Source of the DNA: a virus
Lineage: Duplodnaviria; Caudoviricetes
IMG/VR virus record: IMGVR_UViG_3300042852_000025
Location: 1 to 64,000 of that record
DNA length: 64,000 bases
Reading direction: 5' to 3' (one strand)
Positions within the stretch are counted from its first letter, which is position 1. Each line of letters starts with the position of its first letter. The notes under the pieces are model-generated. The model did no database searches, was not told where the DNA came from, and saw only the letters and a program-made list of their open reading frames with translations. Of the stretch, positions 1-64,000 are shown in pieces. The translations under genes and the position numbers were made by a program.

Positions 1-135
1 CACTGCTACGTGTGCCTGACGCGGGCCACTTTCAGCACGGCAGCGGCCACTGGCTGGACCTTCGACGCGGACGGGGAACCGTTCCGCACCTACTACTGCC
101 CGGCCCACCGGCCGGACCTACGCAAAGGTGGTTAA
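1..135 (+). CDS. 3' end of hypothetical protein (partial)
   Basis: Frame 1 reads HCYVCL...YYCPAHRPDLRKGG* and stops 2 nt before the next ATG. Confidence 0.5.
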   Translation, partial: HCYVCLTRATFSTAAATGWTFDADGEPFRTYYCPAHRPDLRKGG

Positions 136-137
136 CC

Positions 138-743
138 ATGAAACGCCCAATGAGCAACGATGAACTGCTCCACCACCTCATGCTGTTCAGCAAGCACGGC
201 CCGCTGATGCAGCTGATCGTGATGGAAGGCCTGCGCAACTACGCCGACGCGATCATGAAGGCCCCACCGGGCTTTCTCGGTAGCGCCGCGCTGATGTTCG
301 ACGAAGGTGCCTGGCGCAACTGCTGCCAGGAGCTGCTGGACACGATGGCCAACCGTGAGCAGCTGCAGATCGAGGACATCGCCGCGATCGAAGAGGATGA
401 GCCCGAAGAACAGGGCGACCCGGCCGAGGCAGAAAGGGCCGGGCTGCACAAGACCTTGCTGCACCTGCTGGCCCAAGGTTGGAAGCCGATCGAGCTGTGG
501 GACACCGAGGAATGGTTGACCTTCGCCCCGGATCTGTCGCTGGAAGCGATGGTGAAGGAAGCCGCGCAAACCGACATGGCGACCCTGCGTCTGCGCCACA
601 CGGACGGCCGCGAAGGCTCGATCGGGCTGGTGTGGGGCAACAGCCCGCTTGAACTGATCGCCGACTACACCACCAGCCACGGCTTTGAGGAAGCGGTGGA
701 CGCCGCCCAGCGCAGCGTGTGGCCCAACTACCCGGAGGAATGA
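138..743 (+). CDS. Hypothetical protein
   Basis: ATG at 138 after AAGGTGG; part of a tightly packed + strand array. Confidence 0.7.
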   Translation: MKRPMSNDELLHHLMLFSKHGPLMQLIVMEGLRNYADAIMKAPPGFLGSAALMFDEGAWRNCCQELLDTMANREQLQIEDIAAIEEDEPEEQGDPAEAERAGLHKTLLHLLAQGWKPIELWDTEEWLTFAPDLSLEAMVKEAAQTDMATLRLRHTDGREGSIGLVWGNSPLELIADYTTSHGFEEAVDAAQRSVWPNYPEE

Positions 744-745
744 GG

Positions 746-931
746 GTGCCGGACTACACCGAACAAGCCCGCTCTATGAGCCTCACGGCACTGCGCGAGG
801 CACTTAGCTGGCAAAAGGCGTTGCGAGAACACGCCGATGAAAACATGCAGTTCCGCGAATACGGGTGGGCTGACCAGAAGGTCAAGGCCATCGAAGCGGA
901 ACTGCGCAACCGAGAGGAAACACAACCATGA
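746..931 (+). CDS. Hypothetical protein
   Basis: GTG start after GGAGG; stop overlaps next ATG. Confidence 0.6.
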   Translation: MPDYTEQARSMSLTALREALSWQKALREHADENMQFREYGWADQKVKAIEAELRNREETQP

Positions 932-1266
932 GCACAATCAAAACCACCAAACTGGCGCGAGCCGAAGCCGCCAGCGACCTGTTCGCCGAGCGCGACGGCG
1001 AGCTGCTGCAAGTCATGGTCCGCAGCCACGACAGCGCCCAAGGCTACTGGGGCAGGGGCTGGTCGATCCAGAACGCCATGCGTTCCGCCCAGTGGCTGAA
1101 AACCGGAGACTCCGTGCAGGTGTTCCTGTGCAGCCGGGGCGCTCGCTGTGGGCAGATCAATGGCGGTCTGTCGGAAGGGCAGATGGGCACCATCTACATC
1201 GGCAAGGTCACCGCCCAGCGCGACGTGCGGGTGACCCACCGCGTCGAAGTTCCCGCCGAGGCGTAA
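928..1266 (+). CDS. Hypothetical protein
   Basis: GAGGA RBS; ATGA overlap with previous gene. Confidence 0.7.
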   Translation: MSTIKTTKLARAEAASDLFAERDGELLQVMVRSHDSAQGYWGRGWSIQNAMRSAQWLKTGDSVQVFLCSRGARCGQINGGLSEGQMGTIYIGKVTAQRDVRVTHRVEVPAEA

Positions 1267-1310
1267 GCCTCGACACCCCACCAACCCCACCCGATAAGGG
1301 AGCAACAACC

Positions 1311-1886
1311 ATGAGCACCATCGAACTGTCCCGCAGTCAGGTCCAGAAACTGGTCGACCACTGCACCAAGCACGACCTCAAAACCTGGTTCGTCGCCAAG
1401 GACCACGGCGCCTACGTCGGCGCGTCCGCCGGCAGCGAGCCGGAACAGAAATGCGTCTTCTACTTTCAGGGCTGCGACCCGAGCAAGGACAAAGACTTCT
1501 ATGACACCGCCCACGCCAAGTTCGGCGGCGACGACTTCGGCGAACGCATGCCGGTGGCCGACCTGCAGAAGGCGTTGGACAACCCCCAAATGCTTTGCGT
1601 GGAGGTCAAGGTGACGGCGAAGGCGATCACGCTCGACGTGTTCGAAACCCCTGCGTCCAAGATCCCCAACACCGGCAGCGCCGCCGTGTACTACGGCGTG
1701 CGCAAACCCAACGGCAAGATCGGCTGCGTCAAGAAGGACGGGGTCGAGGCGGTGCTGCTGGAACTCTGTGGCGGTGGGCAGACCACGGCACAGACCGCCA
1801 AGGCCATGGAAGCCGGTCGCGAGCTGCGCGAGACGGGCAGCGTCACGGTCAAGGGCTACTGGATCGGCCCACTGGGCGAGGTGTGA
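1311..1886 (+). CDS. DUF3085-family protein with C-terminal extension
   Basis: KDHGAY...GCDP...GGDDFGE signature; AAGGGAG RBS. Confidence 0.75.
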   Translation: MSTIELSRSQVQKLVDHCTKHDLKTWFVAKDHGAYVGASAGSEPEQKCVFYFQGCDPSKDKDFYDTAHAKFGGDDFGERMPVADLQKALDNPQMLCVEVKVTAKAITLDVFETPASKIPNTGSAAVYYGVRKPNGKIGCVKKDGVEAVLLELCGGGQTTAQTAKAMEAGRELRETGSVTVKGYWIGPLGEV

Positions 1887-1887
1887 C

Positions 1888-2169
1888 ATGCCCCGCTACC
1901 TGATGAACCCCGCCACCGGCTCGGTCGACACCGAGGACAACTGGCGTTCTGAAATGCCCACTTGGGAAGGCGACCAGCAGGCGCAATTTGATGCACTGGT
2001 TGAGGTGACCATTACCCCTGACGACGAGGATGGCATTTGCGAGTGGATCAACTGCATCAACGCCAGCGTAGATGCTGACGGCGACGTGTGGGTCGATGGG
2101 CTGGATCGCGGCCACTGGCTCAGCGACGAGCAGAAAGCCAAGTACCTGACCTGGAGGGGCCAGCCATGA
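1888..2169 (+). CDS. Hypothetical acidic protein
   Basis: GAGGTG RBS; starts 1 nt after previous stop. Confidence 0.65.
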   Translation: MPRYLMNPATGSVDTEDNWRSEMPTWEGDQQAQFDALVEVTITPDDEDGICEWINCINASVDADGDVWVDGLDRGHWLSDEQKAKYLTWRGQP

Positions 2170-2363
2170 ACAAGCCCATCCTGATCGCCGCGGACGGCCG
2201 CAAGAACGGCCTGGAAGCCTGGGCGCTGTTCGACCCGACCATCCCGGGCTATGAGCTGTTCGCCAGCCAGGCCTGCAACGATTACTTCGGCGATGCCGAC
2301 ACCCTGGAAGACTGCAAGAAAGTCGCGCAAGCCTGGTTCGACCAGCGCGCCAGCGAGCAATAA
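2166..2363 (+). CDS. Hypothetical protein
   Basis: GGAGG RBS; ATGA overlap. Confidence 0.65.
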   Translation: MNKPILIAADGRKNGLEAWALFDPTIPGYELFASQACNDYFGDADTLEDCKKVAQAWFDQRASEQ

Positions 2364-2451
2364 CCCCGCACCACCCCGTAACCCCCAACCCCAATAAGGC
2401 CAGCCAACTACCCCGGCAGGCCTAAACTTGCCTGTAGAAAGGAGAAACACC

Positions 2452-3285
2452 ATGCAACTGTCCCGTAACTTCGCTGCCAACGCCAACAGCCTGCGCAGCC
2501 ATATCGCCCTGACCGACGACCAGATTTTCCGGGTCGCCCCCTCGATCTTTGCGCAGGAACCGCACGGTTCGCGCAGCGAACGTTATGCCTACATCCCGAC
2601 CATCGACGTGCTCAACGGCCTGCGCAAGGAAGGCTTCGAACCCTTCGCCGTGGTGCAGTCCAAGTGCCGCCTGGAAGGCAAGAGCGAGTTCACCAAGCAC
2701 ATGATCCGCATGCGCCACGCCAACAACATCCTGGCCCCGCAGGCCAACGAGATTGTCCTGCTCAACAGCCACGACGGCACGTCGTCCTATCAGATGCTGG
2801 CCGGGTGTTTCCGCTTCGTCTGCCAGAACGGCATGATTGCCGGCGACATCCTGGAAGACATCCGCATTGGCCACCGCGGCGACGTGATGGGCAACGTGAT
2901 CGAGGGTGCCTACACCGTGCTGCAGGGCTTCGACCTGGTCGACGAATCCCGCGAGAACATGCAGCAGACCCGCCTCAGTTACGAGGAACAGGCGGTATTC
3001 GCCCGCTCGGCGCTGATGCTGCGCTACGACACCGAGGACGCCGGCAAGGCGCCGATCCAGGCCGACCAGCTGCTCAAGCCGCACCGCCGGGAAGACATTG
3101 GTACCGACCTGTGGTCGACCTTCAACGTGATTCAGGAAAACGCCTTGAAGGGCGGGTTGCGTGGCCGCACGGCCAACAACGCCCGCACCACCACCCGCGC
3201 CGTCACCGGCATCAGCCAGGACATGAAACTTAACCAGGCCCTGTGGGCACTCGCCGAGGGCATGCGCCAGTTGAAAGCCGCCTGA
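2452..3285 (+). CDS. DUF932-family protein
   Basis: SRSERYAYIPTI, FTKHMIR, LLNSHDGTSSYQMLAG, DLWSTFNVIQEN motifs; AAGGAG RBS. Confidence 0.92.
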   Translation: MQLSRNFAANANSLRSHIALTDDQIFRVAPSIFAQEPHGSRSERYAYIPTIDVLNGLRKEGFEPFAVVQSKCRLEGKSEFTKHMIRMRHANNILAPQANEIVLLNSHDGTSSYQMLAGCFRFVCQNGMIAGDILEDIRIGHRGDVMGNVIEGAYTVLQGFDLVDESRENMQQTRLSYEEQAVFARSALMLRYDTEDAGKAPIQADQLLKPHRREDIGTDLWSTFNVIQENALKGGLRGRTANNARTTTRAVTGISQDMKLNQALWALAEGMRQLKAA

Positions 3286-3368
3286 CGGCGGGCACGTTGG
3301 AACCGGACGCGGCTGGTAGACTGTCGGTCTACCCGCCGCCCCCCTCACTCTTTAAGTGACTCACTGCC

Positions 3369-3995
3369 ATGAGCAAAAAACCGATCGATCCCGCCCGACT
3401 GATTCCCGTCGAGCAACTGCCCGCCCTGCGCCAGCAGGCCGAGGAACAAGCCCACGTCAACGTCGACCGCCTGAACGCCAAGACCCGCAGGGCAGCGACC
3501 CTTGGCGATGACGCGATGGAGATTGCCCGACTGCCCCTCAGTCAGCGCATCCGCTACAACAAACTGGTCAAGCTGGTGGACGCGGCCAGTGCCGACATCC
3601 TGCCGTTCACCGCCTGCCGCAAAGGGTGCAGCCACTGCTGCAACATCGCGGCGTTGATTTCCGATGTCGAAGCGCAGCGCATCGGCGAAGCGATCGGACG
3701 CAAGCCGGTGAAGACCGGCGCGTTTCCGGCCGATGTCCCCGCGCTGCAGAAGAAATACTTTGGCGTGCCTTGCACCTTCTTGAAGGGTGGGCGCTGCTCG
3801 ATCTACGAGGTTCGCCCGCTGGCCTGCCGACTGCACTTCAGCATGGCCGACGACTCGTTCTTCTGTTCCACCGCGATTGCCCCGCAGAACAGCCTGGTGC
3901 CGGCGCTCAACCTGCAGGGCGTCGACCGGGCACTGTTTATGATGACGCTCGGGTCGATGCACGCGGACATCCGCGACTTTTTTCCGAAGAGGTGA
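3369..3995 (+). CDS. YkgJ-family (CxxCxxCC) Zn/Fe cluster protein
   Basis: CRKGCSHCC ... CTFL...CSIYEVRPLACR. Confidence 0.88.
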   Translation: MSKKPIDPARLIPVEQLPALRQQAEEQAHVNVDRLNAKTRRAATLGDDAMEIARLPLSQRIRYNKLVKLVDAASADILPFTACRKGCSHCCNIAALISDVEAQRIGEAIGRKPVKTGAFPADVPALQKKYFGVPCTFLKGGRCSIYEVRPLACRLHFSMADDSFFCSTAIAPQNSLVPALNLQGVDRALFMMTLGSMHADIRDFFPKR

Positions 3996-4189
3996 CGAGG
4001 GGAGGGGCAAAGGCCGTGTCTGTCCGTTCTGACTAATCGCGCATCTTTCAGCGCGGTAGACGCAACCCCGTCCTTTCTGCGTGAGTGCCGGCTTATGGGG
4101 AGAATTCGTCCGGCAGCACCTTTGCCCCTCGCTACAACTCTAGATCAACCTGTTCGGTCGAGCAAAGCACGCCGACAACCGTGTTACAT

Positions 4190-4231
4190 GAACTCATAAT
4201 TCACTATTCACATATATGAATTGCGTATTCA
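4190..4231. repeat. Heptad repeats upstream of parA (putative centromere/operator)
   Basis: GAACTCA-TAATTCA-CTATTCA in tandem, inverted TGAATTG at 4217-4223, GTATTCA at 4225-4231. Confidence 0.6.
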
Positions 4232-4301
4232 TGGCGCTGACACTAGGCTCATCACCGGTACTGTGTACCAATGGGATTTAAAACTGGTGAGGGCCAATTT
4301 T

Positions 4302-4943
4302 ATGATTGTCGTCGTGGGCTCCAACAAGGGCGGGGTTTCGAAGACCACCACCTGCATAAATATTGCGATCGGCCTGACGCTTAGAGGCAAGGAAGTCATC
4401 GTGCTCGATGCTGACTTCCAGGGCAGCTTCGGGATCTGGAACGGCCACCGCGAAGAGGCACAGCGCGAGCCGGTGATCACCATGGCGAACAAGTACGGCA
4501 ACCTGGTCAACACCGTGGCCAGCCTGGCGAACAAGTACGAACACGTCCTGATCGACGTGGCTGGGCGCAACAGTCAGGAACTGATCACCTCCATGGTCGT
4601 GGCGGACATCGTGATAGCCCCGCACCAGAGCGGGGATCTCGACATCGCCACGCTCAAGCAACTGCGCAAGCAGTACGCCGAGATTTCGCTGGCGAACCCG
4701 AAGCTGCGCGTGCTGATTTACCAGACCATTGGCACCACCCACGCCAAGGGCAGGATCAAGGAACGGGCCGAGTTCCTTAAAGATTTGGCGGATTACCCCG
4801 AGTTCGAAGTGCTGAACAGCATAAGCCGGCACCGCCAAGCCTACAAAGACAGCGTTAAGCGGGGCCTGTCGGTGCTGGAGTACGACGACCCGCTGGCGAA
4901 AGAAGAAATCAACGATCTATTGAATGAGGTGTTTCATGACTAA
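4302..4943 (+). CDS. parA: ParA-family partition ATPase (short, type Ib-like)
   Basis: Deviant Walker A KGGVSKTT, LDADFQGS, VLIDVAG; no N-terminal HTH. Confidence 0.92.
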   Translation: MIVVVGSNKGGVSKTTTCINIAIGLTLRGKEVIVLDADFQGSFGIWNGHREEAQREPVITMANKYGNLVNTVASLANKYEHVLIDVAGRNSQELITSMVVADIVIAPHQSGDLDIATLKQLRKQYAEISLANPKLRVLIYQTIGTTHAKGRIKERAEFLKDLADYPEFEVLNSISRHRQAYKDSVKRGLSVLEYDDPLAKEEINDLLNEVFHD

Positions 4944-5181
4944 GGCAACGGCGGTGAAGACGGCCGCACAAATCGCGGACGAATTGACCAAACGCTTGGC
5001 CGACGTGCCGGCAGAGGGCGAGAAGGATGTCCCGGCGTCCATCACCATCAGCCTGCCGAAGTCGTTTATCCGCGAGCTGGAGCGCCGCCGGCTGGAGAAC
5101 AAGGACACCGCCGCCGGGCCGAAGACCATCAGCGGGCTGATCAAGGCGGCGCTGGAAAAAGACGGCTACGGGGTGCTGTGA
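4936..5181 (+). CDS. Small ParA partner, putative ribbon-helix-helix centromere-binding protein
   Basis: Overlaps parA stop; SITISLP beta-strand followed by two helices (TISGLIKAAL). Confidence 0.7.
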   Translation: MTKATAVKTAAQIADELTKRLADVPAEGEKDVPASITISLPKSFIRELERRRLENKDTAAGPKTISGLIKAALEKDGYGVL

Positions 5182-5182
5182 C

Positions 5183-5635
5183 ATGCGCCCAGGACTGAGA
5201 GAACACATCGAAAGGGACATCACCAAGCTCGGGTTCACCACGATCGCGGTGGGCGACGACCCGGCGGGCTGGTTCGCCTACACCGTGGGCCTCACCGAAC
5301 TGGGGCACCCGGAAATCTTGATCAGCGGGCTGCGTGGGGACTACTGCCACGGGGTGTTCTGGAACGCCTACAACGCGATCAAGAAAGGGCACAGCTTCAA
5401 GGCCGGGCAGGAAGACGACACGCTCGGGCACCTGACCTGTGCCTTCAAGACCCTGAGCCCGGAGGCGGCGGAAAAATTCTGCGCGCAGGCGCTGTACTTC
5501 TACGAGGACAAGCCGAAGACGCCGACCTTCGTGCAGCTGGTGATGCCGGACAAGGCCGGGCGCCTGCCGTGGCAACCGGGCTACGACGCCCAGCTGATGA
5601 AGGTGCAGCGTCACCTGTGGGTGCAGCTGCACTGA
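5183..5635 (+). CDS. DUF4262-family protein
   Basis: FAYTVGLT..GHPEI..SGL and QLVMPD..GRLPW motifs. Confidence 0.85.
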   Translation: MRPGLREHIERDITKLGFTTIAVGDDPAGWFAYTVGLTELGHPEILISGLRGDYCHGVFWNAYNAIKKGHSFKAGQEDDTLGHLTCAFKTLSPEAAEKFCAQALYFYEDKPKTPTFVQLVMPDKAGRLPWQPGYDAQLMKVQRHLWVQLH

Positions 5636-5698
5636 CCTTGCTGGCCATCTGCAACCAAGGCAATGTGTGGGGAGATTTCCAAAAACAAGGAAGCCCCC

Positions 5699-5917
5699 AT
5701 GCGTTCACCGCCCCCCTCCCGCCGCATCACCTACGATCTTTTCCATGTGCAGGGCCTGTACGTCGGCCACGGCTGGGTGTCCCTGCTCAGTACCTTCGAC
5801 CGCGACGAAGCGGACGCCTGCCTGCGCCAGCAGCGCGCCAGGAACCCGCTGGTCACCTACCGGATTGAACCCCAGCGCGTGCGCAGCAAGACCGTGCAAA
5901 CCGTGGGGCTCAGCTGA
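5699..5917 (+). CDS. Hypothetical protein
   Basis: AAGGA RBS; stop/start overlap with next gene. Confidence 0.55.
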   Translation: MRSPPPSRRITYDLFHVQGLYVGHGWVSLLSTFDRDEADACLRQQRARNPLVTYRIEPQRVRSKTVQTVGLS

Positions 5918-6171
5918 TGGCCGCCCGGTACAACGCGGTTGACGCCGTGCTGCTGATCGTCCTCGCCGCCCGCATCCACAAGACCGACGCCGCCGTGCGT
6001 GCGGTGGCCCGCAACATCCTGCACCAGCTACCCCAAGCCGACCGCCACGGCGTGCGCAAGATCATGAACAGCAAGTACCCGCTACTGGTGGCCGAACGGC
6101 TGCTCGACTGCTGGGCGCTTGTGCATGGCGAAGTACCCCCCAAACCACCCGACAAGGGAGCGACACCATGA
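5917..6171 (+). CDS. Hypothetical protein
   Basis: Translationally coupled on both sides. Confidence 0.65.
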   Translation: MAARYNAVDAVLLIVLAARIHKTDAAVRAVARNILHQLPQADRHGVRKIMNSKYPLLVAERLLDCWALVHGEVPPKPPDKGATP

Positions 6172-6647
6172 AACGCACGATCAATAACCCCACCCATGAA
6201 CAAGCCTGCGCCGTGCTGCGCTTCGCCAAAAGCAACGGGCTCCCCTGGAAACGTGCTTTGGCTGAACACTGGATGAATGAGTGTTCAGCGCACCGTCTGA
6301 GTGACGGCGACCGGGCGCTGCTGCGCCAGGTGCGCAACCAATGCGGCCCGCTGTGGCTGGAACAGGTCAGGGTGCCTGAGCTGACCGCGACCTGCGTGCT
6401 GCCCACCATGAAGGTCTGCGCGATCCTCGCGAAAACCCACTACGGGTTGACGCCCGCCGACCTGGGCATTGAAGACCGGGAGCTGACCGCCTGCATCCTG
6501 GAAGGGGAGAGCCTGGTGGAGGTGATCAACCGCCCGGCACAGAAGTACGAGCTGGTCCGCCTCGACAAGTCGCACTACGGCGTACCCTCGACCGACCCGC
6601 TCAACGCCGAGGATCTGGCCGCCGCAATCGCGCAACTCGACGCCTGA
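6168..6647 (+). CDS. Two-domain protein with C-terminal CbtA/YeeV-like toxin domain
   Basis: HYGLTPAD...EGESLVEVIN..AQKYELVRLD resembles CbtA HYGLTLND...AGISLCDAVN..VEKYALVRTD. Confidence 0.7.
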   Translation: MKRTINNPTHEQACAVLRFAKSNGLPWKRALAEHWMNECSAHRLSDGDRALLRQVRNQCGPLWLEQVRVPELTATCVLPTMKVCAILAKTHYGLTPADLGIEDRELTACILEGESLVEVINRPAQKYELVRLDKSHYGVPSTDPLNAEDLAAAIAQLDA

Positions 6648-6726
6648 TTTATGGCTTTCTAACATCGGGTTTGGGAACCCCGACTATCGTTAAATAACGA
6701 GGGCGCAAGTTGATCGGAGAATCGAC

Positions 6727-6966
6727 GTGCATGTAGTCAGTAAAAAGCGGTGGCAGATCGAGACAGGCCGTGTCGACTTCACCGAAACCGTCATTCAATG
6801 CGCCGATTTCTCTGCTGTGCTGGCCGCGCTTACCGGCTACCGCCTGCAGAACGGCACGCCCCCTGTGGAACCACGAATCTTGTTCGGGTTGTTTGACCCG
6901 AAGGTTCAAGCCTGCCCGGTCGCTTTATGGGCGACCGATGGGCTGGCCGACAACCGGCTGCAATAG
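6727..6966 (+). CDS. Hypothetical protein
   Basis: GGAG RBS upstream of GTG. Confidence 0.45.
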   Translation: MHVVSKKRWQIETGRVDFTETVIQCADFSAVLAALTGYRLQNGTPPVEPRILFGLFDPKVQACPVALWATDGLADNRLQ

Positions 6967-7007
6967 GACATAACTAAACGGCTGAATGATCAGCCTCGGA
7001 GCCCGAC

Positions 7008-7541
7008 ATGTTCATGATGAATTCATTGGTTTGCATCGAACCCCCAGTCATTGCCCCCCCAGTCACCCCTCGTGCAGGCACGGCCACGCCGTTGAGCCTG
7101 CGCGTCCTGCGGCGAACATTGCCGTGCGGGACCGAGATTTTGGGGGTGGCGGTGCAGGTCAAGCATCGTGAACTGATGTACAGCATCGTGGCCTTGCCCG
7201 GGTTTGAAGGCGGCGGCAGGGATGCAGACGGCTGCATGATGCCGCGCAGTGTGAGCGCGGCGTACACCCCGAAGGTCTACAACCCTGAGAGTCAGGCGCA
7301 GGAGCCGGTATGGCCGCCCCTGCTGCCGTCCATGCGCCTGGTCAACGGCCATGAGTACGCCGACTGGCAGTTCCCGGAAACCTCGCTCACGCGCCGCCTG
7401 GAACGCACCTACGCCCGCGCCGAGCCGCTGCTGCTCCAGCTGTGCAACCTGATCCAGGTCAAGCTGGTCAAGGGCTCGCGCAAGCAGGTGTCCACCACCG
7501 TGCTGGTTGAACGGATCAATGAGCTGCTGGCCAACGCATGA
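7008..7541 (+). CDS. Hypothetical protein
   Basis: GGAG RBS; GC-rich third codon positions. Confidence 0.65.
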   Translation: MFMMNSLVCIEPPVIAPPVTPRAGTATPLSLRVLRRTLPCGTEILGVAVQVKHRELMYSIVALPGFEGGGRDADGCMMPRSVSAAYTPKVYNPESQAQEPVWPPLLPSMRLVNGHEYADWQFPETSLTRRLERTYARAEPLLLQLCNLIQVKLVKGSRKQVSTTVLVERINELLANA

Positions 7542-7550
7542 GGGCCGGAT

Positions 7551-7769
7551 ATGTTCTGGATTCTGCAAGCCAAGACGTACCTGGAAGCCTGGTGGGCCAA
7601 GCTGTTCGCGCTGCGCGATAACTACTACCTGGTCACCCTGGAACAACCCAACGGGACACGTCGACAGGTGCCGGTGATGGCCGTCGACGTTGAAGCGGCC
7701 TACATCTGGCTGGGCCAGCACTACCCAGCAGACGACGTTATCGACGTCCAACTGCAGAAGTGGGGATGA
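7551..7769 (+). CDS. Hypothetical protein
   Basis: GAGG RBS; in array. Confidence 0.6.
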   Translation: MFWILQAKTYLEAWWAKLFALRDNYYLVTLEQPNGTRRQVPVMAVDVEAAYIWLGQHYPADDVIDVQLQKWG

Positions 7770-8167
7770 GCATCATGGGGTACCCGTCACGCAACCAGCT
7801 CGACCTGTTTCCGCAGCCCGGGAACTACGAGGAAGTCCACGGCGACCTCTACGACCGGCGCACCGGCAAGCGGTTGCGCACCGGTTACCGTGACGTGTTC
7901 TACCAGATCAGCGACGGGCACCAGCTGCGCGCCACGCTGCGCTTTCTGGAGGACGCCGTGGAAGGCCGGCGCTTCGTCTGCACCACCGACGAAGGCCGGG
8001 CGATCTGCCGGCACTGCATGCGCTCGCTGCTGCGTGACCTGCTCTTTGGCTTGCGCCACCCGGAGAGTTACCTGCTGCGGGTGGTGTCCACCGAACCACG
8101 GTACTCAGAACCGTTGTGTTGTGATTGCTGTGACGACGAAATCCCCCCGATTGAGGACCGGCCATGA
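7766..8167 (+). CDS. Hypothetical Cys-rich protein
   Basis: CRHC and CCDCC motifs; ATGA overlaps at both ends. Confidence 0.6.
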   Translation: MSIMGYPSRNQLDLFPQPGNYEEVHGDLYDRRTGKRLRTGYRDVFYQISDGHQLRATLRFLEDAVEGRRFVCTTDEGRAICRHCMRSLLRDLLFGLRHPESYLLRVVSTEPRYSEPLCCDCCDDEIPPIEDRP

Positions 8168-8433
8168 ACGCACACCCCCTGTCCGCGCAGATCCTCACCG
8201 CCTGTCGAAAAGCTCGCGGGGAGGGACAGTTCCTCGACATCGACTTTATGCTGCCCTCGGTGCTGTATAACCGCGGCGCCGGCACCGAGTTCCACTTTCA
8301 GGAAGCGGGGGCACAGACCCTGTTCGAACGCTACCGCCCGGTGGCTGAACAGACCGGCCTGCCGATGAAGGAGGTGCTGTTGTGGGCTGCGCAGGAATGG
8401 GACCTAAGCGGCAGCAAGCTAACACTGGGCTGA
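8164..8433 (+). CDS. Hypothetical protein
   Basis: GAGGA RBS; ATGA overlap. Confidence 0.6.
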   Translation: MNAHPLSAQILTACRKARGEGQFLDIDFMLPSVLYNRGAGTEFHFQEAGAQTLFERYRPVAEQTGLPMKEVLLWAAQEWDLSGSKLTLG

Positions 8434-8521
8434 CCTAACTCAAGAGGTGGAAAAACTAACGGCGTAGTCTAGTCGAAGTTTTCAGCTGCGCGAGGTTAAT
8501 GGCCTTTTGTTGTCAAGGGGT

Positions 8522-8530
8522 TGATATTAT
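8522..8530 (+). promoter_or_regulatory. Putative extended -10 promoter
   Basis: TGaTATTAT in AT-rich gap upstream of the 8596-10059 block. Confidence 0.4.
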
Positions 8531-8595
8531 TTTAAATGATAGGCACCTTACAGCTCACGGACTGACTGGCAACACAACAATTAGGAGCCAAGCGA

Positions 8596-9213
8596 ATGGC
8601 TTTAAATGCGGGATCAGGATTTAGCAAGCTGGCGGAAATGGACTCTCAGATACAGGCGGTGCTAGCTGCCTACGTTGAAGAACCTACCCCCAAACACCAG
8701 CCCTTCGTCTCAAAGAAAAAAGAAGCTCGACGCCTGCGTGAGGCCAAGGATCGAGAGCTAGCTGCGCTCCGGGACGCCCCCTTAGAAGAGTTAATTTTTT
8801 CCTACACTGCCCCTGATCAGCAGCCCACGCTAGCCGCTAAGCAGCAGGCCGAGCGCGATGAACTTGAGCAGCAGATGCGCTTAGCATTAGGCATCGACAG
8901 CATTACTTCCGCTACCGTCACCCCGCCGAAACCTAAAGCGAAAGCCGCTATCAAGCCGCTCGTTGCTAAGCCGAGTGTTCCGGTTACGGTGAAGCCCCGT
9001 GTTGAATTTAGTCTGCTCAAACGTAGCATCGAAGTGCTGTTGCGCATCCGCCGGCCGGACGGTCTGGAACTGCCGTTCTTCCACGTAGAATCCCACGGTA
9101 GCCAGTTAGAAGCCGAACTGGCAGCGGGCCGCAAGGCGTGTGGCTACGGCTTCACGGTGCTCTCCACGATCCAGATCAGCATCAAAGAAGAACTCTGCGA
9201 ACACCACGCTTAG
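8596..9213 (+). CDS. Hypothetical protein
   Basis: AGGAG RBS; visibly more AT-rich codons; followed by terminator. Confidence 0.7.
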   Translation: MALNAGSGFSKLAEMDSQIQAVLAAYVEEPTPKHQPFVSKKKEARRLREAKDRELAALRDAPLEELIFSYTAPDQQPTLAAKQQAERDELEQQMRLALGIDSITSATVTPPKPKAKAAIKPLVAKPSVPVTVKPRVEFSLLKRSIEVLLRIRRPDGLELPFFHVESHGSQLEAELAAGRKACGYGFTVLSTIQISIKEELCEHHA

Positions 9214-9229
9214 TAATCAAATCCTGCAC

Positions 9230-9259
9230 CGGGCTGCCGTTTCGGCAGCCCGTTTTATT
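9230..9259 (+). terminator. Intrinsic terminator
   Basis: CGGGCTGCCG-TTT-CGGCAGCCCG followed by TTTTATT. Confidence 0.75.
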
Positions 9260-9279
9260 TCAGTAGTAAGGAATCGGTC

Positions 9280-9648
9280 ATGTCTAAAATTGCAGAGTTC
9301 CGCGCTGCGGAGATAGAGCTGGGCAAACAACTGGCGGCTTTTGAAGCACTGAGAAACGACGCCGCGCTAAAGCGTGAGTTAGAGTTTGAAGGCGCCCTTA
9401 ACCGCCTGCTGGAAGACTACGGGGTTAGCCGGGAAACCTTAGTAAGTCTCTTAGGCTTAGCCCCTCGGCAAGAAGACAGTAAGGCTACCAGCGGCAAACG
9501 TAAGGTGATCAAGCGCGAGCCGGCCAAGACGTTCCTTAACCCGCACACCGGGGAGCGCCTGACGGTCAAACGCCTAAGCCATGGCACGTACAAAGAGTGG
9601 GTAGAAAAGTACGGTGAAGTCATCGTGCAAACCTGGCTACAAGACTAA
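9280..9648 (+). CDS. mvaT: MvaT/H-NS-family nucleoid protein, copy 1
   Basis: MSKIAEFRAAE...LKRELEFE N-terminus; NPHTGE...KEW..KYG C-terminus. Confidence 0.88.
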   Translation: MSKIAEFRAAEIELGKQLAAFEALRNDAALKRELEFEGALNRLLEDYGVSRETLVSLLGLAPRQEDSKATSGKRKVIKREPAKTFLNPHTGERLTVKRLSHGTYKEWVEKYGEVIVQTWLQD

Positions 9649-9678
9649 TCAAATCTGTGTCTAACTAAGGAAGTAAAG

Positions 9679-10059
9679 ATGTTTAAAATTGCTCAGTTTG
9701 TTGCGGCCGAAATGGCGCTGGCTAAACAAGTTACCGCTCTGGAAGAACTCAAGAACGACCCCGAGTTGAAGCGCGAGTTAGAGTTCTCCAATGACCTGGA
9801 CCAACTGCTGGCCAAGTACACGTTCACCCGGCCGAAGCTGTACAGTTTCCTGAGCGCCCAGCAGGCGGCGGTCAAGGCTGCGGATAAGAAGGCTGGCGGC
9901 GGGAAAAAGGCCCAGTCACAGACCGCGAAAATGAAACTCTGGACCAACCCGCACACCGGCGCCACCGTCGAGTCAGCGCGTCGTGACCACGCCACCCTGC
10001 TGGAGTGGACCAAGCAGTACGGACTGGAAGCCGTCCTGAGCTGGGCGCAGCCGATCTAA
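9679..10059 (+). CDS. mvaT: MvaT/H-NS-family nucleoid protein, copy 2
   Basis: LKNDPELKRELEF; NPHTGATVE...LLEWTKQYG..AV.SW. Confidence 0.85.
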   Translation: MFKIAQFVAAEMALAKQVTALEELKNDPELKRELEFSNDLDQLLAKYTFTRPKLYSFLSAQQAAVKAADKKAGGGKKAQSQTAKMKLWTNPHTGATVESARRDHATLLEWTKQYGLEAVLSWAQPI

Positions 10060-10491
10060 ATGAAGACGCAGGATATGCCTTGCCCGCATTACATCCTCGA
10101 CGGCCACACCCCGGTGCCCACGTATGAGCTGATGGTGTGGGCGAACTGGTACCAGACCGCCGAACGCCACGTCGGCAACACCCGGATTGGGCGTATCCGC
10201 ATCAGCACGGTGTTTCTCAGCATTGACCATGGCTTTGACAGCAACCAACCGCCGGTGCTGTTCGAAACCATGGTGTTTGGTGGTGGTGTGCTGAACGAAG
10301 CGATGCTGCGCTACTGCACCTGGGAAGAGGCCGAGGCCGGGCACAAGGACATGGTCGAGTGTGTACAGGCCATGGTCGACCGCCTGCAACGCTACGATGC
10401 GCTGCGGATGCACGACCCTTACCTGCGCTTCCCTAAACCCAAGCGAGCACCGTTCTGGCGCCCGAACCCGCTGTTACGAGGGACGTACTAA
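10060..10491 (+). CDS. Conserved phage hypothetical protein
   Basis: ISTVFLSIDH...PPVLFETMVFGG motif. Confidence 0.75.
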   Translation: MKTQDMPCPHYILDGHTPVPTYELMVWANWYQTAERHVGNTRIGRIRISTVFLSIDHGFDSNQPPVLFETMVFGGGVLNEAMLRYCTWEEAEAGHKDMVECVQAMVDRLQRYDALRMHDPYLRFPKPKRAPFWRPNPLLRGTY

Positions 10492-10721
10492 TGGAAATGG
10501 ATAACTACCTGGCCATCTGGACGGTGTACGACAACCCCAAGGACTTCCCGGGGTTGTTTGTGGCACGCAAAAGTGAGGCCCGCAAAGGTTTGGTGCTGCA
10601 CACGCACGAAGTGCTGACCGCTACGACGCTGGAAGAACTGCGCGAGCTGATCCCCACCGGGCTGTTTTGCGCGCCTCGCGACCCATCCGATGAACCGCAG
10701 ATCGTGGAGTGCTGGTTTTGA
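10491..10721 (+). CDS. Conserved hypothetical protein
   Basis: [17 protein letters not shown]...[13 protein letters not shown]. Confidence 0.75.
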
Positions 10722-11152
10722 ACGACATCGAGGACCTGCTAACCCGTGCCCGCGCCGCGTTGCAGACGCCAGAACCGGAGTCACAAACCCCCTTCCGGGT
10801 CCTGCCCAAAGAGGTGCCGGTGCCGATCCCGCGCAGCAACTACGGCGGCGGAAACTCCCGTGAAGCGGACAAGTTCGTGGTGCGCATGCCGGACGACATG
10901 CGCGAGCGCATGGCGCGCTTCGCCCGCCTGCATTTCCGCAGCATGAACTCGGAATGTCTGGTGGCGATGGAGTGGTGGATGGACCGGCAGGCGCTGATGT
11001 GGACGATGTTGCAGGCCATAGAGCGCGAGCTGACCCTGCAGGAAAGCATCAGCAGCAACGCCATCGGGGAGACGCTGGACCTCTTGGCCCAACGCCACCC
11101 CAACGCGAAGGAAGCGATCAAGCAGCTGCGGGCGCAGCTCCCCGCTGGCTAG
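10718..11152 (+). CDS. Arc-family (AmrZ/AlgZ-like) DNA-binding protein
   Basis: [17 protein letters not shown]...RSMNSE; start codon uncertain (TTG 10718 or GTG 10709). Confidence 0.85.
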
Positions 11153-11355
11153 TCGACGGCGGCGCTGCGTTCCGCCACCTGCGTGCGCAGCGCGTCGGCC
11201 TGGTGGTCATTGAGGAAGCCGTGAAACAGCAGGAACTGGATACAGGTCTGCGCCCGGCCAGTGTTCGAATTACTCTCCCACGCGCCATTGGTGGCGTGCG
11301 CTTCTGGCCACGGCTTGACCTTCTTCGCTTGGACAGGGATAGGGGGGTTGCTCAC
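11149..11355 (-). CDS. Small hypothetical protein (68 aa), antisense to the early region
   Basis: GGAG 6 nt before GTG; fills an otherwise empty gap; stop overlaps Arc gene stop. Confidence 0.5.
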
Positions 11356-11493
11356 GGCGTTCTCCAGGCCCGCAACGGGCTCAGCTGAAAAGAGGGAAGG
11401 GCACAAGCCCCCCCTAAGTGTGGCAGGGAATCCAGAATCCCAAACCTCTGAACTACGCTCAGGTGATCTAAGACGCCCGAGAAGAGGTGCCCG

Positions 11494-11757
11494 ATGCACA
11501 TACAAGAACTGCGTGCGCTGCTGGAAAAAGGCGTGACCCGCATAATCTTTCTGAAAGCCGACAACAGCGAGCGCACCCTGCTCGCGACCCTTCACCCCTC
11601 CCGCATGCCACCCCCGCCACCGGTTGAAGCCGGCGCGAAACCGGGGCGTCCGATGCCCGCCGGCAACCTGCTGGTATGGGACACCGAAGCCCAGGCCCTG
11701 CGCAGCTTTTGCGTCGACCGCTTGCTGGAGGTGCCGGTACTCATTGAGGAACTTTGA
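11494..11757 (+). CDS. WYL_2/SH3 beta-barrel fold protein
   Basis: FLKADNSERTLLATL...VWDTEAQALRSF. Confidence 0.75.
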   Translation: MHIQELRALLEKGVTRIIFLKADNSERTLLATLHPSRMPPPPPVEAGAKPGRPMPAGNLLVWDTEAQALRSFCVDRLLEVPVLIEEL

Positions 11758-11758
11758 C

Positions 11759-12502
11759 ATGAACGCAATGGAGATCCGCGAGCAGGAACGCCGGCTCGCG
11801 GCGCTGACCTTTGACCAGTCGCCGTGCCGGGCCTTCCGGCTCTACCCGGATGACGGCGACGAGGACGAGTGGATCGACATCAAACCCGGCAAGGATGGGG
11901 AAGCCTTCCTGACCTACTGGATGCTCAACGAAGCCCGTCGCCGCTTGCGACTGGTGGGCCTGTCCGAAGTGGAGCCGGGCGTGTGGACCTTGGCGTTGCA
12001 TTTCAATGGCGATCGCTGGGCGTCTTACACCCTGCGCGCCGTGGCCTGCAGCAGTTGGTCGGGTGTGCTGTTCCCGCTGGCGGATATGGTGAAGAATCTG
12101 CCGGAGGGGGTGGTGCTGGACCCCGAAGAACTCGACTTCGCCCTGGAGCTGGAGACCGATCTGATCGGCCTCGCCCTGCCCGGGGCGAGCTGGACGGTGC
12201 TGTGGTTCCTCGCCAGCGAGTACAACGAATACGAAGTGGAACGGCTGGCCAAGAAGCTGGAGGACCCGTTTCAACGGACGGCCTACCTGCAGGAACGGAG
12301 CCCGTTGACCGGACTGCCCCGGCCGGCCCTGACCTTGGAACACCCCAACGCGGTCCCGCTGGAACCCATTCAGTTCCTGCCGCCGCAACTCGGAATCACG
12401 GTCGACCCCGACCAAGCCACCAGCAAGCGCCTGTTCAAAGAACACTGGATCTTGCGACTGTTGAACCCACCTGAAAAGGATCACTGCCATGATGCCAAGT
12501 AA
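11759..12502 (+). CDS. Hypothetical protein
   Basis: GAGGA RBS; long ORF. Confidence 0.7.
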   Translation: MNAMEIREQERRLAALTFDQSPCRAFRLYPDDGDEDEWIDIKPGKDGEAFLTYWMLNEARRRLRLVGLSEVEPGVWTLALHFNGDRWASYTLRAVACSSWSGVLFPLADMVKNLPEGVVLDPEELDFALELETDLIGLALPGASWTVLWFLASEYNEYEVERLAKKLEDPFQRTAYLQERSPLTGLPRPALTLEHPNAVPLEPIQFLPPQLGITVDPDQATSKRLFKEHWILRLLNPPEKDHCHDAK

Positions 12503-12941
12503 CGTTCTAAGCCTCGCGGACTTCCGCACCAGACGCGGTTTGCCCGAGGTGTTCCAGGACACCCGCACGCCGCTGGAACGGGTCGTCGCCCGCTACCGCA
12601 AGTTTGACCTGTGCCGTGACAGCCCGGTCCAACCGCTCGCCGCGTTGCGGGTCCTAGCGGATCGCTGCGCCAAGGCGATCGTCCAGTGGGCCGAACAGGA
12701 AGGGCGCCCAGTCGCCGACGCCGCACGCTTCCAGTTCTTCGCCATCGGCGCACAAGGGGATGAAGTGTTGCAGGTCCGAGTCAGCCGGCTCGGACCTGCA
12801 AAAGGACCGTGGCAGGCACTGGAATTTAGAATGGACTGCGACACCCTGCGCGTGGTGCCGACTGCGTATGCACAGGATGGGGCCGAAGTGTTCAAACCCT
12901 TGCTCACGCTGCCGATGTCCGGGTTTTACCGGCTACGCTGA
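12489..12941 (+). CDS. Hypothetical protein
   Basis: AAGGA RBS; in array. Confidence 0.65.
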   Translation: MMPSNVLSLADFRTRRGLPEVFQDTRTPLERVVARYRKFDLCRDSPVQPLAALRVLADRCAKAIVQWAEQEGRPVADAARFQFFAIGAQGDEVLQVRVSRLGPAKGPWQALEFRMDCDTLRVVPTAYAQDGAEVFKPLLTLPMSGFYRLR

Positions 12942-12989
12942 AGGTATGCGGCGGAGGATCACCGTCGCGCATACCAACAGGAAGCCACG

Positions 12990-13514
12990 ATGACCAGAAA
13001 GCGCACGCCGTTAAGCGAGTGGTCGAAAGACAACACTCAATTCAAGATCATCAAGAACGGGACGCTGGCCTATGAGGCCGTGACCAGCACGAGCCGGGTC
13101 CGCGGTTCGTTGGGCCAGCCGTCCACCGTCCTCTACGATTCGATCGCGTTGCGGTACAACCAGTGCGAACCGGGCGACCTGTTCCTGATGAGCCTGCCGA
13201 ACAACCCGGCGCTGTACAACATGCGCAAACATTTCAAGGCTCGCGGGCTGGCGGAAACGGACTATCGCGTGTTCCGTCCGTTGTGTGATGAGACGGGCGC
13301 ACACTTCAAACCCAGCAAGCGCCCGGTCGCGGTTCAACGCCTGACGGCCGCCCGCATGAACCCCCTGCAACCCTTCCCGCGAGAAGCCGCGGCGCTGGCA
13401 AAAGCCGCCGAGGAACGGGGCGTCGATGCGTTCCTTGTGCAAGATGAAAACCCAGTAAAACCGGGGCCTGCAGACGAGTTTTCGGCAGGAAATGGGAACG
13501 TGGTTAATACTTAA
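12990..13514 (+). CDS. Hypothetical protein
   Basis: AGGA RBS; followed by terminator. Confidence 0.7.
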   Translation: MTRKRTPLSEWSKDNTQFKIIKNGTLAYEAVTSTSRVRGSLGQPSTVLYDSIALRYNQCEPGDLFLMSLPNNPALYNMRKHFKARGLAETDYRVFRPLCDETGAHFKPSKRPVAVQRLTAARMNPLQPFPREAAALAKAAEERGVDAFLVQDENPVKPGPADEFSAGNGNVVNT

Positions 13515-13574
13515 GTCTTGAGGGTTAGCGTGCGAGTGACCGGCCCAAGCGAAAGGCCGGCGCTCGAATTTTAT

Positions 13575-13599
13575 CGCCCGGGAAACCGGGCGTTTTTTT
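13575..13599 (+). terminator. Intrinsic terminator/attenuator hairpin
   Basis: CGCCCGG-GAAA-CCGGGCG followed by 7 T. Confidence 0.75.
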
Positions 13600-13661
13600 C
13601 CCTCGACCTTCTGTGCTGGGCACATTGTCCTCCCGTTTTGGGGGGTTGACCGGGGCGCTTA

Positions 13662-13913
13662 ATGAATCCGCATTTCCTTCCTACGACCGGCGAAAAATTG
13701 ACTGACGCACAGCGGTTGGACTTCCTCCGTCAAGTCGTCGAAGCACACAATCTCTCCCACAACGACCTGGCTCGCTTCACCGGTTATGCCCGTGACAGCG
13801 TGTCCGGTTGGTTCACGGAAAAAACCTCGCCGCGCCACCGTGCTGTGCCCGTTCGGGCGTTTGACCGCCTGCTCAACGAACTGCGTTTGGGTACCGTCAA
13901 GGGCAGCAAGTAA
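13662..13913 (+). CDS. Small XRE/Cro-like HTH protein
   Basis: LSHNDLARFTGYARDSVSGW helix-turn-helix pattern. Confidence 0.7.
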   Translation: MNPHFLPTTGEKLTDAQRLDFLRQVVEAHNLSHNDLARFTGYARDSVSGWFTEKTSPRHRAVPVRAFDRLLNELRLGTVKGSK

Positions 13914-13927
13914 GCGGGGGCGGGGCC

Positions 13928-16750
13928 ATGTATCACTACTATCAGCGTTCGGAACATGACGCCTGGTTTCTGCTCTCCAGTCAGGGTGAAGAGAACCCGG
14001 TGGAGCTGGCCAAGGCGCAGGGCGCGAAGAAACTGACCATCCTCGCCCTGAACCAGATGGTCAACGACGGTACCGAGGCCGAGCTGCCGCGCAACCGCGA
14101 CAAGATCGGCTACCGTGGCCCGCTGTATTTCGACATCGACTGCAAGAATGATTTGGCTCAGGCCATCACCAGCGGCCAGGAACTGGTCGGCAAACTGACC
14201 CGCATGGGCGTGCCGAAAGGCTGCCTCGAAATCTTTCTCTCGGGCAGCAAGGGCCTGCACGTCCTGGTCAACGAAAGCCTGTTTGGTGCCCGCCGTTTCA
14301 CCCTGCGCCTGCCGGAAATCTACAAGGAAATGGCCCGCGACCTGTTCGTGATCGGCCTCGACTATTCCGTGTACAGCAGCGGCCGGGGCAACAGTTTCCG
14401 CATCGTCAATCTGCAACGCCATGACGGCAAGTACCGGGTGCCGGTGAGCCCCGAGGAACTGGCCGAGCTGACGGTCGATCGCTACCACGAACTGGTGAAG
14501 GCGCCCCGGGTGGTGGAAGTCGACGACCCGCAGGGGCTGGTGGTGCATGAACTCAAGGCCATGTTTGAAGAGGCCAAGAAGCGCGTCAACGCCAAGCCGA
14601 AGTTGGTGATCATTGCGTCATCAGCCGACATGGAAGCGATCCGTGAGCCGGTCCCGACCTGCATCCAGATGCTGTGCGACAGCGACTCGCTGAAAGCCGA
14701 TGCGTCCTACAACCAGGCCGCCACCCAGTTGGCCGCGTACATCGTGCGTGCCGGGGTGTCGCAGACGGTGAGCGAAAGCCTGGCGGCGCGGCTGGCCAGC
14801 AGCGCCAAGTCGAGCAAGTACAACACCGCCAAGTTGCGCCGCGATCACATCGAAGCGCAGATCCGCTACGTCGAACACACCCCGACGTTCAGCTTTGGCT
14901 GCAACGCGATCCGCGCCCTGCTCAGCAAGCGCCCGTGTGAAGGCTGCGCGATCGAGGCCGGGGCGAACAAGGGTGGCGACCAGGACGCCGGCCTGTGTGC
15001 CTTGGTTGAACCGGACGGCTATTACATCCGCCTGGGGGACGGCAAGCGGCGCATCAGCAACTTCACCCTGTCGCCGATCGACGTGTTCATTGACGTACCG
15101 CAGGACGGTACCGCCCCGCGCCGGGTCGGCACCCGGATGGCGGTGATGAAGGACGGCAACGAGCTGTCCAAGATCATTTTCAAAGAAGCGGCCTTCGCCA
15201 GCCGCTCAGCGTTTCTGAAAGAACTGGAAGGCCTCACTGACCTGACGTTTCAGGGGTCCGACTTGGAGATTCAGAAAATCAAACTCGCAATTTTCCGGGA
15301 GGCTCAGGACGTGGGAGAAATTTTCCAGGTCTACACCGCCGGGGTTCACATGGACTTCGTCGAAGACATCCCGCTGTTCACCTATGTCGAACCTGATATG
15401 TCGGTGAACACGGTCAAGGTGCGCGGCACCCACCAGTTCCTCGGCAACCTGGTCGCCCGTCCTTACTTTGCGCACACCACCATGCCCGAGAGCGGTGATC
15501 AGACCGTGGACAATGTGTTGGACAACCTGCTCAGGATCAACCAGAAACACGAAGTGGGCATGCTGATTGGCTGGTGCATCGCGGCGCATTTTAAGACGCA
15601 CCTGATGTACCTCTACAGCCAGTTTCCTGTGCTCGCCCTGTGGGGCAGCGCCGGCTCCGGCAAGTCGAAGACCGCCGGCCTGGTCACCTGGCTCAACGGC
15701 ACCGACTACATGCTCAAGGACTCCGGGGTTAGCGCCCCGTCGACCTCGCCCTACGGCATGCTGGATTACCTGTCGAGCACCACCACGGTTCCCCGGATCA
15801 TTGAAGAATTCAACAAGTCCAAGATGACCAGCCATGCCTACAAGGACGTGGGCGAGCGGATCAAGCAGGCCTGGAACGCCGAGTCGACCTTGAAAGGCAA
15901 GCTCGGCCGGGGCATGGGTCGCACCGGCGCCGAAGCGGTGGCCATCCCCCTGTCCTCGCCGCTGTTGGTGATTTCCGAGCAAGAGATTGAAATCCCGGCG
16001 ATCCAGGAACGCAGCATTCGCGTACACCTGACCAAACAGAAGCGCGGCAAATGCCGCGAGCCGTTCTTTCTGGCCAGCGAAGGGCGCCAGCACCTGCGCC
16101 GGCTCGGCAAGGCCATGATGGCCAAGGCGCTGACCACCACGCCCGAGGAAATCGAAGTGCTGATGCGCAAGGCGTCGGACCTGCTGCCCAAGGACATGGA
16201 CGATCGCCCCCGCTACTCGCAGCAGGTGGTGTTGGTCGGGCTGTGGCAGTTGCAGGCGGTGTGTGAAGAACTGCACCTGTTCCAGGCGCTGAAAACGTTG
16301 GCGCCAATCATCGACGTGGTGATCGGCCGTTTCGATGCCCCGGACCAAGGTTATGTGCAGAGCGAAATCGACCTGGTGCTGCAAAAGCTCGCGATCATCG
16401 TGGCCATTTCGCGCAGCATGCAGGAAGCGGGGCAGGGCTACGTGCATCTGGTCGAAGGCCTACACTACGCAGTGACGCCGGAATACCTGATCCTCGACCC
16501 GGTGCTAGGTCATGCCGCCTACACCCGCTTCTGCACCGTCGAGGAACGCACCGCGCCAGTGATCAGCAGCGGGGCGCAGTTCACCAAGTTGATCAACGAA
16601 GAACCCTATTTCATCAAGTACGCGCCATTCGCCGGGTTGGGTGGTGGCCGTCCGATGCTCTACCTGTCGCTCAAAGAAATGCAGGGTAAGAACATCGACA
16701 CCAGCCTGCTCGGCTGGGAGGGTGGTTATGACCGCTCCTACACTAGCTGA
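13928..16750 (+). CDS. Primase-helicase (AEP-like primase plus P-loop NTPase)
   Basis: LYFDID and SGSKGLH AEP motifs; Cys cluster; Walker A GSAGSGKS. Confidence 0.8.
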   Translation: MYHYYQRSEHDAWFLLSSQGEENPVELAKAQGAKKLTILALNQMVNDGTEAELPRNRDKIGYRGPLYFDIDCKNDLAQAITSGQELVGKLTRMGVPKGCLEIFLSGSKGLHVLVNESLFGARRFTLRLPEIYKEMARDLFVIGLDYSVYSSGRGNSFRIVNLQRHDGKYRVPVSPEELAELTVDRYHELVKAPRVVEVDDPQGLVVHELKAMFEEAKKRVNAKPKLVIIASSADMEAIREPVPTCIQMLCDSDSLKADASYNQAATQLAAYIVRAGVSQTVSESLAARLASSAKSSKYNTAKLRRDHIEAQIRYVEHTPTFSFGCNAIRALLSKRPCEGCAIEAGANKGGDQDAGLCALVEPDGYYIRLGDGKRRISNFTLSPIDVFIDVPQDGTAPRRVGTRMAVMKDGNELSKIIFKEAAFASRSAFLKELEGLTDLTFQGSDLEIQKIKLAIFREAQDVGEIFQVYTAGVHMDFVEDIPLFTYVEPDMSVNTVKVRGTHQFLGNLVARPYFAHTTMPESGDQTVDNVLDNLLRINQKHEVGMLIGWCIAAHFKTHLMYLYSQFPVLALWGSAGSGKSKTAGLVTWLNGTDYMLKDSGVSAPSTSPYGMLDYLSSTTTVPRIIEEFNKSKMTSHAYKDVGERIKQAWNAESTLKGKLGRGMGRTGAEAVAIPLSSPLLVISEQEIEIPAIQERSIRVHLTKQKRGKCREPFFLASEGRQHLRRLGKAMMAKALTTTPEEIEVLMRKASDLLPKDMDDRPRYSQQVVLVGLWQLQAVCEELHLFQALKTLAPIIDVVIGRFDAPDQGYVQSEIDLVLQKLAIIVAISRSMQEAGQGYVHLVEGLHYAVTPEYLILDPVLGHAAYTRFCTVEERTAPVISSGAQFTKLINEEPYFIKYAPFAGLGGGRPMLYLSLKEMQGKNIDTSLLGWEGGYDRSYTS

Positions 16751-18260
16751 ATACTTTCAGCGCGCCGGCATCGAACGGTACCCATCGTTCGCCCCGTTCG
16801 TGCAACTCAAGCACACCCCATTCCAGTCGCAGGTCGAAGGCCTGAGCCTGTGCGTGCATTACCAGTGGTTCGGCCTGCTCGATGAGACCGGTGCGGGTAA
16901 GTCTATTCCCGTGGTGGGGGCGGCCCTTCACTACATTGGCCTGGGCAACAAGGTCGTGGTGCTGACGCTGGCCACCCTGATCTACCAGTTCGCCGAGTCG
17001 GTGACCGAAGAATTCCAGGGCGTCGACAAGTACGTGCGCGTCCATGTGCTGGATGAACCGCCGGCCAAACGCGCCAAGCTGATCGAGCAGTGGGACAGCG
17101 AAGGCTGGCCAGAAATGATGGTCATGAGCTACGAGCTGTTTAGCCACCAGAAGCTGTGCAAGATCCTCAAGGAAAAGGGCTACGACGTGCTGATCACGGA
17201 CGAGAGCCAGAAGTGGAAGTCACCGGAAAGCACGCTGGCCAAGCGCATTGGCGAGTACGTGGGCGACCCGGCGCAGCCGGACACCGCGTTCTTTCCCATG
17301 ACCGGCACGCCGATGCACACCTACATGAGCGATTGCTACACCCTGATCACCTTCATGAGCCCGGGGGCGTACCTGTCCTACGACCACTTCTGTCGCCGGC
17401 ACTGCCGTTACAAGCTGATCCGCTTGAAGGTGCCCAAGATCACCAGCAGTGGCAAACGCATCAGCCGGGTCAAGGAACTGGTGGGCTACCAGCGGCACGC
17501 CGAGTTGTCGGCCAACCTGTATGCCCGCTGCCGGCGTGTGCTGAAAAGCCAGATCCCGGAACTGCGCGACCTGAAAGAGCCGATCATTACCGAAGTGCCG
17601 GTCAGGCTGAGCCCGGCGCACCGCGAGGCGTACCGCAAACTCACCATCGAACGCTTCATCGACTTCGGCGACGGCACCATTCTCTCGGCCCTGCAGGAGC
17701 AGGAGCTGCGCCAGAAGGTGTTGCAGATTGTCACCTGCCCGGAACTGTTCCTGCCCGAAGGCACCAAGATCGACAACCAGGTGCTCGCCACCTGCCGCGA
17801 CCTGACCGAGGCGCACACCGCCGATTCCAAGGTGATCCTGTTCGTGAATTTCAGGGAGACCGTGGCGCGCTATGCCGAGTTCTTCGCGGACATGAACCCG
17901 GCGACCATGAACGGTGATCTGTCCGCGACCCAGCGCAAGGCGATGACCGAGAAGTTCCTGAATGACCCGACCTGCCGGCTGCTGGTGGCCAACCCACGAT
18001 CGGCCGGGGCGGGCTTCAACTTCCAAGGGGTCAGTCACACGGTGATCTTTGCCGAACCGACCGGCTCACCGGGGGAATTCAAGCAGGCGATGGACCGTGT
18101 CGTCAGGCCGGGCCAGCTCTGGCAGTGCAACATTTACGTGTTGAAGGCGCTGGAAACCCTAGCGCCCAACGCCATCCGCAACATGCTCAGGCGTGATCAG
18201 GACATCGGGCAAGTGACCCTCGATCCTCGCACCCTGCGCCACTTTTACAACGTCGCATAA
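16728..18260 (+). CDS. SNF2-like SF2 helicase
   Basis: DETGAGKS, ITDESQ, MTGTP, GAGFNFQ, QAMDRVVRPGQ. Confidence 0.9.
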   Translation: MTAPTLAEYFQRAGIERYPSFAPFVQLKHTPFQSQVEGLSLCVHYQWFGLLDETGAGKSIPVVGAALHYIGLGNKVVVLTLATLIYQFAESVTEEFQGVDKYVRVHVLDEPPAKRAKLIEQWDSEGWPEMMVMSYELFSHQKLCKILKEKGYDVLITDESQKWKSPESTLAKRIGEYVGDPAQPDTAFFPMTGTPMHTYMSDCYTLITFMSPGAYLSYDHFCRRHCRYKLIRLKVPKITSSGKRISRVKELVGYQRHAELSANLYARCRRVLKSQIPELRDLKEPIITEVPVRLSPAHREAYRKLTIERFIDFGDGTILSALQEQELRQKVLQIVTCPELFLPEGTKIDNQVLATCRDLTEAHTADSKVILFVNFRETVARYAEFFADMNPATMNGDLSATQRKAMTEKFLNDPTCRLLVANPRSAGAGFNFQGVSHTVIFAEPTGSPGEFKQAMDRVVRPGQLWQCNIYVLKALETLAPNAIRNMLRRDQDIGQVTLDPRTLRHFYNVA

Positions 18261-18345
18261 GACGACGGCACGAATTCCGGGGGACCGGGATAACAAGCGG
18301 CGGTAACAGCCGCAATTTGAATGACATTTTGAAGTTCGAAGGGGA

Positions 18346-19137
18346 ATGACAATGCCACTGATCAAAGATGGTAGCGCTGTGAGCAAGGACGCGGTGGAAA
18401 CCGCAGAAGCGAGCGCCGCACAAAACTCCGAAGCCCTGCAGGAAGAGGCCTCCGCATTGGAGGAACCGGCTGTCCTGGACCCTGAACCGGCTGCGCAACC
18501 TGCGGCTCAACCCACCACCACCGCTGTCGCCCCTCGCGCCGATGCGCCTGCGGCTCGCAGCAATGGCAGCCAGATGGCAGCCATGCAGGAAATGGAAGAC
18601 GCCGGTTTTGGTGGCGGTCACATCGACTTCACGTCGTTCACTAACATCGTGCTCAAGGATGGCGAGTTCCAACTGGTCGGCACCACCAAGTCGTTCTCCG
18701 CGACCGAAGGGTTCACCGGCACCATCCTGCAGGGTCGCGCCAAATGGGCGATGCGTGTGGGCAACGACGACGACGCCGACGTGTGCTTTGCCTACAACAA
18801 GGCGGAATTCAACGATGTCGAGACCGAGTCCGGGGCCAAGGTGGCCGAGTGGCGTGCGGAAAACCTGAAGCCCGAGCTGAAGGAATACGCCGAACTCTTT
18901 GTCATGGTCGACAAGATCCACGCCGGTGAATGCAAGGAGCTGGAAGGTGACGCCGTGGTGGTGCAGGTGTCGCCGATGTCGATCGGTCGCTGGGCGGGCT
19001 TTAAGTTCAAGATGCAAAGCCGCACCGGCCGCCTTCCAAACGGCTACAAAACCCTGTTCATCCGTGGCGAAAAGGTCACGGCCGCCAAGTTCCCGTTCTA
19101 CCCATGGGATTTCAAGTTTGTTGAATTGAACGCCTAA
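18346..19137 (+). CDS. Putative ssDNA-binding/annealing protein
   Basis: Position between helicase and polymerase; acidic N-terminus with beta-rich aromatic core; function inferred from context. Confidence 0.5.
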   Translation: MTMPLIKDGSAVSKDAVETAEASAAQNSEALQEEASALEEPAVLDPEPAAQPAAQPTTTAVAPRADAPAARSNGSQMAAMQEMEDAGFGGGHIDFTSFTNIVLKDGEFQLVGTTKSFSATEGFTGTILQGRAKWAMRVGNDDDADVCFAYNKAEFNDVETESGAKVAEWRAENLKPELKEYAELFVMVDKIHAGECKELEGDAVVVQVSPMSIGRWAGFKFKMQSRTGRLPNGYKTLFIRGEKVTAAKFPFYPWDFKFVELNA

Positions 19138-19217
19138 GCCTCACGGCTAGCTGTGGTTTGCCGGCGGGCAGTTGCACGCCGGCACTCTCTCTTGTCGTCC
19201 GAGGAATGGGGTGCAAC

Positions 19218-22200
19218 GTGAAACTGAATGGACTGGCTCTGCTCGATGTGCGCGGCTTGCTGCTGCACGCCTACCACCGGGGCACTGACCCCGATGCCAA
19301 ACTCAGCCCCCTGACTGACAAGCCGGTGAACTCTGCCGGCTACGGTTTGCGCGGGTTCCTGGACACCTACATCATTCCCCTGCTGTCTGATTTCTCCCCC
19401 CTCAACATCATCGCGGTGTGGGATGGGGGCAACACCTTCCGCGAAAGCCTGTTCGCGGACTACAAGGCCAAGCGCCACGCCGAGGAAAAAGACCCGGCGA
19501 TCGAAGCGCAGCTGAAAAAGATGTTCGACATGGCCAAGGCGCTGCTGGCCTATGCCGGCGCCTTCAACGTGCGCGTCGAAGGTGTGGAAGCGGACGACGT
19601 GATCGGCGCCTTCTGCCTGCACTTCCCCGAAGTGCTCAAGCTGGTCCACACCGTGGACCGCGACCTGACCCAACTCAACGACGACAACACCACCGTGCTG
19701 GTGAAGGCCCTGCCGGCGGACGATTTCGAAGGCTACCCAACCCGCTACGTGCGGATCTACAAGTCCCTGGTGGGGGACAAGACCGATGAATACGGCGGCG
19801 TGCCGCAGGTCGGGCCGGTGGCGTTCAAGTTCCTGGTCGACACCTACGGCTGGGACGGCATCGAGCAGCTGGAAGCCTGCGTGGCCAACAACGACTACGC
19901 CTTTCTGCTGGAAGCGGTCGAAGCCACCAGCTGCAAGGTGCTGCGCAAAATCTACGAGAGCCGCAGCACCTGGCGCCTGATGTACACCCTGGCGGGGCTG
20001 CACCCGGAGCTGCTGTACGGCGCGCAGGGCCGCACGATCATCCGCCCGGAGTGGTACGTGCGCCTCCCCGACGCGACCAAGGTGCTGGACCTGCTGACCA
20101 TCGCAGGTGACCCGAGCCTGTTCGAACACTTCGCCCCGCACATGCCGACCATGACCCTGGTGACGCCGGAGAACTGGCCGCAGGTGCATGCCGCTTACGT
20201 CGAAGGCTTGCGCGACACCCCGCTGGCCAGCTTCGACTATGAAACCTACGACAGCCTCGGACACGACTGGTCGGCAGCCCTGCCGGACACCTCCCGCGGC
20301 TACGTCGACGTGCTGTCGCAGCGCCTGACCGGGGGGTCGTTCACCTACGGCAGCAACCTGCAACACACCTTCTACCTGCCGGTGCTGCACAAGAACACCG
20401 CCAATCTGGACAAGGCGCGGCTGGTGGATCTGCTGCTCGACATCGAAGAGGCGCGGATTGATTTCGTTGCACACAACGCGAGGTTCGAAGCGTTGGTGAC
20501 CAAGCTGGCGCTGAACTTCCAGCTGGAGGGGCCGATCTGTACGCAGATGCTCGGCACCTACGTCGACGAAAACCTGGAGCAGGGCTTGAAGGCTCACGCC
20601 CGGCACTGGCTGAAGTACGACCAGGTCGAATACAAGGATCTGCTGGCCCAGCACGGCGCCCGGGACATGCGCGACCTCACCGGCGAGCAGGTGACCCACT
20701 ACGCCTGTGATGACGCCTTCGTCGCGGCGCGGCTGGCGGTGCTGTTCTTCCTGATCCTCAAGCTGGAACAGCAGTGGGACTTCGCCTACAACGAGGACCG
20801 CTACACCCTGCACCCGTTCAACGACAGCTTTGAAACCGGGGTGCAGCTCGACTACGCCCGCCTGGACGAACTGGCCGCCGCCGATGCCGCGGTGGTCAAG
20901 AACAACACCGAACGGTTGCACAGCCTGCTGGCCGAGCATTGCAGCCAGATCAGCGACATCGGCGCCGAGGGCTTGAAGAAGGCCGAGGGCGACAACCTGC
21001 TCCGGCTGTACATCCACGACAAGCTGAACCGCTCGCAGGCGCAGGCCAAGGTGGCCGAGACCTACGAACGCTGGCGGCTGGGTTCTGTATACACCCCCTA
21101 CAGCGAGACGTTCACCCCGGCCGAGTTCATCGCCACGGAGAAGGGGTTCACCCGCGTGGCCGAGAAGGTCGGGCTGCCGATCGTGATGGGGAGCGTCAGC
21201 GGCAAGGGTGTCACCGCCTGGCTGATGACCAGCCGGCAGCACCTGAAACAGCACGGCAGCACCGACCCGCGTGCCCGCACGCTGGTCGACCTGGTACAGG
21301 AAGCGGCCGGCGAGATTCGCAAGCGTGAAGGCGCAGCGTTCCTGTGCCTGAAAGCCTTCATTGAAACCGAAGTGCTGCACCTGGACGGCGTGCGCGTGAT
21401 CGAGGGCGACGAACTCAACCTCAACAGTCCCAAGCAAATGCAGGCGCTGCTGTACTGCAAGCTGCAACTGCCGGTGCGCCTGCGCACCTTTCCACAGAAG
21501 GGCAGCCGGCGGGATGAACTCGGCCTGGAAGGCAACCCGTCGACCAACGAGGACGCGATGCTGGCCGCGATGGCCGAGGACTGCCCCGAAGGGGATTGGC
21601 GCCGCGAGGTGTTGCAGCTGCTGATCGGCACCAAAGAGTGCATGACCCGCCAGTCCCTGTACTACGCCAAGTATCCGCACTGGCGGCACCCCAGCACCGG
21701 CGTGGTCCACCCCGGCACCCGCAACTGTGGCACCAAGACCCGTCGCCCGGCCGGCTCCAGCCTGAACATCCTCGCCGTGAGTAAAGGGCCGCTGCGCTCG
21801 ATCTTTCTGCCACGGTTCAAGGGGCATGTGATCGTCGCCCTCGACTTCAGCGGCCAAGAGCTGCGCCTGACCGGCAGCGCGGCCAACGACCCGGTCTTGA
21901 TCGAGGCCTACACCGGCGGCGGTACCTACGTCGACGAAGACGGCATGACCCGGGCGCGCTTCAAGGACATCCACGCCGTGACCGGCTGCACCTTCGCCGC
22001 CAACGTGCTGGAACAGGCCATGGGGCCGGAAATCCTCAAGCGTCTGTCGTTCGATGCCACCGGCAGCATGGACTATGAACAGTTCGTCAGCCTGCTGCAG
22101 GAAGGCGAGCACGTCTATGAACTGGCCGGCGACCTGGCCCTGCCGCTGGGCAAAACCATCGTCAAGATCCGCAAGATGGCCAAGACCGTGAACTTCCTGA

Positions 22201-22784
22201 TCATCTACGGTGGCCAGGCGTTCAGCATGGGCATGAAACTCGGCGTTCCCGAGCGCTTTGCCCAGCGCATCATTGACGGGGTGTTCGCCGGCTACCCGCG
22301 CCTGGCTCCGTGGCAGAAGGAAACCATCGACTTGGCCCGCCGGCAGGGCTACATCACCACGGCCTTCGGCACGCGCAAGCACGTCGACCCCAACATCCTC
22401 AGTCGTGACGGCTCGCTGCGGTCGCGGGCTGAGCGCCAAACCGTCAACCACCAGATCCAGGGCTGCGCCGCCGACATCCTGAAAAAGGTGCTGACCTCGG
22501 CCTATCACACCCACCTGTACGAAGAAACCCACTCCCACCTGATCGCCCCGGTGTACGACGAACTGGTCAACAGCGTGCCGATCGACAACGTCTTTGAATT
22601 CGCCTCGCGCACCCAAGACCTGATGAACATCACGCCGCCGGGGCATCCGATCCCGATGCTGGCCGAGGTGTCCATCGGCCGGAACTGGTACGACTCGGGG
22701 AAAAACGAACTGGGGGATCGACCGTCGCAACGCAAGGTTGAGGCGCTGTTCGACAAGTGGGCCAAAGAGGGGTGGTTAGCATGA
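19218..22784 (+). CDS. polA: Family A DNA polymerase with 5'-3' and 3'-5' exonuclease domains
   Basis: YKAKR, EADDVI, GDKTD; FDYET, HNARFE, YACDDA; DFSGQELR, KTVNFLIIYG, VYDE. Confidence 0.95.
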   Translation: MKLNGLALLDVRGLLLHAYHRGTDPDAKLSPLTDKPVNSAGYGLRGFLDTYIIPLLSDFSPLNIIAVWDGGNTFRESLFADYKAKRHAEEKDPAIEAQLKKMFDMAKALLAYAGAFNVRVEGVEADDVIGAFCLHFPEVLKLVHTVDRDLTQLNDDNTTVLVKALPADDFEGYPTRYVRIYKSLVGDKTDEYGGVPQVGPVAFKFLVDTYGWDGIEQLEACVANNDYAFLLEAVEATSCKVLRKIYESRSTWRLMYTLAGLHPELLYGAQGRTIIRPEWYVRLPDATKVLDLLTIAGDPSLFEHFAPHMPTMTLVTPENWPQVHAAYVEGLRDTPLASFDYETYDSLGHDWSAALPDTSRGYVDVLSQRLTGGSFTYGSNLQHTFYLPVLHKNTANLDKARLVDLLLDIEEARIDFVAHNARFEALVTKLALNFQLEGPICTQMLGTYVDENLEQGLKAHARHWLKYDQVEYKDLLAQHGARDMRDLTGEQVTHYACDDAFVAARLAVLFFLILKLEQQWDFAYNEDRYTLHPFNDSFETGVQLDYARLDELAAADAAVVKNNTERLHSLLAEHCSQISDIGAEGLKKAEGDNLLRLYIHDKLNRSQAQAKVAETYERWRLGSVYTPYSETFTPAEFIATEKGFTRVAEKVGLPIVMGSVSGKGVTAWLMTSRQHLKQHGSTDPRARTLVDLVQEAAGEIRKREGAAFLCLKAFIETEVLHLDGVRVIEGDELNLNSPKQMQALLYCKLQLPVRLRTFPQKGSRRDELGLEGNPSTNEDAMLAAMAEDCPEGDWRREVLQLLIGTKECMTRQSLYYAKYPHWRHPSTGVVHPGTRNCGTKTRRPAGSSLNILAVSKGPLRSIFLPRFKGHVIVALDFSGQELRLTGSAANDPVLIEAYTGGGTYVDEDGMTRARFKDIHAVTGCTFAANVLEQAMGPEILKRLSFDATGSMDYEQFVSLLQEGEHVYELAGDLALPLGKTIVKIRKMAKTVNFLIIYGGQAFSMGMKLGVPERFAQRIIDGVFAGYPRLAPWQKETIDLARRQGYITTAFGTRKHVDPNILSRDGSLRSRAERQTVNHQIQGCAADILKKVLTSAYHTHLYEETHSHLIAPVYDELVNSVPIDNVFEFASRTQDLMNITPPGHPIPMLAEVSIGRNWYDSGKNELGDRPSQRKVEALFDKWAKEGWLA

Positions 22785-24061
22785 TCCAGTTGAACAGTGA
22801 CCAGCGCGGCGGCGTCGACCGCATGCTGGAGTTTACCGAGGGTGAGGAACCGTTCTTCCTGCTCGATGGCCGCGCCGGCACCGGCAAGTCCACCAGTGCG
22901 CAGACCTTCGCCCGCGAGACGGACCAGAGCGTGGTGTTCACCGCGCCGACCAACAAGGCGACCAAGGTGCTCAAGCAGATGTGCGAGACCGAGCTGCAGG
23001 GGCTGGTCCCGTGCCGCACGATCTACTCCCTGCTCGGCCTGCGCATGGACAACAGCGGGGAAGTGCGCAAGGTGCGGGCTGCCGACAACTTCAACCAGGC
23101 CCGCAACTACCAGGTGGTGGTGGTCGATGAAGGCTCAATGGCGAACTCGGGGCTGATGTACCACATCGAGCGCACCGCCAAGAACGAAGGCGTCAAGTTC
23201 CTGTTCATGGCCGACGTGACCCAGTTGCCGCCGGTGGGGGAAGAACGCTCGCAGGTGTTCGACATCGAGAACCGCTGGCAGCTGGACAAGGTCGAGCGCC
23301 ACGACAACCAGATCCTGACCTTCGCCACGCACATGCGCGACTGCATCCTGCACGGCGAGGCCCTGAGCCTGTTCAGCGCCAACGATGAACGCGGCGGGGT
23401 TTACCTGCTCGACTACAAGCGCCTGCGCAAAAAGGCCGTCGACGCCTTCAACAGCGACAGCTACCGCGCCGATCCGGGCTCGATCAAGGTGATCGCGTGG
23501 CGTAACGACACCGTGGCCATGTACAACGGCTTGATCCGGGACGCCATGTACGGCGCCACGCTGGCCGCCGAGGCACCGTTCCAGCCGGGCGAGCGGGTGG
23601 TGGTGTGCCAACCGATTATGTCGGCGGACGGCAAAGAAACACTGATGACCACCGACGAGGAAGGCACGGTGTTCTCCATCGACGTGCAGCAGCACCCGAT
23701 GTTCAGTGAGTTGACCTGCTACCGCGTCGAAGTCCGCCCGGAAATGGATGAGTACATGCTGGTGACCTGCTGGGTCATCCACCCCAGTTCCGAACGGGCC
23801 TACAAGCGCCTGCTCAACGAGCTGTCGGAACGCGCCAAGACCGGCAGCGGCGGCTGGCCCGCCTTCTGGAAGGCCAAGGAAGTCATCCACGACGTGCGCC
23901 CCAGTCACGCCATCACCGCGCACCGCGCACAGGGGTCGACCTACGAGAGTGTGTTTGTCGACTCGGCCGACATCCTGCTCAACCGCAACTACATCGAATC
24001 CTTACAGTGCCTGAACGTGGCCTGCACCCGCCCACGTCGCATTCTGGCGATCAGCAAATGA
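22781..24061 (+). CDS. Dda/RecD-like SF1B helicase
   Basis: GRAGTGKS, APTNKA, VVDEGSM, QLPPV, AITAHRAQGSTY. Confidence 0.92.
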   Translation: MIQLNSDQRGGVDRMLEFTEGEEPFFLLDGRAGTGKSTSAQTFARETDQSVVFTAPTNKATKVLKQMCETELQGLVPCRTIYSLLGLRMDNSGEVRKVRAADNFNQARNYQVVVVDEGSMANSGLMYHIERTAKNEGVKFLFMADVTQLPPVGEERSQVFDIENRWQLDKVERHDNQILTFATHMRDCILHGEALSLFSANDERGGVYLLDYKRLRKKAVDAFNSDSYRADPGSIKVIAWRNDTVAMYNGLIRDAMYGATLAAEAPFQPGERVVVCQPIMSADGKETLMTTDEEGTVFSIDVQQHPMFSELTCYRVEVRPEMDEYMLVTCWVIHPSSERAYKRLLNELSERAKTGSGGWPAFWKAKEVIHDVRPSHAITAHRAQGSTYESVFVDSADILLNRNYIESLQCLNVACTRPRRILAISK

Positions 24062-24555
24062 AAACTCCCCAAGAGAAAGGCAAGGAGTTCGAAGAACTGT
24101 TTCGGCTGTACCTCAAGGAGCTGATGCAGAAACACCCGCTGGCCAGCGCCCGGTTCTATGACACGCACTCGGCCGGCACCTACCTGCCGGACCAGCCGGG
24201 CGACCTCATCGCCTGTTTCAGGGGGATCTGCCACCTGTTCGAACTCAAGTCGAGCGAGGTGCATAGCAGCCTGACCGCCGGGCTGTCCAAGCTGCTGGCC
24301 AACCACCAGGCCACCCACCTGAAAATTTGGGCGCGAGCCGGCGCCAGTACCCACGTTCTGTTCTGGCAGCAGAGCACCGGGGTGATCGAGCTGTGGGACG
24401 GGGACGCCGTCGCCCACGTCCGCCACGCCCCGCACATGCGCCTCAAACCCGAAGGGATCTGCGACAGCTTCCCCGACTTTGAGGCGTTCAAGGCTGCCTT
24501 TACCGCCGCACTTTTGCACAACCCGCGGTACACCGCGAAGAAGGTATTCCGATGA
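24058..24555 (+). CDS. PD-(D/E)xK nuclease, putative Holliday junction resolvase (RecU-like)
   Basis: GKEFE...PGDL...FELKS. Confidence 0.65.
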   Translation: MKTPQEKGKEFEELFRLYLKELMQKHPLASARFYDTHSAGTYLPDQPGDLIACFRGICHLFELKSSEVHSSLTAGLSKLLANHQATHLKIWARAGASTHVLFWQQSTGVIELWDGDAVAHVRHAPHMRLKPEGICDSFPDFEAFKAAFTAALLHNPRYTAKKVFR

Positions 24556-25643
24556 CCGACATCCTTGTCTTCACCGACCCGCACCTGGGCAAGAATCTGG
24601 TGTCCCACACCACCCTGGACAGCCGCCGCCGGTTACGGGATGGGATCTACCAGCACAACAGTGGGCTGCTCGATCGCTTCCCGCACGCGATCAAGACCTG
24701 CCTGGGCGACCTGTTCGACCGCTTCACCAACCCCGAGGACGTGATCTGGCAGGGCATGCGCCTGGCCGAGCGGGTGGACTACATCATGGCCGGCAACCAC
24801 GACCTGGTAAACGACCGGGGCCGCCTCGGCACCTTGCAACTGATGGACAAGGCCCGCCCGGGGGTGATCCAGCTCACGCCGTTCGGTGAAGCCCGGGGCT
24901 TCCTGCACGACGTGCGCCCCGGGGTGTCCTTCCTGTTCGTCCCGCACCACAGCACCGACGATCTGTTCCACGAATCGCTGGCCGCCGCCGAGAACTGGGT
25001 GCGCGGCAAGGTGCCCGGGACCACGGCCTACCTGTGTGTTCACTGCAACTACGACTCGGGCTTTGCCACCGACGACACCGCGCTGTCACTCAGCCGCAAG
25101 CAGGCCAAGCAGCTGCTCGATGCTGGCTTTGATTACATCCTGATCGGCCACGACCACCACCCCCGCGAAGACTGGGACGGCCGCGTGGTGATCCTTGGCA
25201 ACACCCACCCGACCGGCTTCGGCGACATCACCGACAAGCGCGTGATGTTGATCCGCCCGGACGGCAAGCACGAATTCCACCAGGTGTGGTACCGCAACGA
25301 CGGCTACCTGCACCTGGACGTGAACGACCTGATCGCCCCGGACTTCGACTTTGAGGACGAACCCTCGGCGCAGTTCGTTGAAATCAGCGGCGAGTTGCAG
25401 GCCAGTCAGGTGATGGATCTGGCCCGGGCCGTGCGCAAGATTTGGCAGGAGTGGAAGCCGCTGGCCGTGCGCAACACCGCCGAGGTGATCAAGCCGGGCA
25501 CCGGCGAGACGCTGGCCGACCACGACTTCCACCAACTGGACATGCAGATCCGCGCCGAGTTGATCAAGCGCCCGGAGCTGGTCGAACTGTTTGATGCCTT
25601 TTGGGCCGACACCGCGCCCTCCCTTCAAGAAGAGGAAGCATGA
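24552..25643 (+). CDS. sbcD: SbcD/Mre11-like nuclease
   Basis: DPHLG, GDLFD, GNHD, GHDH metallophosphoesterase motifs. Confidence 0.9.
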   Translation: MTDILVFTDPHLGKNLVSHTTLDSRRRLRDGIYQHNSGLLDRFPHAIKTCLGDLFDRFTNPEDVIWQGMRLAERVDYIMAGNHDLVNDRGRLGTLQLMDKARPGVIQLTPFGEARGFLHDVRPGVSFLFVPHHSTDDLFHESLAAAENWVRGKVPGTTAYLCVHCNYDSGFATDDTALSLSRKQAKQLLDAGFDYILIGHDHHPREDWDGRVVILGNTHPTGFGDITDKRVMLIRPDGKHEFHQVWYRNDGYLHLDVNDLIAPDFDFEDEPSAQFVEISGELQASQVMDLARAVRKIWQEWKPLAVRNTAEVIKPGTGETLADHDFHQLDMQIRAELIKRPELVELFDAFWADTAPSLQEEEA

Positions 25644-25930
25644 TGGAAATCGAAATCATCAGTGGCCCACGGGGCAGCGGCAAAACCACCAAGCTGCAGC
25701 AGATTGCAGCGGATCTGCAGATGGCGGGGCATCAGGTCCTGAACCTCAATTCGGATTTCACCCTCGCCGGCATCCGCCGACGCCTGATCCTCGCTGGCCT
25801 GCAGGGCTACACGGCGGTGATGCTTGACGACTGCACGTCCGACAAGCTGAAGAAGCTGTGCAAGGCGAAAAAGGAGATCGAGGAACGCATGGACTTCGAC
25901 CTGCGCCTCTATGCCGTGGAGGCCGCGTAA
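25640..25930 (+). CDS. Small P-loop protein
   Basis: GPRGSGKT and VMLDD in 96 aa. Confidence 0.7.
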   Translation: MMEIEIISGPRGSGKTTKLQQIAADLQMAGHQVLNLNSDFTLAGIRRRLILAGLQGYTAVMLDDCTSDKLKKLCKAKKEIEERMDFDLRLYAVEAA

Positions 25931-28138
25931 ATGTTAGAGCGCCTGGAACTCAACAACTTCAAGAAGCATGAGCACCTGGTGCTGGACTTCACCGCTGGGT
26001 TGAACGGGGTGACAGGACCAAACTACCGGGGCAAAACCACCGTGCTGTACGGGATTCTGTATTGCCTGGGCGGGGCACGGCTGGTCCCCGGCTCACGCCT
26101 GCAAACCCGGGGCACCAACAGCGGGTTCAAACAAACGCTGTGGCTGACCTTCGGCAACATCGGTCGCTACCGGATCGAGCGCACCAAGAGCGGAGCCAGC
26201 CTGACCGAGCTGTGCCCGGACGGCACGGAACAGCCGGTGGCCACCGGCACCACGCCGGTGAATCAGGCGATCGCCCGCCTGCTGGGCATGCCGCTCAAGC
26301 GCTTCGCGCAGATCAAATACGCCAAGCAGCGCAAGGCCAGCGCCCTGTTGGAAGTGGGCAGCACCGAGTTGTTCAAGATCATCACCGAGCTGACCGGGCT
26401 GGAGCGGGTCAGTCAGGTGATGGAGCGGGTAGGGGGGCAGCTCAAAACCTGGAAGCTGCTGCAGGATGAAACCACCCTGACCGACATCGACGAACAACAG
26501 GTGCAGGTGATGAACTGGCTGGGAGAGGAAACCCAGCTGGCCATCGACCTGACGCAGCTGAACAACGAGTTGACCGAGACCAAGCGCCACCGCAGCACCA
26601 GCGAAGCCCACGAACGCCGCCTGTCTCAGGCGCAAACCGCTGTCTTCGGCGCCGTGACCACGCTGCGCCAGGCCGAGCGGGAGGCCACGGCCAGCACGGT
26701 CGCGCTGGAAGAAGCCCAGCAGCGCCTCGCCGAGTTTCGTGGCCATCCGCTCACGTCCGAAAGCCTGGTCGACCTGGAACTGCAACTCAAGAATCTGCGC
26801 GAGCAAATGATGGTCGGCAAGCAGGCGCGCAGCCTGGTCAAGCAGTTGCAGCGGGATCTGGAAGAGGCGCAGCTGGAATTGCAGGCAGCCGTCAGGAAGG
26901 CCGTGCCCCTGCGCGACGACCTTAAAGACCTGCACCGTGAGGACGACGTTGATCTGGACGCCCTGCATGCGGCGGCTGCGCAGGCCGAGGCCAGCAAACA
27001 AACCGCCGGGGAGAAGCTGGAAGCGCTGATCGAGGCCGGCAAGAATGGCGTGTGCGGTGGGTGCCAACGGCCGTTTGAAGCCTTCAACCCGCACGACCAC
27101 GCCGCGCTGGTGCGCGAGCAGCAAGAGGCCTGGCGCGAAAAAATGGCGGCGGCCCAGCTGGCCAGAGACGCCTTGCAGGCCGAGAACCTTTACCGCAGCA
27201 GCCGGACCCAGGCCGAGGACGCCTTGCGCCAGGCCGACAGCGCCGTCCATACCCATCAGCGGGTCTGCAACCGACTGAGCGACCAGCTCGATCAGGCGAC
27301 CCGGGATTCCCTGTCGCTGCCACCCACGGAGGCACTGACTCCACAGATCGAGGCGCTGGACGCGCAGATCAGCACCGGCCGGCAGGATGCACAGCGCCAA
27401 GCCACCCTGCGCCAGGCGCTGGCCGTGGCCGAGAGCAACGCCACGCAGCGCAACCAGTGGCTGACCAACGCCCAAAACGAACTGCACCAGACCGAAACCC
27501 AGCACCAGGTGGAAGGGGTCGACCTGCCTACCGCCCTGCGCACGCACCGCGAGAAGGTCGAGCTGTACGACAGCCAGATCCGCAGCCTGCAGGAACAGAT
27601 CGGGGACTGCTCCAGCCATAAGCACGGCTTGCATGAACAGCGGGTCGCCTTGGAGCGCACGCTGGCCACCGTGGTCGAGCGCAATCGTCAGCACGAACAG
27701 GCAGCGCAGAAGGTCGGCCTGCTCACCGAGCTGCTGGGGCATATCCGCAGCAACCGCGATCGCTACAGCAAGCAGGTGTGGGATGTGTTCATGGCCAGCG
27801 CCTCGATGTTCGCCAGCAACGCCACCGGCGGGGTTATCGAGTCGATCAGCCGCGGCGAAGACGGTGCCTTCACCTTCGTCGAGGACGGTTTCGAAATGGA
27901 GCAGGCCGAAGCCTCGGGCGCCCAGCTGGCGATCATCGGCACCGCCGTGCAACTGGCGCTCGATGCCGCCGCGCTGTCGCCGCTGAACCTGGTGCTGATG
28001 GATGAGCCGACCGCCGACATGGACCCGGAGCGCGCTCTGGCCTTCAGCACCCTGCTCGCCGGCAGCGGCAAACAGGTGGTGATGGTGACGCACCGGGAAA
28101 TGGACGGCACCGTATTCGACAACACGCTGGAGATTTGA
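25931..28138 (+). CDS. sbcC: SbcC/Rad50-like ATPase
   Basis: GPNYRGKT, coiled coil, CGGC hook, ASGAQ signature, MDEPT. Confidence 0.92.
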   Translation: MLERLELNNFKKHEHLVLDFTAGLNGVTGPNYRGKTTVLYGILYCLGGARLVPGSRLQTRGTNSGFKQTLWLTFGNIGRYRIERTKSGASLTELCPDGTEQPVATGTTPVNQAIARLLGMPLKRFAQIKYAKQRKASALLEVGSTELFKIITELTGLERVSQVMERVGGQLKTWKLLQDETTLTDIDEQQVQVMNWLGEETQLAIDLTQLNNELTETKRHRSTSEAHERRLSQAQTAVFGAVTTLRQAEREATASTVALEEAQQRLAEFRGHPLTSESLVDLELQLKNLREQMMVGKQARSLVKQLQRDLEEAQLELQAAVRKAVPLRDDLKDLHREDDVDLDALHAAAAQAEASKQTAGEKLEALIEAGKNGVCGGCQRPFEAFNPHDHAALVREQQEAWREKMAAAQLARDALQAENLYRSSRTQAEDALRQADSAVHTHQRVCNRLSDQLDQATRDSLSLPPTEALTPQIEALDAQISTGRQDAQRQATLRQALAVAESNATQRNQWLTNAQNELHQTETQHQVEGVDLPTALRTHREKVELYDSQIRSLQEQIGDCSSHKHGLHEQRVALERTLATVVERNRQHEQAAQKVGLLTELLGHIRSNRDRYSKQVWDVFMASASMFASNATGGVIESISRGEDGAFTFVEDGFEMEQAEASGAQLAIIGTAVQLALDAAALSPLNLVLMDEPTADMDPERALAFSTLLAGSGKQVVMVTHREMDGTVFDNTLEI

Positions 28139-28140
28139 CC

Positions 28141-28356
28141 ATGACCGATGCCGCCGATGCCGCCGGGAATGAACAGGAACTGATCGAGGACTTACTGTTG
28201 CGCCAGCACCGGGCAGCCGCCGCCAGGCACCAGAAGGTGATGGCGGCGTGTACCGGGGAGTGCCTGAACTGCGAGGCCAAGCTGGAAGTCGGCCGCTTCT
28301 GCGATGCCGACTGCCGCGAGGATTACACCAAGCGCCTCAACGCGCAGAGGCGGTGA
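28141..28356 (+). CDS. TraR/DksA-like C4 zinc-finger protein
   Basis: MTDAADAA N-terminus; CLNC...FCDADC. Confidence 0.75.
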   Translation: MTDAADAAGNEQELIEDLLLRQHRAAAARHQKVMAACTGECLNCEAKLEVGRFCDADCREDYTKRLNAQRR

Positions 28357-28783
28357 AGTAGCCCGGTGGCACGAAGTCCTCGGCGTTCAGGCCGAGGGTC
28401 GCCTTGCGCGTGGACCAGTGCAACCAGCCGAACGCACGCACCCCGGAATAGATGGCATAGCGCTCGGCCTTCGGCACGCCGCGTGACTCCAGCGCGTCCA
28501 GGAACACCTGATCGGACTCGGCGCGGCTGTAACGCTGCGAGCTGTACAACCAGTCATGCAGCACGGCGGGTGCCCGCATCAGTCCGTTGATGTCGAACAC
28601 CGCCCGCAACGGCCGCGGGATCGAGGCCAGGTCCGTGATGTAGCCCCGAGGCACGATGAGCTTGTCCCCATTCGCCCGCAGGGCAATCAGGGGCTGATCG
28701 ACGACCCACTCATCCGGTACAGGAAACCCTTTCGGGGTGTATTCCTGCAGGTCCAGAAGGGAAATGAACTGAAAGGCGCTCAT
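28337..28783 (-). CDS. DUF1353-family protein
   Basis: VPRGYITDLASIP, AVLHDWLY, GVRAFG. Confidence 0.88.
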   Translation of the reverse strand: MSAFQFISLLDLQEYTPKGFPVPDEWVVDQPLIALRANGDKLIVPRGYITDLASIPRPLRAVFDINGLMRAPAVLHDWLYSSQRYSRAESDQVFLDALESRGVPKAERYAIYSGVRAFGWLHWSTRKATLGLNAEDFVPPGYFTASAR

Positions 28784-29034
28784 GGTTTGTCGACCCGGTC
28801 ATCCAGCGCCTTGGCGATCGCGTCTTCGACCACCTCGGTGGGCTTGCGCTCATCGCGCAGGATCAGGATCAACGACAGGATCAAGGCGACCACCCCCCCA
28901 ACCGGTTCAAGTGGCACCCCGAAATAGGCTGACACTGCCCCCGCGCCTACCGTCAAACCCTGCCAGGTGGACGGCTGGTGCAGGTAACGCAACAGCAGAT
29001 CCAACAGCTCTTTGCGGCCTTCTGGATTGCTCAT
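28780..29034 (-). CDS. Putative holin
   Basis: QPSTWQGL followed by two short hydrophobic segments and a charged C-terminus. Confidence 0.65.
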   Translation of the reverse strand: MSNPEGRKELLDLLLRYLHQPSTWQGLTVGAGAVSAYFGVPLEPVGGVVALILSLILILRDERKPTEVVEDAIAKALDDRVDKP

Positions 29035-29405
29035 TACTCCCCCTTTGCCGGACGGCGCCGGCTATTCAACAGTTGTTCGATCAAGGCCTGCTGGACCTGC
29101 AGGGTTCTGATCTTCTCGTTGAGCTTTTCCAGCTCTTTTTGCAGTTGCTCCCTGGAGGTGTAGTCCTTCAACAGGTCGGTGAGCGCGAGCTTTGCCGCGA
29201 CTTGTTCAGCCTCGATGGAACTGAGTTTCTGATTGGTCGCCACCATGTGTGCCGACAGCACGGGGGCCTGCTTGACCAGGTCCTGCACCCCGGAAATAAA
29301 CCCGGTCAGGATCACCGCTGCAACCGTGGTGGACACGGCGGTGACGACCCGTGCTAGCCGCGAATACCCGGCCCGGCGTTCTTCAAGGTTGGCTGATGTA
29401 GGCAT
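29034..29405 (-). CDS. Membrane-anchored coiled-coil protein (possibly lysis-associated)
   Basis: One N-terminal hydrophobic helix plus coiled coil. Confidence 0.55.
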   Translation of the reverse strand: MPTSANLEERRAGYSRLARVVTAVSTTVAAVILTGFISGVQDLVKQAPVLSAHMVATNQKLSSIEAEQVAAKLALTDLLKDYTSREQLQKELEKLNEKIRTLQVQQALIEQLLNSRRRPAKGE

Positions 29406-29429
29406 ACGCGGCGCTCCTGGTGGGTGGGG

Positions 29430-30311
29430 TTACATCAGTACAATCATTCGGGGTTGTTGGGTCACGGCCACGGCGTTACTGAACGCCACTTCGACCACCA
29501 GCTGGCTCAGTAGGACTGTCGGGGAAATTCCTAACGCCACCTCCATGACCGCCTGCGACAGCACGGCAGCGGGCGCCGATAAGTTCGCCACCTCCATGAC
29601 CGCCTGCGACAGCACGGCAGCAGGTGCCGCTAAGTTCGCCACCTCCATGACCGCCTGCGACATTGAAATGGTGGTGCCGGTATTCGAAACATAAGGCGCG
29701 GTGTCACCGTTGGTGCCAATCGACAGGAAGTCGACATCCATCGTGCCGCCCGAGTCGCCGTTACCCACCCCGACCCAACCGGCGGCGCTGATCGCGCTGT
29801 CGGTGGTGGTGAAAGTCCAAGCGCTCGGTTCCTCTTCGGTCTCTTTCCAGACCTTCGCGGAGAGGGTGGTGCCGTTGACGCGGAAGCGCACGTAGTACCA
29901 GGTGTTGACGCTGTAGGCATACGTCGCCGTGGTGAGGTTGGTGCTGACCCCTGCCACGAACTTGTGCAGGGTCAGCGTTGTGCCTGACCCCATGATGAAG
30001 CTGTAGGCGGATTCGCTTGCCGCCGCCCCGGACCCGCGCAGCTGTAGGCGAATCTGATCCGAGTTGCTGCTGGAGGTCCTGACCCTCGCCAGGATTTCCG
30101 AGTTGGCGCGGTTGGCATCACCATCCACAGCGTCCCACGACAGCAGACGCCGCGCTGTGGCGGTCGAGGTTTTGCGCAGGACTTTGCCGCCATCCGTGTT
30201 GGCCACGGTGGTGGCCAACCAGGTGACGTTGCTGGTGACCCAGCGCGCCGTCCAGTCCGAGGGTTGCGCGGCAGCGGTGTAGCTGCCGAAGTTGGTGTTG
30301 TAGGTGGTCAT
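29430..30311 (-). CDS. Virion fibre-tip / lectin-like beta-sandwich protein with C-terminal repeats
   Basis: NTWYYVRFRV..TTLSAKVW pattern; SQAVMEVA repeats. Confidence 0.65.
   Translation of the reverse strand: MTTYNTNFGSYTAAAQPSDWTARWVTSNVTWLATTVANTDGGKVLRKTSTATARRLLSWDAVDGDANRANSEILARVRTSSSNSDQIRLQLRGSGAAASESAYSFIMGSGTTLTLHKFVAGVSTNLTTATYAYSVNTWYYVRFRVNGTTLSAKVWKETEEEPSAWTFTTTDSAISAAGWVGVGNGDSGGTMDVDFLSIGTNGDTAPYVSNTGTTISMSQAVMEVANLAAPAAVLSQAVMEVANLSAPAAVLSQAVMEVALGISPTVLLSQLVVEVAFSNAVAVTQQPRMIVLM
29535..29662. repeat. 51-bp period tandem repeat (coding)
   Basis: CGCCACCTCCATGACCGCCTGCGACA at 29535, 29586 and 29637. Confidence 0.9.
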
Positions 30312-30323
30312 GGACGGCGCCCC

Positions 30324-31424
30324 TTACAGGTCGGCCGAAACGCGCACGCCGAACTCGGCGGCGTTAAACCCGGCCTGCGACCAATCCGCCGACGTGTTGG
30401 GGTCCTGCAGCCAGCCTTTAATCATGTACCGCCAAGTCGTTGACAGGGCGTTGTACGCGGTAAAGTCCTCCGTCGAGCTGGACCGGCAGAACAGGTCCAG
30501 TCCACGGAACCCTGAGTCGTTTTTGCTGGCGTAAGCGTTCAACTGCACCGCCTTGATCGCCCCGGAGCCCGACACGTCCTGAAAGCCGTAGGAATCCTTG
30601 GTCAGCGCGGTGGCCGAGGACACGTAGTCAGAGGTGTTCGGCGTGGTTTCGTCGACCAAGGTGTTGTGCGTGGAGCCCGTGCTACAGGTCATCGCGGTGT
30701 AGGTGCCGTCCGCGTTCGGGTAATAGGGCTTGACGGAAATGTCCCCCAGAAACCCCCCTGATTCAGCGGAACCGCTGCTACCGGTGCGCAGATAGAGGTC
30801 ATCGAAGTAGCGGCTTTGCGCAACGCCCGATCCGTAGCTTAGGGTTTGCAGGGAACTGACCGTGTTCGCCGTTTGGGCTTGGGTGTTGATCCCGGTCAGG
30901 TTGATGTCGACAACCCCGTTGACCCGCACTTCAATCTGTCCGGCGCTACTGTCAATGAAGACGCGCACTTCGATGTAGTACCAAGTGTTCTGGGTGAACA
31001 CGGTTGTCCCAGCGCCAAGGTCGGTGGCGCTGGAGGCCCCACCGGCATACGCGCTCCCGCGCCCCGCATGGAGTTTCCCGTCATTGAGCATGGACAAAAA
31101 GACTTGCCCCAAAGTGCCGGCACCGTAGGTGTTGGCTGACGACAGGCCCAGGATCGAGTGCCCGTTAGACCCGGCTACAGTCGAGTCCGATGGAATGGCG
31201 GTGCAATAGTGGCCGAAGCCCAAGCAGATGTTCCGGCTGGGCGTTACCCCTTTGATGGCGTATGTCGCACCAGCGGCCGAAATTTTCAACGCCTTGCCAG
31301 AGTTGCGGAAAATGGTGGAGTCAATAGTGACGTTGCCCCCAGACGCCACAGCATCCCACTTCGCCCCAATGTCGGCGGTGGCGTAGTGGTCAAACCCATC
31401 GAGAAACGGAACGCCCCAAGTCAT
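30324..31424 (-). CDS. Virion fibre-associated lectin-like protein
   Basis: FLDGFDHY N-terminus; NTWYYIEV..GQIEVRVNG; YFDDLY. Confidence 0.65.
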   Translation of the reverse strand: MTWGVPFLDGFDHYATADIGAKWDAVASGGNVTIDSTIFRNSGKALKISAAGATYAIKGVTPSRNICLGFGHYCTAIPSDSTVAGSNGHSILGLSSANTYGAGTLGQVFLSMLNDGKLHAGRGSAYAGGASSATDLGAGTTVFTQNTWYYIEVRVFIDSSAGQIEVRVNGVVDINLTGINTQAQTANTVSSLQTLSYGSGVAQSRYFDDLYLRTGSSGSAESGGFLGDISVKPYYPNADGTYTAMTCSTGSTHNTLVDETTPNTSDYVSSATALTKDSYGFQDVSGSGAIKAVQLNAYASKNDSGFRGLDLFCRSSSTEDFTAYNALSTTWRYMIKGWLQDPNTSADWSQAGFNAAEFGVRVSADL

Positions 31425-31425
31425 T

Positions 31426-33768
31426 TCAGCGTACTCCTGCAATCGAGAATGAAAAGTCCGCCAGCGTGGCGTCGGCCGTGCCCGGTGCCTTGAACTGCAA
31501 CGCATCGCCGACTGCCAGGCTAAAGGCGGAAGCGGCAATGAAGGTCGGCGCCGCACCGGCTGCGGCAAAGCGCACGGTGCCCACGGCGGTGACGGCGTGG
31601 CCACTGGCGGCGATCTTGTTGACGGTGATGTCGGTCTGCGCGGTAGCGGCGATCAGGGCGATCCCGCTGGAGCCGGCCATGGCAGCGGCGAAGCTGATGG
31701 CGAACGGGGCGACGAACATGCCCAACACCTGGTTGGCTGCCGGCACGCCGTTCCAGGCCACGCCGATCACCGCCGGTTCGTCATAAAACTCCAGCGCGTT
31801 GGCCGCCGCGTTGACCCGCAGCTTCTTGAGCGCCTGCCCGGAGAAGCTGGCCGGTACGTCGGTCAGGGCGACGAAGGTGGTCGCGCCGCTGGTGTCGGTG
31901 ACGAACTCCAGCGCGGTCCCTGCCGAGTTGACCCGGACTTTCTTGAGCGCGGCGCCGGTGTAGTTGGCCGGTACGTCTGACAGGGAGGTGAAGGCGGTGA
32001 TGCCGGCCGGCACCGTGACGAACTCCAGCGCCGTGCCGGCACTGTTGACCTTGACGGTCTTGCTCGCGGCGCCGGTGTAGTTGACAGGCGCGTCACTCAG
32101 CCCGGTGAAGGCGGTGACAGGGGCGGCGACGGTGACGAACTCCAGGCCCGAGGCGTCGGACTTGACCTTGACCGTCTTGCTGCCTTGACCGGTGTAAGTA
32201 GTGGGCGCGTCCGTGAGCCCAATAAAACTGGTGGGGGTGGCCCCTGCCGAGAACTCGATGCCGGTTTCATCCCCCTTGACGGTCACCACCTTGAAGGCGG
32301 AACCAGCGTAGGAATCCGGGGTGTCGGTCAGGGCGAGCAGGGTGGTGGTGCTGAGCGGGGCGAACTCCAGGCCGGTCATCGCCGCGTTGACCCGGAGGAA
32401 CTTCAGCGCCTGACTGGAATAGGCGTCCGGGGTGTCCGGCAGCTCCAGGAAGTTCGCCGGGCCGGAGCCGATGGCGAACTCGACAGCGGTGCCGGCGGCG
32501 TTAACCCGCAGCACCTTGAGCGCCTGACTGGCGTAGCTGTCGGGCGTGTCGGTCAGGGCGAGCAGGGTCGACGGGGCCGCCGCGGCGCTGAATTCCAGAC
32601 CGCTTTCGTCACCCTTGACCGACACCAGGCGGAAGGCCTGGCCGGTGTAGGCGTTCGGGGTGTCGGACAGCGCCAGGTAGCTGGACACCGGGCTGCCGAA
32701 CTCAAGGCCGGTCTCTGTCAGGTTGACCACGGGCACCTTGCCTGCTTGCCCGGTGTAGCTCGCCGGGGCGTCGGTAAGCCCGGTAAACACCGTGGGAGCG
32801 GCGGCGCTGGAATATTCCAGCCCGGTCTCGTCGGCCTTGACCTTGACCACCTTGTTGGCCTGCCCGGAGTAGCTGGCCGGCACGTCGGACAAGCCGGTGA
32901 AGGCCGAGGCACCCCCGCCGCCACCGGTGCCGGAGGCGATCGACACCACGTTGACCCCGTCACAGAACAGCGCGCCGTTGGTGCCGCTGGCCAGTGCCAC
33001 GCCGGTACCGGACGCGGTCTTGACCGTCACGGCAAACGCGCCGGCCGTGTCGTTGTCGATGAAATACACCTTCGCCTTGGCCGGCACGATCAGGTTGCGC
33101 GCCGCCGTCGGGGTGCCGGTCAGGCGGATCACCCCCTGCTCCATGGCTTCGGCGGTGGTCAAGGTCACGTCGGCGGTGGTGATGGCCTTGCTCAGCAGGG
33201 CGCTAAAGGCTTTTTCCGTGGCCTCAATGCGCTTGTCCGGGCTGGCGTAAGTCAGGCCCGAGTAGCCGCTGCTGAGCAGGTCGAGCAGATCCTGGTAGCC
33301 CGGGGCGTAGGTGGCCAGCTTGTTGACCGAGGTGAACGCCGTGCCCGACCACACCACCGAGTACAGCGCGGCAGCGCTGGACGTGTCGCGGTAGGGGATG
33401 CCGTCAATGCCCATGCGAATGTAGTAGGTGCCGGCAGCGGCGCCACTGAACGGGATCACCGTGGTGGTCGACTTGTACGCCATCTGCGCGGCGCTGGCAC
33501 TCCAGAAGAAGCCGGGCTGCAGGGTCAGGTTGGTGCCTGACGTGCTGCTGGCGAACGAGGTCTCGCCGACCAGCGCCACGGCGATCGGGCCGAACATCGC
33601 CTTGCCGATGTTGAACAGGTTGGTCGGACTGGCCGCCGCGCTGCCCAACGTGTCGACCGTGCCGGACATCACGTTGATGGCGGCTTCCAGCGTCTCGATG
33701 TTGGCGTTGTGTTTGGGGATGTAGGCCGTTTCCCCTGTGGTCGCCAGGCGCTGCAAAGTAATAGTCAT
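31426..33768 (-). CDS. Tail fibre with ten 36-39 aa repeats
   Basis: Repeats of (F/L)xxLxDxPxxYxGxAxKxxxVxxxxxxLEF at about 31785-32901. Confidence 0.8.
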   Translation of the reverse strand: MTITLQRLATTGETAYIPKHNANIETLEAAINVMSGTVDTLGSAAASPTNLFNIGKAMFGPIAVALVGETSFASSTSGTNLTLQPGFFWSASAAQMAYKSTTTVIPFSGAAAGTYYIRMGIDGIPYRDTSSAAALYSVVWSGTAFTSVNKLATYAPGYQDLLDLLSSGYSGLTYASPDKRIEATEKAFSALLSKAITTADVTLTTAEAMEQGVIRLTGTPTAARNLIVPAKAKVYFIDNDTAGAFAVTVKTASGTGVALASGTNGALFCDGVNVVSIASGTGGGGGASAFTGLSDVPASYSGQANKVVKVKADETGLEYSSAAAPTVFTGLTDAPASYTGQAGKVPVVNLTETGLEFGSPVSSYLALSDTPNAYTGQAFRLVSVKGDESGLEFSAAAAPSTLLALTDTPDSYASQALKVLRVNAAGTAVEFAIGSGPANFLELPDTPDAYSSQALKFLRVNAAMTGLEFAPLSTTTLLALTDTPDSYAGSAFKVVTVKGDETGIEFSAGATPTSFIGLTDAPTTYTGQGSKTVKVKSDASGLEFVTVAAPVTAFTGLSDAPVNYTGAASKTVKVNSAGTALEFVTVPAGITAFTSLSDVPANYTGAALKKVRVNSAGTALEFVTDTSGATTFVALTDVPASFSGQALKKLRVNAAANALEFYDEPAVIGVAWNGVPAANQVLGMFVAPFAISFAAAMAGSSGIALIAATAQTDITVNKIAASGHAVTAVGTVRFAAAGAAPTFIAASAFSLAVGDALQFKAPGTADATLADFSFSIAGVR

Positions 33769-33770
33769 GC

Positions 33771-34283
33771 TTACCTCAGTTCGATCAGAACGCCGCCGCG
33801 GAAAATACCGGTCGCGCCATACGGCACGACCCCATAGCCACCGAAGGTGGCGAGTTCGTCATAGCTCAGGGCGCGGGCAACCAGGCCGACTTCGACGGTA
33901 GTGCCGAGGTCGTAGGCGATCGGGCCAAAGTCAGGGTCGGGGATGTGAACCGGGGTACGGGTGTACGTGCCGGGGCGGCGCTTCGACAGGCCGGTGACTT
34001 CCCAGCGCCCGGTCTCGGAGCGGCGCAGGCGCACGGCGGTACCGGCGTCGGAATAGATCAGGTCTCGGCTGTTGGCCGCGATCGGCACGTTGCGCAGCGG
34101 CGCCACCACTTCCTCGCCGTTGTTGCTGTCCAGCGACTTGAGGCCCACGTCGACATCGCAGCCATAGGTCAGCGACAGGCCGTCAGTCACCAGCAGGGTC
34201 GGGCGGGTCAGGATGGTGCCGTCAATCTCCCTGATCGACTGGTCGATTTCGCCACGGATGAGGTAGGTCAGTAAGCCGGCCAT
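33771..34283 (-). CDS. Tail tip protein
   Basis: Synteny within tail module. Confidence 0.6.
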   Translation of the reverse strand: MAGLLTYLIRGEIDQSIREIDGTILTRPTLLVTDGLSLTYGCDVDVGLKSLDSNNGEEVVAPLRNVPIAANSRDLIYSDAGTAVRLRRSETGRWEVTGLSKRRPGTYTRTPVHIPDPDFGPIAYDLGTTVEVGLVARALSYDELATFGGYGVVPYGATGIFRGGVLIELR

Positions 34284-35749
34284 CAGACGCGGAACCCCTG
34301 CACCGAGAGCATGGCAGCCGACCCTCGGGTCAGGTCGCGGGAGAACGTCAGCACATACAGGCGCGAACCGTCCGGCAGTTGCAGAATGTCGCCGCGCTCC
34401 AGCGCTGGGTGGTCAATTATGTCGACGTTCCAGGTGATGGCCGACAGGGAGCGGTACAGCAGCTCACGCACGGCGATCTGCTGGGCGTGGCCTTCGTTCA
34501 TCACGAAGTCCGAGTCGAGGCTTTCTTCCAGGCGCATCCATTCCGGGGTGCTGTCGTTGTAGGCTTCGGTGGTGTTGGTTTCGTGGACGTAGTCGTAAGG
34601 CTCGCCCCAAATCTCATACACCCCGGTGCCCAGCGACATGATGATCAGGAAGAATGCAGTCTGCCCGATGGCTTCGATCACTCGCCCTTCAGGGACGGTG
34701 GCGAAAATGGCCACGCCATCAGGGATGGTGGCGGCGTAGATCATGGCCGCCAGCGAGGCGGTGGCCAGCGTCGGCACCCACACCTTGGTGGTCACGGTGA
34801 TCTCGCCGCTGAACTCGCTTTTCTGTTCGTAGTCCTCATCACCGACCGGCAGGAGGCCGTCGTTGACCGATGTGATGGTTTTCATCCAAGTGTTGTCGGC
34901 GCGCTGCCGGCGGTCCTCCGACCAATACAACTCGCGTTCTTGCTTGAGCTTGAAGAACCCGGCGGTGATCGACTCACGGGCCACCATCTGCGCCTGCTGC
35001 AAACTTTTGCTCAGGTTCGGGTCGAGCCACTTGAGAATCACAGCGGTCACGGCTGTCTTGTTGCGCGAGCCGCTGATTCGCAGCAGCTGGTAAGGCTCCA
35101 GCACCAGGTCAGCGGTGCGCACGATGTCGCGGGAGATTGGTTTGAAGCGACCCAAGGCGTCGACCCACGGCTCAAGGCCAGCGACCTGCAGGAGGTCCGT
35201 CAGCATGTCCCATGCCGGCGTGTCCGCCAGTTGGGTGTCGCCATGCACGGTGCTGACGCCCAGCACCAGCGAGCCACGGATTTCCGAGGTGGTCAGGCCG
35301 ATGGCGGTGAGCACGTCCCGGGCGATCACGCCCAGTTCGCTGCCGGCGGGGTAGATGTTGCCGACCCACTTGGTCTGTCGCCACAGGCTGTTGCTGTCCC
35401 GGCTGCGCACGGTCAGGGACATGGCGCGCTCGCCCCGGCTCTCGCGGTAATCCGCCAGGTCCTCGATCTGCCCGTTGAACAGCGGCAGGCCGTCGAGACG
35501 CACCTGGATCAAGTCGCCGATCTTGGGTTGCGCCACGCCGTACAGTTCCTGGTAGAACGTCAGGCCCACGGTCAGGCCGCTCTCGGACTGGGTGAGGTTG
35601 TCGGCAAAGGGGCTCAGGTCCTGGTACACGGTGGCGGTGCCGTCGACCAGTTGCGCCCAGGTGGTACTGGTCGCCTTGAAATGCACCAGCTGGACATTGC
35701 GAACAACGTCCTCGCTCGGGTAGCGCAGGTACGGGAATTCCGTAAGCAT
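34283..35749 (-). CDS. Baseplate hub / tail tip protein
   Basis: Synteny; C-terminal HPALERGDI hub-type motif. Confidence 0.6.
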   Translation of the reverse strand: MLTEFPYLRYPSEDVVRNVQLVHFKATSTTWAQLVDGTATVYQDLSPFADNLTQSESGLTVGLTFYQELYGVAQPKIGDLIQVRLDGLPLFNGQIEDLADYRESRGERAMSLTVRSRDSNSLWRQTKWVGNIYPAGSELGVIARDVLTAIGLTTSEIRGSLVLGVSTVHGDTQLADTPAWDMLTDLLQVAGLEPWVDALGRFKPISRDIVRTADLVLEPYQLLRISGSRNKTAVTAVILKWLDPNLSKSLQQAQMVARESITAGFFKLKQERELYWSEDRRQRADNTWMKTITSVNDGLLPVGDEDYEQKSEFSGEITVTTKVWVPTLATASLAAMIYAATIPDGVAIFATVPEGRVIEAIGQTAFFLIIMSLGTGVYEIWGEPYDYVHETNTTEAYNDSTPEWMRLEESLDSDFVMNEGHAQQIAVRELLYRSLSAITWNVDIIDHPALERGDILQLPDGSRLYVLTFSRDLTRGSAAMLSVQGFRV

Positions 35750-36885
35750 TAGGGCACCGAGGTTTCACTAACGATGGAATTTGCGCCAGCAAGTACGCCA
35801 GCCAGTTGGACCAACACGACTCCGTTGTTTTCGCTGGCTTTCCTGCCAGGGCTCACGGTTGCCGCTGAATCATTCCCTACAGTGTAGGTCAGCTCTTGGC
35901 CGACGATCCCCTCGGCCGCGCCGCCGTACACCCGATTGAACACCGGCACGGTTTTGCCCTTCTGCGGAGAGCGCAGGGGGATCGGCGGCGTCATACCAAT
36001 GGGCAGCGCCACCGGGTAGTAGCCTTTGACTTTGGTGGTGCAGATGCAGTCCGGCAGGGTGTCGGGCGAGTTGTAGCAGAACAGCACCCGGCGCATGAAC
36101 GGGTCCCAGGTGAACGCGGTGTTAGTCCAGGTGAACCCGCCGCTGACCAGCCCGGTGTGCAGCACACCCAGCACTTCGCCGGTCTCGTAATTGAAGGCGG
36201 TCAGGTTGCCGGTGGTTTCCACGGCGTAGGCCACCGGCGGTTCGGCGATGAACAGGAACTCGATGTTGCCGGCCACGTTGATCGTGCGCAGCCAGTCGCC
36301 GTTGGACAGTCGGCAGACCGACAGCTGCGAGGCAGTGTTCCCCTGGATGCGGGTGATCACCACGTCGCGGGCGGGGTCGACGGCGAAGGTGCTGGTCCCG
36401 GGGAGCGCTCCGGTGCTGCCGATGTTGGCCCCCAAGTCGGTGAGCAGCACCGGGTGTTGCGTGGTCCGCCAAGTCACCGGGTCGACCTTCAACAACCCGT
36501 AGTCGTAGAGGCTGGTGGCCCAGATCGACCCGTCCGGGGCGGAAAACATGAACGCGATCGTGAACGAGGTGATGTTCTGGCGCATGCCTTTGTAGACCCC
36601 TGTTCGGCCATCCCACACCAGGGTCTGCACGCTCCAGCTCGGCCACGCATCTTGGCGCATCACGCTCAACAGATGAATCTCAAACTCGCCGGGGTAGGTG
36701 GGGTCTTTGATGGTGAACAAGCCCCGGAAAAAATCGATGTACATGGTGCAGGTGAAAAGGGTTTCGACCGGGCTTGGATAGAAATAGCTGATGCCGTCCG
36801 GGAGGATCAGCGCGGTGCGCGGTACGGCCCGCGTGGTCAGCGGGTACACCGCCACGTCAGACTCAAAAACCTGTTTGATCGGCAT
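35749..36885 (-). CDS. Tail tip protein, beta-rich with Ig-like C-terminus
   Basis: Synteny; coupled stop/start. Confidence 0.55.
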   Translation of the reverse strand: MPIKQVFESDVAVYPLTTRAVPRTALILPDGISYFYPSPVETLFTCTMYIDFFRGLFTIKDPTYPGEFEIHLLSVMRQDAWPSWSVQTLVWDGRTGVYKGMRQNITSFTIAFMFSAPDGSIWATSLYDYGLLKVDPVTWRTTQHPVLLTDLGANIGSTGALPGTSTFAVDPARDVVITRIQGNTASQLSVCRLSNGDWLRTINVAGNIEFLFIAEPPVAYAVETTGNLTAFNYETGEVLGVLHTGLVSGGFTWTNTAFTWDPFMRRVLFCYNSPDTLPDCICTTKVKGYYPVALPIGMTPPIPLRSPQKGKTVPVFNRVYGGAAEGIVGQELTYTVGNDSAATVSPGRKASENNGVVLVQLAGVLAGANSIVSETSVP

Positions 36886-37844
36886 CAGAGCAGCACCCCT
36901 GCGGTGAGGTTGAAGTTAAGGCCGGTGCTGCCGATCGGCAGGGTCACCCGAGTGCGGGCGTAACCGTCCACGTCGGTGGTCGACTGCGCGATCTGCACCA
37001 CCCCCGGCGTGGTGCTGGACCAGTCCACCAGCACCCCGGCACACGGCTCGCCGCTGGCACCGAGCAGGCGGGTGCGGTACTCGACCGAGCTGCCTTGGCC
37101 CACGGTGCCGAGCGCTGCGGGCGCGGACAGGGCCGTGGGCACGGGCTCGTCGGCGTAGATGCTGATGGTGTGATGCACCTCGGGGCTGACTTCCTGCCGC
37201 AGCACGAACCAGACCCCGAGAGCGGGGGAGTAGGTCGGGGGGGAGGCGGCGTCGAACCCGAGCTTGCGCTGCCAGCTGACGATTTCCCGGTTGACGTGGT
37301 CGTACAGCACGGCGGAATCCACCGCCGAAACAAACACCGTGCCGGCGGCGGGGCCGGGGCTGTAGCTGTAGCCAATGCCCCCAACGTTCATGGTGGGCAG
37401 GGTGGCTTCAATGGCGCCGCTACCGGTCTCGCTGTGCAGGCGGCTGCGCAGCCCGCTGAACAACACCCGTTCCGCCAGAAAGTAGGCACCGTTGGCCAAC
37501 CAGCTGGGGTCGGCAATCTCGGCCCCTTCGGGGTACAGGGTCACCGGATGCACCGAACGCACCAGCGAGTAGGTCATGCCGGCCGCGACTCGGGCGATAC
37601 CGGTGTTCTGCGTGTCGTGGTAGTAAATGTCATAGGCCGACAACGAGGGATTGCGCACCCCGGTAAAGCCATCGACCTGGATCAACGTGCCGCTCTGCAT
37701 GCTGTCGCCGGTAGGCTTCTTGATAATGGTCACGGCCGCCAACGCCATGAGCGAATCAAACCACATCGGCTTTTGAAAGCAGCGTGCATAGTTGCCGTCG
37801 ATGTCCTTCATCGCGAACGGCCCGGCCAGCAGACGCAAGGCCAT
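36885..37844 (-). CDS. Tail tip protein with Ig-like (Big-1-like) C-terminus
   Basis: GEPCAGVLVDW...STTDVDGYART. Confidence 0.55.
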   Translation of the reverse strand: MALRLLAGPFAMKDIDGNYARCFQKPMWFDSLMALAAVTIIKKPTGDSMQSGTLIQVDGFTGVRNPSLSAYDIYYHDTQNTGIARVAAGMTYSLVRSVHPVTLYPEGAEIADPSWLANGAYFLAERVLFSGLRSRLHSETGSGAIEATLPTMNVGGIGYSYSPGPAAGTVFVSAVDSAVLYDHVNREIVSWQRKLGFDAASPPTYSPALGVWFVLRQEVSPEVHHTISIYADEPVPTALSAPAALGTVGQGSSVEYRTRLLGASGEPCAGVLVDWSSTTPGVVQIAQSTTDVDGYARTRVTLPIGSTGLNFNLTAGVLL

Positions 37845-37845
37845 G

Positions 37846-38388
37846 TCAGGCCACCCTGCCGACAATGCGCAGCTTGACCGTCACCGGGTATTCCACAAGG
37901 TCGGTGCCGACCGATTGCGGGGACATCGTCATCGGCGCACCGCCGACCTCGATGCCGACGATGATCACGCTGAACTTCAGGCTGGTGACGTAGGAGGGGT
38001 GCCATTCGATGTAGCCCACCGCCGGATCGGGTGGGTTCATCCAGAAGGCGATCAACGCCTTGAGCATGTCGAGCGGCATCGACAGGCCGGCGCTAGGAAT
38101 CCAGCGTTCCTCCGGCGCCACGTCGCGCAGGTTGCCAGGCCACAGCGTGTTGGATGCCGACGACAGGGTCATCTGCGAGGTCCAGATCGGCGCGACAATC
38201 GCGTCCTCGGCCATGCTGGTCCATTCGTGCGGGGCCAGCGTGTAGTCCAGGGCGCCCAGCGTCGGGTGGATCATCCGGCCCTTGCCGGTGCCGGGCGCGG
38301 CGGCGGCCACCACCGACAGGGCGATGCTCTCGATCACCGGGCTGGCGTCGAGGACGGTGAAGTTGGTCGTTGCAGTCAGTAGGGCCAT
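37846..38388 (-). CDS. Distal tail-like protein
   Basis: Second gene after tape measure. Confidence 0.5.
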   Translation of the reverse strand: MALLTATTNFTVLDASPVIESIALSVVAAAAPGTGKGRMIHPTLGALDYTLAPHEWTSMAEDAIVAPIWTSQMTLSSASNTLWPGNLRDVAPEERWIPSAGLSMPLDMLKALIAFWMNPPDPAVGYIEWHPSYVTSLKFSVIIVGIEVGGAPMTMSPQSVGTDLVEYPVTVKLRIVGRVA

Positions 38389-38395
38389 ACCCACC

Positions 38396-38617
38396 TCACG
38401 GGACGTAGTGGACAGAGACAGTCGGGGTGTCGCCTGCCGTGCCGGGGTTGTAGCGGGCCAGCGCCACGCCTTGGGCGTCGGTGACTTCGCTGATCAGGGT
38501 CAGGGTGCCGGAGCCGGCCAGCGTCCACTGGATCGCCCGGTAGGACGGGCCAGTGAACACGATCAGGCAGCTGCCATCGGTGCGCACCAGGGTGCCAGTG
38601 AGGGCGCGCAGGCTCAT
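38396..38617 (-). CDS. Small Ig-like tail protein
   Basis: TDAQGVALARY motif; overlaps tape measure stop. Confidence 0.55.
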   Translation of the reverse strand: MSLRALTGTLVRTDGSCLIVFTGPSYRAIQWTLAGSGTLTLISEVTDAQGVALARYNPGTAGDTPTVSVHYVP

Positions 38618-41600
38618 CGCTTGGCCCTCTCGTTGAGGATCTGCTGATCCAGCCAGTCGCCCATGCGCATGCGCATTTGCGCCGGGGTGACGTGGACGTT
38701 GTAGGTGTCCGTACCGCCGCCTGCGCGCCCGTTGGTGGACACCGGCGCCGCCGGCATCGAGCCGGTCAGTTGGGCTTGATCGGTCATCACTGCGCTGGAA
38801 CGGGCGTTGAGCATCCGCCCGTTGTTCACCGAGTGGATGAAGTCCGCGCCCAGTGCGGCGGTGGCCTTGGCGTTCAGGATGGCTTCGCCGTTGGACACGC
38901 GCAGCTCTTGGTGCTGGCCACTGGGGCCGGTCAGGTAGGCGGGGATCGAGTCCGACGTGCCGGTGCCAGGCCCGTGAATGATGCCGCCACCGGCGAAGCC
39001 AAAGGCCCCCTTGTAAGTGGCTGCGCCCCCTGCGCCCCCTGCGAACATGCCCGCCGCCATCGTACCGAGGCTGAACAGGCCGGTCGCCTGCCCAGCGCCG
39101 GTGGAGCTGCCCAGCCCGAGCAGCCCGCCGATGTTGCCGAACACCTTGCCGAAACCGCTGGTGACATTGTCCAGCAGGCCAACGAAGCCCCCGCCCAGCG
39201 ATTCGAAGAAGCCCTTGCCCTCGGTTTCGACCAGCTTGTCCAGCCCGGGGCCGGCGGCGACTTTCTTCATTGCCTCGGCGGTTTCTTTCGGCAGGCAGCT
39301 GCCGTCTTTCTCGGTCGTAGTGTTGCCGGTCAGCACGCCGACCACACTGTCCATGAAGCTGCCCGGCTGAGCCGCTTGCGAGGTGGTGTTAGTGGCCTCG
39401 CCTGTCTTCGGTGACCCACCCAAGCCGAAGCGGGCGAGCAGCGCAGGGATCGCCCCCTGCTGCTGTTGCCCAGGCCCCTTGTTGCTGCCGAACAGGGTGC
39501 CGGTGAGGCTGCCGATCGTCTCGTTGCTGAGCGTCTTGATCAGCGTGCGCATGGTCTCTTTGGAGAGCTGCTTGAACACATCGTCCAGGGTGCTGCCGAG
39601 GCTTTTACCGTCCACCACGGCATCGGCAAAGGCATCGCCGATACCTTCAATCGCGGTGACTACATGGTCATTGATGGTCTCGCCGAAGTGCTCAAGCGAC
39701 GACTCCGATTGTTCCAGAGTGCGCTGGATGAGGTTCGGGTCGAAGGCGCGCTTGAACCCCGACTCCCAGGTGCCGGTGACGCGCTCCAGGGCCAGCCCGA
39801 CTTGCCCAATCTCGGTGTTGGTGCCGGCGATGACCCGGTGCAGGTCGAGAACTTCTGCCCGCGCCCTGGCCAGCGACTCGGCGATGTTCTTGTTGTACTG
39901 GTCTTCTTCGGCTTTCGGCGCCAGGTCGGCAACTTGCGCTTGTGCGATGCCCAGTGCGTGCTCAGCGTTGGCCCGTTTATCAAGCAACAACCCCTGGTGA
40001 TCCGTCAGGTAATTACGGCGCTGGGTGCGGTCGCCGGGGATCAGGCCCTTGTCTTCAAGCCGTGCGTCATTCAGCAGGTTGCCGCTGGTAAGCGAGCGTT
40101 CCAGCAGGGAGTCGATTTCGTCGCGGGCTTGACGCTCACGGCGGAACACCAGCTCCAGGTAGGCCGCTTGCTCTTTGTAGGGTGCCAGCGACTTGCGTTT
40201 TTCTTCAATCTCGGCGGCCGACAGCTCGGTCATGGTCCCTTGCTGCTTCAGCTGTTTCTCAAACAGGGCCAGGCGTTCGGCGTTGACCTTGTCGTACTGC
40301 TCGATCGTCGAGTCAATCGTCCCTTGCGGCGTCAGGTTGGTGGCGCTGTCCAGTACGCCTTTCAGCCGTGTCGCCTCGCCAGTCTTCTGCCGCTGGCCAC
40401 GACCGAGTTCGACCTTGGCCGATTCGCGGTCGATTTTCTCCGACTCTTTGGCCTGCTTTTCTTTCAGCGCGTTGATGCGCGCCTCAGCCTCGACCTGGTC
40501 CTTGATCAGCGCCTTGTTTTTCTCCGGGTCCTTGGTAACGTCGGCCGGCATCGCGTCCTTGGCGTCCTGCAGCTTGCGTTCCTCGATCGCGATTTCAGCT
40601 GCCGTTAGCTCGGCCAGTCGGGCTTTGGCCAGGCCAAATTGTTTGTTGGTTTTGGCGTCGTCGTAGGCTTCGGCGGCATTGGTGCGGCGTTTTTCCAGCG
40701 CCAGCTGCTTCTCGGTTTCCTTGGTGGTCTGTTCAACCAGCTGGTCCTGGCGCAACTGGACATCGTTGTACTCTTTGACTTTTGCCGCCGTGAACTGGTA
40801 GCGCTGGGTGTTGCCCCGGGCTTCCTCTTCTGGCAGCCCGCCGGCACTGATGTCGCTGAACAGCTGCTGAACGCCGCCGGTCTTCGCGTCCGTGGTCTTT
40901 TTCAGATACTCCTTGAACTTGGGGTTATTGAAGGTCTTGGCGATCGTGTCGCCGTACTTCACGCGATCGGCCGTGTCCTGCAAGACCTTGGTGGCTTGAG
41001 TGTCCAGCGTCTCCTGAATTTTGCCGACCGACAGGGTCAGCAGATTCTTCATCAGCCCGCCTTTGAGCTGGTTGGACGCATCAAACAGGGCGCCCTGAAT
41101 TTCCTGCAGGTGACCCACCGCAGCGCCGTCCAGCTCGTGGAAGCGGGCCAGCAGTTCGGTCACCGCGGCGCGCATGTCCGCTTCGGCGGTGCTCTTGTTG
41201 TCGCTGAGCGAAATCGCCTTGATCCGCTGGATGAATTGTTGGGACACCTTCTTGGCGTTGTCATCCAGCGGGTTGACGGCACCGTTCGCCCGCATCTGAT
41301 CGGCCAGGGACTGTGCAGCCTGCTGGAGAATTCCCAGCTGCATGTCCATGGCTTCCTTGCTGGTACCAGCCAGGATCTGTTGCAACGACTCAGACTGCGC
41401 CACGATCTGCTGGAACAGCTGGGCTTCCAGCTCCTGATCGTTGCTGGGGGCCGCACCGTCCATTTTCTCCAGCGTCTTGCGGGCGTTGACCAGCTTGTTG
41501 TTGAGCTGGTCGGTCATACCTTTCAGGGTGCCGCTGACCGTGTTGCCCAGTTCTTCAATGGTGTACAGGGCGCGATCGGCCTCGGCCGTGGTCATGCCCT

Positions 41601-44600
41601 GAATGAGCGCGGCCATTTGCGGGAACTGGGTTTTCAACACCTCCAGCTGATCGGCGCGCTCACTGGGGGCCAGCTTGGTGTAGCTCTTGACCAGCTCCAG
41701 CACCTGCTCGTTGGACTTGCTCAGGTTGGTGCCGAACACATTGCTGATCGCCGCGTTCAGGTCGTCGGCGGTGCGGCTGGCCGTGAGCAGGGATTCGGCC
41801 GTGGACCCCACGTTCTTGCCGAGTTCCGCCATTTTGATGTCCCAGGTCTTGGCGGCCTGGTCGTACTTCTGGAACTGGTCCTCCTGCAGGTTCAGGAGCT
41901 GACCTTGGGCAGTCGCCTGGTCGTCGGCTTCCGCCGCCGCCTTTTCCTCGGCGGACTTCCGGCCAAAGGTGTTGTTGTAAGCGAATTGCAAAATCTGGCG
42001 AGGGGCGCCCCCCAGGATCAGTTCCCCCGCCTTCGCCAAGCCGCCTTCGCCCGCCGCTCGCTTCTTGAGGGCGTATTCGTCGAGCTTCTGGATTGCCTTG
42101 TCGGCAGAGTCAAACACTGCGGCAAAGAACCCGAGAATGCCCTCGCTACGGTTGTAGGCAAAACCGGTGATGGTCGATTTCAGACGGGTAAAGCTGGCGT
42201 CCAGACCTTTGATCGTGGTGTCCGCGCCTTCCGCGGCGGCGCGGCCAAAGGTGATCTTGGATTCGTTGGCGGCCAGCTCTTCCAGGTTGCCGATCATTGC
42301 CTTGATGGCGTTGCTCGACCGGATGTCGAAGGCCCGCGACAGGGTAGATTCACCCTCATCGTTAAAGCCCAGGCGCTTCAGTTCAGTCAGTGCCGCCTGC
42401 AGCGGGGCGCGGCCTTTGCTGAAAGCGAAGAAGCGCGCCTTCACGGCTTCGGCACCCATGTCCTCGCCCATGGCGCGGTAGCGTTCCTGCAGCGCCTTGG
42501 TCAGCTTGAGGTCCGGGCTGAAAATTTCCAGCATGCCGGAACGCAGGCCGGTGGCTGCGGTGGAGGCCTTGAGGCCAGCGTTACGCAGGGTGGACACCGC
42601 TGCGAGGAACTGTTCGGAGGTCAGGCCGAACGACTTGGCGGTCTGCGCGCCGAGGGAGAGGATGGTTTTCAGATCCTCGCCGGTCAGTTTGGAAATGTTG
42701 ATCGCCTTGGCCAGCTGGTTGGCGATCACGTCATCCGACAGTTCCTTGAACACCGAGCGGGTGGTGGAAATCAGATCCGCCGCGACCTGCAGGTTGGAGC
42801 CGGTGGCCGCGGCAAAGTCCGCGGTGGCCTTCAACGTGGTGTTCATGTCCTCGACCGACACGCCGGCCTGCGCCAGCACCTTGGCGGCCTCGGTCAGTTC
42901 GCTGAGCGAGAACTTGCTGTTCTTCGCGACATCGAGCACGGTCTGCGACAGCTTGCCCATCTGCGCATCGGTGGAACCGGTGACCGCCTGGATGTCCAGG
43001 AAGGCGGTCTGCAGGTCGATCACATTTTTGGCCAGCGCACCCAGCGCGGCGGACAAGCCGTACAGCGCGGCATAGCCTACGGCGTACTTGAGGAACGAGC
43101 GCAGGGTCGACTGGAACAAGCCCATGCCTTCGTTGGCTGGGGCGGCAGCCTTGGCCAGAATCGCCAGTTCATCGGACAGGCCACGGGTCGCAGTTGCCGC
43201 CGCCTCAATGTCGGCTTTGCTCGCCCCGGATTTGGACAGCCCCTTGCCGAAGCTCGCCTGTTCGTTGCGCCGAGCCCGCACGTAATCCCGGGCCTGCTTG
43301 GCCTGTTCCGGCTCCAGTTCAGCCAGCCCGTTGGGGTTTTGCCGGGCCGCTTCGTAGATCCGCTTGCCTTCGGGGTGCTTGTTCGCGCTGTCGAAGGTGT
43401 TCAGCTTCGGCATGCTGCGAATGGTGGTCGCCAGGTGGTCGAGGCGCTGGTTGATCAGGGCGATGGTCTTGGCGAATTCGTCGCCTTCCTTGCGCGCCGT
43501 GATGTACTCGCTGCCGCTCGCCCCGACAGTGCGAGCCGCTGATTCCTGCTGCTTCCGCAGCTGGGTCAACTCGGCGTTGGCGAAGTTCCTGGCTTGGGCG
43601 AGGGCACGCCGGTCTGTGTAGCCGGTGAAATCCCCCTTGGCTTCCTCCAGCAGCTGTTTGCCGTTGGCCAGTGTGAGCGCGTGGCTGCGGCGGCGTTCTT
43701 CCGAGGTGCGCACCGCTTCCGCGTGCTTGTCGATCTGTGCCTGGGTGTTGGCCGTGGCCCCCAGCGACTGGATACGGGTTTCCAGTTTGCGCAGGAACTC
43801 GCCATAGCGCTCGACCTCGATCGCCGCTGTCTTGGCCTGGTCGCTGGTGACGCCGAAGGTGCGCGCATACGCATTCTGCAACTTGATCAAGTCGCCCAGT
43901 TCGCCCTTGACGTAGGCTTGGGCTTTCTTCGCGGCATCGACATTGCCGAACCCGTCGACCCCGGCGCCGATGCCGCCGGCCTGTTCCAGCGCGGTGCGCC
44001 CAGGGCGCAGCAGGCGGCCCCGGGTGGCACGGGTCTGCGCCACTTCGGCTTCTTTCAGGGCCAGCTGATCGGCCTTGCGGTTGTTTGTCTTGCGCAGTTT
44101 CTCGACTTCCGACAGGTCAGTGACCCGCTTGGTCAACCCGGCATAGGCCTCCGACAGCGCCGCCAGCTGGCGACCGGTGCGCTGCGCTTCTTTGGATTCC
44201 TCGCCAAAGACCTGTTCGGTCAGGGCGTGGATCTGCTTGCGGGCGTTCAACTCCTTGAGGGCAAAGGACGCGCCCTTGCTGGCTTCCACCGAAGAGGTAA
44301 CGGCGGTCAGGTCGCCACGCAGGGCAGAGCGCAGAGCCGCCTTTGCCTCGGGGCGATTGCGGCCCTCGATTTCGCTGTCACGGTCCAGCTTGGACTGCTT
44401 ATTGCGCAGCGCCTCGATTGAGGTCAGCTGGCCAGCGCGGGTGTCGAGGTCGCTAAACGCCTGTGCCGAGAGGGCCAGCTTGCGCTCGGCGCGCTCGATG
44501 GCACGGGGGTCCTGCACCGGGCGGGAGCGCTCCAGTTGCACCGCCCGTTCTGTGGCAGCCAGCGCCGAAGCGGCGAAGGCGCGGCCTTGTTTGGCGCTGG

Positions 44601-45225
44601 CGGCAGTTTCAATCGCGCCGGTGTTACCGCGGGCTGCGGTGAGGAACGCCTTGCGCCCTTCCGGCGACTGGATCGCCCGCGTGCGGCGAGCGCGTTCCAG
44701 GGTTTCAGCGGTGCGCGCCTGATTTTCCCGCAGGCGCTGATCGCGCACCGTGTCGGTCTGCGCCTTGCGCACGGCGGTGGCGTTGGCCTTGAAGCTTTTG
44801 GTGACGTTGTCGATCAGGGGCGAGATGTTCCTGGAGGTCGCCCCCAGGCTGGCCATGATCTTTTCCAGCCCGGTGAGGTGCTGGAACATCGGGACCTGGT
44901 TGGCGTTGCCTGCGCTTCGCAGGGTGTTGGCCAGCTTGCCCAGTTGGTCCTGAAAGGTCTTGAGTCGGCCAAACGCCTCCGGCAGCCGCGCTTGCTGGCC
45001 ACGGGTCAGCCTGTCCGGGGCGGTGGCCGCCCGGTCCAACAGCGTCTTATCTTTCTTGACCTGGGTGAGCAGTTTGCCGAGTTCTTTAGCCTGCGTCTTG
45101 GCGGGTTTCAGGTCGAACGCCTCGCCGAGTTCCTTCAGAGACGCTTTGGCCTTGGCCAGGTCCTCCCCTTCGAGTTTGAAACCTGCCCGGATCATTGTTC
45201 TGATAATGATATTTTCGCCGGCCAT
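38614..45225 (-). CDS. Tape measure protein (2203 aa)
   Basis: Ala-rich helical; TP901-type core; C-terminal GPGTGTSDSIPA...VSNGE. Confidence 0.93.
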   Translation of the reverse strand: MAGENIIIRTMIRAGFKLEGEDLAKAKASLKELGEAFDLKPAKTQAKELGKLLTQVKKDKTLLDRAATAPDRLTRGQQARLPEAFGRLKTFQDQLGKLANTLRSAGNANQVPMFQHLTGLEKIMASLGATSRNISPLIDNVTKSFKANATAVRKAQTDTVRDQRLRENQARTAETLERARRTRAIQSPEGRKAFLTAARGNTGAIETAASAKQGRAFAASALAATERAVQLERSRPVQDPRAIERAERKLALSAQAFSDLDTRAGQLTSIEALRNKQSKLDRDSEIEGRNRPEAKAALRSALRGDLTAVTSSVEASKGASFALKELNARKQIHALTEQVFGEESKEAQRTGRQLAALSEAYAGLTKRVTDLSEVEKLRKTNNRKADQLALKEAEVAQTRATRGRLLRPGRTALEQAGGIGAGVDGFGNVDAAKKAQAYVKGELGDLIKLQNAYARTFGVTSDQAKTAAIEVERYGEFLRKLETRIQSLGATANTQAQIDKHAEAVRTSEERRRSHALTLANGKQLLEEAKGDFTGYTDRRALAQARNFANAELTQLRKQQESAARTVGASGSEYITARKEGDEFAKTIALINQRLDHLATTIRSMPKLNTFDSANKHPEGKRIYEAARQNPNGLAELEPEQAKQARDYVRARRNEQASFGKGLSKSGASKADIEAAATATRGLSDELAILAKAAAPANEGMGLFQSTLRSFLKYAVGYAALYGLSAALGALAKNVIDLQTAFLDIQAVTGSTDAQMGKLSQTVLDVAKNSKFSLSELTEAAKVLAQAGVSVEDMNTTLKATADFAAATGSNLQVAADLISTTRSVFKELSDDVIANQLAKAINISKLTGEDLKTILSLGAQTAKSFGLTSEQFLAAVSTLRNAGLKASTAATGLRSGMLEIFSPDLKLTKALQERYRAMGEDMGAEAVKARFFAFSKGRAPLQAALTELKRLGFNDEGESTLSRAFDIRSSNAIKAMIGNLEELAANESKITFGRAAAEGADTTIKGLDASFTRLKSTITGFAYNRSEGILGFFAAVFDSADKAIQKLDEYALKKRAAGEGGLAKAGELILGGAPRQILQFAYNNTFGRKSAEEKAAAEADDQATAQGQLLNLQEDQFQKYDQAAKTWDIKMAELGKNVGSTAESLLTASRTADDLNAAISNVFGTNLSKSNEQVLELVKSYTKLAPSERADQLEVLKTQFPQMAALIQGMTTAEADRALYTIEELGNTVSGTLKGMTDQLNNKLVNARKTLEKMDGAAPSNDQELEAQLFQQIVAQSESLQQILAGTSKEAMDMQLGILQQAAQSLADQMRANGAVNPLDDNAKKVSQQFIQRIKAISLSDNKSTAEADMRAAVTELLARFHELDGAAVGHLQEIQGALFDASNQLKGGLMKNLLTLSVGKIQETLDTQATKVLQDTADRVKYGDTIAKTFNNPKFKEYLKKTTDAKTGGVQQLFSDISAGGLPEEEARGNTQRYQFTAAKVKEYNDVQLRQDQLVEQTTKETEKQLALEKRRTNAAEAYDDAKTNKQFGLAKARLAELTAAEIAIEERKLQDAKDAMPADVTKDPEKNKALIKDQVEAEARINALKEKQAKESEKIDRESAKVELGRGQRQKTGEATRLKGVLDSATNLTPQGTIDSTIEQYDKVNAERLALFEKQLKQQGTMTELSAAEIEEKRKSLAPYKEQAAYLELVFRRERQARDEIDSLLERSLTSGNLLNDARLEDKGLIPGDRTQRRNYLTDHQGLLLDKRANAEHALGIAQAQVADLAPKAEEDQYNKNIAESLARARAEVLDLHRVIAGTNTEIGQVGLALERVTGTWESGFKRAFDPNLIQRTLEQSESSLEHFGETINDHVVTAIEGIGDAFADAVVDGKSLGSTLDDVFKQLSKETMRTLIKTLSNETIGSLTGTLFGSNKGPGQQQQGAIPALLARFGLGGSPKTGEATNTTSQAAQPGSFMDSVVGVLTGNTTTEKDGSCLPKETAEAMKKVAAGPGLDKLVETEGKGFFESLGGGFVGLLDNVTSGFGKVFGNIGGLLGLGSSTGAGQATGLFSLGTMAAGMFAGGAGGAATYKGAFGFAGGGIIHGPGTGTSDSIPAYLTGPSGQHQELRVSNGEAILNAKATAALGADFIHSVNNGRMLNARSSAVMTDQAQLTGSMPAAPVSTNGRAGGGTDTYNVHVTPAQMRMRMGDWLDQQILNERAKR

Positions 45226-45228
45226 GTC

Positions 45229-45759
45229 TTAGAACCCCAGTTTTTTCATGATATCGATCATCGAATCCACCGACGCCTTGTCGGTCATGTCGATGTCGTG
45301 GACTGATTCGTTCTGGCTGGTCAGCTTCCCGCCCGCGCCGAGTAGACAGGCTTCAAAGCGGGTGCGCAGGTCTTGCCAAACGTGCGCGGTTTTCAACTCG
45401 ATCATGGACTTGACCAGGTCCATGTCGACTTCGCAGTACAGGGTCTGAGCCCGCAGCGGGTCGTAGTCGGCCAGCCACAGGCAGAGCTGGTCGGTCTTCA
45501 GTGAATTCAGCCACGCGGTGTACGCCGAACCGTAGCCATTGCCTTTGGGGCCGGGCTGCGTCGGTGTGGCGGGGGTTTTGTTTTCTTCCAGCAGGCGCTG
45601 CGCCAGGGCCTCGATGTTGGGGCAGGGCAGCTTTGCCTGTTCGGCGGCCAGCTCGATCGCCACCCACAGAAGCAAGTCGGGTTGTTGCTCGATGAGTTCG
45701 CCCAAAATCTCTTTGAACAGCAGGGTGATCTTCGGCTTGCTGACGCGGAACAACGACAT
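45229..45759 (-). CDS. Putative tail assembly chaperone
   Basis: Between major tail and tape measure genes; GGAGG RBS. Confidence 0.6.
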   Translation of the reverse strand: MSLFRVSKPKITLLFKEILGELIEQQPDLLLWVAIELAAEQAKLPCPNIEALAQRLLEENKTPATPTQPGPKGNGYGSAYTAWLNSLKTDQLCLWLADYDPLRAQTLYCEVDMDLVKSMIELKTAHVWQDLRTRFEACLLGAGGKLTSQNESVHDIDMTDKASVDSMIDIMKKLGF

Positions 45760-45782
45760 CGCACACCTCCGATCGCTGATGG

Positions 45783-45806
45783 AAAAAGGCCGGGCAGCGC
45801 CCGGCC
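45783..45806 (-). terminator. Intrinsic terminator after major tail gene
   Basis: GGCCGGGC-GCT-GCCCGGCC-TTTTT on - strand. Confidence 0.7.
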
Positions 45807-45824
45807 CCTGTCGCGTTCCCTGAC

Positions 45825-46628
45825 TTAGCTACCGCCGAGGGCGAGGAAGCCAGTTGGGTGGGTTGGGATGATGTTGGACAGGTGCGCCAGGTTGGCCCCG
45901 ACGCCGTACTCAGCCGCTGCCGGCTGCAGGCATTTCAGGGTCATCGTGGTGCTGGCGAAGTCCGAAGCGTTGGTCGCGTACTCCAGGTTGCCCGAGATAG
46001 ACGCTTTCCAGAAATTCCAGACTAATGGCCTACCGCTACTATTCTCCTTCTGAACGATGGCCGCAGCCATGTAGTTCGTTTGGGAAACCGCACCGATCGC
46101 CACCTGCTTGGCGACAAACACCGGATCACCTACCGCCAGGTCGAACAGCAGCGGGGTGGCGGTGTCCAACGTCAGGGTGTTGGTCGACACCGAAGCCACG
46201 CGCAGGATCTGCACGGTCTCCGGGGTGTTGACCTTGTACGACACGATCAGGTCGCTGCCCGAAATGCCGGTACCGGCAACGAGGGTCAACGAGGTCGCCG
46301 CAGCCGAAGCGGCGGTGCCCACGGTGGTGGCCACGTCCGCGACAGCGGTGGTCACACCATCACCGATCGCGATTTTCAGGTTGCGGCGCGAGTATTCGCG
46401 CAGCACGGTGGACACTTCGGCGGTTTGACGCACCACCGCGCTGTCCATCAGTTGCTTCGGAAAGCCGCCTTCCAGGTCGACGGATTCTTGGCCGATGGTG
46501 ACCGAGCAGCTGTCGACCAAGCCCACGGAGTGGGTCTGGAGCAGCTTCATGGCCGAGGTCATCGGGCCGACCCTGAGTTCCGCGGTCCCGATCTGAAATT
46601 TGTTTGTGACTGGCGAGCCCAAAGACAT
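45825..46628 (-). CDS. Major tail (tube) protein
   Basis: Synteny, size, AGGAG RBS, downstream terminator. Confidence 0.75.
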   Translation of the reverse strand: MSLGSPVTNKFQIGTAELRVGPMTSAMKLLQTHSVGLVDSCSVTIGQESVDLEGGFPKQLMDSAVVRQTAEVSTVLREYSRRNLKIAIGDGVTTAVADVATTVGTAASAAATSLTLVAGTGISGSDLIVSYKVNTPETVQILRVASVSTNTLTLDTATPLLFDLAVGDPVFVAKQVAIGAVSQTNYMAAAIVQKENSSGRPLVWNFWKASISGNLEYATNASDFASTTMTLKCLQPAAAEYGVGANLAHLSNIIPTHPTGFLALGGS

Positions 46629-46632
46629 GGCT

Positions 46633-47358
46633 TTATCTCCTACGAAGTAGTTTGGTCATCTGTTCTTGCATTGCCTTGCCCAGCCTGATGGCCAGTGGTC
46701 GCATGAGCGGCCGTCGAACCTCGGTCAAAAACGCACGGTAAACACCGTCCTCCCTGTTCGTTCTGCCCAGTGGTTCCGGCATAGCCCCACGCCTACCCGC
46801 TTCAGCCCCCGCGATCAGCGCCCTACGAAGCGCTTGATCGAGGAAGGCCGGAGACAGTTTTTTGAAAGCAAGGGGGTGGTCCACTTGGAAATCCCCATTG
46901 CTCAGTAATTGGATGCGCGGCTTGGATTTGGTCATCCCCGCCTTACCGGGAACCCAACCCGCAAAAGAGTTGCGCAAGGTCCCGGTGTCGAGCCAGAACA
47001 CCCGGGGGCCGATGCTGCGCAACTTGCCTTTGTAGTTGCCCATTGCCCGTTCCCGCTTGTTCTCGCGCCAGTCAATGCTGAGCGGCTTCCAGTCCACCGC
47101 GACCTGCACATGCCGGCCGCCGGGCAGGCGCACCCGCAGCCGACTGCGTGGCTGGCTCGCGCCCTGGACCCCGTCGTTCAGCGCCTTTTGGGTATCCGCG
47201 AGCGCCGCCTGGTAGAAGTTGGTGCCGATCACTTCCAAGTCAGCCTGCTTGCCCTTGGCGCGCTCGGTAATCGCCGCCAGAACGCCCTTGTGTTGCAGGA
47301 CCATGGCGCGCAGCGCGCCCTCATTGAGTTCAAAGCTGACGGTGGTGTTGTTAGCCAA
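46633..47358 (-). CDS. Basic tail completion/neck protein
   Basis: Synteny; DTGTLRNS motif. Confidence 0.55.
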   Translation of the reverse strand: MANNTTVSFELNEGALRAMVLQHKGVLAAITERAKGKQADLEVIGTNFYQAALADTQKALNDGVQGASQPRSRLRVRLPGGRHVQVAVDWKPLSIDWRENKRERAMGNYKGKLRSIGPRVFWLDTGTLRNSFAGWVPGKAGMTKSKPRIQLLSNGDFQVDHPLAFKKLSPAFLDQALRRALIAGAEAGRRGAMPEPLGRTNREDGVYRAFLTEVRRPLMRPLAIRLGKAMQEQMTKLLRRR

Positions 47359-47824
47359 AGTTCACCGCCTTGCCCCGGATCACCGCGTAGCGGATACCGG
47401 ATTGGCGATCGAACATCTGCGGTGAAATCTCGTTGGAAATCACCCGCACAAAACCCTTGCTGAATGCGTCCGCTGGCGAGGCGGTGGACAGGATGTAGTT
47501 GAACAGCTGGAACTCCTGGTCCGCCCGGAACACATCGCGGATCTGCGACACCAGGTCGATCAGCGCGTAGTTGCTCGGGTCGGCCACGGTGCGTGCCCCC
47601 ACCGAAAATTCAATCTCGTACAGCGGCGCCCGCGGGTCCGGGACAAACGACCCGAACTGCCAGAGCAGCGCCGGGCCTTGGCCCTTGAACGCGGCATCGG
47701 TTTGCAGCATGTCGTCGACTTCGGCCCACAGCAGGCCGGGGTACTGCCCCTGCAGGGCGGCACACTTGTCGGAAACCAGCTTGTCGATCGTCCCTTTGAC
47801 GATCAGTGGAAAGTCTTCAGCCAC
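47351..47824 (-). CDS. Putative tail terminator protein
   Basis: Synteny. Confidence 0.5.
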   Translation of the reverse strand: MAEDFPLIVKGTIDKLVSDKCAALQGQYPGLLWAEVDDMLQTDAAFKGQGPALLWQFGSFVPDPRAPLYEIEFSVGARTVADPSNYALIDLVSQIRDVFRADQEFQLFNYILSTASPADAFSKGFVRVISNEISPQMFDRQSGIRYAVIRGKAVNFG

Positions 47825-48422
47825 GGCGTTGGACCCTCGCGGCTGGGATTTCCAGGGATTGGAAAACCTCGGTGATGTCGAGCAGTTCGTTGTTATCCAA
47901 CCGGCGCACGTACATGTCGGTGGTGGCGACGACGTTGCGCGGGAAATACACGGTGTAAATGGTGAAGTCGGTCAGCGGGAATTCCCGCGAGTCCACCGCC
48001 GAGTAGCGCGACAAGTTGACCCAGGTGTCAAACAACACCTCTTCGGCACCGGTCTTGCGCTTGGCCCCGGACTGCAGGGTTTCGACCACTTCCTTGCACA
48101 CATGCACATGGAACGGCGCCTGGTGCAGGGCGAAGGTGGTGCCGTATACGTCCGCGCCTTCGATGTCCTTGTTGAGGCTTTCCAGCATGTACACCGTTGA
48201 GCTGTTGCCGAGGCGGATCACCGCATAATTAGCCGGCAAGTCCTGATCCCCGGCAAGGGTCAGGATGCGTTTGCGCTGCCCGAAATCGCGCTCGGTGATA
48301 AACCGGTCGTAGACCTGCAGGCGCCCGCGCAGGCCGGTATCGTCCCAAACGCTGGTCGCAGCGTTCCACCCCAGCAAGGGGGTGTGGGCAAAGCGGCCGA
48401 GGGCGCGGGCGAGGTCGGACAT
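47817..48422 (-). CDS. Putative head closure protein
   Basis: Synteny. Confidence 0.5.
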   Translation of the reverse strand: MSDLARALGRFAHTPLLGWNAATSVWDDTGLRGRLQVYDRFITERDFGQRKRILTLAGDQDLPANYAVIRLGNSSTVYMLESLNKDIEGADVYGTTFALHQAPFHVHVCKEVVETLQSGAKRKTGAEEVLFDTWVNLSRYSAVDSREFPLTDFTIYTVYFPRNVVATTDMYVRRLDNNELLDITEVFQSLEIPAARVQRRG

Positions 48423-48901
48423 TACTGGATCACCTCGGTCACAGGGTCGGCACCAGGGGTCGCCACGTTGACGTAGTTGGTGTACGGCGCCACGGTTTGC
48501 GAACCGTCGACCGCACCCTGCAACTCGTTCTTGTACTTGGCCACCTTGCTGGCGGCCAGTTCCGCCACCTTGCTCAGGTCGACCTTAAAGCGGTCGAGCT
48601 GGGCCTTGCCGTCCGTGACGATCTGCGGCACGGCGAGCGGGCGGTTGGCGAATTCCAACGCCACGAACCACTGCGCGTACAGCTTGAGCCGGTCGGCGAT
48701 CGCCTTGGCGGTGGTGGTCGGCGTGCCCGTGGTGCCGGCGGTGAACAGCGCGGCGTGCGTCGGCAACCAGCCGTCGAGGTCGAGGCTCAGTTCCAGGGCG
48801 ACCTGCGAATCCACCATGTAACGATCAGGGCAGTCGTCCTGATCCACACCCAGGCAACCGCGCACTGCGTCGGTGTTGGTGTACGAGCCGAGGGCGGTCA
48901 T
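48422..48901 (-). CDS. Head-tail adaptor
   Basis: YTNTDAVRGCLGV N-terminus; position after capsid. Confidence 0.6.
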   Translation of the reverse strand: MTALGSYTNTDAVRGCLGVDQDDCPDRYMVDSQVALELSLDLDGWLPTHAALFTAGTTGTPTTTAKAIADRLKLYAQWFVALEFANRPLAVPQIVTDGKAQLDRFKVDLSKVAELAASKVAKYKNELQGAVDGSQTVAPYTNYVNVATPGADPVTEVIQ

Positions 48902-49158
48902 TAGGCTTCGCCAATCAATTTGGCGGCCATCTGAATCGCCAGCCAGCTGCCTACAGATGGCGCAGCGTCAACCCGCACCGCAGCCACCGGGCTGTAGTGG
49001 ATGTTGGTCACAGGGTCGGTGTAGCCGAACGAGGTCGTCGACTTGAGAAATTTTGGCCAGTCACTTTTTGCCACAGGCGCAGGTGCAGGTGCAGGCGCAG
49101 CGGCCGGTGCTTCGGCGTCGGTTGTTGCTTCGTCTCTTGGCTTATTAGGGCGTGTCAT
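48901..49158 (-). CDS. Hypothetical virion-associated protein
   Basis: GGAG RBS; Ala-Pro linker. Confidence 0.6.
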   Translation of the reverse strand: MTRPNKPRDEATTDAEAPAAAPAPAPAPVAKSDWPKFLKSTTSFGYTDPVTNIHYSPVAAVRVDAAPSVGSWLAIQMAAKLIGEA

Positions 49159-49228
49159 GTCTCTGCTCCGTGTGGGTTGAGGGGTCTTGCGACCCCCCGA
49201 TTCCGATCACTTGCCTTATAACCAAACC

Positions 49229-50434
49229 TTACAGTGTGAGGGTCATCACCTTGAAGGCATCGGTATAAAGACTGTGGGTGATTTCGCCATAGTCCACACG
49301 GAACGCCGTGGCGCGACGGAGCACGAACTGCTCGATCGCGCTGTACTGGGCGCTGATGTTGATCACGCGGCGCAGGGCAAAGCGGGTGTCGAGGCCAACG
49401 AACGTGTTGGTCGCGATCACACCGTCATCGACGATCAAAATCCGAGGATCAGGACCGGTCAGGCTGTCGACGGTGATGCCCTGGTTGAACGCCTCGGCTT
49501 CCTTGACGAACACGGTGTCGCGGGTCGGCTTGCCGGAGCGCGCCTCGATCGCCATCGCGGTGTCCAGGTCGCAGATACCGCCCAAGGTCATCATCTGGCG
49601 ACGATTCTTGTGCATGTATTTGACCCAGGCTTTGTGCGTCATCTGACCTGCGGCAGTGATGCCGGCCGGGTCGAGCGAGTCAGCGGTAAAGCTGACCTTG
49701 GCGGTTTCACCGCGGTCAACGTCGCCGGCAACGATCGCCGCGATGTCGCTCTCAACCATGCGCACACGCTCTTGGCGGGCTTGTGCGGTCATGGCCAGGT
49801 TCACCAGGTCCAGAGTCGACGCTTGCGCGGCCTGATCGGAAATCAGCAGGCCGATCGACTTGGTTGGGATGCTGTTCGAACGTTCCGAGGTGGTGATGCT
49901 CAGCATCACGTCCGGTTCAGCGAGCTGCGCGATCGGAGACGACGCAGTGCCTTGTGGACGGGTGATGTTGATAATCGGTTGATCGAACTTCGGCCCGGTC
50001 ACGGTCTGAGTTTGAGCGATGAAGCTTGCCCAGGTGCCCAGCAGGTCACCGTAGTCGTCTCGCAATTTCGACTCGATGGCGCGCATCAGGATTTCCGGGT
50101 AGAGCATGCGGCCAGCCACGGTGTGGCGGTCGGAGCCGTCACCACGGGTGATCGAGCCGAGCTGAATGCCGGTTTCCAGCATTTCCTTCATGCTCGGTGG
50201 GCGCATGCCCATGCGGTGGTCAGTGCTGGTCAACATGCCGGAGTGCAGCATGGCCTGTTGGAGCACGTCGCCGTACTTCACCAGGTCGGTGCTTTCGCCG
50301 TACAGCTGGTTCAGGTGCTGCGAAAGGGACAGGCCCTTTTGCGAAGCTTCCGCGTACATCTGTACGTGGAACGGCACCTCGATCAGGTTCCCCTCGGCGT
50401 TGCGCACCTTGAGGTTGGTTTGAAGGTCGCTCAT
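49229..50434 (-). CDS. Major capsid protein
   Basis: 401 aa downstream of protease and decoration genes; followed by GGGGTC-GCAA-GACCCC hairpin. Confidence 0.8.
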   Translation of the reverse strand: MSDLQTNLKVRNAEGNLIEVPFHVQMYAEASQKGLSLSQHLNQLYGESTDLVKYGDVLQQAMLHSGMLTSTDHRMGMRPPSMKEMLETGIQLGSITRGDGSDRHTVAGRMLYPEILMRAIESKLRDDYGDLLGTWASFIAQTQTVTGPKFDQPIINITRPQGTASSPIAQLAEPDVMLSITTSERSNSIPTKSIGLLISDQAAQASTLDLVNLAMTAQARQERVRMVESDIAAIVAGDVDRGETAKVSFTADSLDPAGITAAGQMTHKAWVKYMHKNRRQMMTLGGICDLDTAMAIEARSGKPTRDTVFVKEAEAFNQGITVDSLTGPDPRILIVDDGVIATNTFVGLDTRFALRRVINISAQYSAIEQFVLRRATAFRVDYGEITHSLYTDAFKVMTLTL

Positions 50435-50469
50435 TTCTATTTCCCCCAAAAAGCTGTGTGGTTGGGCGC

Positions 50470-50967
50470 TCACACGCGCTCAAGCAGAACCAGATCGCCA
50501 GCAACGCCGGTGCCCGAAATGATGCGGACCACCTGCCAGTTGTATGGGCTTGGCATTGGGATCGTGGCTTCATCCGGGGCAGGTGTTGCATCGACCTGCA
50601 CCACTACCGCTGGTTTTGGCGCCACCTGCGGATAGCCGGCAGTGCCCAGTGCGGTTTGGGTGTAGGCCACGACATAGCCGTTCAGCGTCACGGTTTCGCC
50701 GGTGCCCACTTGCGCGATCTTGCGACCGCGGCGCTGGACAGCACCGAAGCTGAAACCGTCGTTGACAGTGCTCGGCTCGATCGCGGCGACAAAGCCCTCG
50801 ATCGTGTCGTTGTCCGCGCACAGCACGTAGTTCTGTGCGGTGCCGCGCTTCACCGCTTTGCCGATGTCGTTGTTACCGAAAGGCGCGGACGAGCTGGCAC
50901 CCAAAGCCGCCGAAACGGTGTCTTTGAGTGCGTCGGTTACGCTTTCCCCATACACGAAAGTAGTCAT
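50470..50967 (-). CDS. Capsid decoration/cement protein
   Basis: DIGKAVK...IEGFV pattern; between scaffold and capsid genes. Confidence 0.65.
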   Translation of the reverse strand: MTTFVYGESVTDALKDTVSAALGASSSAPFGNNDIGKAVKRGTAQNYVLCADNDTIEGFVAAIEPSTVNDGFSFGAVQRRGRKIAQVGTGETVTLNGYVVAYTQTALGTAGYPQVAPKPAVVVQVDATPAPDEATIPMPSPYNWQVVRIISGTGVAGDLVLLERV

Positions 50968-50991
50968 GAATCTATCCCCCAAAGTGTTGTG

Positions 50992-52494
50992 TTAGAGCTT
51001 CACGCAGTCCGCATTCGGAACGTAGGCCTTGGTCTTCTTGTGGTCGCCAAGGTCGCTTTCGCCCGGTACTTCGGCCTGCGCGCCGATCTTCATCCGCGAG
51101 TTGAAGTCACTGAGCGTGCGGTGGTAGGTACCGATCAGGGTTTCCGCGCTCATGCCGGTGAAACTGGTAGGGCTACGGCTCAACGGCAATTCCATGCGGT
51201 TGATGGCATCCCCACAGATTTTCATCAGGGTGCTCATGCTGGCCGAGCGCTCCGATTCACTGGCTTGCAGGCGCTTCACTTCGCCCCGGGCGTCGGCCAG
51301 ATCGCTGGAGAGCGAAATGATTTTGTCCAGGGTTTGATCGGACAGTTGCTCAGCTTTCGCGGCAGGGACCGGGGCAGCTTCTGGCTCAGCTTTCGGATCT
51401 ACCGGAGCCGGTTCAGCAGCGGCGGCGAGCGCAGCAGCTTGTTCCGCTTCCAGTTCAGCTTTGGTTTTTTCTTTCACTTCTTCGGACAGGGTTGGGTCAG
51501 CCAAGGCCAGCTTCTCCTGCATCCCCGAAGCGACGGCCGCTTGGCCCGCGTCAGTCAGTTTGCGCTTCATATCATCCACACCTAAGTAGGTTGAGGGGGT
51601 GAGTACAGAGACCTGTGGCTGTCGATCGCCCACCAGTTTCATCACGGCGGAAACCGCCTTGTCGAAGGTGGTGATGCCATCTACTAGCCCCACTGCTACG
51701 GCGTCGTCTCCCATGAAGACACGCCCTTCGGCAGAGGTTTCGATCAGCGCCGGTACGGCGATGCCTCGGTGCGTAGAGACGTGCGAGAGGAAGAGGTCGT
51801 AGAACTTCCCCATGCGTGCCTCGATGTCGGCCTTGGCCTTGTCGTCCAGCTTTTCGTAGGGGGAGCCCAACGCTTTGAACTCGCCCTGGCGAAGCATGGT
51901 TACGTCGATACCCTGTTCCTTGAGCATTCGGACGTAACTGAAATGTGCGCTCACGACGCCGATGGACCCGTTAACGGCCATCGCGGAGCTGAAAACTTTG
52001 CGGCCGATGCAGCCGACCCAGTAGCCGGCGGACAGCATCTTGGTGCCGGTGTACGTGTAAATCGGGAGCACGCTCTTATCGAACTCGGTCAGGAAGTCCG
52101 TCAGTTCGCCGATGCCCTCGGCGCTGCCGCCGTTGGTGTCGATGTCGAGCAGCAGGCCGCGGCAGCCGGACTCGGCCGCGACGATCGCGGCGTTGCGCAC
52201 TTCCTGGTACGAGCACAGCCCGACATAGCGGTTGTAGAAAGTTTCCTTGCTGACCATGCTGCCGCTGATGTTTAACACCGCAATGTCGCCGTGGCGGGCG
52301 AGCATGTAGCCGTACTCGGGGAACCCGTCGAAGGTTTCGTCTTCGTCATCGCCGCCGGCATACATCTTGGGGTCGAGCGCGGTCAGTTGCGTCAGGCTGG
52401 TGCGGGCGGACAGCATGCTGTCGTCGTCGCCATACCAGATGTCGCCGAGCTGCAGGTTTTGGCCACGGGGCGACTTGCTGCGTTTGGCGGTCAT
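50992..52494 (-). CDS. S49 prohead protease with C-terminal scaffold
   Basis: DIDTNGGS, SAGYW, GSIGV, GEFKALGSP, AVGLVDGI. Confidence 0.9.
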   Translation of the reverse strand: MTAKRSKSPRGQNLQLGDIWYGDDDSMLSARTSLTQLTALDPKMYAGGDDEDETFDGFPEYGYMLARHGDIAVLNISGSMVSKETFYNRYVGLCSYQEVRNAAIVAAESGCRGLLLDIDTNGGSAEGIGELTDFLTEFDKSVLPIYTYTGTKMLSAGYWVGCIGRKVFSSAMAVNGSIGVVSAHFSYVRMLKEQGIDVTMLRQGEFKALGSPYEKLDDKAKADIEARMGKFYDLFLSHVSTHRGIAVPALIETSAEGRVFMGDDAVAVGLVDGITTFDKAVSAVMKLVGDRQPQVSVLTPSTYLGVDDMKRKLTDAGQAAVASGMQEKLALADPTLSEEVKEKTKAELEAEQAAALAAAAEPAPVDPKAEPEAAPVPAAKAEQLSDQTLDKIISLSSDLADARGEVKRLQASESERSASMSTLMKICGDAINRMELPLSRSPTSFTGMSAETLIGTYHRTLSDFNSRMKIGAQAEVPGESDLGDHKKTKAYVPNADCVKL

Positions 52495-53942
52495 TGGCTC
52501 GCGCCTCCGGCTTTTTTCGGTTCGTTCGATTGCAGGGCGCGGCCCTGCGGGTCGGCGTTCGGGCTGGCGTCGTTGGCATTGATGCCGCCGCTGCTCCGGC
52601 GGAAGCCGGTGCCGGCGAGCGGCGGGGCACCCGGGGCGCGTGGGCCAGTGCCGAGGTCCCAAGCCGCTTCGTCGTCGGTCAAAAAGCCTTCGGACAACAG
52701 TTCAAGGGTCCGCGCCTGGCGCATGGTCTTGAACGCTTCCAGCTCCAGATCCGGGCGCAGGTTGATCGGGTCGAAGCGGAATTTGATGTACACGTCGGCG
52801 CCGTACAGGCGGGCGGCCAAGGTGAGAATGCGCGAGAGGTTGGTTTCGACCGGGCGGCGGGCGGCGTTGGCGATCTTGAGGAACACCAGCGATTCGGTGT
52901 TGCTCAGCGATTGCGAGCCCTGCATCCGCAGGCCGAGCATCGACGGGTTCGATTTGAGCGAGGTGGCCAGCAGGCCGGACAGGGTTTCGATCAGCGGCAC
53001 GTAGTCGCTTTTCTCGCCTTGGGCCTTGAGCATGTCCGGGGTCACGGTGTCGTAAATGACTAACGCATCCTCGGGGTTCATGCCTTTCAGGTTCTCTTCA
53101 ATCTTGGACTTCACCGCATCGAGCGCTTGCTGCAACTTTTCCTTGTCCGCCTTGATTTCAGGGGGCAGGGCGGCCATCACTGTCTCAATGGAAATCTTGA
53201 GCACCAGGCGGCCGTGGCCTTGGCGGCGCACGGCGCGGCGCATTTCTTCCAGAAACTCGCCGTAGGTGTAGGTGTTGTTAACGCCGGCCGAGAGCATCGA
53301 GTCGGAATAGGCGCGGTTGGCCTGACGATGCAGCTCGCTGATGAACACCGTGGGCACATCGAGCAGCACCGGGTCGCCTTGACTGCGGTTCTGCTGCGGC
53401 ACCTTCTTCGCCTTGGGGCCGCTGCCGACGTTCTTCCAGTCGATCGTCTCAAAGGGAATGGTGTTGATCTTGGTCGGGAAGCGCGCCTTATCCAGCACCA
53501 GCTCTTGGCACAGGGCGCTGGTCAACACCACTTCCAGCAGGGACTGTTCCAGCAGGCTTTCAAAGCTGGTCTTGTCGCCGTAGCCCTGGCTGTAGTCAAA
53601 CAGGGTGTCGAAGCCGGCGATGATTTGCCGAGCCATGAGGCTGCCGGCCAGATCGAACTGCCCGGTTTGGGTGTTGTAGGCCTTTGCGCTGTAGCCACTC
53701 AGGGCGACTTCGACAAAGCTGAAGGCCGCCGACGAGAACGTCCCTTCGCGGGAATACAGCTCGCGGATCGAGCCGATCAGGCTGTTCCGTGCCCGACTGG
53801 CGCTGATCGCTTCGTTGACCGTTTGGCGGTTATCTCGCGGCACAACCTGGTCCGCCCCGGCGCGATCAAAGACCGTTTCAGTCACGGCTTTGTTCACGAG
53901 CGAGCGCGGCAGAACAATAGGTTGCGAGATTGCTGAAGGCAC
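52491..53942 (-). CDS. Portal protein
   Basis: 483 aa between terminase and protease genes. Confidence 0.8.
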   Translation of the reverse strand: MPSAISQPIVLPRSLVNKAVTETVFDRAGADQVVPRDNRQTVNEAISASRARNSLIGSIRELYSREGTFSSAAFSFVEVALSGYSAKAYNTQTGQFDLAGSLMARQIIAGFDTLFDYSQGYGDKTSFESLLEQSLLEVVLTSALCQELVLDKARFPTKINTIPFETIDWKNVGSGPKAKKVPQQNRSQGDPVLLDVPTVFISELHRQANRAYSDSMLSAGVNNTYTYGEFLEEMRRAVRRQGHGRLVLKISIETVMAALPPEIKADKEKLQQALDAVKSKIEENLKGMNPEDALVIYDTVTPDMLKAQGEKSDYVPLIETLSGLLATSLKSNPSMLGLRMQGSQSLSNTESLVFLKIANAARRPVETNLSRILTLAARLYGADVYIKFRFDPINLRPDLELEAFKTMRQARTLELLSEGFLTDDEAAWDLGTGPRAPGAPPLAGTGFRRSSGGINANDASPNADPQGRALQSNEPKKAGGASQ

Positions 53943-54061
53943 TTGTGTTGGCCCCCCAAAGGCCCGGCGGTTATGGTGAAACCCGCTCTTATTCGTAAAG
54001 CGTAGACGTGGTTTCCGAAACGGTGGTTGCGGAGGTCAAAAAACCCGCAATACTTAGGGGT

Positions 54062-55870
54062 TTACCGTTTAAAACCGGGTGGCAGCCACAGGCCGGTTTC
54101 GTCCTTTACGTCTTCTTCGGACTTGAGCCGCACCACCCCGAGGGTCGGGATGTAAGGCACATCCAGTTCTTTCGGCGGTACGGAAATGATCCGCCGCGCC
54201 ACATCGGCGTAGCCCAGCGAGTGGGTGTAGTGGTCGTCCGCGGTGGCCACCCACTGCACGATGGTTTCCCCGGATTCCTGGTCGTGGGTCTCGATCCGCT
54301 TGAAGGCCCGCAGGTGGGCGCGGGCCAGCTCGTATTCCGAACTGTTCTTCGTCAGGCGCGTATGGCCTTTGTTGACCCGGCGCACCAGGTTGTCGTAGAG
54401 CGCGGTGCGGTTGACCGTCACCAGGCCTTCGACTTCGTCGCGGGCAATCAGTACGTCGAGGGTCTTGAGGGATTTCGCCGGGCCGGTGTGGTAGCGGCAG
54501 GCGTAGATCAGGCCGCCACCTTCCTTGACCAGGTGCTGGGCCAGCGTCGAGTCGGGGCCGGAGTCGACCACCCCGCAGACGCAGCCGAACAGCTTGAACA
54601 GCAGCATGGTGCGCTTGCCGACATAGTTATCACCGTCCTGGCGGATACGTTCCTGATACAGCACATCCTCGCCGCCGCGATCGTTGGGCAGGGTGATCGT
54701 CAGCCAGCAGGTCTTGCCCACGTCGAGGCCGAGGTAGGTGCCCGAGGTCAGGCGCAGGCCACTGAACTCGGCGTCTTCGGGGCGCGGCATGTGCAGGGTG
54801 GTGGCGTAGTTGACCATTTCTTCGTCGAGGAACGACGACTGCGCATCCTCAAACGGTAAGCCTAATTTGAAGTTCACCCAATCCTTCTTGTTCTCGTACT
54901 CGCCGAGCAAGGCCAGCGTGCGCGCCAGTGGGTTGATCGCCGGCACGTCGATCGGGACGACCTGGTAGGAGTGCTTGTCGGTGCGCTCGGGGAAGGTATG
55001 AATCCACTGCCGGCGGGCCGGGTTCATGAAGTCGCGGTGCTTGAGGCTGTGCCGGCACAGCGAGCAGAGGAAGTAGGCATCTTGAATGTTGACCGCCGGG
55101 TTCAGCAGGTCGGAGCGTTCGAAGTCCCGCAGCGAGCCGTCGTAACCGGGGATGACCACGTCGCGAAAGTAGTCGAGGGTCATGTACTGGTGGCAGTGCG
55201 GGCACTTGGTGGCGTAGTGCGCCTGGCTGCCCTTTTCGAACATCAGGTTGATTCCGTAGCGGAACACCGTGGGGGTGGAGAAACTGCGCTTGAGGCCTTC
55301 GCCTTCCTTGCTGTGACCAAGCCGTGAATCGAAGGTGGTCAGTACCCGCTGGTTACAGAAATCCACTTCGTCACGGAACAGCGCCTGCGCCGGTACCGAA
55401 ATCGCCGACACGCTGCCGAAGGTGCCGCTGATGTACAGAAGCGAACGACCGATGCGTTTTTGTTCGTTGTTGTTCAGATCCTTGTCGATCATCGCGCTCA
55501 GGGTCCGCGAGTCGGTCAACACCGGGTTGATCCGCCCTTGGGCGAAGCGCTTGGCCAGCGCCGAGGTCGGCATGATGTAGATGATCGTGATTTTCTTGGC
55601 GATCGCCATCATCGCCAACATCATGCGAATCCAGATTTCCGAGGCGCCGACCTGGCTGCACTTCTGCATCGACACGTCTTCGGTGGTGTCGGCCAGAATC
55701 TCCGGCTGGTATTCGTGTTCGTGAAAGGTCCACGGCCGGCTCGGGTCTTTCGGGTCGGTGGTGTGGTTGGTCAGCCACTTGGGAATGCCGCTGAAATCCC
55801 GGGCGTCATAAGCCTGCATGCGCAGGCGCTCCAGATAAACTTCCAGCTCGGGGCGCAGGCCACTGCTCAT
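54062..55870 (-). CDS. Terminase large subunit (lambda GpA-like)
   Basis: QKCSQVGASE, FRDEVD, STPT, CPHC, LGLDVG, DDHYTHS. Confidence 0.9.
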   Translation of the reverse strand: MSSGLRPELEVYLERLRMQAYDARDFSGIPKWLTNHTTDPKDPSRPWTFHEHEYQPEILADTTEDVSMQKCSQVGASEIWIRMMLAMMAIAKKITIIYIMPTSALAKRFAQGRINPVLTDSRTLSAMIDKDLNNNEQKRIGRSLLYISGTFGSVSAISVPAQALFRDEVDFCNQRVLTTFDSRLGHSKEGEGLKRSFSTPTVFRYGINLMFEKGSQAHYATKCPHCHQYMTLDYFRDVVIPGYDGSLRDFERSDLLNPAVNIQDAYFLCSLCRHSLKHRDFMNPARRQWIHTFPERTDKHSYQVVPIDVPAINPLARTLALLGEYENKKDWVNFKLGLPFEDAQSSFLDEEMVNYATTLHMPRPEDAEFSGLRLTSGTYLGLDVGKTCWLTITLPNDRGGEDVLYQERIRQDGDNYVGKRTMLLFKLFGCVCGVVDSGPDSTLAQHLVKEGGGLIYACRYHTGPAKSLKTLDVLIARDEVEGLVTVNRTALYDNLVRRVNKGHTRLTKNSSEYELARAHLRAFKRIETHDQESGETIVQWVATADDHYTHSLGYADVARRIISVPPKELDVPYIPTLGVVRLKSEEDVKDETGLWLPPGFKR

Positions 55871-56457
55871 TGCAGGTTCTCCAGCCGCACCCGCAGGCGT
55901 TCCAGGAACTGCTCTTTCAGCTCGTCCTTCAGCTCGACCAGGATGTCCACGGTCGCCGCTTCGACAGCGCGCATGCGTTCCATCGACATGATCCGGGCGT
56001 GGTTGTCCATCAGGGTCTTGATCATGATGTTGCAGGTGGTCAGCACCTCTTTCGCCTCCCGCACGTTGCAGCCTTCGCGCAAGTGGCCGTTGGGAAAAAC
56101 GTGCTGCCGCAGGTTCTGCACCGCGACGATCTGCAAGCCCATTTCATCCGCCAGCGAGAAGTCGGCGCCGTAGCCTTGGCCGGTCACTTCCAGGGTGCCG
56201 GCGGGCAGGGCGGACACCAGCTTGTGCAGCTGCTCCTTGTTCAGGCGCGGCAGGAAGTCGTGGATGAACACGCTCAGACCGGTAGCGGTGCGGCCCATGT
56301 CGGTCTCGGCGAACATCGCCGAGCGCGGGCTGATGCCCACGATCGGGCCGTCCATGGCGTCCAGGGCGTCCGGCATCGGCTGCAACCCTTCGGCCTTGGG
56401 CGGTTCCGGCGGCGCTTTGAGCACGGCCGGCGCATCGAAATCAGACAATCTGCTCAT
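55867..56457 (-). CDS. Putative terminase small subunit
   Basis: Immediately upstream of and overlapping the large subunit gene. Confidence 0.55.
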   Translation of the reverse strand: MSRLSDFDAPAVLKAPPEPPKAEGLQPMPDALDAMDGPIVGISPRSAMFAETDMGRTATGLSVFIHDFLPRLNKEQLHKLVSALPAGTLEVTGQGYGADFSLADEMGLQIVAVQNLRQHVFPNGHLREGCNVREAKEVLTTCNIMIKTLMDNHARIMSMERMRAVEAATVDILVELKDELKEQFLERLRVRLENLQ

Positions 56458-56458
56458 G

Positions 56459-56809
56459 TCAGCCCCGCCGTAGAATTTTGCTGTCGTAGATCCGAACTTC
56501 GTCCGGGTCCAGGCCGGTCGACTGCATCAGCAGCACCGGTTGCGGTTCGACGGTGTAGGCAATTTTTGAGCGGACCATGATGGTTTCGCGGGTCAGTTCG
56601 AAACGCACCCAGCCGCAGGTGGTGGCCTGTTTGATGAACTCGGCGGGGCCGCGGCCATCGGCGGCCATGCCGTCCGTGACCAGGCTCAGCCCGGAGAGGA
56701 TTTCCAGCCATTCCGCAAACGCCCGCCAGCCACACAACACGGCGGGGTTGAAGGGCAGTTTGATCAGGCTGGCGGCGAGTTTCTGGAACGCTTCTTCTTC
56801 GGCAGACAT
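56459..56809 (-). CDS. Hypothetical protein
   Basis: ATG at 56809; ends 1 nt before next start. Confidence 0.6.
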   Translation of the reverse strand: MSAEEEAFQKLAASLIKLPFNPAVLCGWRAFAEWLEILSGLSLVTDGMAADGRGPAEFIKQATTCGWVRFELTRETIMVRSKIAYTVEPQPVLLMQSTGLDPDEVRIYDSKILRRG

Positions 56810-57026
56810 GCCGGAGCCGCGCCCCGTGCGAGAGATCACACTGGTTTGAGACAAGGTAGAGCCCCCAAGGTCGCAAAACCCGAGTGCTACAGTGTCCATG
56901 TGGACGACGGGCCTGTAATCAGGCCTCTGGCTGTAACCTGCACCCGGCTTGACTTGCCTCAAATACGAGGCAAGGTATCTCCCAGTATAGGTGCGGTTGC
57001 GTTTTACTCGGTCCAGGAGGGCTGAA

Positions 57027-57281
57027 ATGGGAGAAGTGCGGAAACCCGACACGGTGGTTCGGGTTCGGCGTAACGGCAGCGCCACCAAGATTGAACTGTT
57101 TGCAGCGCTACAGTTTCCGACCGAAGAATTTGATAACTGCGACGGCGAGCCCGTCATCCTGAACCAGCGCGGCCGGTACTACCGGGTACGGATTGACGGG
57201 GTTTGGATGCCCCTCGGTTCAAAGCGGTTGTACACCCAAACCCAGTGCCACGAACTCATCAGAGGGGCAATGTTCGAATGA
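57027..57281 (+). CDS. Hypothetical protein
   Basis: AGGAGG RBS. Confidence 0.7.
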   Translation: MGEVRKPDTVVRVRRNGSATKIELFAALQFPTEEFDNCDGEPVILNQRGRYYRVRIDGVWMPLGSKRLYTQTQCHELIRGAMFE

Positions 57282-57667
57282 GAATCAGCGACTATGTGGC
57301 ACTGAAAATAGCGGTGCCGGGCTGTGGGTTGTTCAAGGCCTGGCGGACCATGGTGTGGGCCATTTGGGCGCTGCTGGTCAAGTCCGAAAGCTTTCGGGTG
57401 GAGGGGCAGGAAGAACCGATCGAACTGGGGGCGGGCGGCGGGCAGGTGTGGCGTTTGCTTAGCGGGCTGTTGGGGGTCGTGATGGGCGCGCTCAAGGCCG
57501 TGAGCGCCGTGTTCGGCATTGCCTTGCTGCTGGTTTACCTGACGCTGTCACCCTTGGGTATGGTGCTGATGCGCCTGACGGCGCGGTACCTGGTATGGCG
57601 CAACCAGCGCCGCCGCGCCAAGCTGTTGGCCAAGGCGCGGGAAGGGTTGGAGCCGCGTCAGTCGTAG
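57278..57667 (+). CDS. Membrane protein
   Basis: Hydrophobic segments and basic C-terminus; ATGA overlap. Confidence 0.6.
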   Translation: MRISDYVALKIAVPGCGLFKAWRTMVWAIWALLVKSESFRVEGQEEPIELGAGGGQVWRLLSGLLGVVMGALKAVSAVFGIALLLVYLTLSPLGMVLMRLTARYLVWRNQRRRAKLLAKAREGLEPRQS

Positions 57668-57670
57668 CCA

Positions 57671-57698
57671 CAATTCATAATTCACAATTCACAATTCA
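57671..57698. repeat. Four tandem YAATTCA heptads (putative centromere)
   Basis: CAATTCA TAATTCA CAATTCA CAATTCA between convergent genes. Confidence 0.75.
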
Positions 57699-57709
57699 TG
57701 TTCTGTGGT

Positions 57710-58078
57710 TCAGTGCCCGGTCTGCCCTTCGGGGCGGGACATCAGATGGGCAAGGCGCTGCGAGGCGTACTGGTCAATTTCAGTCAGGATCGCGTCGATC
57801 CACTGTTGCGGCGCATCGCCGCCCTCGTTGAACTTGTTCAGCATCACTTTCATCAGCGTCTGACAGATCGCGTACTGCGCCTGTTCGGTTTCGCGGACCT
57901 GGTCCGCCGAGGCGTTGGGTGGGATACACCCCGCCCGGTAGGCGGCGATGAGGTCCGCGATCGACTGCGCACCCGCAAGTATCCCTTGCATCTGGTTCAT
58001 GCGGCGCAGCGTTTCGGGGTTCTGCGCCGCGCTTTCGCGTATCCGGCGCAGCATCGCTTCTTTGTCTTCTAGATCCAT
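57710..58078 (-). CDS. Hypothetical protein
   Basis: AAGGA RBS. Confidence 0.65.
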   Translation of the reverse strand: MDLEDKEAMLRRIRESAAQNPETLRRMNQMQGILAGAQSIADLIAAYRAGCIPPNASADQVRETEQAQYAICQTLMKVMLNKFNEGGDAPQQWIDAILTEIDQYASQRLAHLMSRPEGQTGH

Positions 58079-58641
58079 GTGGGTCGTCCTTTGCAGGTAT
58101 GTGCGCCCGTCTCAGCCCCCGCTTTACGGCTGAGCCAAGATCCGTAGGAGGCCCTATTGTCACACTGCTCCTTGCGGGTAGCCCAGTGACAATTTCCGGG
58201 TTCGTAGTTTTTGGAGCTGTTCTTGCGGTCTATCGAATAACCCGGGCCTGGACAACGCCCCACGTCCTCCAGAAAAGCCTCAAAGGAATTCGCCCAGCGC
58301 TCACACACAGAAATACCTAAGTCGCCCCAGTATTTCGCGGTGGACCTGCCCGGCTCACACCTGCTTTTCATGTTTTGCCATGAACTGTACTCGGGGCTTA
58401 TTCTTCGTGCGCCGGTTGGGTGTCCGTGCCCGTGCGTTGTTTTGGCGGCTCTCGCCCTTTCGACCTGGTAGCACCCGCAACTTTCGGTATGCCTCGCCTT
58501 TAAATGGCATGCTGCAACTTCAGGGAGCGCACCACATCGGCACAGGCAAACCCAAATAGCGTTCCCACTCTTTGTTGCCGAGTAAGAAATGGCCAGTAAG
58601 TGGCCGAATATTTTTCCGCTCAAATCAGCTCGCACCGGCAT
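58069..58641 (-). CDS. HNH-type homing endonuclease-like protein
   Basis: WVCLCRCG, SCGC, WQNMKSRC, ISVCERW, SIDRKNSSKNYEPGNCHWAT..EQ. Confidence 0.85.
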   Translation of the reverse strand: MPVRADLSGKIFGHLLAISYSATKSGNAIWVCLCRCGALPEVAACHLKARHTESCGCYQVERARAAKTTHGHGHPTGARRISPEYSSWQNMKSRCEPGRSTAKYWGDLGISVCERWANSFEAFLEDVGRCPGPGYSIDRKNSSKNYEPGNCHWATRKEQCDNRASYGSWLSRKAGAETGAHTCKGRPTWI

Positions 58642-58654
58642 GTCAAAGCTCCGT

Positions 58655-59236
58655 TTAAATCGCCACCCGGTTATTGATCCACCCAAAGATAAACGCCTTA
58701 TTTTTGGCTCTCGCCTCGGTGCGGCCGAGGTAATACACCGCCTGCTGGGAGTTGATCAGGGCCAGCAGGCAGTGTTCGCCCTGTGCCTTGCGCAACGCCA
58801 GAAAGGCGTCCAGGGCAATAAAACTCTGCGGCCCCAGGTTGCCGTCCGGCTCCAGCTGAGGGTAGTTTACCTTACCGTCGCCGTCCGGGTCGTTCAGTGC
58901 GTTGAGCGCACGCTGCAGGAACGTCGCGGCCTGACCCGGCGGCAGGTTGACCTCGATTTCAAACAGCTCGGCGGCCAGTCGGTGGCTGCGCAGCAGCACC
59001 TCGTCGAAGTGCGGCTTGACGAAGTAGTTGCGCAGGTACAGCAACTCGGCGCTGTCGCGGGGGTAGTCTTTCATCGCCCCCTTGTAGCCGTCAGCGCGGG
59101 CCACTGCCTCGGTCACGCCGAATCTCGTTGAACCCCCGGCGTCATTCGCATCAATCTTGCCGCCGCCGTCCCCCTCGATGCCGATCAGCTCGGCAATGAT
59201 CTTGTCGATTTCCGGTGTGCGTGTGATCAGTGCCAT
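58655..59236 (-). CDS. Endolysin, glycoside hydrolase 108 with PG-binding domain
   Basis: IEG...DAGGSTRFGVT; FLQRALN; FIFGWINNRV. Confidence 0.88.
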   Translation of the reverse strand: MALITRTPEIDKIIAELIGIEGDGGGKIDANDAGGSTRFGVTEAVARADGYKGAMKDYPRDSAELLYLRNYFVKPHFDEVLLRSHRLAAELFEIEVNLPPGQAATFLQRALNALNDPDGDGKVNYPQLEPDGNLGPQSFIALDAFLALRKAQGEHCLLALINSQQAVYYLGRTEARAKNKAFIFGWINNRVAI

Positions 59237-59263
59237 GGTGTCGCCCCTTTCTTATTGTTTTGG

Positions 59264-59548
59264 TTATTGCACGATCGCGATTTCAACCCACTCGCTGCGC
59301 AGCTTCACGTCAGGCCCGAACTCGATGACGACCTGTAGCCAGTAGCTGCCATAGAGCGGCATGTCCCCGACTTTTGTGGTGTAACGCACCACCCCCGTTC
59401 CCGCGTTCAGCACCGTCAAAGCGGACGTAATGGTCACTCCTGCGGCATCACGAATGTCCAGGGACAGTGCGGTCTTGTCGGTCAGATCCACCCCCACTGT
59501 GATGTCGATGTCGATGCCGTAGGTGTTGCGAAAAATCCTGATAGTCAT
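59264..59548 (-). CDS. BppU-N-like small structural protein
   Basis: GVVRYTT..GD...GSYWLQVVIEF. Confidence 0.6.
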   Translation of the reverse strand: MTIRIFRNTYGIDIDITVGVDLTDKTALSLDIRDAAGVTITSALTVLNAGTGVVRYTTKVGDMPLYGSYWLQVVIEFGPDVKLRSEWVEIAIVQ

Positions 59549-59560
59549 GGGGCGCTCCAC

Positions 59561-61264
59561 TTAGGCGATGTCGACCGTGACGCTGAAACCGGCGCTGGTC
59601 GTCGTGCTAACAACGAGGGGGAGGACTGGCACGGCCCCGGCCACGGCCACTGACGTGAGCACACCCGCAGTAGCTGTGAATTCGGCAGGGGGCAGCACCA
59701 CCAGAGCGGTGAGCCTGGCTGTCACTGCGTTATGGCTGTAAGGGTTGCTCTTGAGTGCGATCCGCGTGGTCAAAACGGCCGCAGCCCCTGTCTGGTCCAG
59801 CAGGGCGGCGCGCAAACCCGCGATCGCCGCCGCCAGCCTGGCAGTCGCCACGCTTTGGCTACTGGCGTCGACCTTGAGCAGGATCTGCGTGCCGAGGCTT
59901 GCCGTTGCATTGGCTTGGCCAGCCAAGGCCGCGAGCAGCCCGATCTGTGTGGTGAGCCTTGCGGTCGCGGCGACCTGCGCACTCACCGTGGCGACCATGT
60001 TGTCGTGCGTGGTGAGGCGGGCCGTGGCTGCACTGACGCCGGAGGCACTCGCCTGCAGCGGAATCGCGGTGGTGAGCGCGGCGCCCACCGACACTTGGCC
60101 AGCGGCGGCGGCCTTTGGATTAATCACTGTGGTGAAGGCGGCACTCACCGTTGTCGAGCTACTGGCGGCGGCTTTCGGACGGATCGCCGTGGTGAAGGTT
60201 GCGCTAGCCGTTGTCGAGATACTGCCGTCAGCCTTGGTGTGGATCGCGGTGGTGATGGCAGCACTGGCCGTCGCCGTACTGCTACCGGCGGCCTTCGGAC
60301 GGATCGCCGTGGTAATGGCGGCGCTGAGAGTGGCTGCACTGCTACCGTTCGCTTTCGGACGGATCGCGGTGGTGAAAGCGGCACTCACCGTTGTCGTGCT
60401 ACTGCCGTTCGCCTTCGGGTGGATTGCCGTCGTCAACGCCGAAGTTGTGGTTACGTGACCGGCAGCGTTCGCCTTCGGACGGATCGCCGTGGTCAACGCC
60501 GAAGTTGCGGTCACCTGGTCGGCAGCGTTGGCCTTCGGGTGGATCGCCGTGGTCAGCGCCGCCGTGCGCGAACACACGCTGCTCAGCGCCGCCGCCAAAT
60601 GGGCGGCTGTGGATTTGAAGCTCAGGTTGTCGTCGAGGTCGAGGAAGCTCGCGTGGTTGCTGACCGTGGCGTTCAGCGTGGCGTTTTCTGTGGTGCCGTC
60701 GAAAAAGAAGTTCGCCGTATAGGCCGCGGCAGTGCCTTGCAAAAGCGCCGGCCATACCTCGCAGATCAGCACATCGCCGTCGAGTGCGCTGACCGTCGTG
60801 CCGGGCGAGGTGGCAGAACCCCAGTCGACTTTCTCGGTGTTGGCTGCAGAGGGTGCTGCAGCGCCCGAGACAGCCGTGGTTGTCCCGGGACCGTCAAACA
60901 GCATTCCCACCACCGCACCGGTGGACGGGCGCCACACGTACAGGCAGGTAGACAGGTACTGGCCCAGGTTCATCTGAGTGTTTGACTGGGTTAACGCGAC
61001 GTTCAACCGGAAAACGCAGCTCAAGGTTTGGTTGCCGTTCAACGGGGGGCTGGTGAATATCCCCATGAACGGCAGTTGCAGGGAGGTGTTTGCCAGCGAG
61101 GTGCCGGACAGCGATGTCTGCGCGGTGCCGATGGTGGTATCCATCTTGCGCAGGGTGCTGGCGCCGGTGGCGCTCCAGCTCGGCGTAGCCGAGGACTGCT
61201 CACCTGTCGGAAAGGTGCCCGTCAGGGCGTGAGAGGCCGCGTGCAAATACAGTTTCGTTGTCAT
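59561..61264 (-). CDS. Fibre protein with 20-aa repeats
   Basis: About 14-15 xA(L/F/I)TTAIxPKA-type repeats; 60-bp DNA period at 60181-60560. Confidence 0.75.
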   Translation of the reverse strand: MTTKLYLHAASHALTGTFPTGEQSSATPSWSATGASTLRKMDTTIGTAQTSLSGTSLANTSLQLPFMGIFTSPPLNGNQTLSCVFRLNVALTQSNTQMNLGQYLSTCLYVWRPSTGAVVGMLFDGPGTTTAVSGAAAPSAANTEKVDWGSATSPGTTVSALDGDVLICEVWPALLQGTAAAYTANFFFDGTTENATLNATVSNHASFLDLDDNLSFKSTAAHLAAALSSVCSRTAALTTAIHPKANAADQVTATSALTTAIRPKANAAGHVTTTSALTTAIHPKANGSSTTTVSAAFTTAIRPKANGSSAATLSAAITTAIRPKAAGSSTATASAAITTAIHTKADGSISTTASATFTTAIRPKAAASSSTTVSAAFTTVINPKAAAAGQVSVGAALTTAIPLQASASGVSAATARLTTHDNMVATVSAQVAATARLTTQIGLLAALAGQANATASLGTQILLKVDASSQSVATARLAAAIAGLRAALLDQTGAAAVLTTRIALKSNPYSHNAVTARLTALVVLPPAEFTATAGVLTSVAVAGAVPVLPLVVSTTTSAGFSVTVDIA

Positions 61265-61303
61265 CCCTACACCTCGACGGCCCCTCGACGAAGGTGGAGT
61301 GGA

Positions 61304-61744
61304 TTAGTTGTCGATCTGGAACGTCAGGTCGCCGATGGCAAACACTGGAGCCGGGTCACCGTTGTTGACCGTCTTGCTGACCGTCAGTGCGCTGTAGAAC
61401 AGCATGTTGCCCGAGGTCGACGCATCCATCACGGCCATACCGGTCACCGTGCCCCAGTTGGCGGTCGGTGTCGGAAAGGTGATCGCGGCGTTGTTCGACG
61501 TGGTGCCGCCGGTGCCGCTGGACGCGGTCGTGCTGCCCGCACTTTGCGTGCCGGCCCAGTTGGCCAGGCTGTTGGTCACCGCGACTCGCGCATAACTGCC
61601 GCCGGTGGCCTCGGTGCCCCCCGAGGTATCGGTAGGGTTCGCTGTAAACAGGGCGATGTAGAGCGTGCTCGGAAAGGTGTAGGCCTGGTTACGAAACAGC
61701 TGGTCGATCAGCTTGTTTTCCAGGTAGTCGGTCATTGCGCCCAT
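61304..61744 (-). CDS. Small phage fibre subunit
   Basis: MTDYLENKL, LYIALFT, GGSYARV, ITFPTPTANWGTVT, GNMLF. Confidence 0.8.
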   Translation of the reverse strand: MGAMTDYLENKLIDQLFRNQAYTFPSTLYIALFTANPTDTSGGTEATGGSYARVAVTNSLANWAGTQSAGSTTASSGTGGTTSNNAAITFPTPTANWGTVTGMAVMDASTSGNMLFYSALTVSKTVNNGDPAPVFAIGDLTFQIDN

Positions 61745-61875
61745 GAAGCACCCCAAAGTAGGTCGTGTGAAGAACGCGGTCCTACGTTGGGGCCGCTTGC
61801 ATTAAAGCGTAGGTTACGACCCCGGATTTCGCTTAAATTTCATAGCGCTAGGGGTCTAAACCAGCACTCTTGGAC

Positions 61876-62166
61876 CTACGCCGCGTGTTGCGCAGTGACC
61901 ACCGCCGTGAGTTGGCCAACCCGTTCCGCCAGGCGGGACAGGCGCTGCTCAAAGATGTGCTCAAACTCGCCTTTGCCTTCCTCGCGCAGGGCGGTCAGGG
62001 CGTCGGCCATGGTCATCGGTACGATCAACGCATGGGTGCTGTCAGGCAGGCTGGCCAGGTGGGCCTGGGCTTCGTCGCGGTGGGTGTAAACCCCCGCCAC
62101 CACAACGGATTGACGTACTTCGTCCAGCCGGTAAAGCACCAGCGCTTCAAGGGTGATTTCGCTCAT
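61876..62166 (-). CDS. Hypothetical protein
   Basis: First ORF of the leftward arm. Confidence 0.6.
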   Translation of the reverse strand: MSEITLEALVLYRLDEVRQSVVVAGVYTHRDEAQAHLASLPDSTHALIVPMTMADALTALREEGKGEFEHIFEQRLSRLAERVGQLTAVVTAQHAA

Positions 62167-62501
62167 GGGGAGACCTATGCGGATAATCAGCTCGGCCGTC
62201 TTCGGTTAGGTGAAACACTCGCGGCCTTGGGTTAAAGACTAGGCGAGGATCGCGAAAAAATTTTACGTTGCTTCGTTTTTGAGGCAACAGAGGCCTCAAA
62301 AGCGGGTGTTTTGCCCCCCTTTGAAACTTTTTTCACTATTTTTTCGATTGTGCTGGGAACCTTTCCTGACAAGGCTTTGGCGCCATGGATTGTCCGACAA
62401 ACGGTGTTTTTCGATGGCACTTTTGTGAATGTCAAGGGGGGTAAAGACGGATGCTTGGTTGTCTTTTTACCTAAATGCTCCGTATCCTATTGACCGTAAA
62501 C

Positions 62502-62535
62502 GAAAAAGCCCCCGCTGTTTAGGCGAGGGCTTTTC
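62502..62535. terminator. Possibly bidirectional terminator-like hairpin
   Basis: GAAAAAGCCC..GC loop GC..GGGCTTTTC. Confidence 0.6.
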
Positions 62536-62538
62536 GGA

Positions 62539-63148
62539 CTGGTGGGTATTGCAAGTACCGCCAGCCAAGGTCTCGGGGAATTCTGCTTAAACGGGCGGGA
62601 TACGAGACCGGGTCTAAAAAGTATACGCGAAAATTGATCGCGTGTTCAACCATGCCCGTCTCACCCCCGTAACCCTTCCATTGCGCGTCTGGATCAAGAT
62701 GGGGCGTTCGTTCGCCTATTGGGCCGCAGTGCGTAAAACCACCCACAAGGGGATCTTCTCAGGGTGGTCGGTATAGCCGGGAGGTACGAACCTGGAAACA
62801 GGTCGGGAAGGCAATGGCAGGGCGGCGTATTACCCAGACACAGGCGCCGTCGACTGTCCCAAAACCTACCCCCGCCGTGCGCCGAGAAGGGCCGAGGGCG
62901 CTTGTAACGCATAACCTCGAAAGCGCGGAACGCCAGCTGGGAGTGGGAGCCGGGAAACCGGGATTTCCCCATTGCGTGGAGTTGTGTGAAAGGCCTTTTT
63001 TCAGGGGCTGGACGCAGGGGCTCGCACGCCAGTGGGAGCAAGAAGGGGGCCAGCTTTCGGCGGCCCTTGCAAGCGCTCTAACCCCCACCTCGGGGAACGA
63101 ACAGGGGTCTGAACGATTTAATAATATTACGGTTAGCATCTGTTCAGA
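62539..63148 (+). ncRNA. Candidate large structured ncRNA of unknown class
   Basis: More than 12 helices found by hand, two GAAA tetraloops, long-range and crossing pairings, G-U pairs on the + strand. Confidence 0.6.
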
Positions 63149-63218
63149 TTTGTACGAGAAATGTAACGTGCTGTGCCCAGTACCAGGACAAATCCCAAAA
63201 ACAACAAGGAGAAGGACA

Positions 63219-63413
63219 ATGTTGATTCTGACCCGCCGCATTCACGAAACCATCATCGTTGGCGACGACATCCGCATCACAGTGCTTGGTGTCAGCGGCC
63301 TGCAGGTGCGCATCGGCATTGATGCGCCCAAGGGCATCGAGGTCCATCGCGAGGAAATCTACAACCGCATTCAGGCCGAAAAAGCTGAACTCGCGAATGT
63401 GGACCTAGACTGA
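63219..63413 (+). CDS. csrA: CsrA/RsmA translational regulator
   Basis: [43 protein letters not shown]. Confidence 0.96.
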
Positions 63414-63443
63414 ACGGATAGCTTCATCACAGGGAGTCGCCGC

Positions 63444-64000
63444 TTGAACACGCCTACCCAACACAGCACCCCGAAAGGGCTGTACCAGTACGTCGGCAAA
63501 GACGACACCTACGAGTTGCTGGGTGACTGCATTGGCGCCGGTACCGATCGGGGCCACGACACCAAAATCTACCGCAACATCCACACCGGACAGTTGCACA
63601 GCCGGTTTGCCGATGACTTCGAAAACCGTTTGGTTCGTATCGGTGAGCGGGTTGAGTTTTCCTACAGTGAGGCTCCCCAACCCTACAACTCCGGTCATCA
63701 GATCGAAGGGGTGGACCGCTGCCACACCGTGCAGGAAATGATTCACTCCCTGCTCGATGCACACCCGGCGGTGCTGAAATCGGGAGCCGCCCCGTTGATC
63801 GAGCAAGCCCGCACGGCCATCTTTCAGGCCCATCAGCTGATCGGTCTGATGGACGACACCGTCGTTTCCAGCGGTGAAGACGACACCGATCTGCTGCGCG
63901 AAGCGCTTGAGCTTTTCGAGTACGTCACCTGGCACGATGGCCGCTACCGTCAAGAGTCCAGTTTGAAGTTTCAGACCCCGGCGCAGAAGTTGGTGAGCCG
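63444..64000 (+). CDS. Hypothetical protein (partial, runs off the window)
   Basis: AGGGAG RBS then TTG; open frame MNTPTQHSTPKGLYQYVGKDDTYELLG... to the window end. Confidence 0.65.
   Translation, partial: MNTPTQHSTPKGLYQYVGKDDTYELLGDCIGAGTDRGHDTKIYRNIHTGQLHSRFADDFENRLVRIGERVEFSYSEAPQPYNSGHQIEGVDRCHTVQEMIHSLLDAHPAVLKSGAAPLIEQARTAIFQAHQLIGLMDDTVVSSGEDDTDLLREALELFEYVTWHDGRYRQESSLKFQTPAQKLVS

Follow-up and report, generated by a model that had tools for sequence, protein, structure and literature searches.

The conserved non-coding unit at positions 62495–63048 (~554 nt, + strand) is probably a second origin of replication of its phage, RNA-primed and antisense-controlled in the ColE1 style and independent of an initiator protein. 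The window analyzed is a 64,000-nt stretch, positions 1 to 64,000 of IMG/VR virus record IMGVR_UViG_3300042852_000025, and the unit sits where the leftward late genes of the phage give way to its rightward genes. As part of the same reading, the unit would belong to the Pseudomonas branch of a lineage that includes the marine RNA-based (MRB) plasmids of Vibrio, whose origins also go by the name ColE1-like Vibrionaceae (CLV). This stretch of ~550 bp is common to five related phage contigs and small Pseudomonas plasmids; one ground for reading it as an origin is that blastp gave no match between the ORFs of the phage and those of four plasmids with no recognizable Rep, which leaves it the only feature they share. 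The unit is not a new RNA, since the PAGEV family at its core is already catalogued.

Computational comparison resolves the unit into three modules: a predicted antisense RNA gene, the PAGEV core and a 3′ module (Table 1). Over 62498–63039, blastn identity is 92–94% with four phage contigs, 85.5% with contig L014 and ~70–74% with the Pseudomonas plasmids. The conservation profile of the alignment rises near 62490 and collapses sharply at ~63050. The preliminary description, which was made from the letters of the window, had drawn the element as 62539–63148; the profile moves its 3′ boundary to ~63048. The spacer beyond (63049–63218) differs by 11.7–17.5% in relatives that are 91–94% identical and by 54% in L014, and the sole hairpin kept there in the phage lineage is that at 63047–63066. 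The blastn comparison retained 12 Pseudomonas-type loci from 106 pattern matches in genome contigs, most of which were due to chance. When viral contigs were scanned, five of nine matches to a pattern, and one of three to a second pattern, proved to be PAGEV. A blastn search of the phage collection with 62200–63450 gave no match. A coding interpretation was rejected, since the alignment contains indels that are not multiples of three; a 210-aa ORF that crosses the element in some plasmids was likewise set aside, as neither the phage nor pPMA4326D has an equivalent.

Table 1. Features in and around the conserved unit, followed by the helices of the preliminary description and their fate in phage and plasmid relatives.
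Feature	Position	Strand	Evidence or remarks
Candidate promoter of the long + strand RNA	62458..62487	+	−35-like block 62458-63, 18-nt spacer, −10-like block 62482-87; start near 62494
Proposed pre-primer RNA (RNA II analogue)	62495..63048	+	blastn, conservation profile, covariation
Predicted antisense RNA, ~115 nt (RNA I analogue)	62500..62613	-	Two stem-loops plus terminator hairpin with U-run
Terminator hairpin flanked by A-run and T-run	62502..62536		Ends the antisense RNA; first hairpin of the + strand RNA
Stem-loop with variable loop	62539..62564		Candidate kissing loop or specificity determinant
Stem-loop, conserved 7-bp outer stem and G-U-rich inner helix	62569..62609		7/7 pairs in 12/13 rows
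Antisense promoter-like site (TTGAAC, 18 nt, TATACT)	62620..62649	-	Promoter scan
Hairpin in spacer of antisense promoter	62624..62644	+	7/7 pairs in phages, compensated in L014
PAGEV RNA (Rfam RF03037), full-length match	62683..62935	+	80.3 bits, E = 9e-18
15-nt insertion in first PAGEV loop	62702..62716	+	Phage lineage only; missing in all plasmid rows
3′ module	62936..63048	+	Small hairpin at 62993-63008, then a G-run motif (63014-63020) and a hairpin (63020-63039), after which conservation ends
Non-conserved spacer and csrA leader, outside the unit	63049..63218	+	Divergence, fold z
csrA/rsmA gene, 64 aa; neighbor, not component	63219..63413	+	Pfam CsrA, 85.5 bits
Helix, kept	62539-43/62560-64		Phages and plasmids
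Helix, kept	62545-49/62555-59		Phages and plasmids
Helix and its inner G-U-rich helix, kept	62569-75/62603-09		Phages and plasmids
Hairpin, kept	62624-44		Phages and plasmids, plasmid register shifted
Helix, kept	62738-44/62762-68		All 7 pairs form in each of 13 rows, with four different sequences among them
GNRA hairpin, kept	62790-803		Phages and plasmids, length varies
AGTGGG/CCCATT, kept; inner CCGG hairpin kept partly			Phages and plasmids
TTGGG/CCCAA, kept			Phages and plasmids
Helix, phage lineage only	63047-51/63062-66		
Helix, phage lineage only	62898-903/62921-26		Conflicts with covarying Rfam helices
Long-range helix, not kept	62673-84/62811-22		Plasmid rows have 6/12 pairs each
Both closing helices, not kept	62644-63114		2-4/5 and 3-4/5 pairs in 91-94% relatives
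Pseudoknot, not kept	62706-13/63095-102		5′ strand in 15-nt phage-only insertion; 2/8 in L014
GCAGT/ACTGT, not kept			2-3/5 pairs
Helix, not kept	63032-36/63084-88		2/5 pairs in L014
Switch stem, not kept	63108-14/63142-48		3-5/7 pairs in 91-94% relatives

The PAGEV match lies above the curated gathering cut-off of Rfam (80.3 vs. 61.1 bits) and spans model positions 1–185 without truncation. The RNA had been presented as undescribed, and the match, an outcome that the preliminary description itself had named as refuting, removes the novelty. GOLLD and ROOL, the analogies drawn in it, are absent among the Rfam matches at E ≤ 1 for 62100–63500. The core shows 0–1 differences in 253 nt from the three closest phage contigs, and among the helices of the Rfam model those numbered 8, 14 and 16 in the covariation analysis have six, four and three pairs, respectively, changed on both sides, with 100% of cells paired. 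As in Rfam, PAGEV is here associated with plasmid origins in gamma-proteobacteria, and its helices are kept with compensatory changes; by comparison, the replicon that carries it here belongs to a tailed phage. Of the ~554 conserved nt, just 253 fall within the Rfam model. Relative to this model, the Pseudomonas and phage copies possess a conserved insertion of ~57 nt and the phage copies a further 15 nt, which carry the 5′ strand of the earlier proposed pseudoknot. Homologues sit on small Pseudomonas plasmids and one Vibrio plasmid. PAGEV was found in one of 151 genomes in an order-wide scan and one of seven in a family-wide scan. Genome G019 carries a chromosomal PAGEV so close behind an ORF that there is no room for the same 5′ module, so not every PAGEV copy comes with an antisense module; a blastn search of plasmids with the G019 element gave no useful match. 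Weinberg et al. 2017 (PMC5737381) note a PAGEV RNA within a predicted plasmid replication origin, and among literature uses of "PAGEV" with "RNA" only that paper deals with this RNA.

The predicted antisense RNA gene on the minus strand had been omitted from the earlier account. A promoter scan (threshold, nine of 12 consensus positions) places a promoter-like site at the homologous position in all four Pseudomonas-type lineages scanned, followed in each by three stem-loops, the last of which is a terminator; in plasmid L001, pPMA4326D (L003) and viral contig L135 it is the only promoter-like site with at least nine of 12 positions. The predicted antisense RNA folds into three stem-loops with z = −3.21, and its homologues give z = −4.81 (L001), −4.61 (L003) and −4.31 (L135). 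The 5′ module as a whole (62495–62615) folds with z = −3.53, none of 200 shuffles being as good. In the terminator hairpin, pairing is kept while the sequence differs among the phage, the plasmids and pPMA4326D, and its equivalents in plasmid L001 and L135 were flagged as terminator-like on the antisense strand. Four pairs of the next stem-loop (62539–62564) change on both sides, and its loop and stem differ even between relatives that are 91–94% identical; the outer stem at 62569–62609 shows a double compensatory change in L003. The hairpin at 62624–62644, which in the aligned plasmids is kept with other sequences and in a shifted register, would form only in the + strand RNA because it lies within the spacer of the antisense promoter. 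The region of antisense overlap differs by 11.5–13.1% between close phages, compared with 0–0.4% for the PAGEV core; a fast-evolving overlap beside a near-invariant core is the pattern that a specificity determinant would be expected to show.

For the long RNA, only a weak candidate promoter is seen. It agrees with the consensus at eight of 12 positions and was not flagged by the scan because this falls below the threshold of nine; both of its hexamer blocks align with similar blocks in the plasmids, and on these grounds it may be the promoter of the long RNA. At the other end, the 3′ module contributes helices 17 and 19 to the covariation analysis. A G-run followed by a hairpin, ~65–85 nt after PAGEV, recurs in the plasmids, pPMA4326D, G019, two Vibrio copies and L135. 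A 9-mer is repeated at 62943–51 and 63032–40. In five public sequencing runs, which come from two studies, no more than 0.21 of the sampled words occurred; the four examined are contigs, three of them possibly DNA. Their pieces, partly from plasmid-type relatives, cover parts of 62323–63045 and then csrA and are uninformative on transcription, strand and ends.

The structure of the + strand RNA, its covariation and its strand were likewise established by computation. The helices proposed earlier were split into 19 and compared over 12 other sequences (four phage contigs and eight plasmid-type). All 19 pair in the window as had been described, including the long-range helix with 11 of 12 pairs; across relatives the picture is mixed, with ten that persist in both phages and plasmids, most of them through compensatory or G-U changes, two kept in the phage lineage only and seven not kept. 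The architecture of a ~600-nt pseudoknotted RNA thus fails to hold, its long-range and pseudoknot elements not being conserved save for one 5-bp pairing, and the stem proposed as a switch is lost even among relatives that are 91–94% identical. The existence of a structured + strand RNA is borne out: across 15 distinct sequences, pairing is preserved in 97.8% of cells, and both partners have changed in 33 pairs, compared with 16.3 ± 2.0 for shuffles (none of 500 as high) and four to seven for slid controls. The earlier argument from G-U pairing is also supported, with 208 G-U and six A-C cells in the core and 3′ part. The interval 62539–63148 shows a modest excess over shuffles on the + strand (z = −1.82, 0/20 as good; minus strand, z = −0.61, 3/20), as does the conserved unit (+ strand, z = −1.94, 3/100). 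This arises from the 5′ and central parts; there is none at the 3′ end, where 63049–63218, a segment that takes in roughly the final 100 nt of the earlier interval, folds no better than its shuffles (z = −0.03, 93/200 as good).

Among known RNA-based replicons, one likeness is to plasmids of Vibrio. Ares-Arroyo et al. 2021 (PMC8683028) report a ColE1-like origin beside an rpn-like gene in the V. campbellii plasmid NZ_CP026317.1. In this plasmid a PAGEV copy (77.6 bits, 138775–139025) adjoins the Rpn gene (137736–138668), and a second (113.4 bits) is found at 123572–123787; both have an antisense promoter-like site at the same relative position and the 3′ G-run and hairpin motif. Their antisense RNAs, folded over 73–77 nt, are predicted to form two stem-loops, which fits the published RNA I of MRB plasmids (68 nt, two stem-loops); the RNA predicted here is longer (~115 nt) and has three. 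From the adjacency to the rpn gene and the shared architecture in NZ_CP026317.1 we surmise that PAGEV corresponds to the MRB origin. According to Le Roux et al. 2011 (PMC3035462), ~500 bp without ORFs suffice for replication in Vibrio, RNA I is a negative regulator and incompatibility determinant, and RNA II, of at least 465 nt, stops close to the border of the conserved block; both RNAs were detected, and the mechanism of RNA II in MRB plasmids is, in that account, not worked out. The MRB/CLV replicons and the unit share an ORF-free region of ~500 bp and a small antisense RNA, predicted in the unit, that has a promoter and a terminator to itself and overlaps the 5′ part of a long RNA; the Vibrio loci of NZ_CP026317.1 also share the PAGEV core and the 3′ G-run and hairpin, and loops differ between copies. 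MRB plasmids are described as limited to Vibrionaceae, whereas the unit is of Pseudomonas type, and the likeness was judged from NZ_CP026317.1 rather than pB1067.

ColE1/pMB1 plasmids have an antisense RNA of three stem-loops, the last being a terminator, opposite the 5′ end of an RNA of ~550 nt, as is predicted for the unit; the small PAGEV plasmids are, in addition, also without an evident initiator protein. The body of the ColE1/pMB1 RNA has no detected sequence homology in the unit, and Rfam RNAI (RF00106) matches at 28.4 bits, short of its cut-off of 47. For Pseudomonas, the survey of Ares-Arroyo et al. 2021 (PMC8683028) gives only one ColE1-like plasmid. Wetzel et al. 2020 (PMC7157519) describe extrachromosomal mycobacteriophage prophages with RNA-based rather than RepA-based initiation; these phages, which live as plasmids, set a precedent for such origins, although their hosts and sequences are unrelated to those here.

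Family membership and the sharing of the unit with Rep-less plasmids come from the same computation. The PAGEV plasmids are 4.4–9.2 kb in size and have no annotated Rep, and none of ten plasmid proteins matched the replication-initiator families in Pfam at E ≤ 0.05. An 82-aa protein is common to all four plasmids compared and could be an unrecognised initiator; a 139-aa protein with a weak HTH is common to three of them. Plasmid pAM10.6 was discarded as an example of a Rep-less Pseudomonas replicon, since two papers report a RepA. Romaniuk et al. 2019 term the replicons of Antarctic Pseudomonas plasmids iteron-containing and mention replicases; the REP modules of pA4J1 and pA22BJ2 may bear on the claim that the PAGEV plasmids are Rep-less. 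The phage, which can probably live as a plasmid, possesses a complete iteron/Rep3 replicon with ParA and so has no need of an origin in the PAGEV unit. It also encodes a 1208-aa family-A polymerase (PolA, 19158–22784) with a 5′–3′ exonuclease domain. The GC skew of the 72.5-kb record tracks gene direction and for this reason cannot place an origin; DnaA boxes with one mismatch number five in the window against 4.66 expected, one of them at 62178–86, and are uninformative.

Priming in ColE1 depends on Pol I and RNase H. We infer that in the phage both RNAs are produced and that the longer primes replication, and the steps envisaged are as follows. A + strand transcript of ~550 nt would start near 62494, run through the PAGEV fold and reach the motif of G-run and hairpin near 63040, where it would end or undergo processing. 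There it would stay hybridised to the template, and a cut would yield a 3′ end that a family-A polymerase, either host Pol I or the phage PolA, could extend. The minus-strand RNA of ~115 nt (62613 to ~62500), whose complement is the initial 120 nt of the + strand transcript, would bind that transcript through its own hairpin loops so that the pre-primer misfolds, and copy number and incompatibility would thereby be set. In the life cycle of the phage, the unit would act as a second origin beside the iteron/Rep3 replicon with its ParA.

Other explanations have to be weighed against an RNA-primed origin. PAGEV and its antisense partner might not prime replication but serve stability, exclusion, defence or the like, and ride on plasmids whose replication protein has gone unrecognised. 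The 82-aa and 139-aa plasmid proteins would be candidates for such a protein, the G019 copy is chromosomal and devoid of the 5′ module, and the function of PAGEV has never been put to the test (PMC5737381). We nevertheless regard this explanation as unlikely: the phage has none of those plasmid proteins, Vibrio elements that are laid out alike sit at the place given for a ColE1-like origin (PMC8683028), ~500 bp without ORFs replicates by itself in the Vibrio family (PMC3035462), and conservation breaks off on a defined motif, as would be so for an origin. That the unit is an origin at the level of DNA, acting through single-stranded hairpins or protein sites with the RNA folds incidental, is very improbable. 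Weinberg et al. (PMC5737381) raise a role as ssDNA for another plasmid motif, GEBRO, and the hairpins and repeated 9-mer could be protein or primosome sites; yet the excess of G-U over A-C cells fits pairing in RNA of one strand, GNRA-type loops are present, in each of four lineages a discrete antisense RNA is predicted between a promoter and a terminator, and RNA I and RNA II were both detected in the Vibrio family (PMC3035462).

Two further readings turn on the neighboring csrA gene, which lies downstream of the element on the same strand in all five related phage contigs. Given this position, at the switch from leftward to rightward genes, the unit could be an antisense-gated leader or regulatory RNA for csrA and the rightward phage genes. 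We hold this to be very improbable, as conservation ends 170 nt before the csrA start and the intervening spacer is fast-evolving and unstructured. In blastp, the ORFs of the four plasmids compared had no match to csrA or to any other ORF of the phage, and none of five plasmid records listed in full has a csrA annotation. The idea of an RsmA sponge was dropped: GGA occurs 16 times against 12.6 ± 2.6 in shuffles (55 of 500 as high), which is no enrichment, and ANGGA does not occur. The preliminary description had favored a new ~600-nt pseudoknotted RNA (ribozyme, scaffold or RNP) acting with RsmA. The + strand fold holds up, and close phages hardly differ in the PAGEV core, but that proposal is already contradicted on structure and novelty, by the seven unconserved helices, the last 100 nt that fold no better than shuffles and the Rfam match; no link of RsmA to the element was found beyond synteny within the phage lineage. 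We consider it extremely unlikely.

If the unit is an RNA-primed origin, an orphan Rfam motif gains a testable job, that of pre-primer of an RNA-based origin, and is tied to a Vibrio replicon already studied at the bench. A dense array of hairpins in a large gap beside a phage csrA need not mean a new ribozyme-like RNA. A protein-free origin of 0.6 kb with a tunable antisense regulator is, moreover, a potential vector part for Pseudomonas. ColE1-style replication would be extended to Pseudomonas plasmids and to a tailed phage that has a protein-based replicon as well. More tentatively, PAGEV may be the pre-primer body of one broad and ancient family of protein-free, RNA-primed replicons, with members among both the MRB plasmids of Vibrio and the small plasmids of Pseudomonas. 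At least one lineage of tailed Pseudomonas phage-plasmids would have captured it to serve as a second origin, which might be high-copy or lytic and would be extended by the phage family-A polymerase. The fast-evolving loops of the antisense RNA would then let related phages and plasmids coexist.

A scan of the whole window against Rfam at gathering thresholds gave a single match, to PAGEV RNA (RF03037) at 62683-62935 on the + strand, with a score of 80.3 bits (cut-off 61.1). When 62100-63500 was scanned permissively, only sub-threshold matches were added, the best being ColE1 RNAI on the minus strand (62500-62616; 28.4 bits vs 47). The preliminary description had proposed a new pseudoknotted RNA of about 600 nt; the evidence supports a structured + strand RNA, but one belonging to a known family. 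PAGEV is named for its association with gamma-proteobacterial plasmids, above all those of Vibrionales, and one copy sits in a predicted replication origin (Weinberg et al. 2017, PMC5737381, citing Stavrinides & Guttman 2004). In the literature searched, this is the only paper to mention the RNA.

Comparison with plasmids using blastn revealed matches in unannotated DNA of small Pseudomonas plasmids (4.4-10.6 kb); the phage collection gave no blastn match, and a pattern scan of IMG/VR returned nine contigs, five with PAGEV above the cut-off. When all fetched loci were compared by blastn, four phage contigs were 92-94% identical across 62409-63250, the related phage contig L014 was 85.5% identical across 62402-63052, and plasmid-type sequences were approximately 70-74% identical across 62498-63039. 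A 25-nt profile against the more distant sequences shows conservation rising near 62490 and falling from 0.70 to 0.21 at 63050, which places the conserved unit at approximately 62495-63048. The interval first proposed ran to 63148, so that its terminal 100 nt are excluded. The same three modules (antisense gene, PAGEV core, 3′ module) occur at 1400-2010 of another IMG/VR contig (L135; 64,559 bp), in a plasmid-like sequence type with PAGEV at 89.5 bits. The 9.2-kb P. fragi plasmid pLKYC.ZH has two complete, like-oriented PAGEV units (652-889 and 5405-5642), an arrangement resembling a dimer or a cointegrate formed from two small plasmids that are related. Three unit-bearing contigs of 2.2, 0.65, and 7.5 kb (L050, L086, and L081) have assembly coverages of 4565, 438, and 215 in their names, values that by themselves hint at high copy number.

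All 19 helices separable from the original list pair in the window, but seven are not conserved; ten are retained in phages and plasmids and two in the phage lineage only. Conservation fails for the 12-bp long-range helix, for each of the closing helices, for the 8-bp pseudoknot, and for the proposed switch stem, among others. Alignment places the 5′ strand of the pseudoknot inside a 15-nt insertion (62702-62716) confined to phages, and the closing helices and switch stem are broken already in relatives 91-94% identical. The 610 nt initially delimited fold better than shuffles, though modestly (+ strand z = -1.82, 0/20 shuffles as good; minus strand z = -0.61); the revised unit gives z = -3.53 over its initial 120 nt, and the 170 nt 3′ of 63048 give -0.03. 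RNAalifold predicted 118 pairs from 16 sequences, 33 of them with compensatory changes. Across 15 distinct rows 97.8% of cells are paired, and the 33 pairs with both-sided changes compare with 16.3 ± 2.0 in shuffles (0/500) and 4-7 when partners were slid by 1-3 columns, a count biased in favor of the structure since this was derived from the same alignment. The core and 3′ part contain 208 G-U cells vs 6 A-C cells and therefore fold on the + strand, as originally proposed.

Homologs of the antisense promoter-like site are the only such sites reaching at least 9/12 in plasmids L001 and pPMA4326D and in L135. Downstream on the minus strand lie three stem-loops, the last a hairpin followed by a U-run, with folding z of -3.21 in the window, -4.81 in L001, -4.61 in pPMA4326D, and -4.31 in L135. 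The hairpin sequences vary by lineage with pairing maintained, and this predicted RNA has the same architecture as ColE1 RNA I. Compared with its three closest relatives, the window is 11.5-13.1% divergent in the antisense-overlap region vs 0-0.4% in the PAGEV core, the pattern to be expected of loops that confer specificity and a core that performs the function. The chromosomal PAGEV of genome G019 lacks the 5′ module.

A G-run plus hairpin follows PAGEV by approximately 65-85 nt in the plasmids, pPMA4326D, G019, L135, and both copies on Vibrio plasmid NZ_CP026317.1, with varying hairpin sequences. An identical 9-mer at 62943-62951 and 63032-63040 is conserved across phages and plasmids; either copy can pair with either pyrimidine-rich strand (62968-73 or 63021-27), so the 3′ module could fold in more than one way. 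Just beyond the unit, a 5-bp GC hairpin (63047-63066) keeps its pairing within the phage lineage, where L014 shows a compensatory change. It was flagged as terminator-like on the minus strand and so could insulate the putative origin against leftward transcripts. Approximately 200 nt downstream of PAGEV in G019 (L126:1240-1310) is a 21-bp repeat in two copies. Of these, the first includes an exact match to the DnaA-box consensus; the second differs by two bases.

Features of the unit, the phage, and the Vibrio plasmid
Feature	Position	Strand	Remarks
Candidate promoter, long RNA	62458-62487	+	aligns with similar plasmid blocks; 8/12 consensus positions; unflagged
Promoter-like site, predicted antisense RNA	62649-62620	-	flagged by promoter scan
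Small covarying hairpin	62993-63008	+	3′ of PAGEV
G-run	63014-63020	+	then hairpin 63020-63039, where conservation stops
csrA	63219-63413	+	Pfam CsrA
ParA-like partition ATPase	4221-4943	+	Pfam AAA_31/CbiA/ParA; PHROG 164
Family-A DNA polymerase, 1208 aa	19158-22784	+	5′-3′ exonuclease domain at N-terminus
Iterons	record 67905-68180 (L122:3905-4180)		beyond window; five or six 16-bp repeats, 22-bp spacing, beside Rep3 gene
Rep3-type initiator gene	record 68275-68985 (L122:4275-4985)		beyond window; Rep3_N+Rep3_C
PAGEV copy 1, NZ_CP026317.1	138775-139025		77.6 bits; adjoins Rpn gene 137736-138668
PAGEV copy 2, NZ_CP026317.1	123572-123787		113.4 bits

A partnership with the adjacent RsmA had also been suggested. 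The csrA gene follows the unit in all five related phage contigs; the 170-nt spacer between them is fast-evolving and unstructured, GGA motifs are not enriched, and the ORFs of four plasmids included in the comparison yielded no csrA. The link is one of synteny within a single lineage.

The window spans bases 1-64000 of a 72,556-bp IMG/VR virus record. This is a tailed phage: it encodes terminase, portal, head protease, major head protein, and tape measure proteins matched to PHROGs families, and its ParA-like ATPase supports a plasmid-like prophage state. In the DNA polymerase, the top-scoring polymerase stretch covers residues 998-1179, and several hundred residues between the listed best stretches are uncovered. 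The Rep3 gene and iterons form a classical replicon, giving the phage a protein-based origin approximately 5 kb from the PAGEV unit. The presence of this other complete replicon is a weak point for reading the unit as an origin; so are the weak candidate promoter of the long RNA and the missing 5′ module in G019. Two PAGEV plasmids bear on the same question: their cloned REP modules, described as iteron replicons, supported replication in Pseudomonas alone (Romaniuk et al. 2019). No phage ORF matches those of four PAGEV plasmids, so that the 0.55-kb unit is all they have in common. The plasmids have no annotated Rep, and of 10 of their proteins none matches a Rep family.

In Vibrio, approximately 500 bp of marine RNA-based (MRB) plasmid DNA without ORFs replicates autonomously (Le Roux et al. 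2011, PMC3035462). This block encodes two RNAs. RNA I, 68 nt long and folded into two stem-loops, regulates negatively and determines incompatibility; RNA II measures 465 nt or more and stops close to the border of the conserved block. A note added in proof there equates the family with the ColE1-like Vibrionaceae plasmids of Pan et al. In V. campbellii plasmid NZ_CP026317.1, a ColE1-like origin is reported immediately upstream of an rpn-like gene (Ares-Arroyo et al. 2021, PMC8683028). This 195-kb plasmid has two PAGEV/MRB-type modules, both among IS elements. Each PAGEV copy has an antisense promoter-like site at the matching relative position and the 3′ motif; the predicted antisense RNAs, of which 73-77 nt were folded, form two stem-loops each, and their 5′ loop differs between copies. 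Given this shared layout around PAGEV, our reading is that PAGEV forms the body of the long RNA in the MRB replicon family. RNA-based origins have precedent in the plasmid-like prophages of mycobacteriophages (Wetzel et al. 2020, PMC7157519). Both RNAs of the unit are predictions, and priming is a hypothesis in Vibrio as well; the unit is probably a PAGEV-containing, antisense-controlled, RNA-primed origin in a phage-plasmid, and, judging from one record (NZ_CP026317.1) and the common layout, may be read as the Pseudomonas and phage branch of the MRB replicon family.
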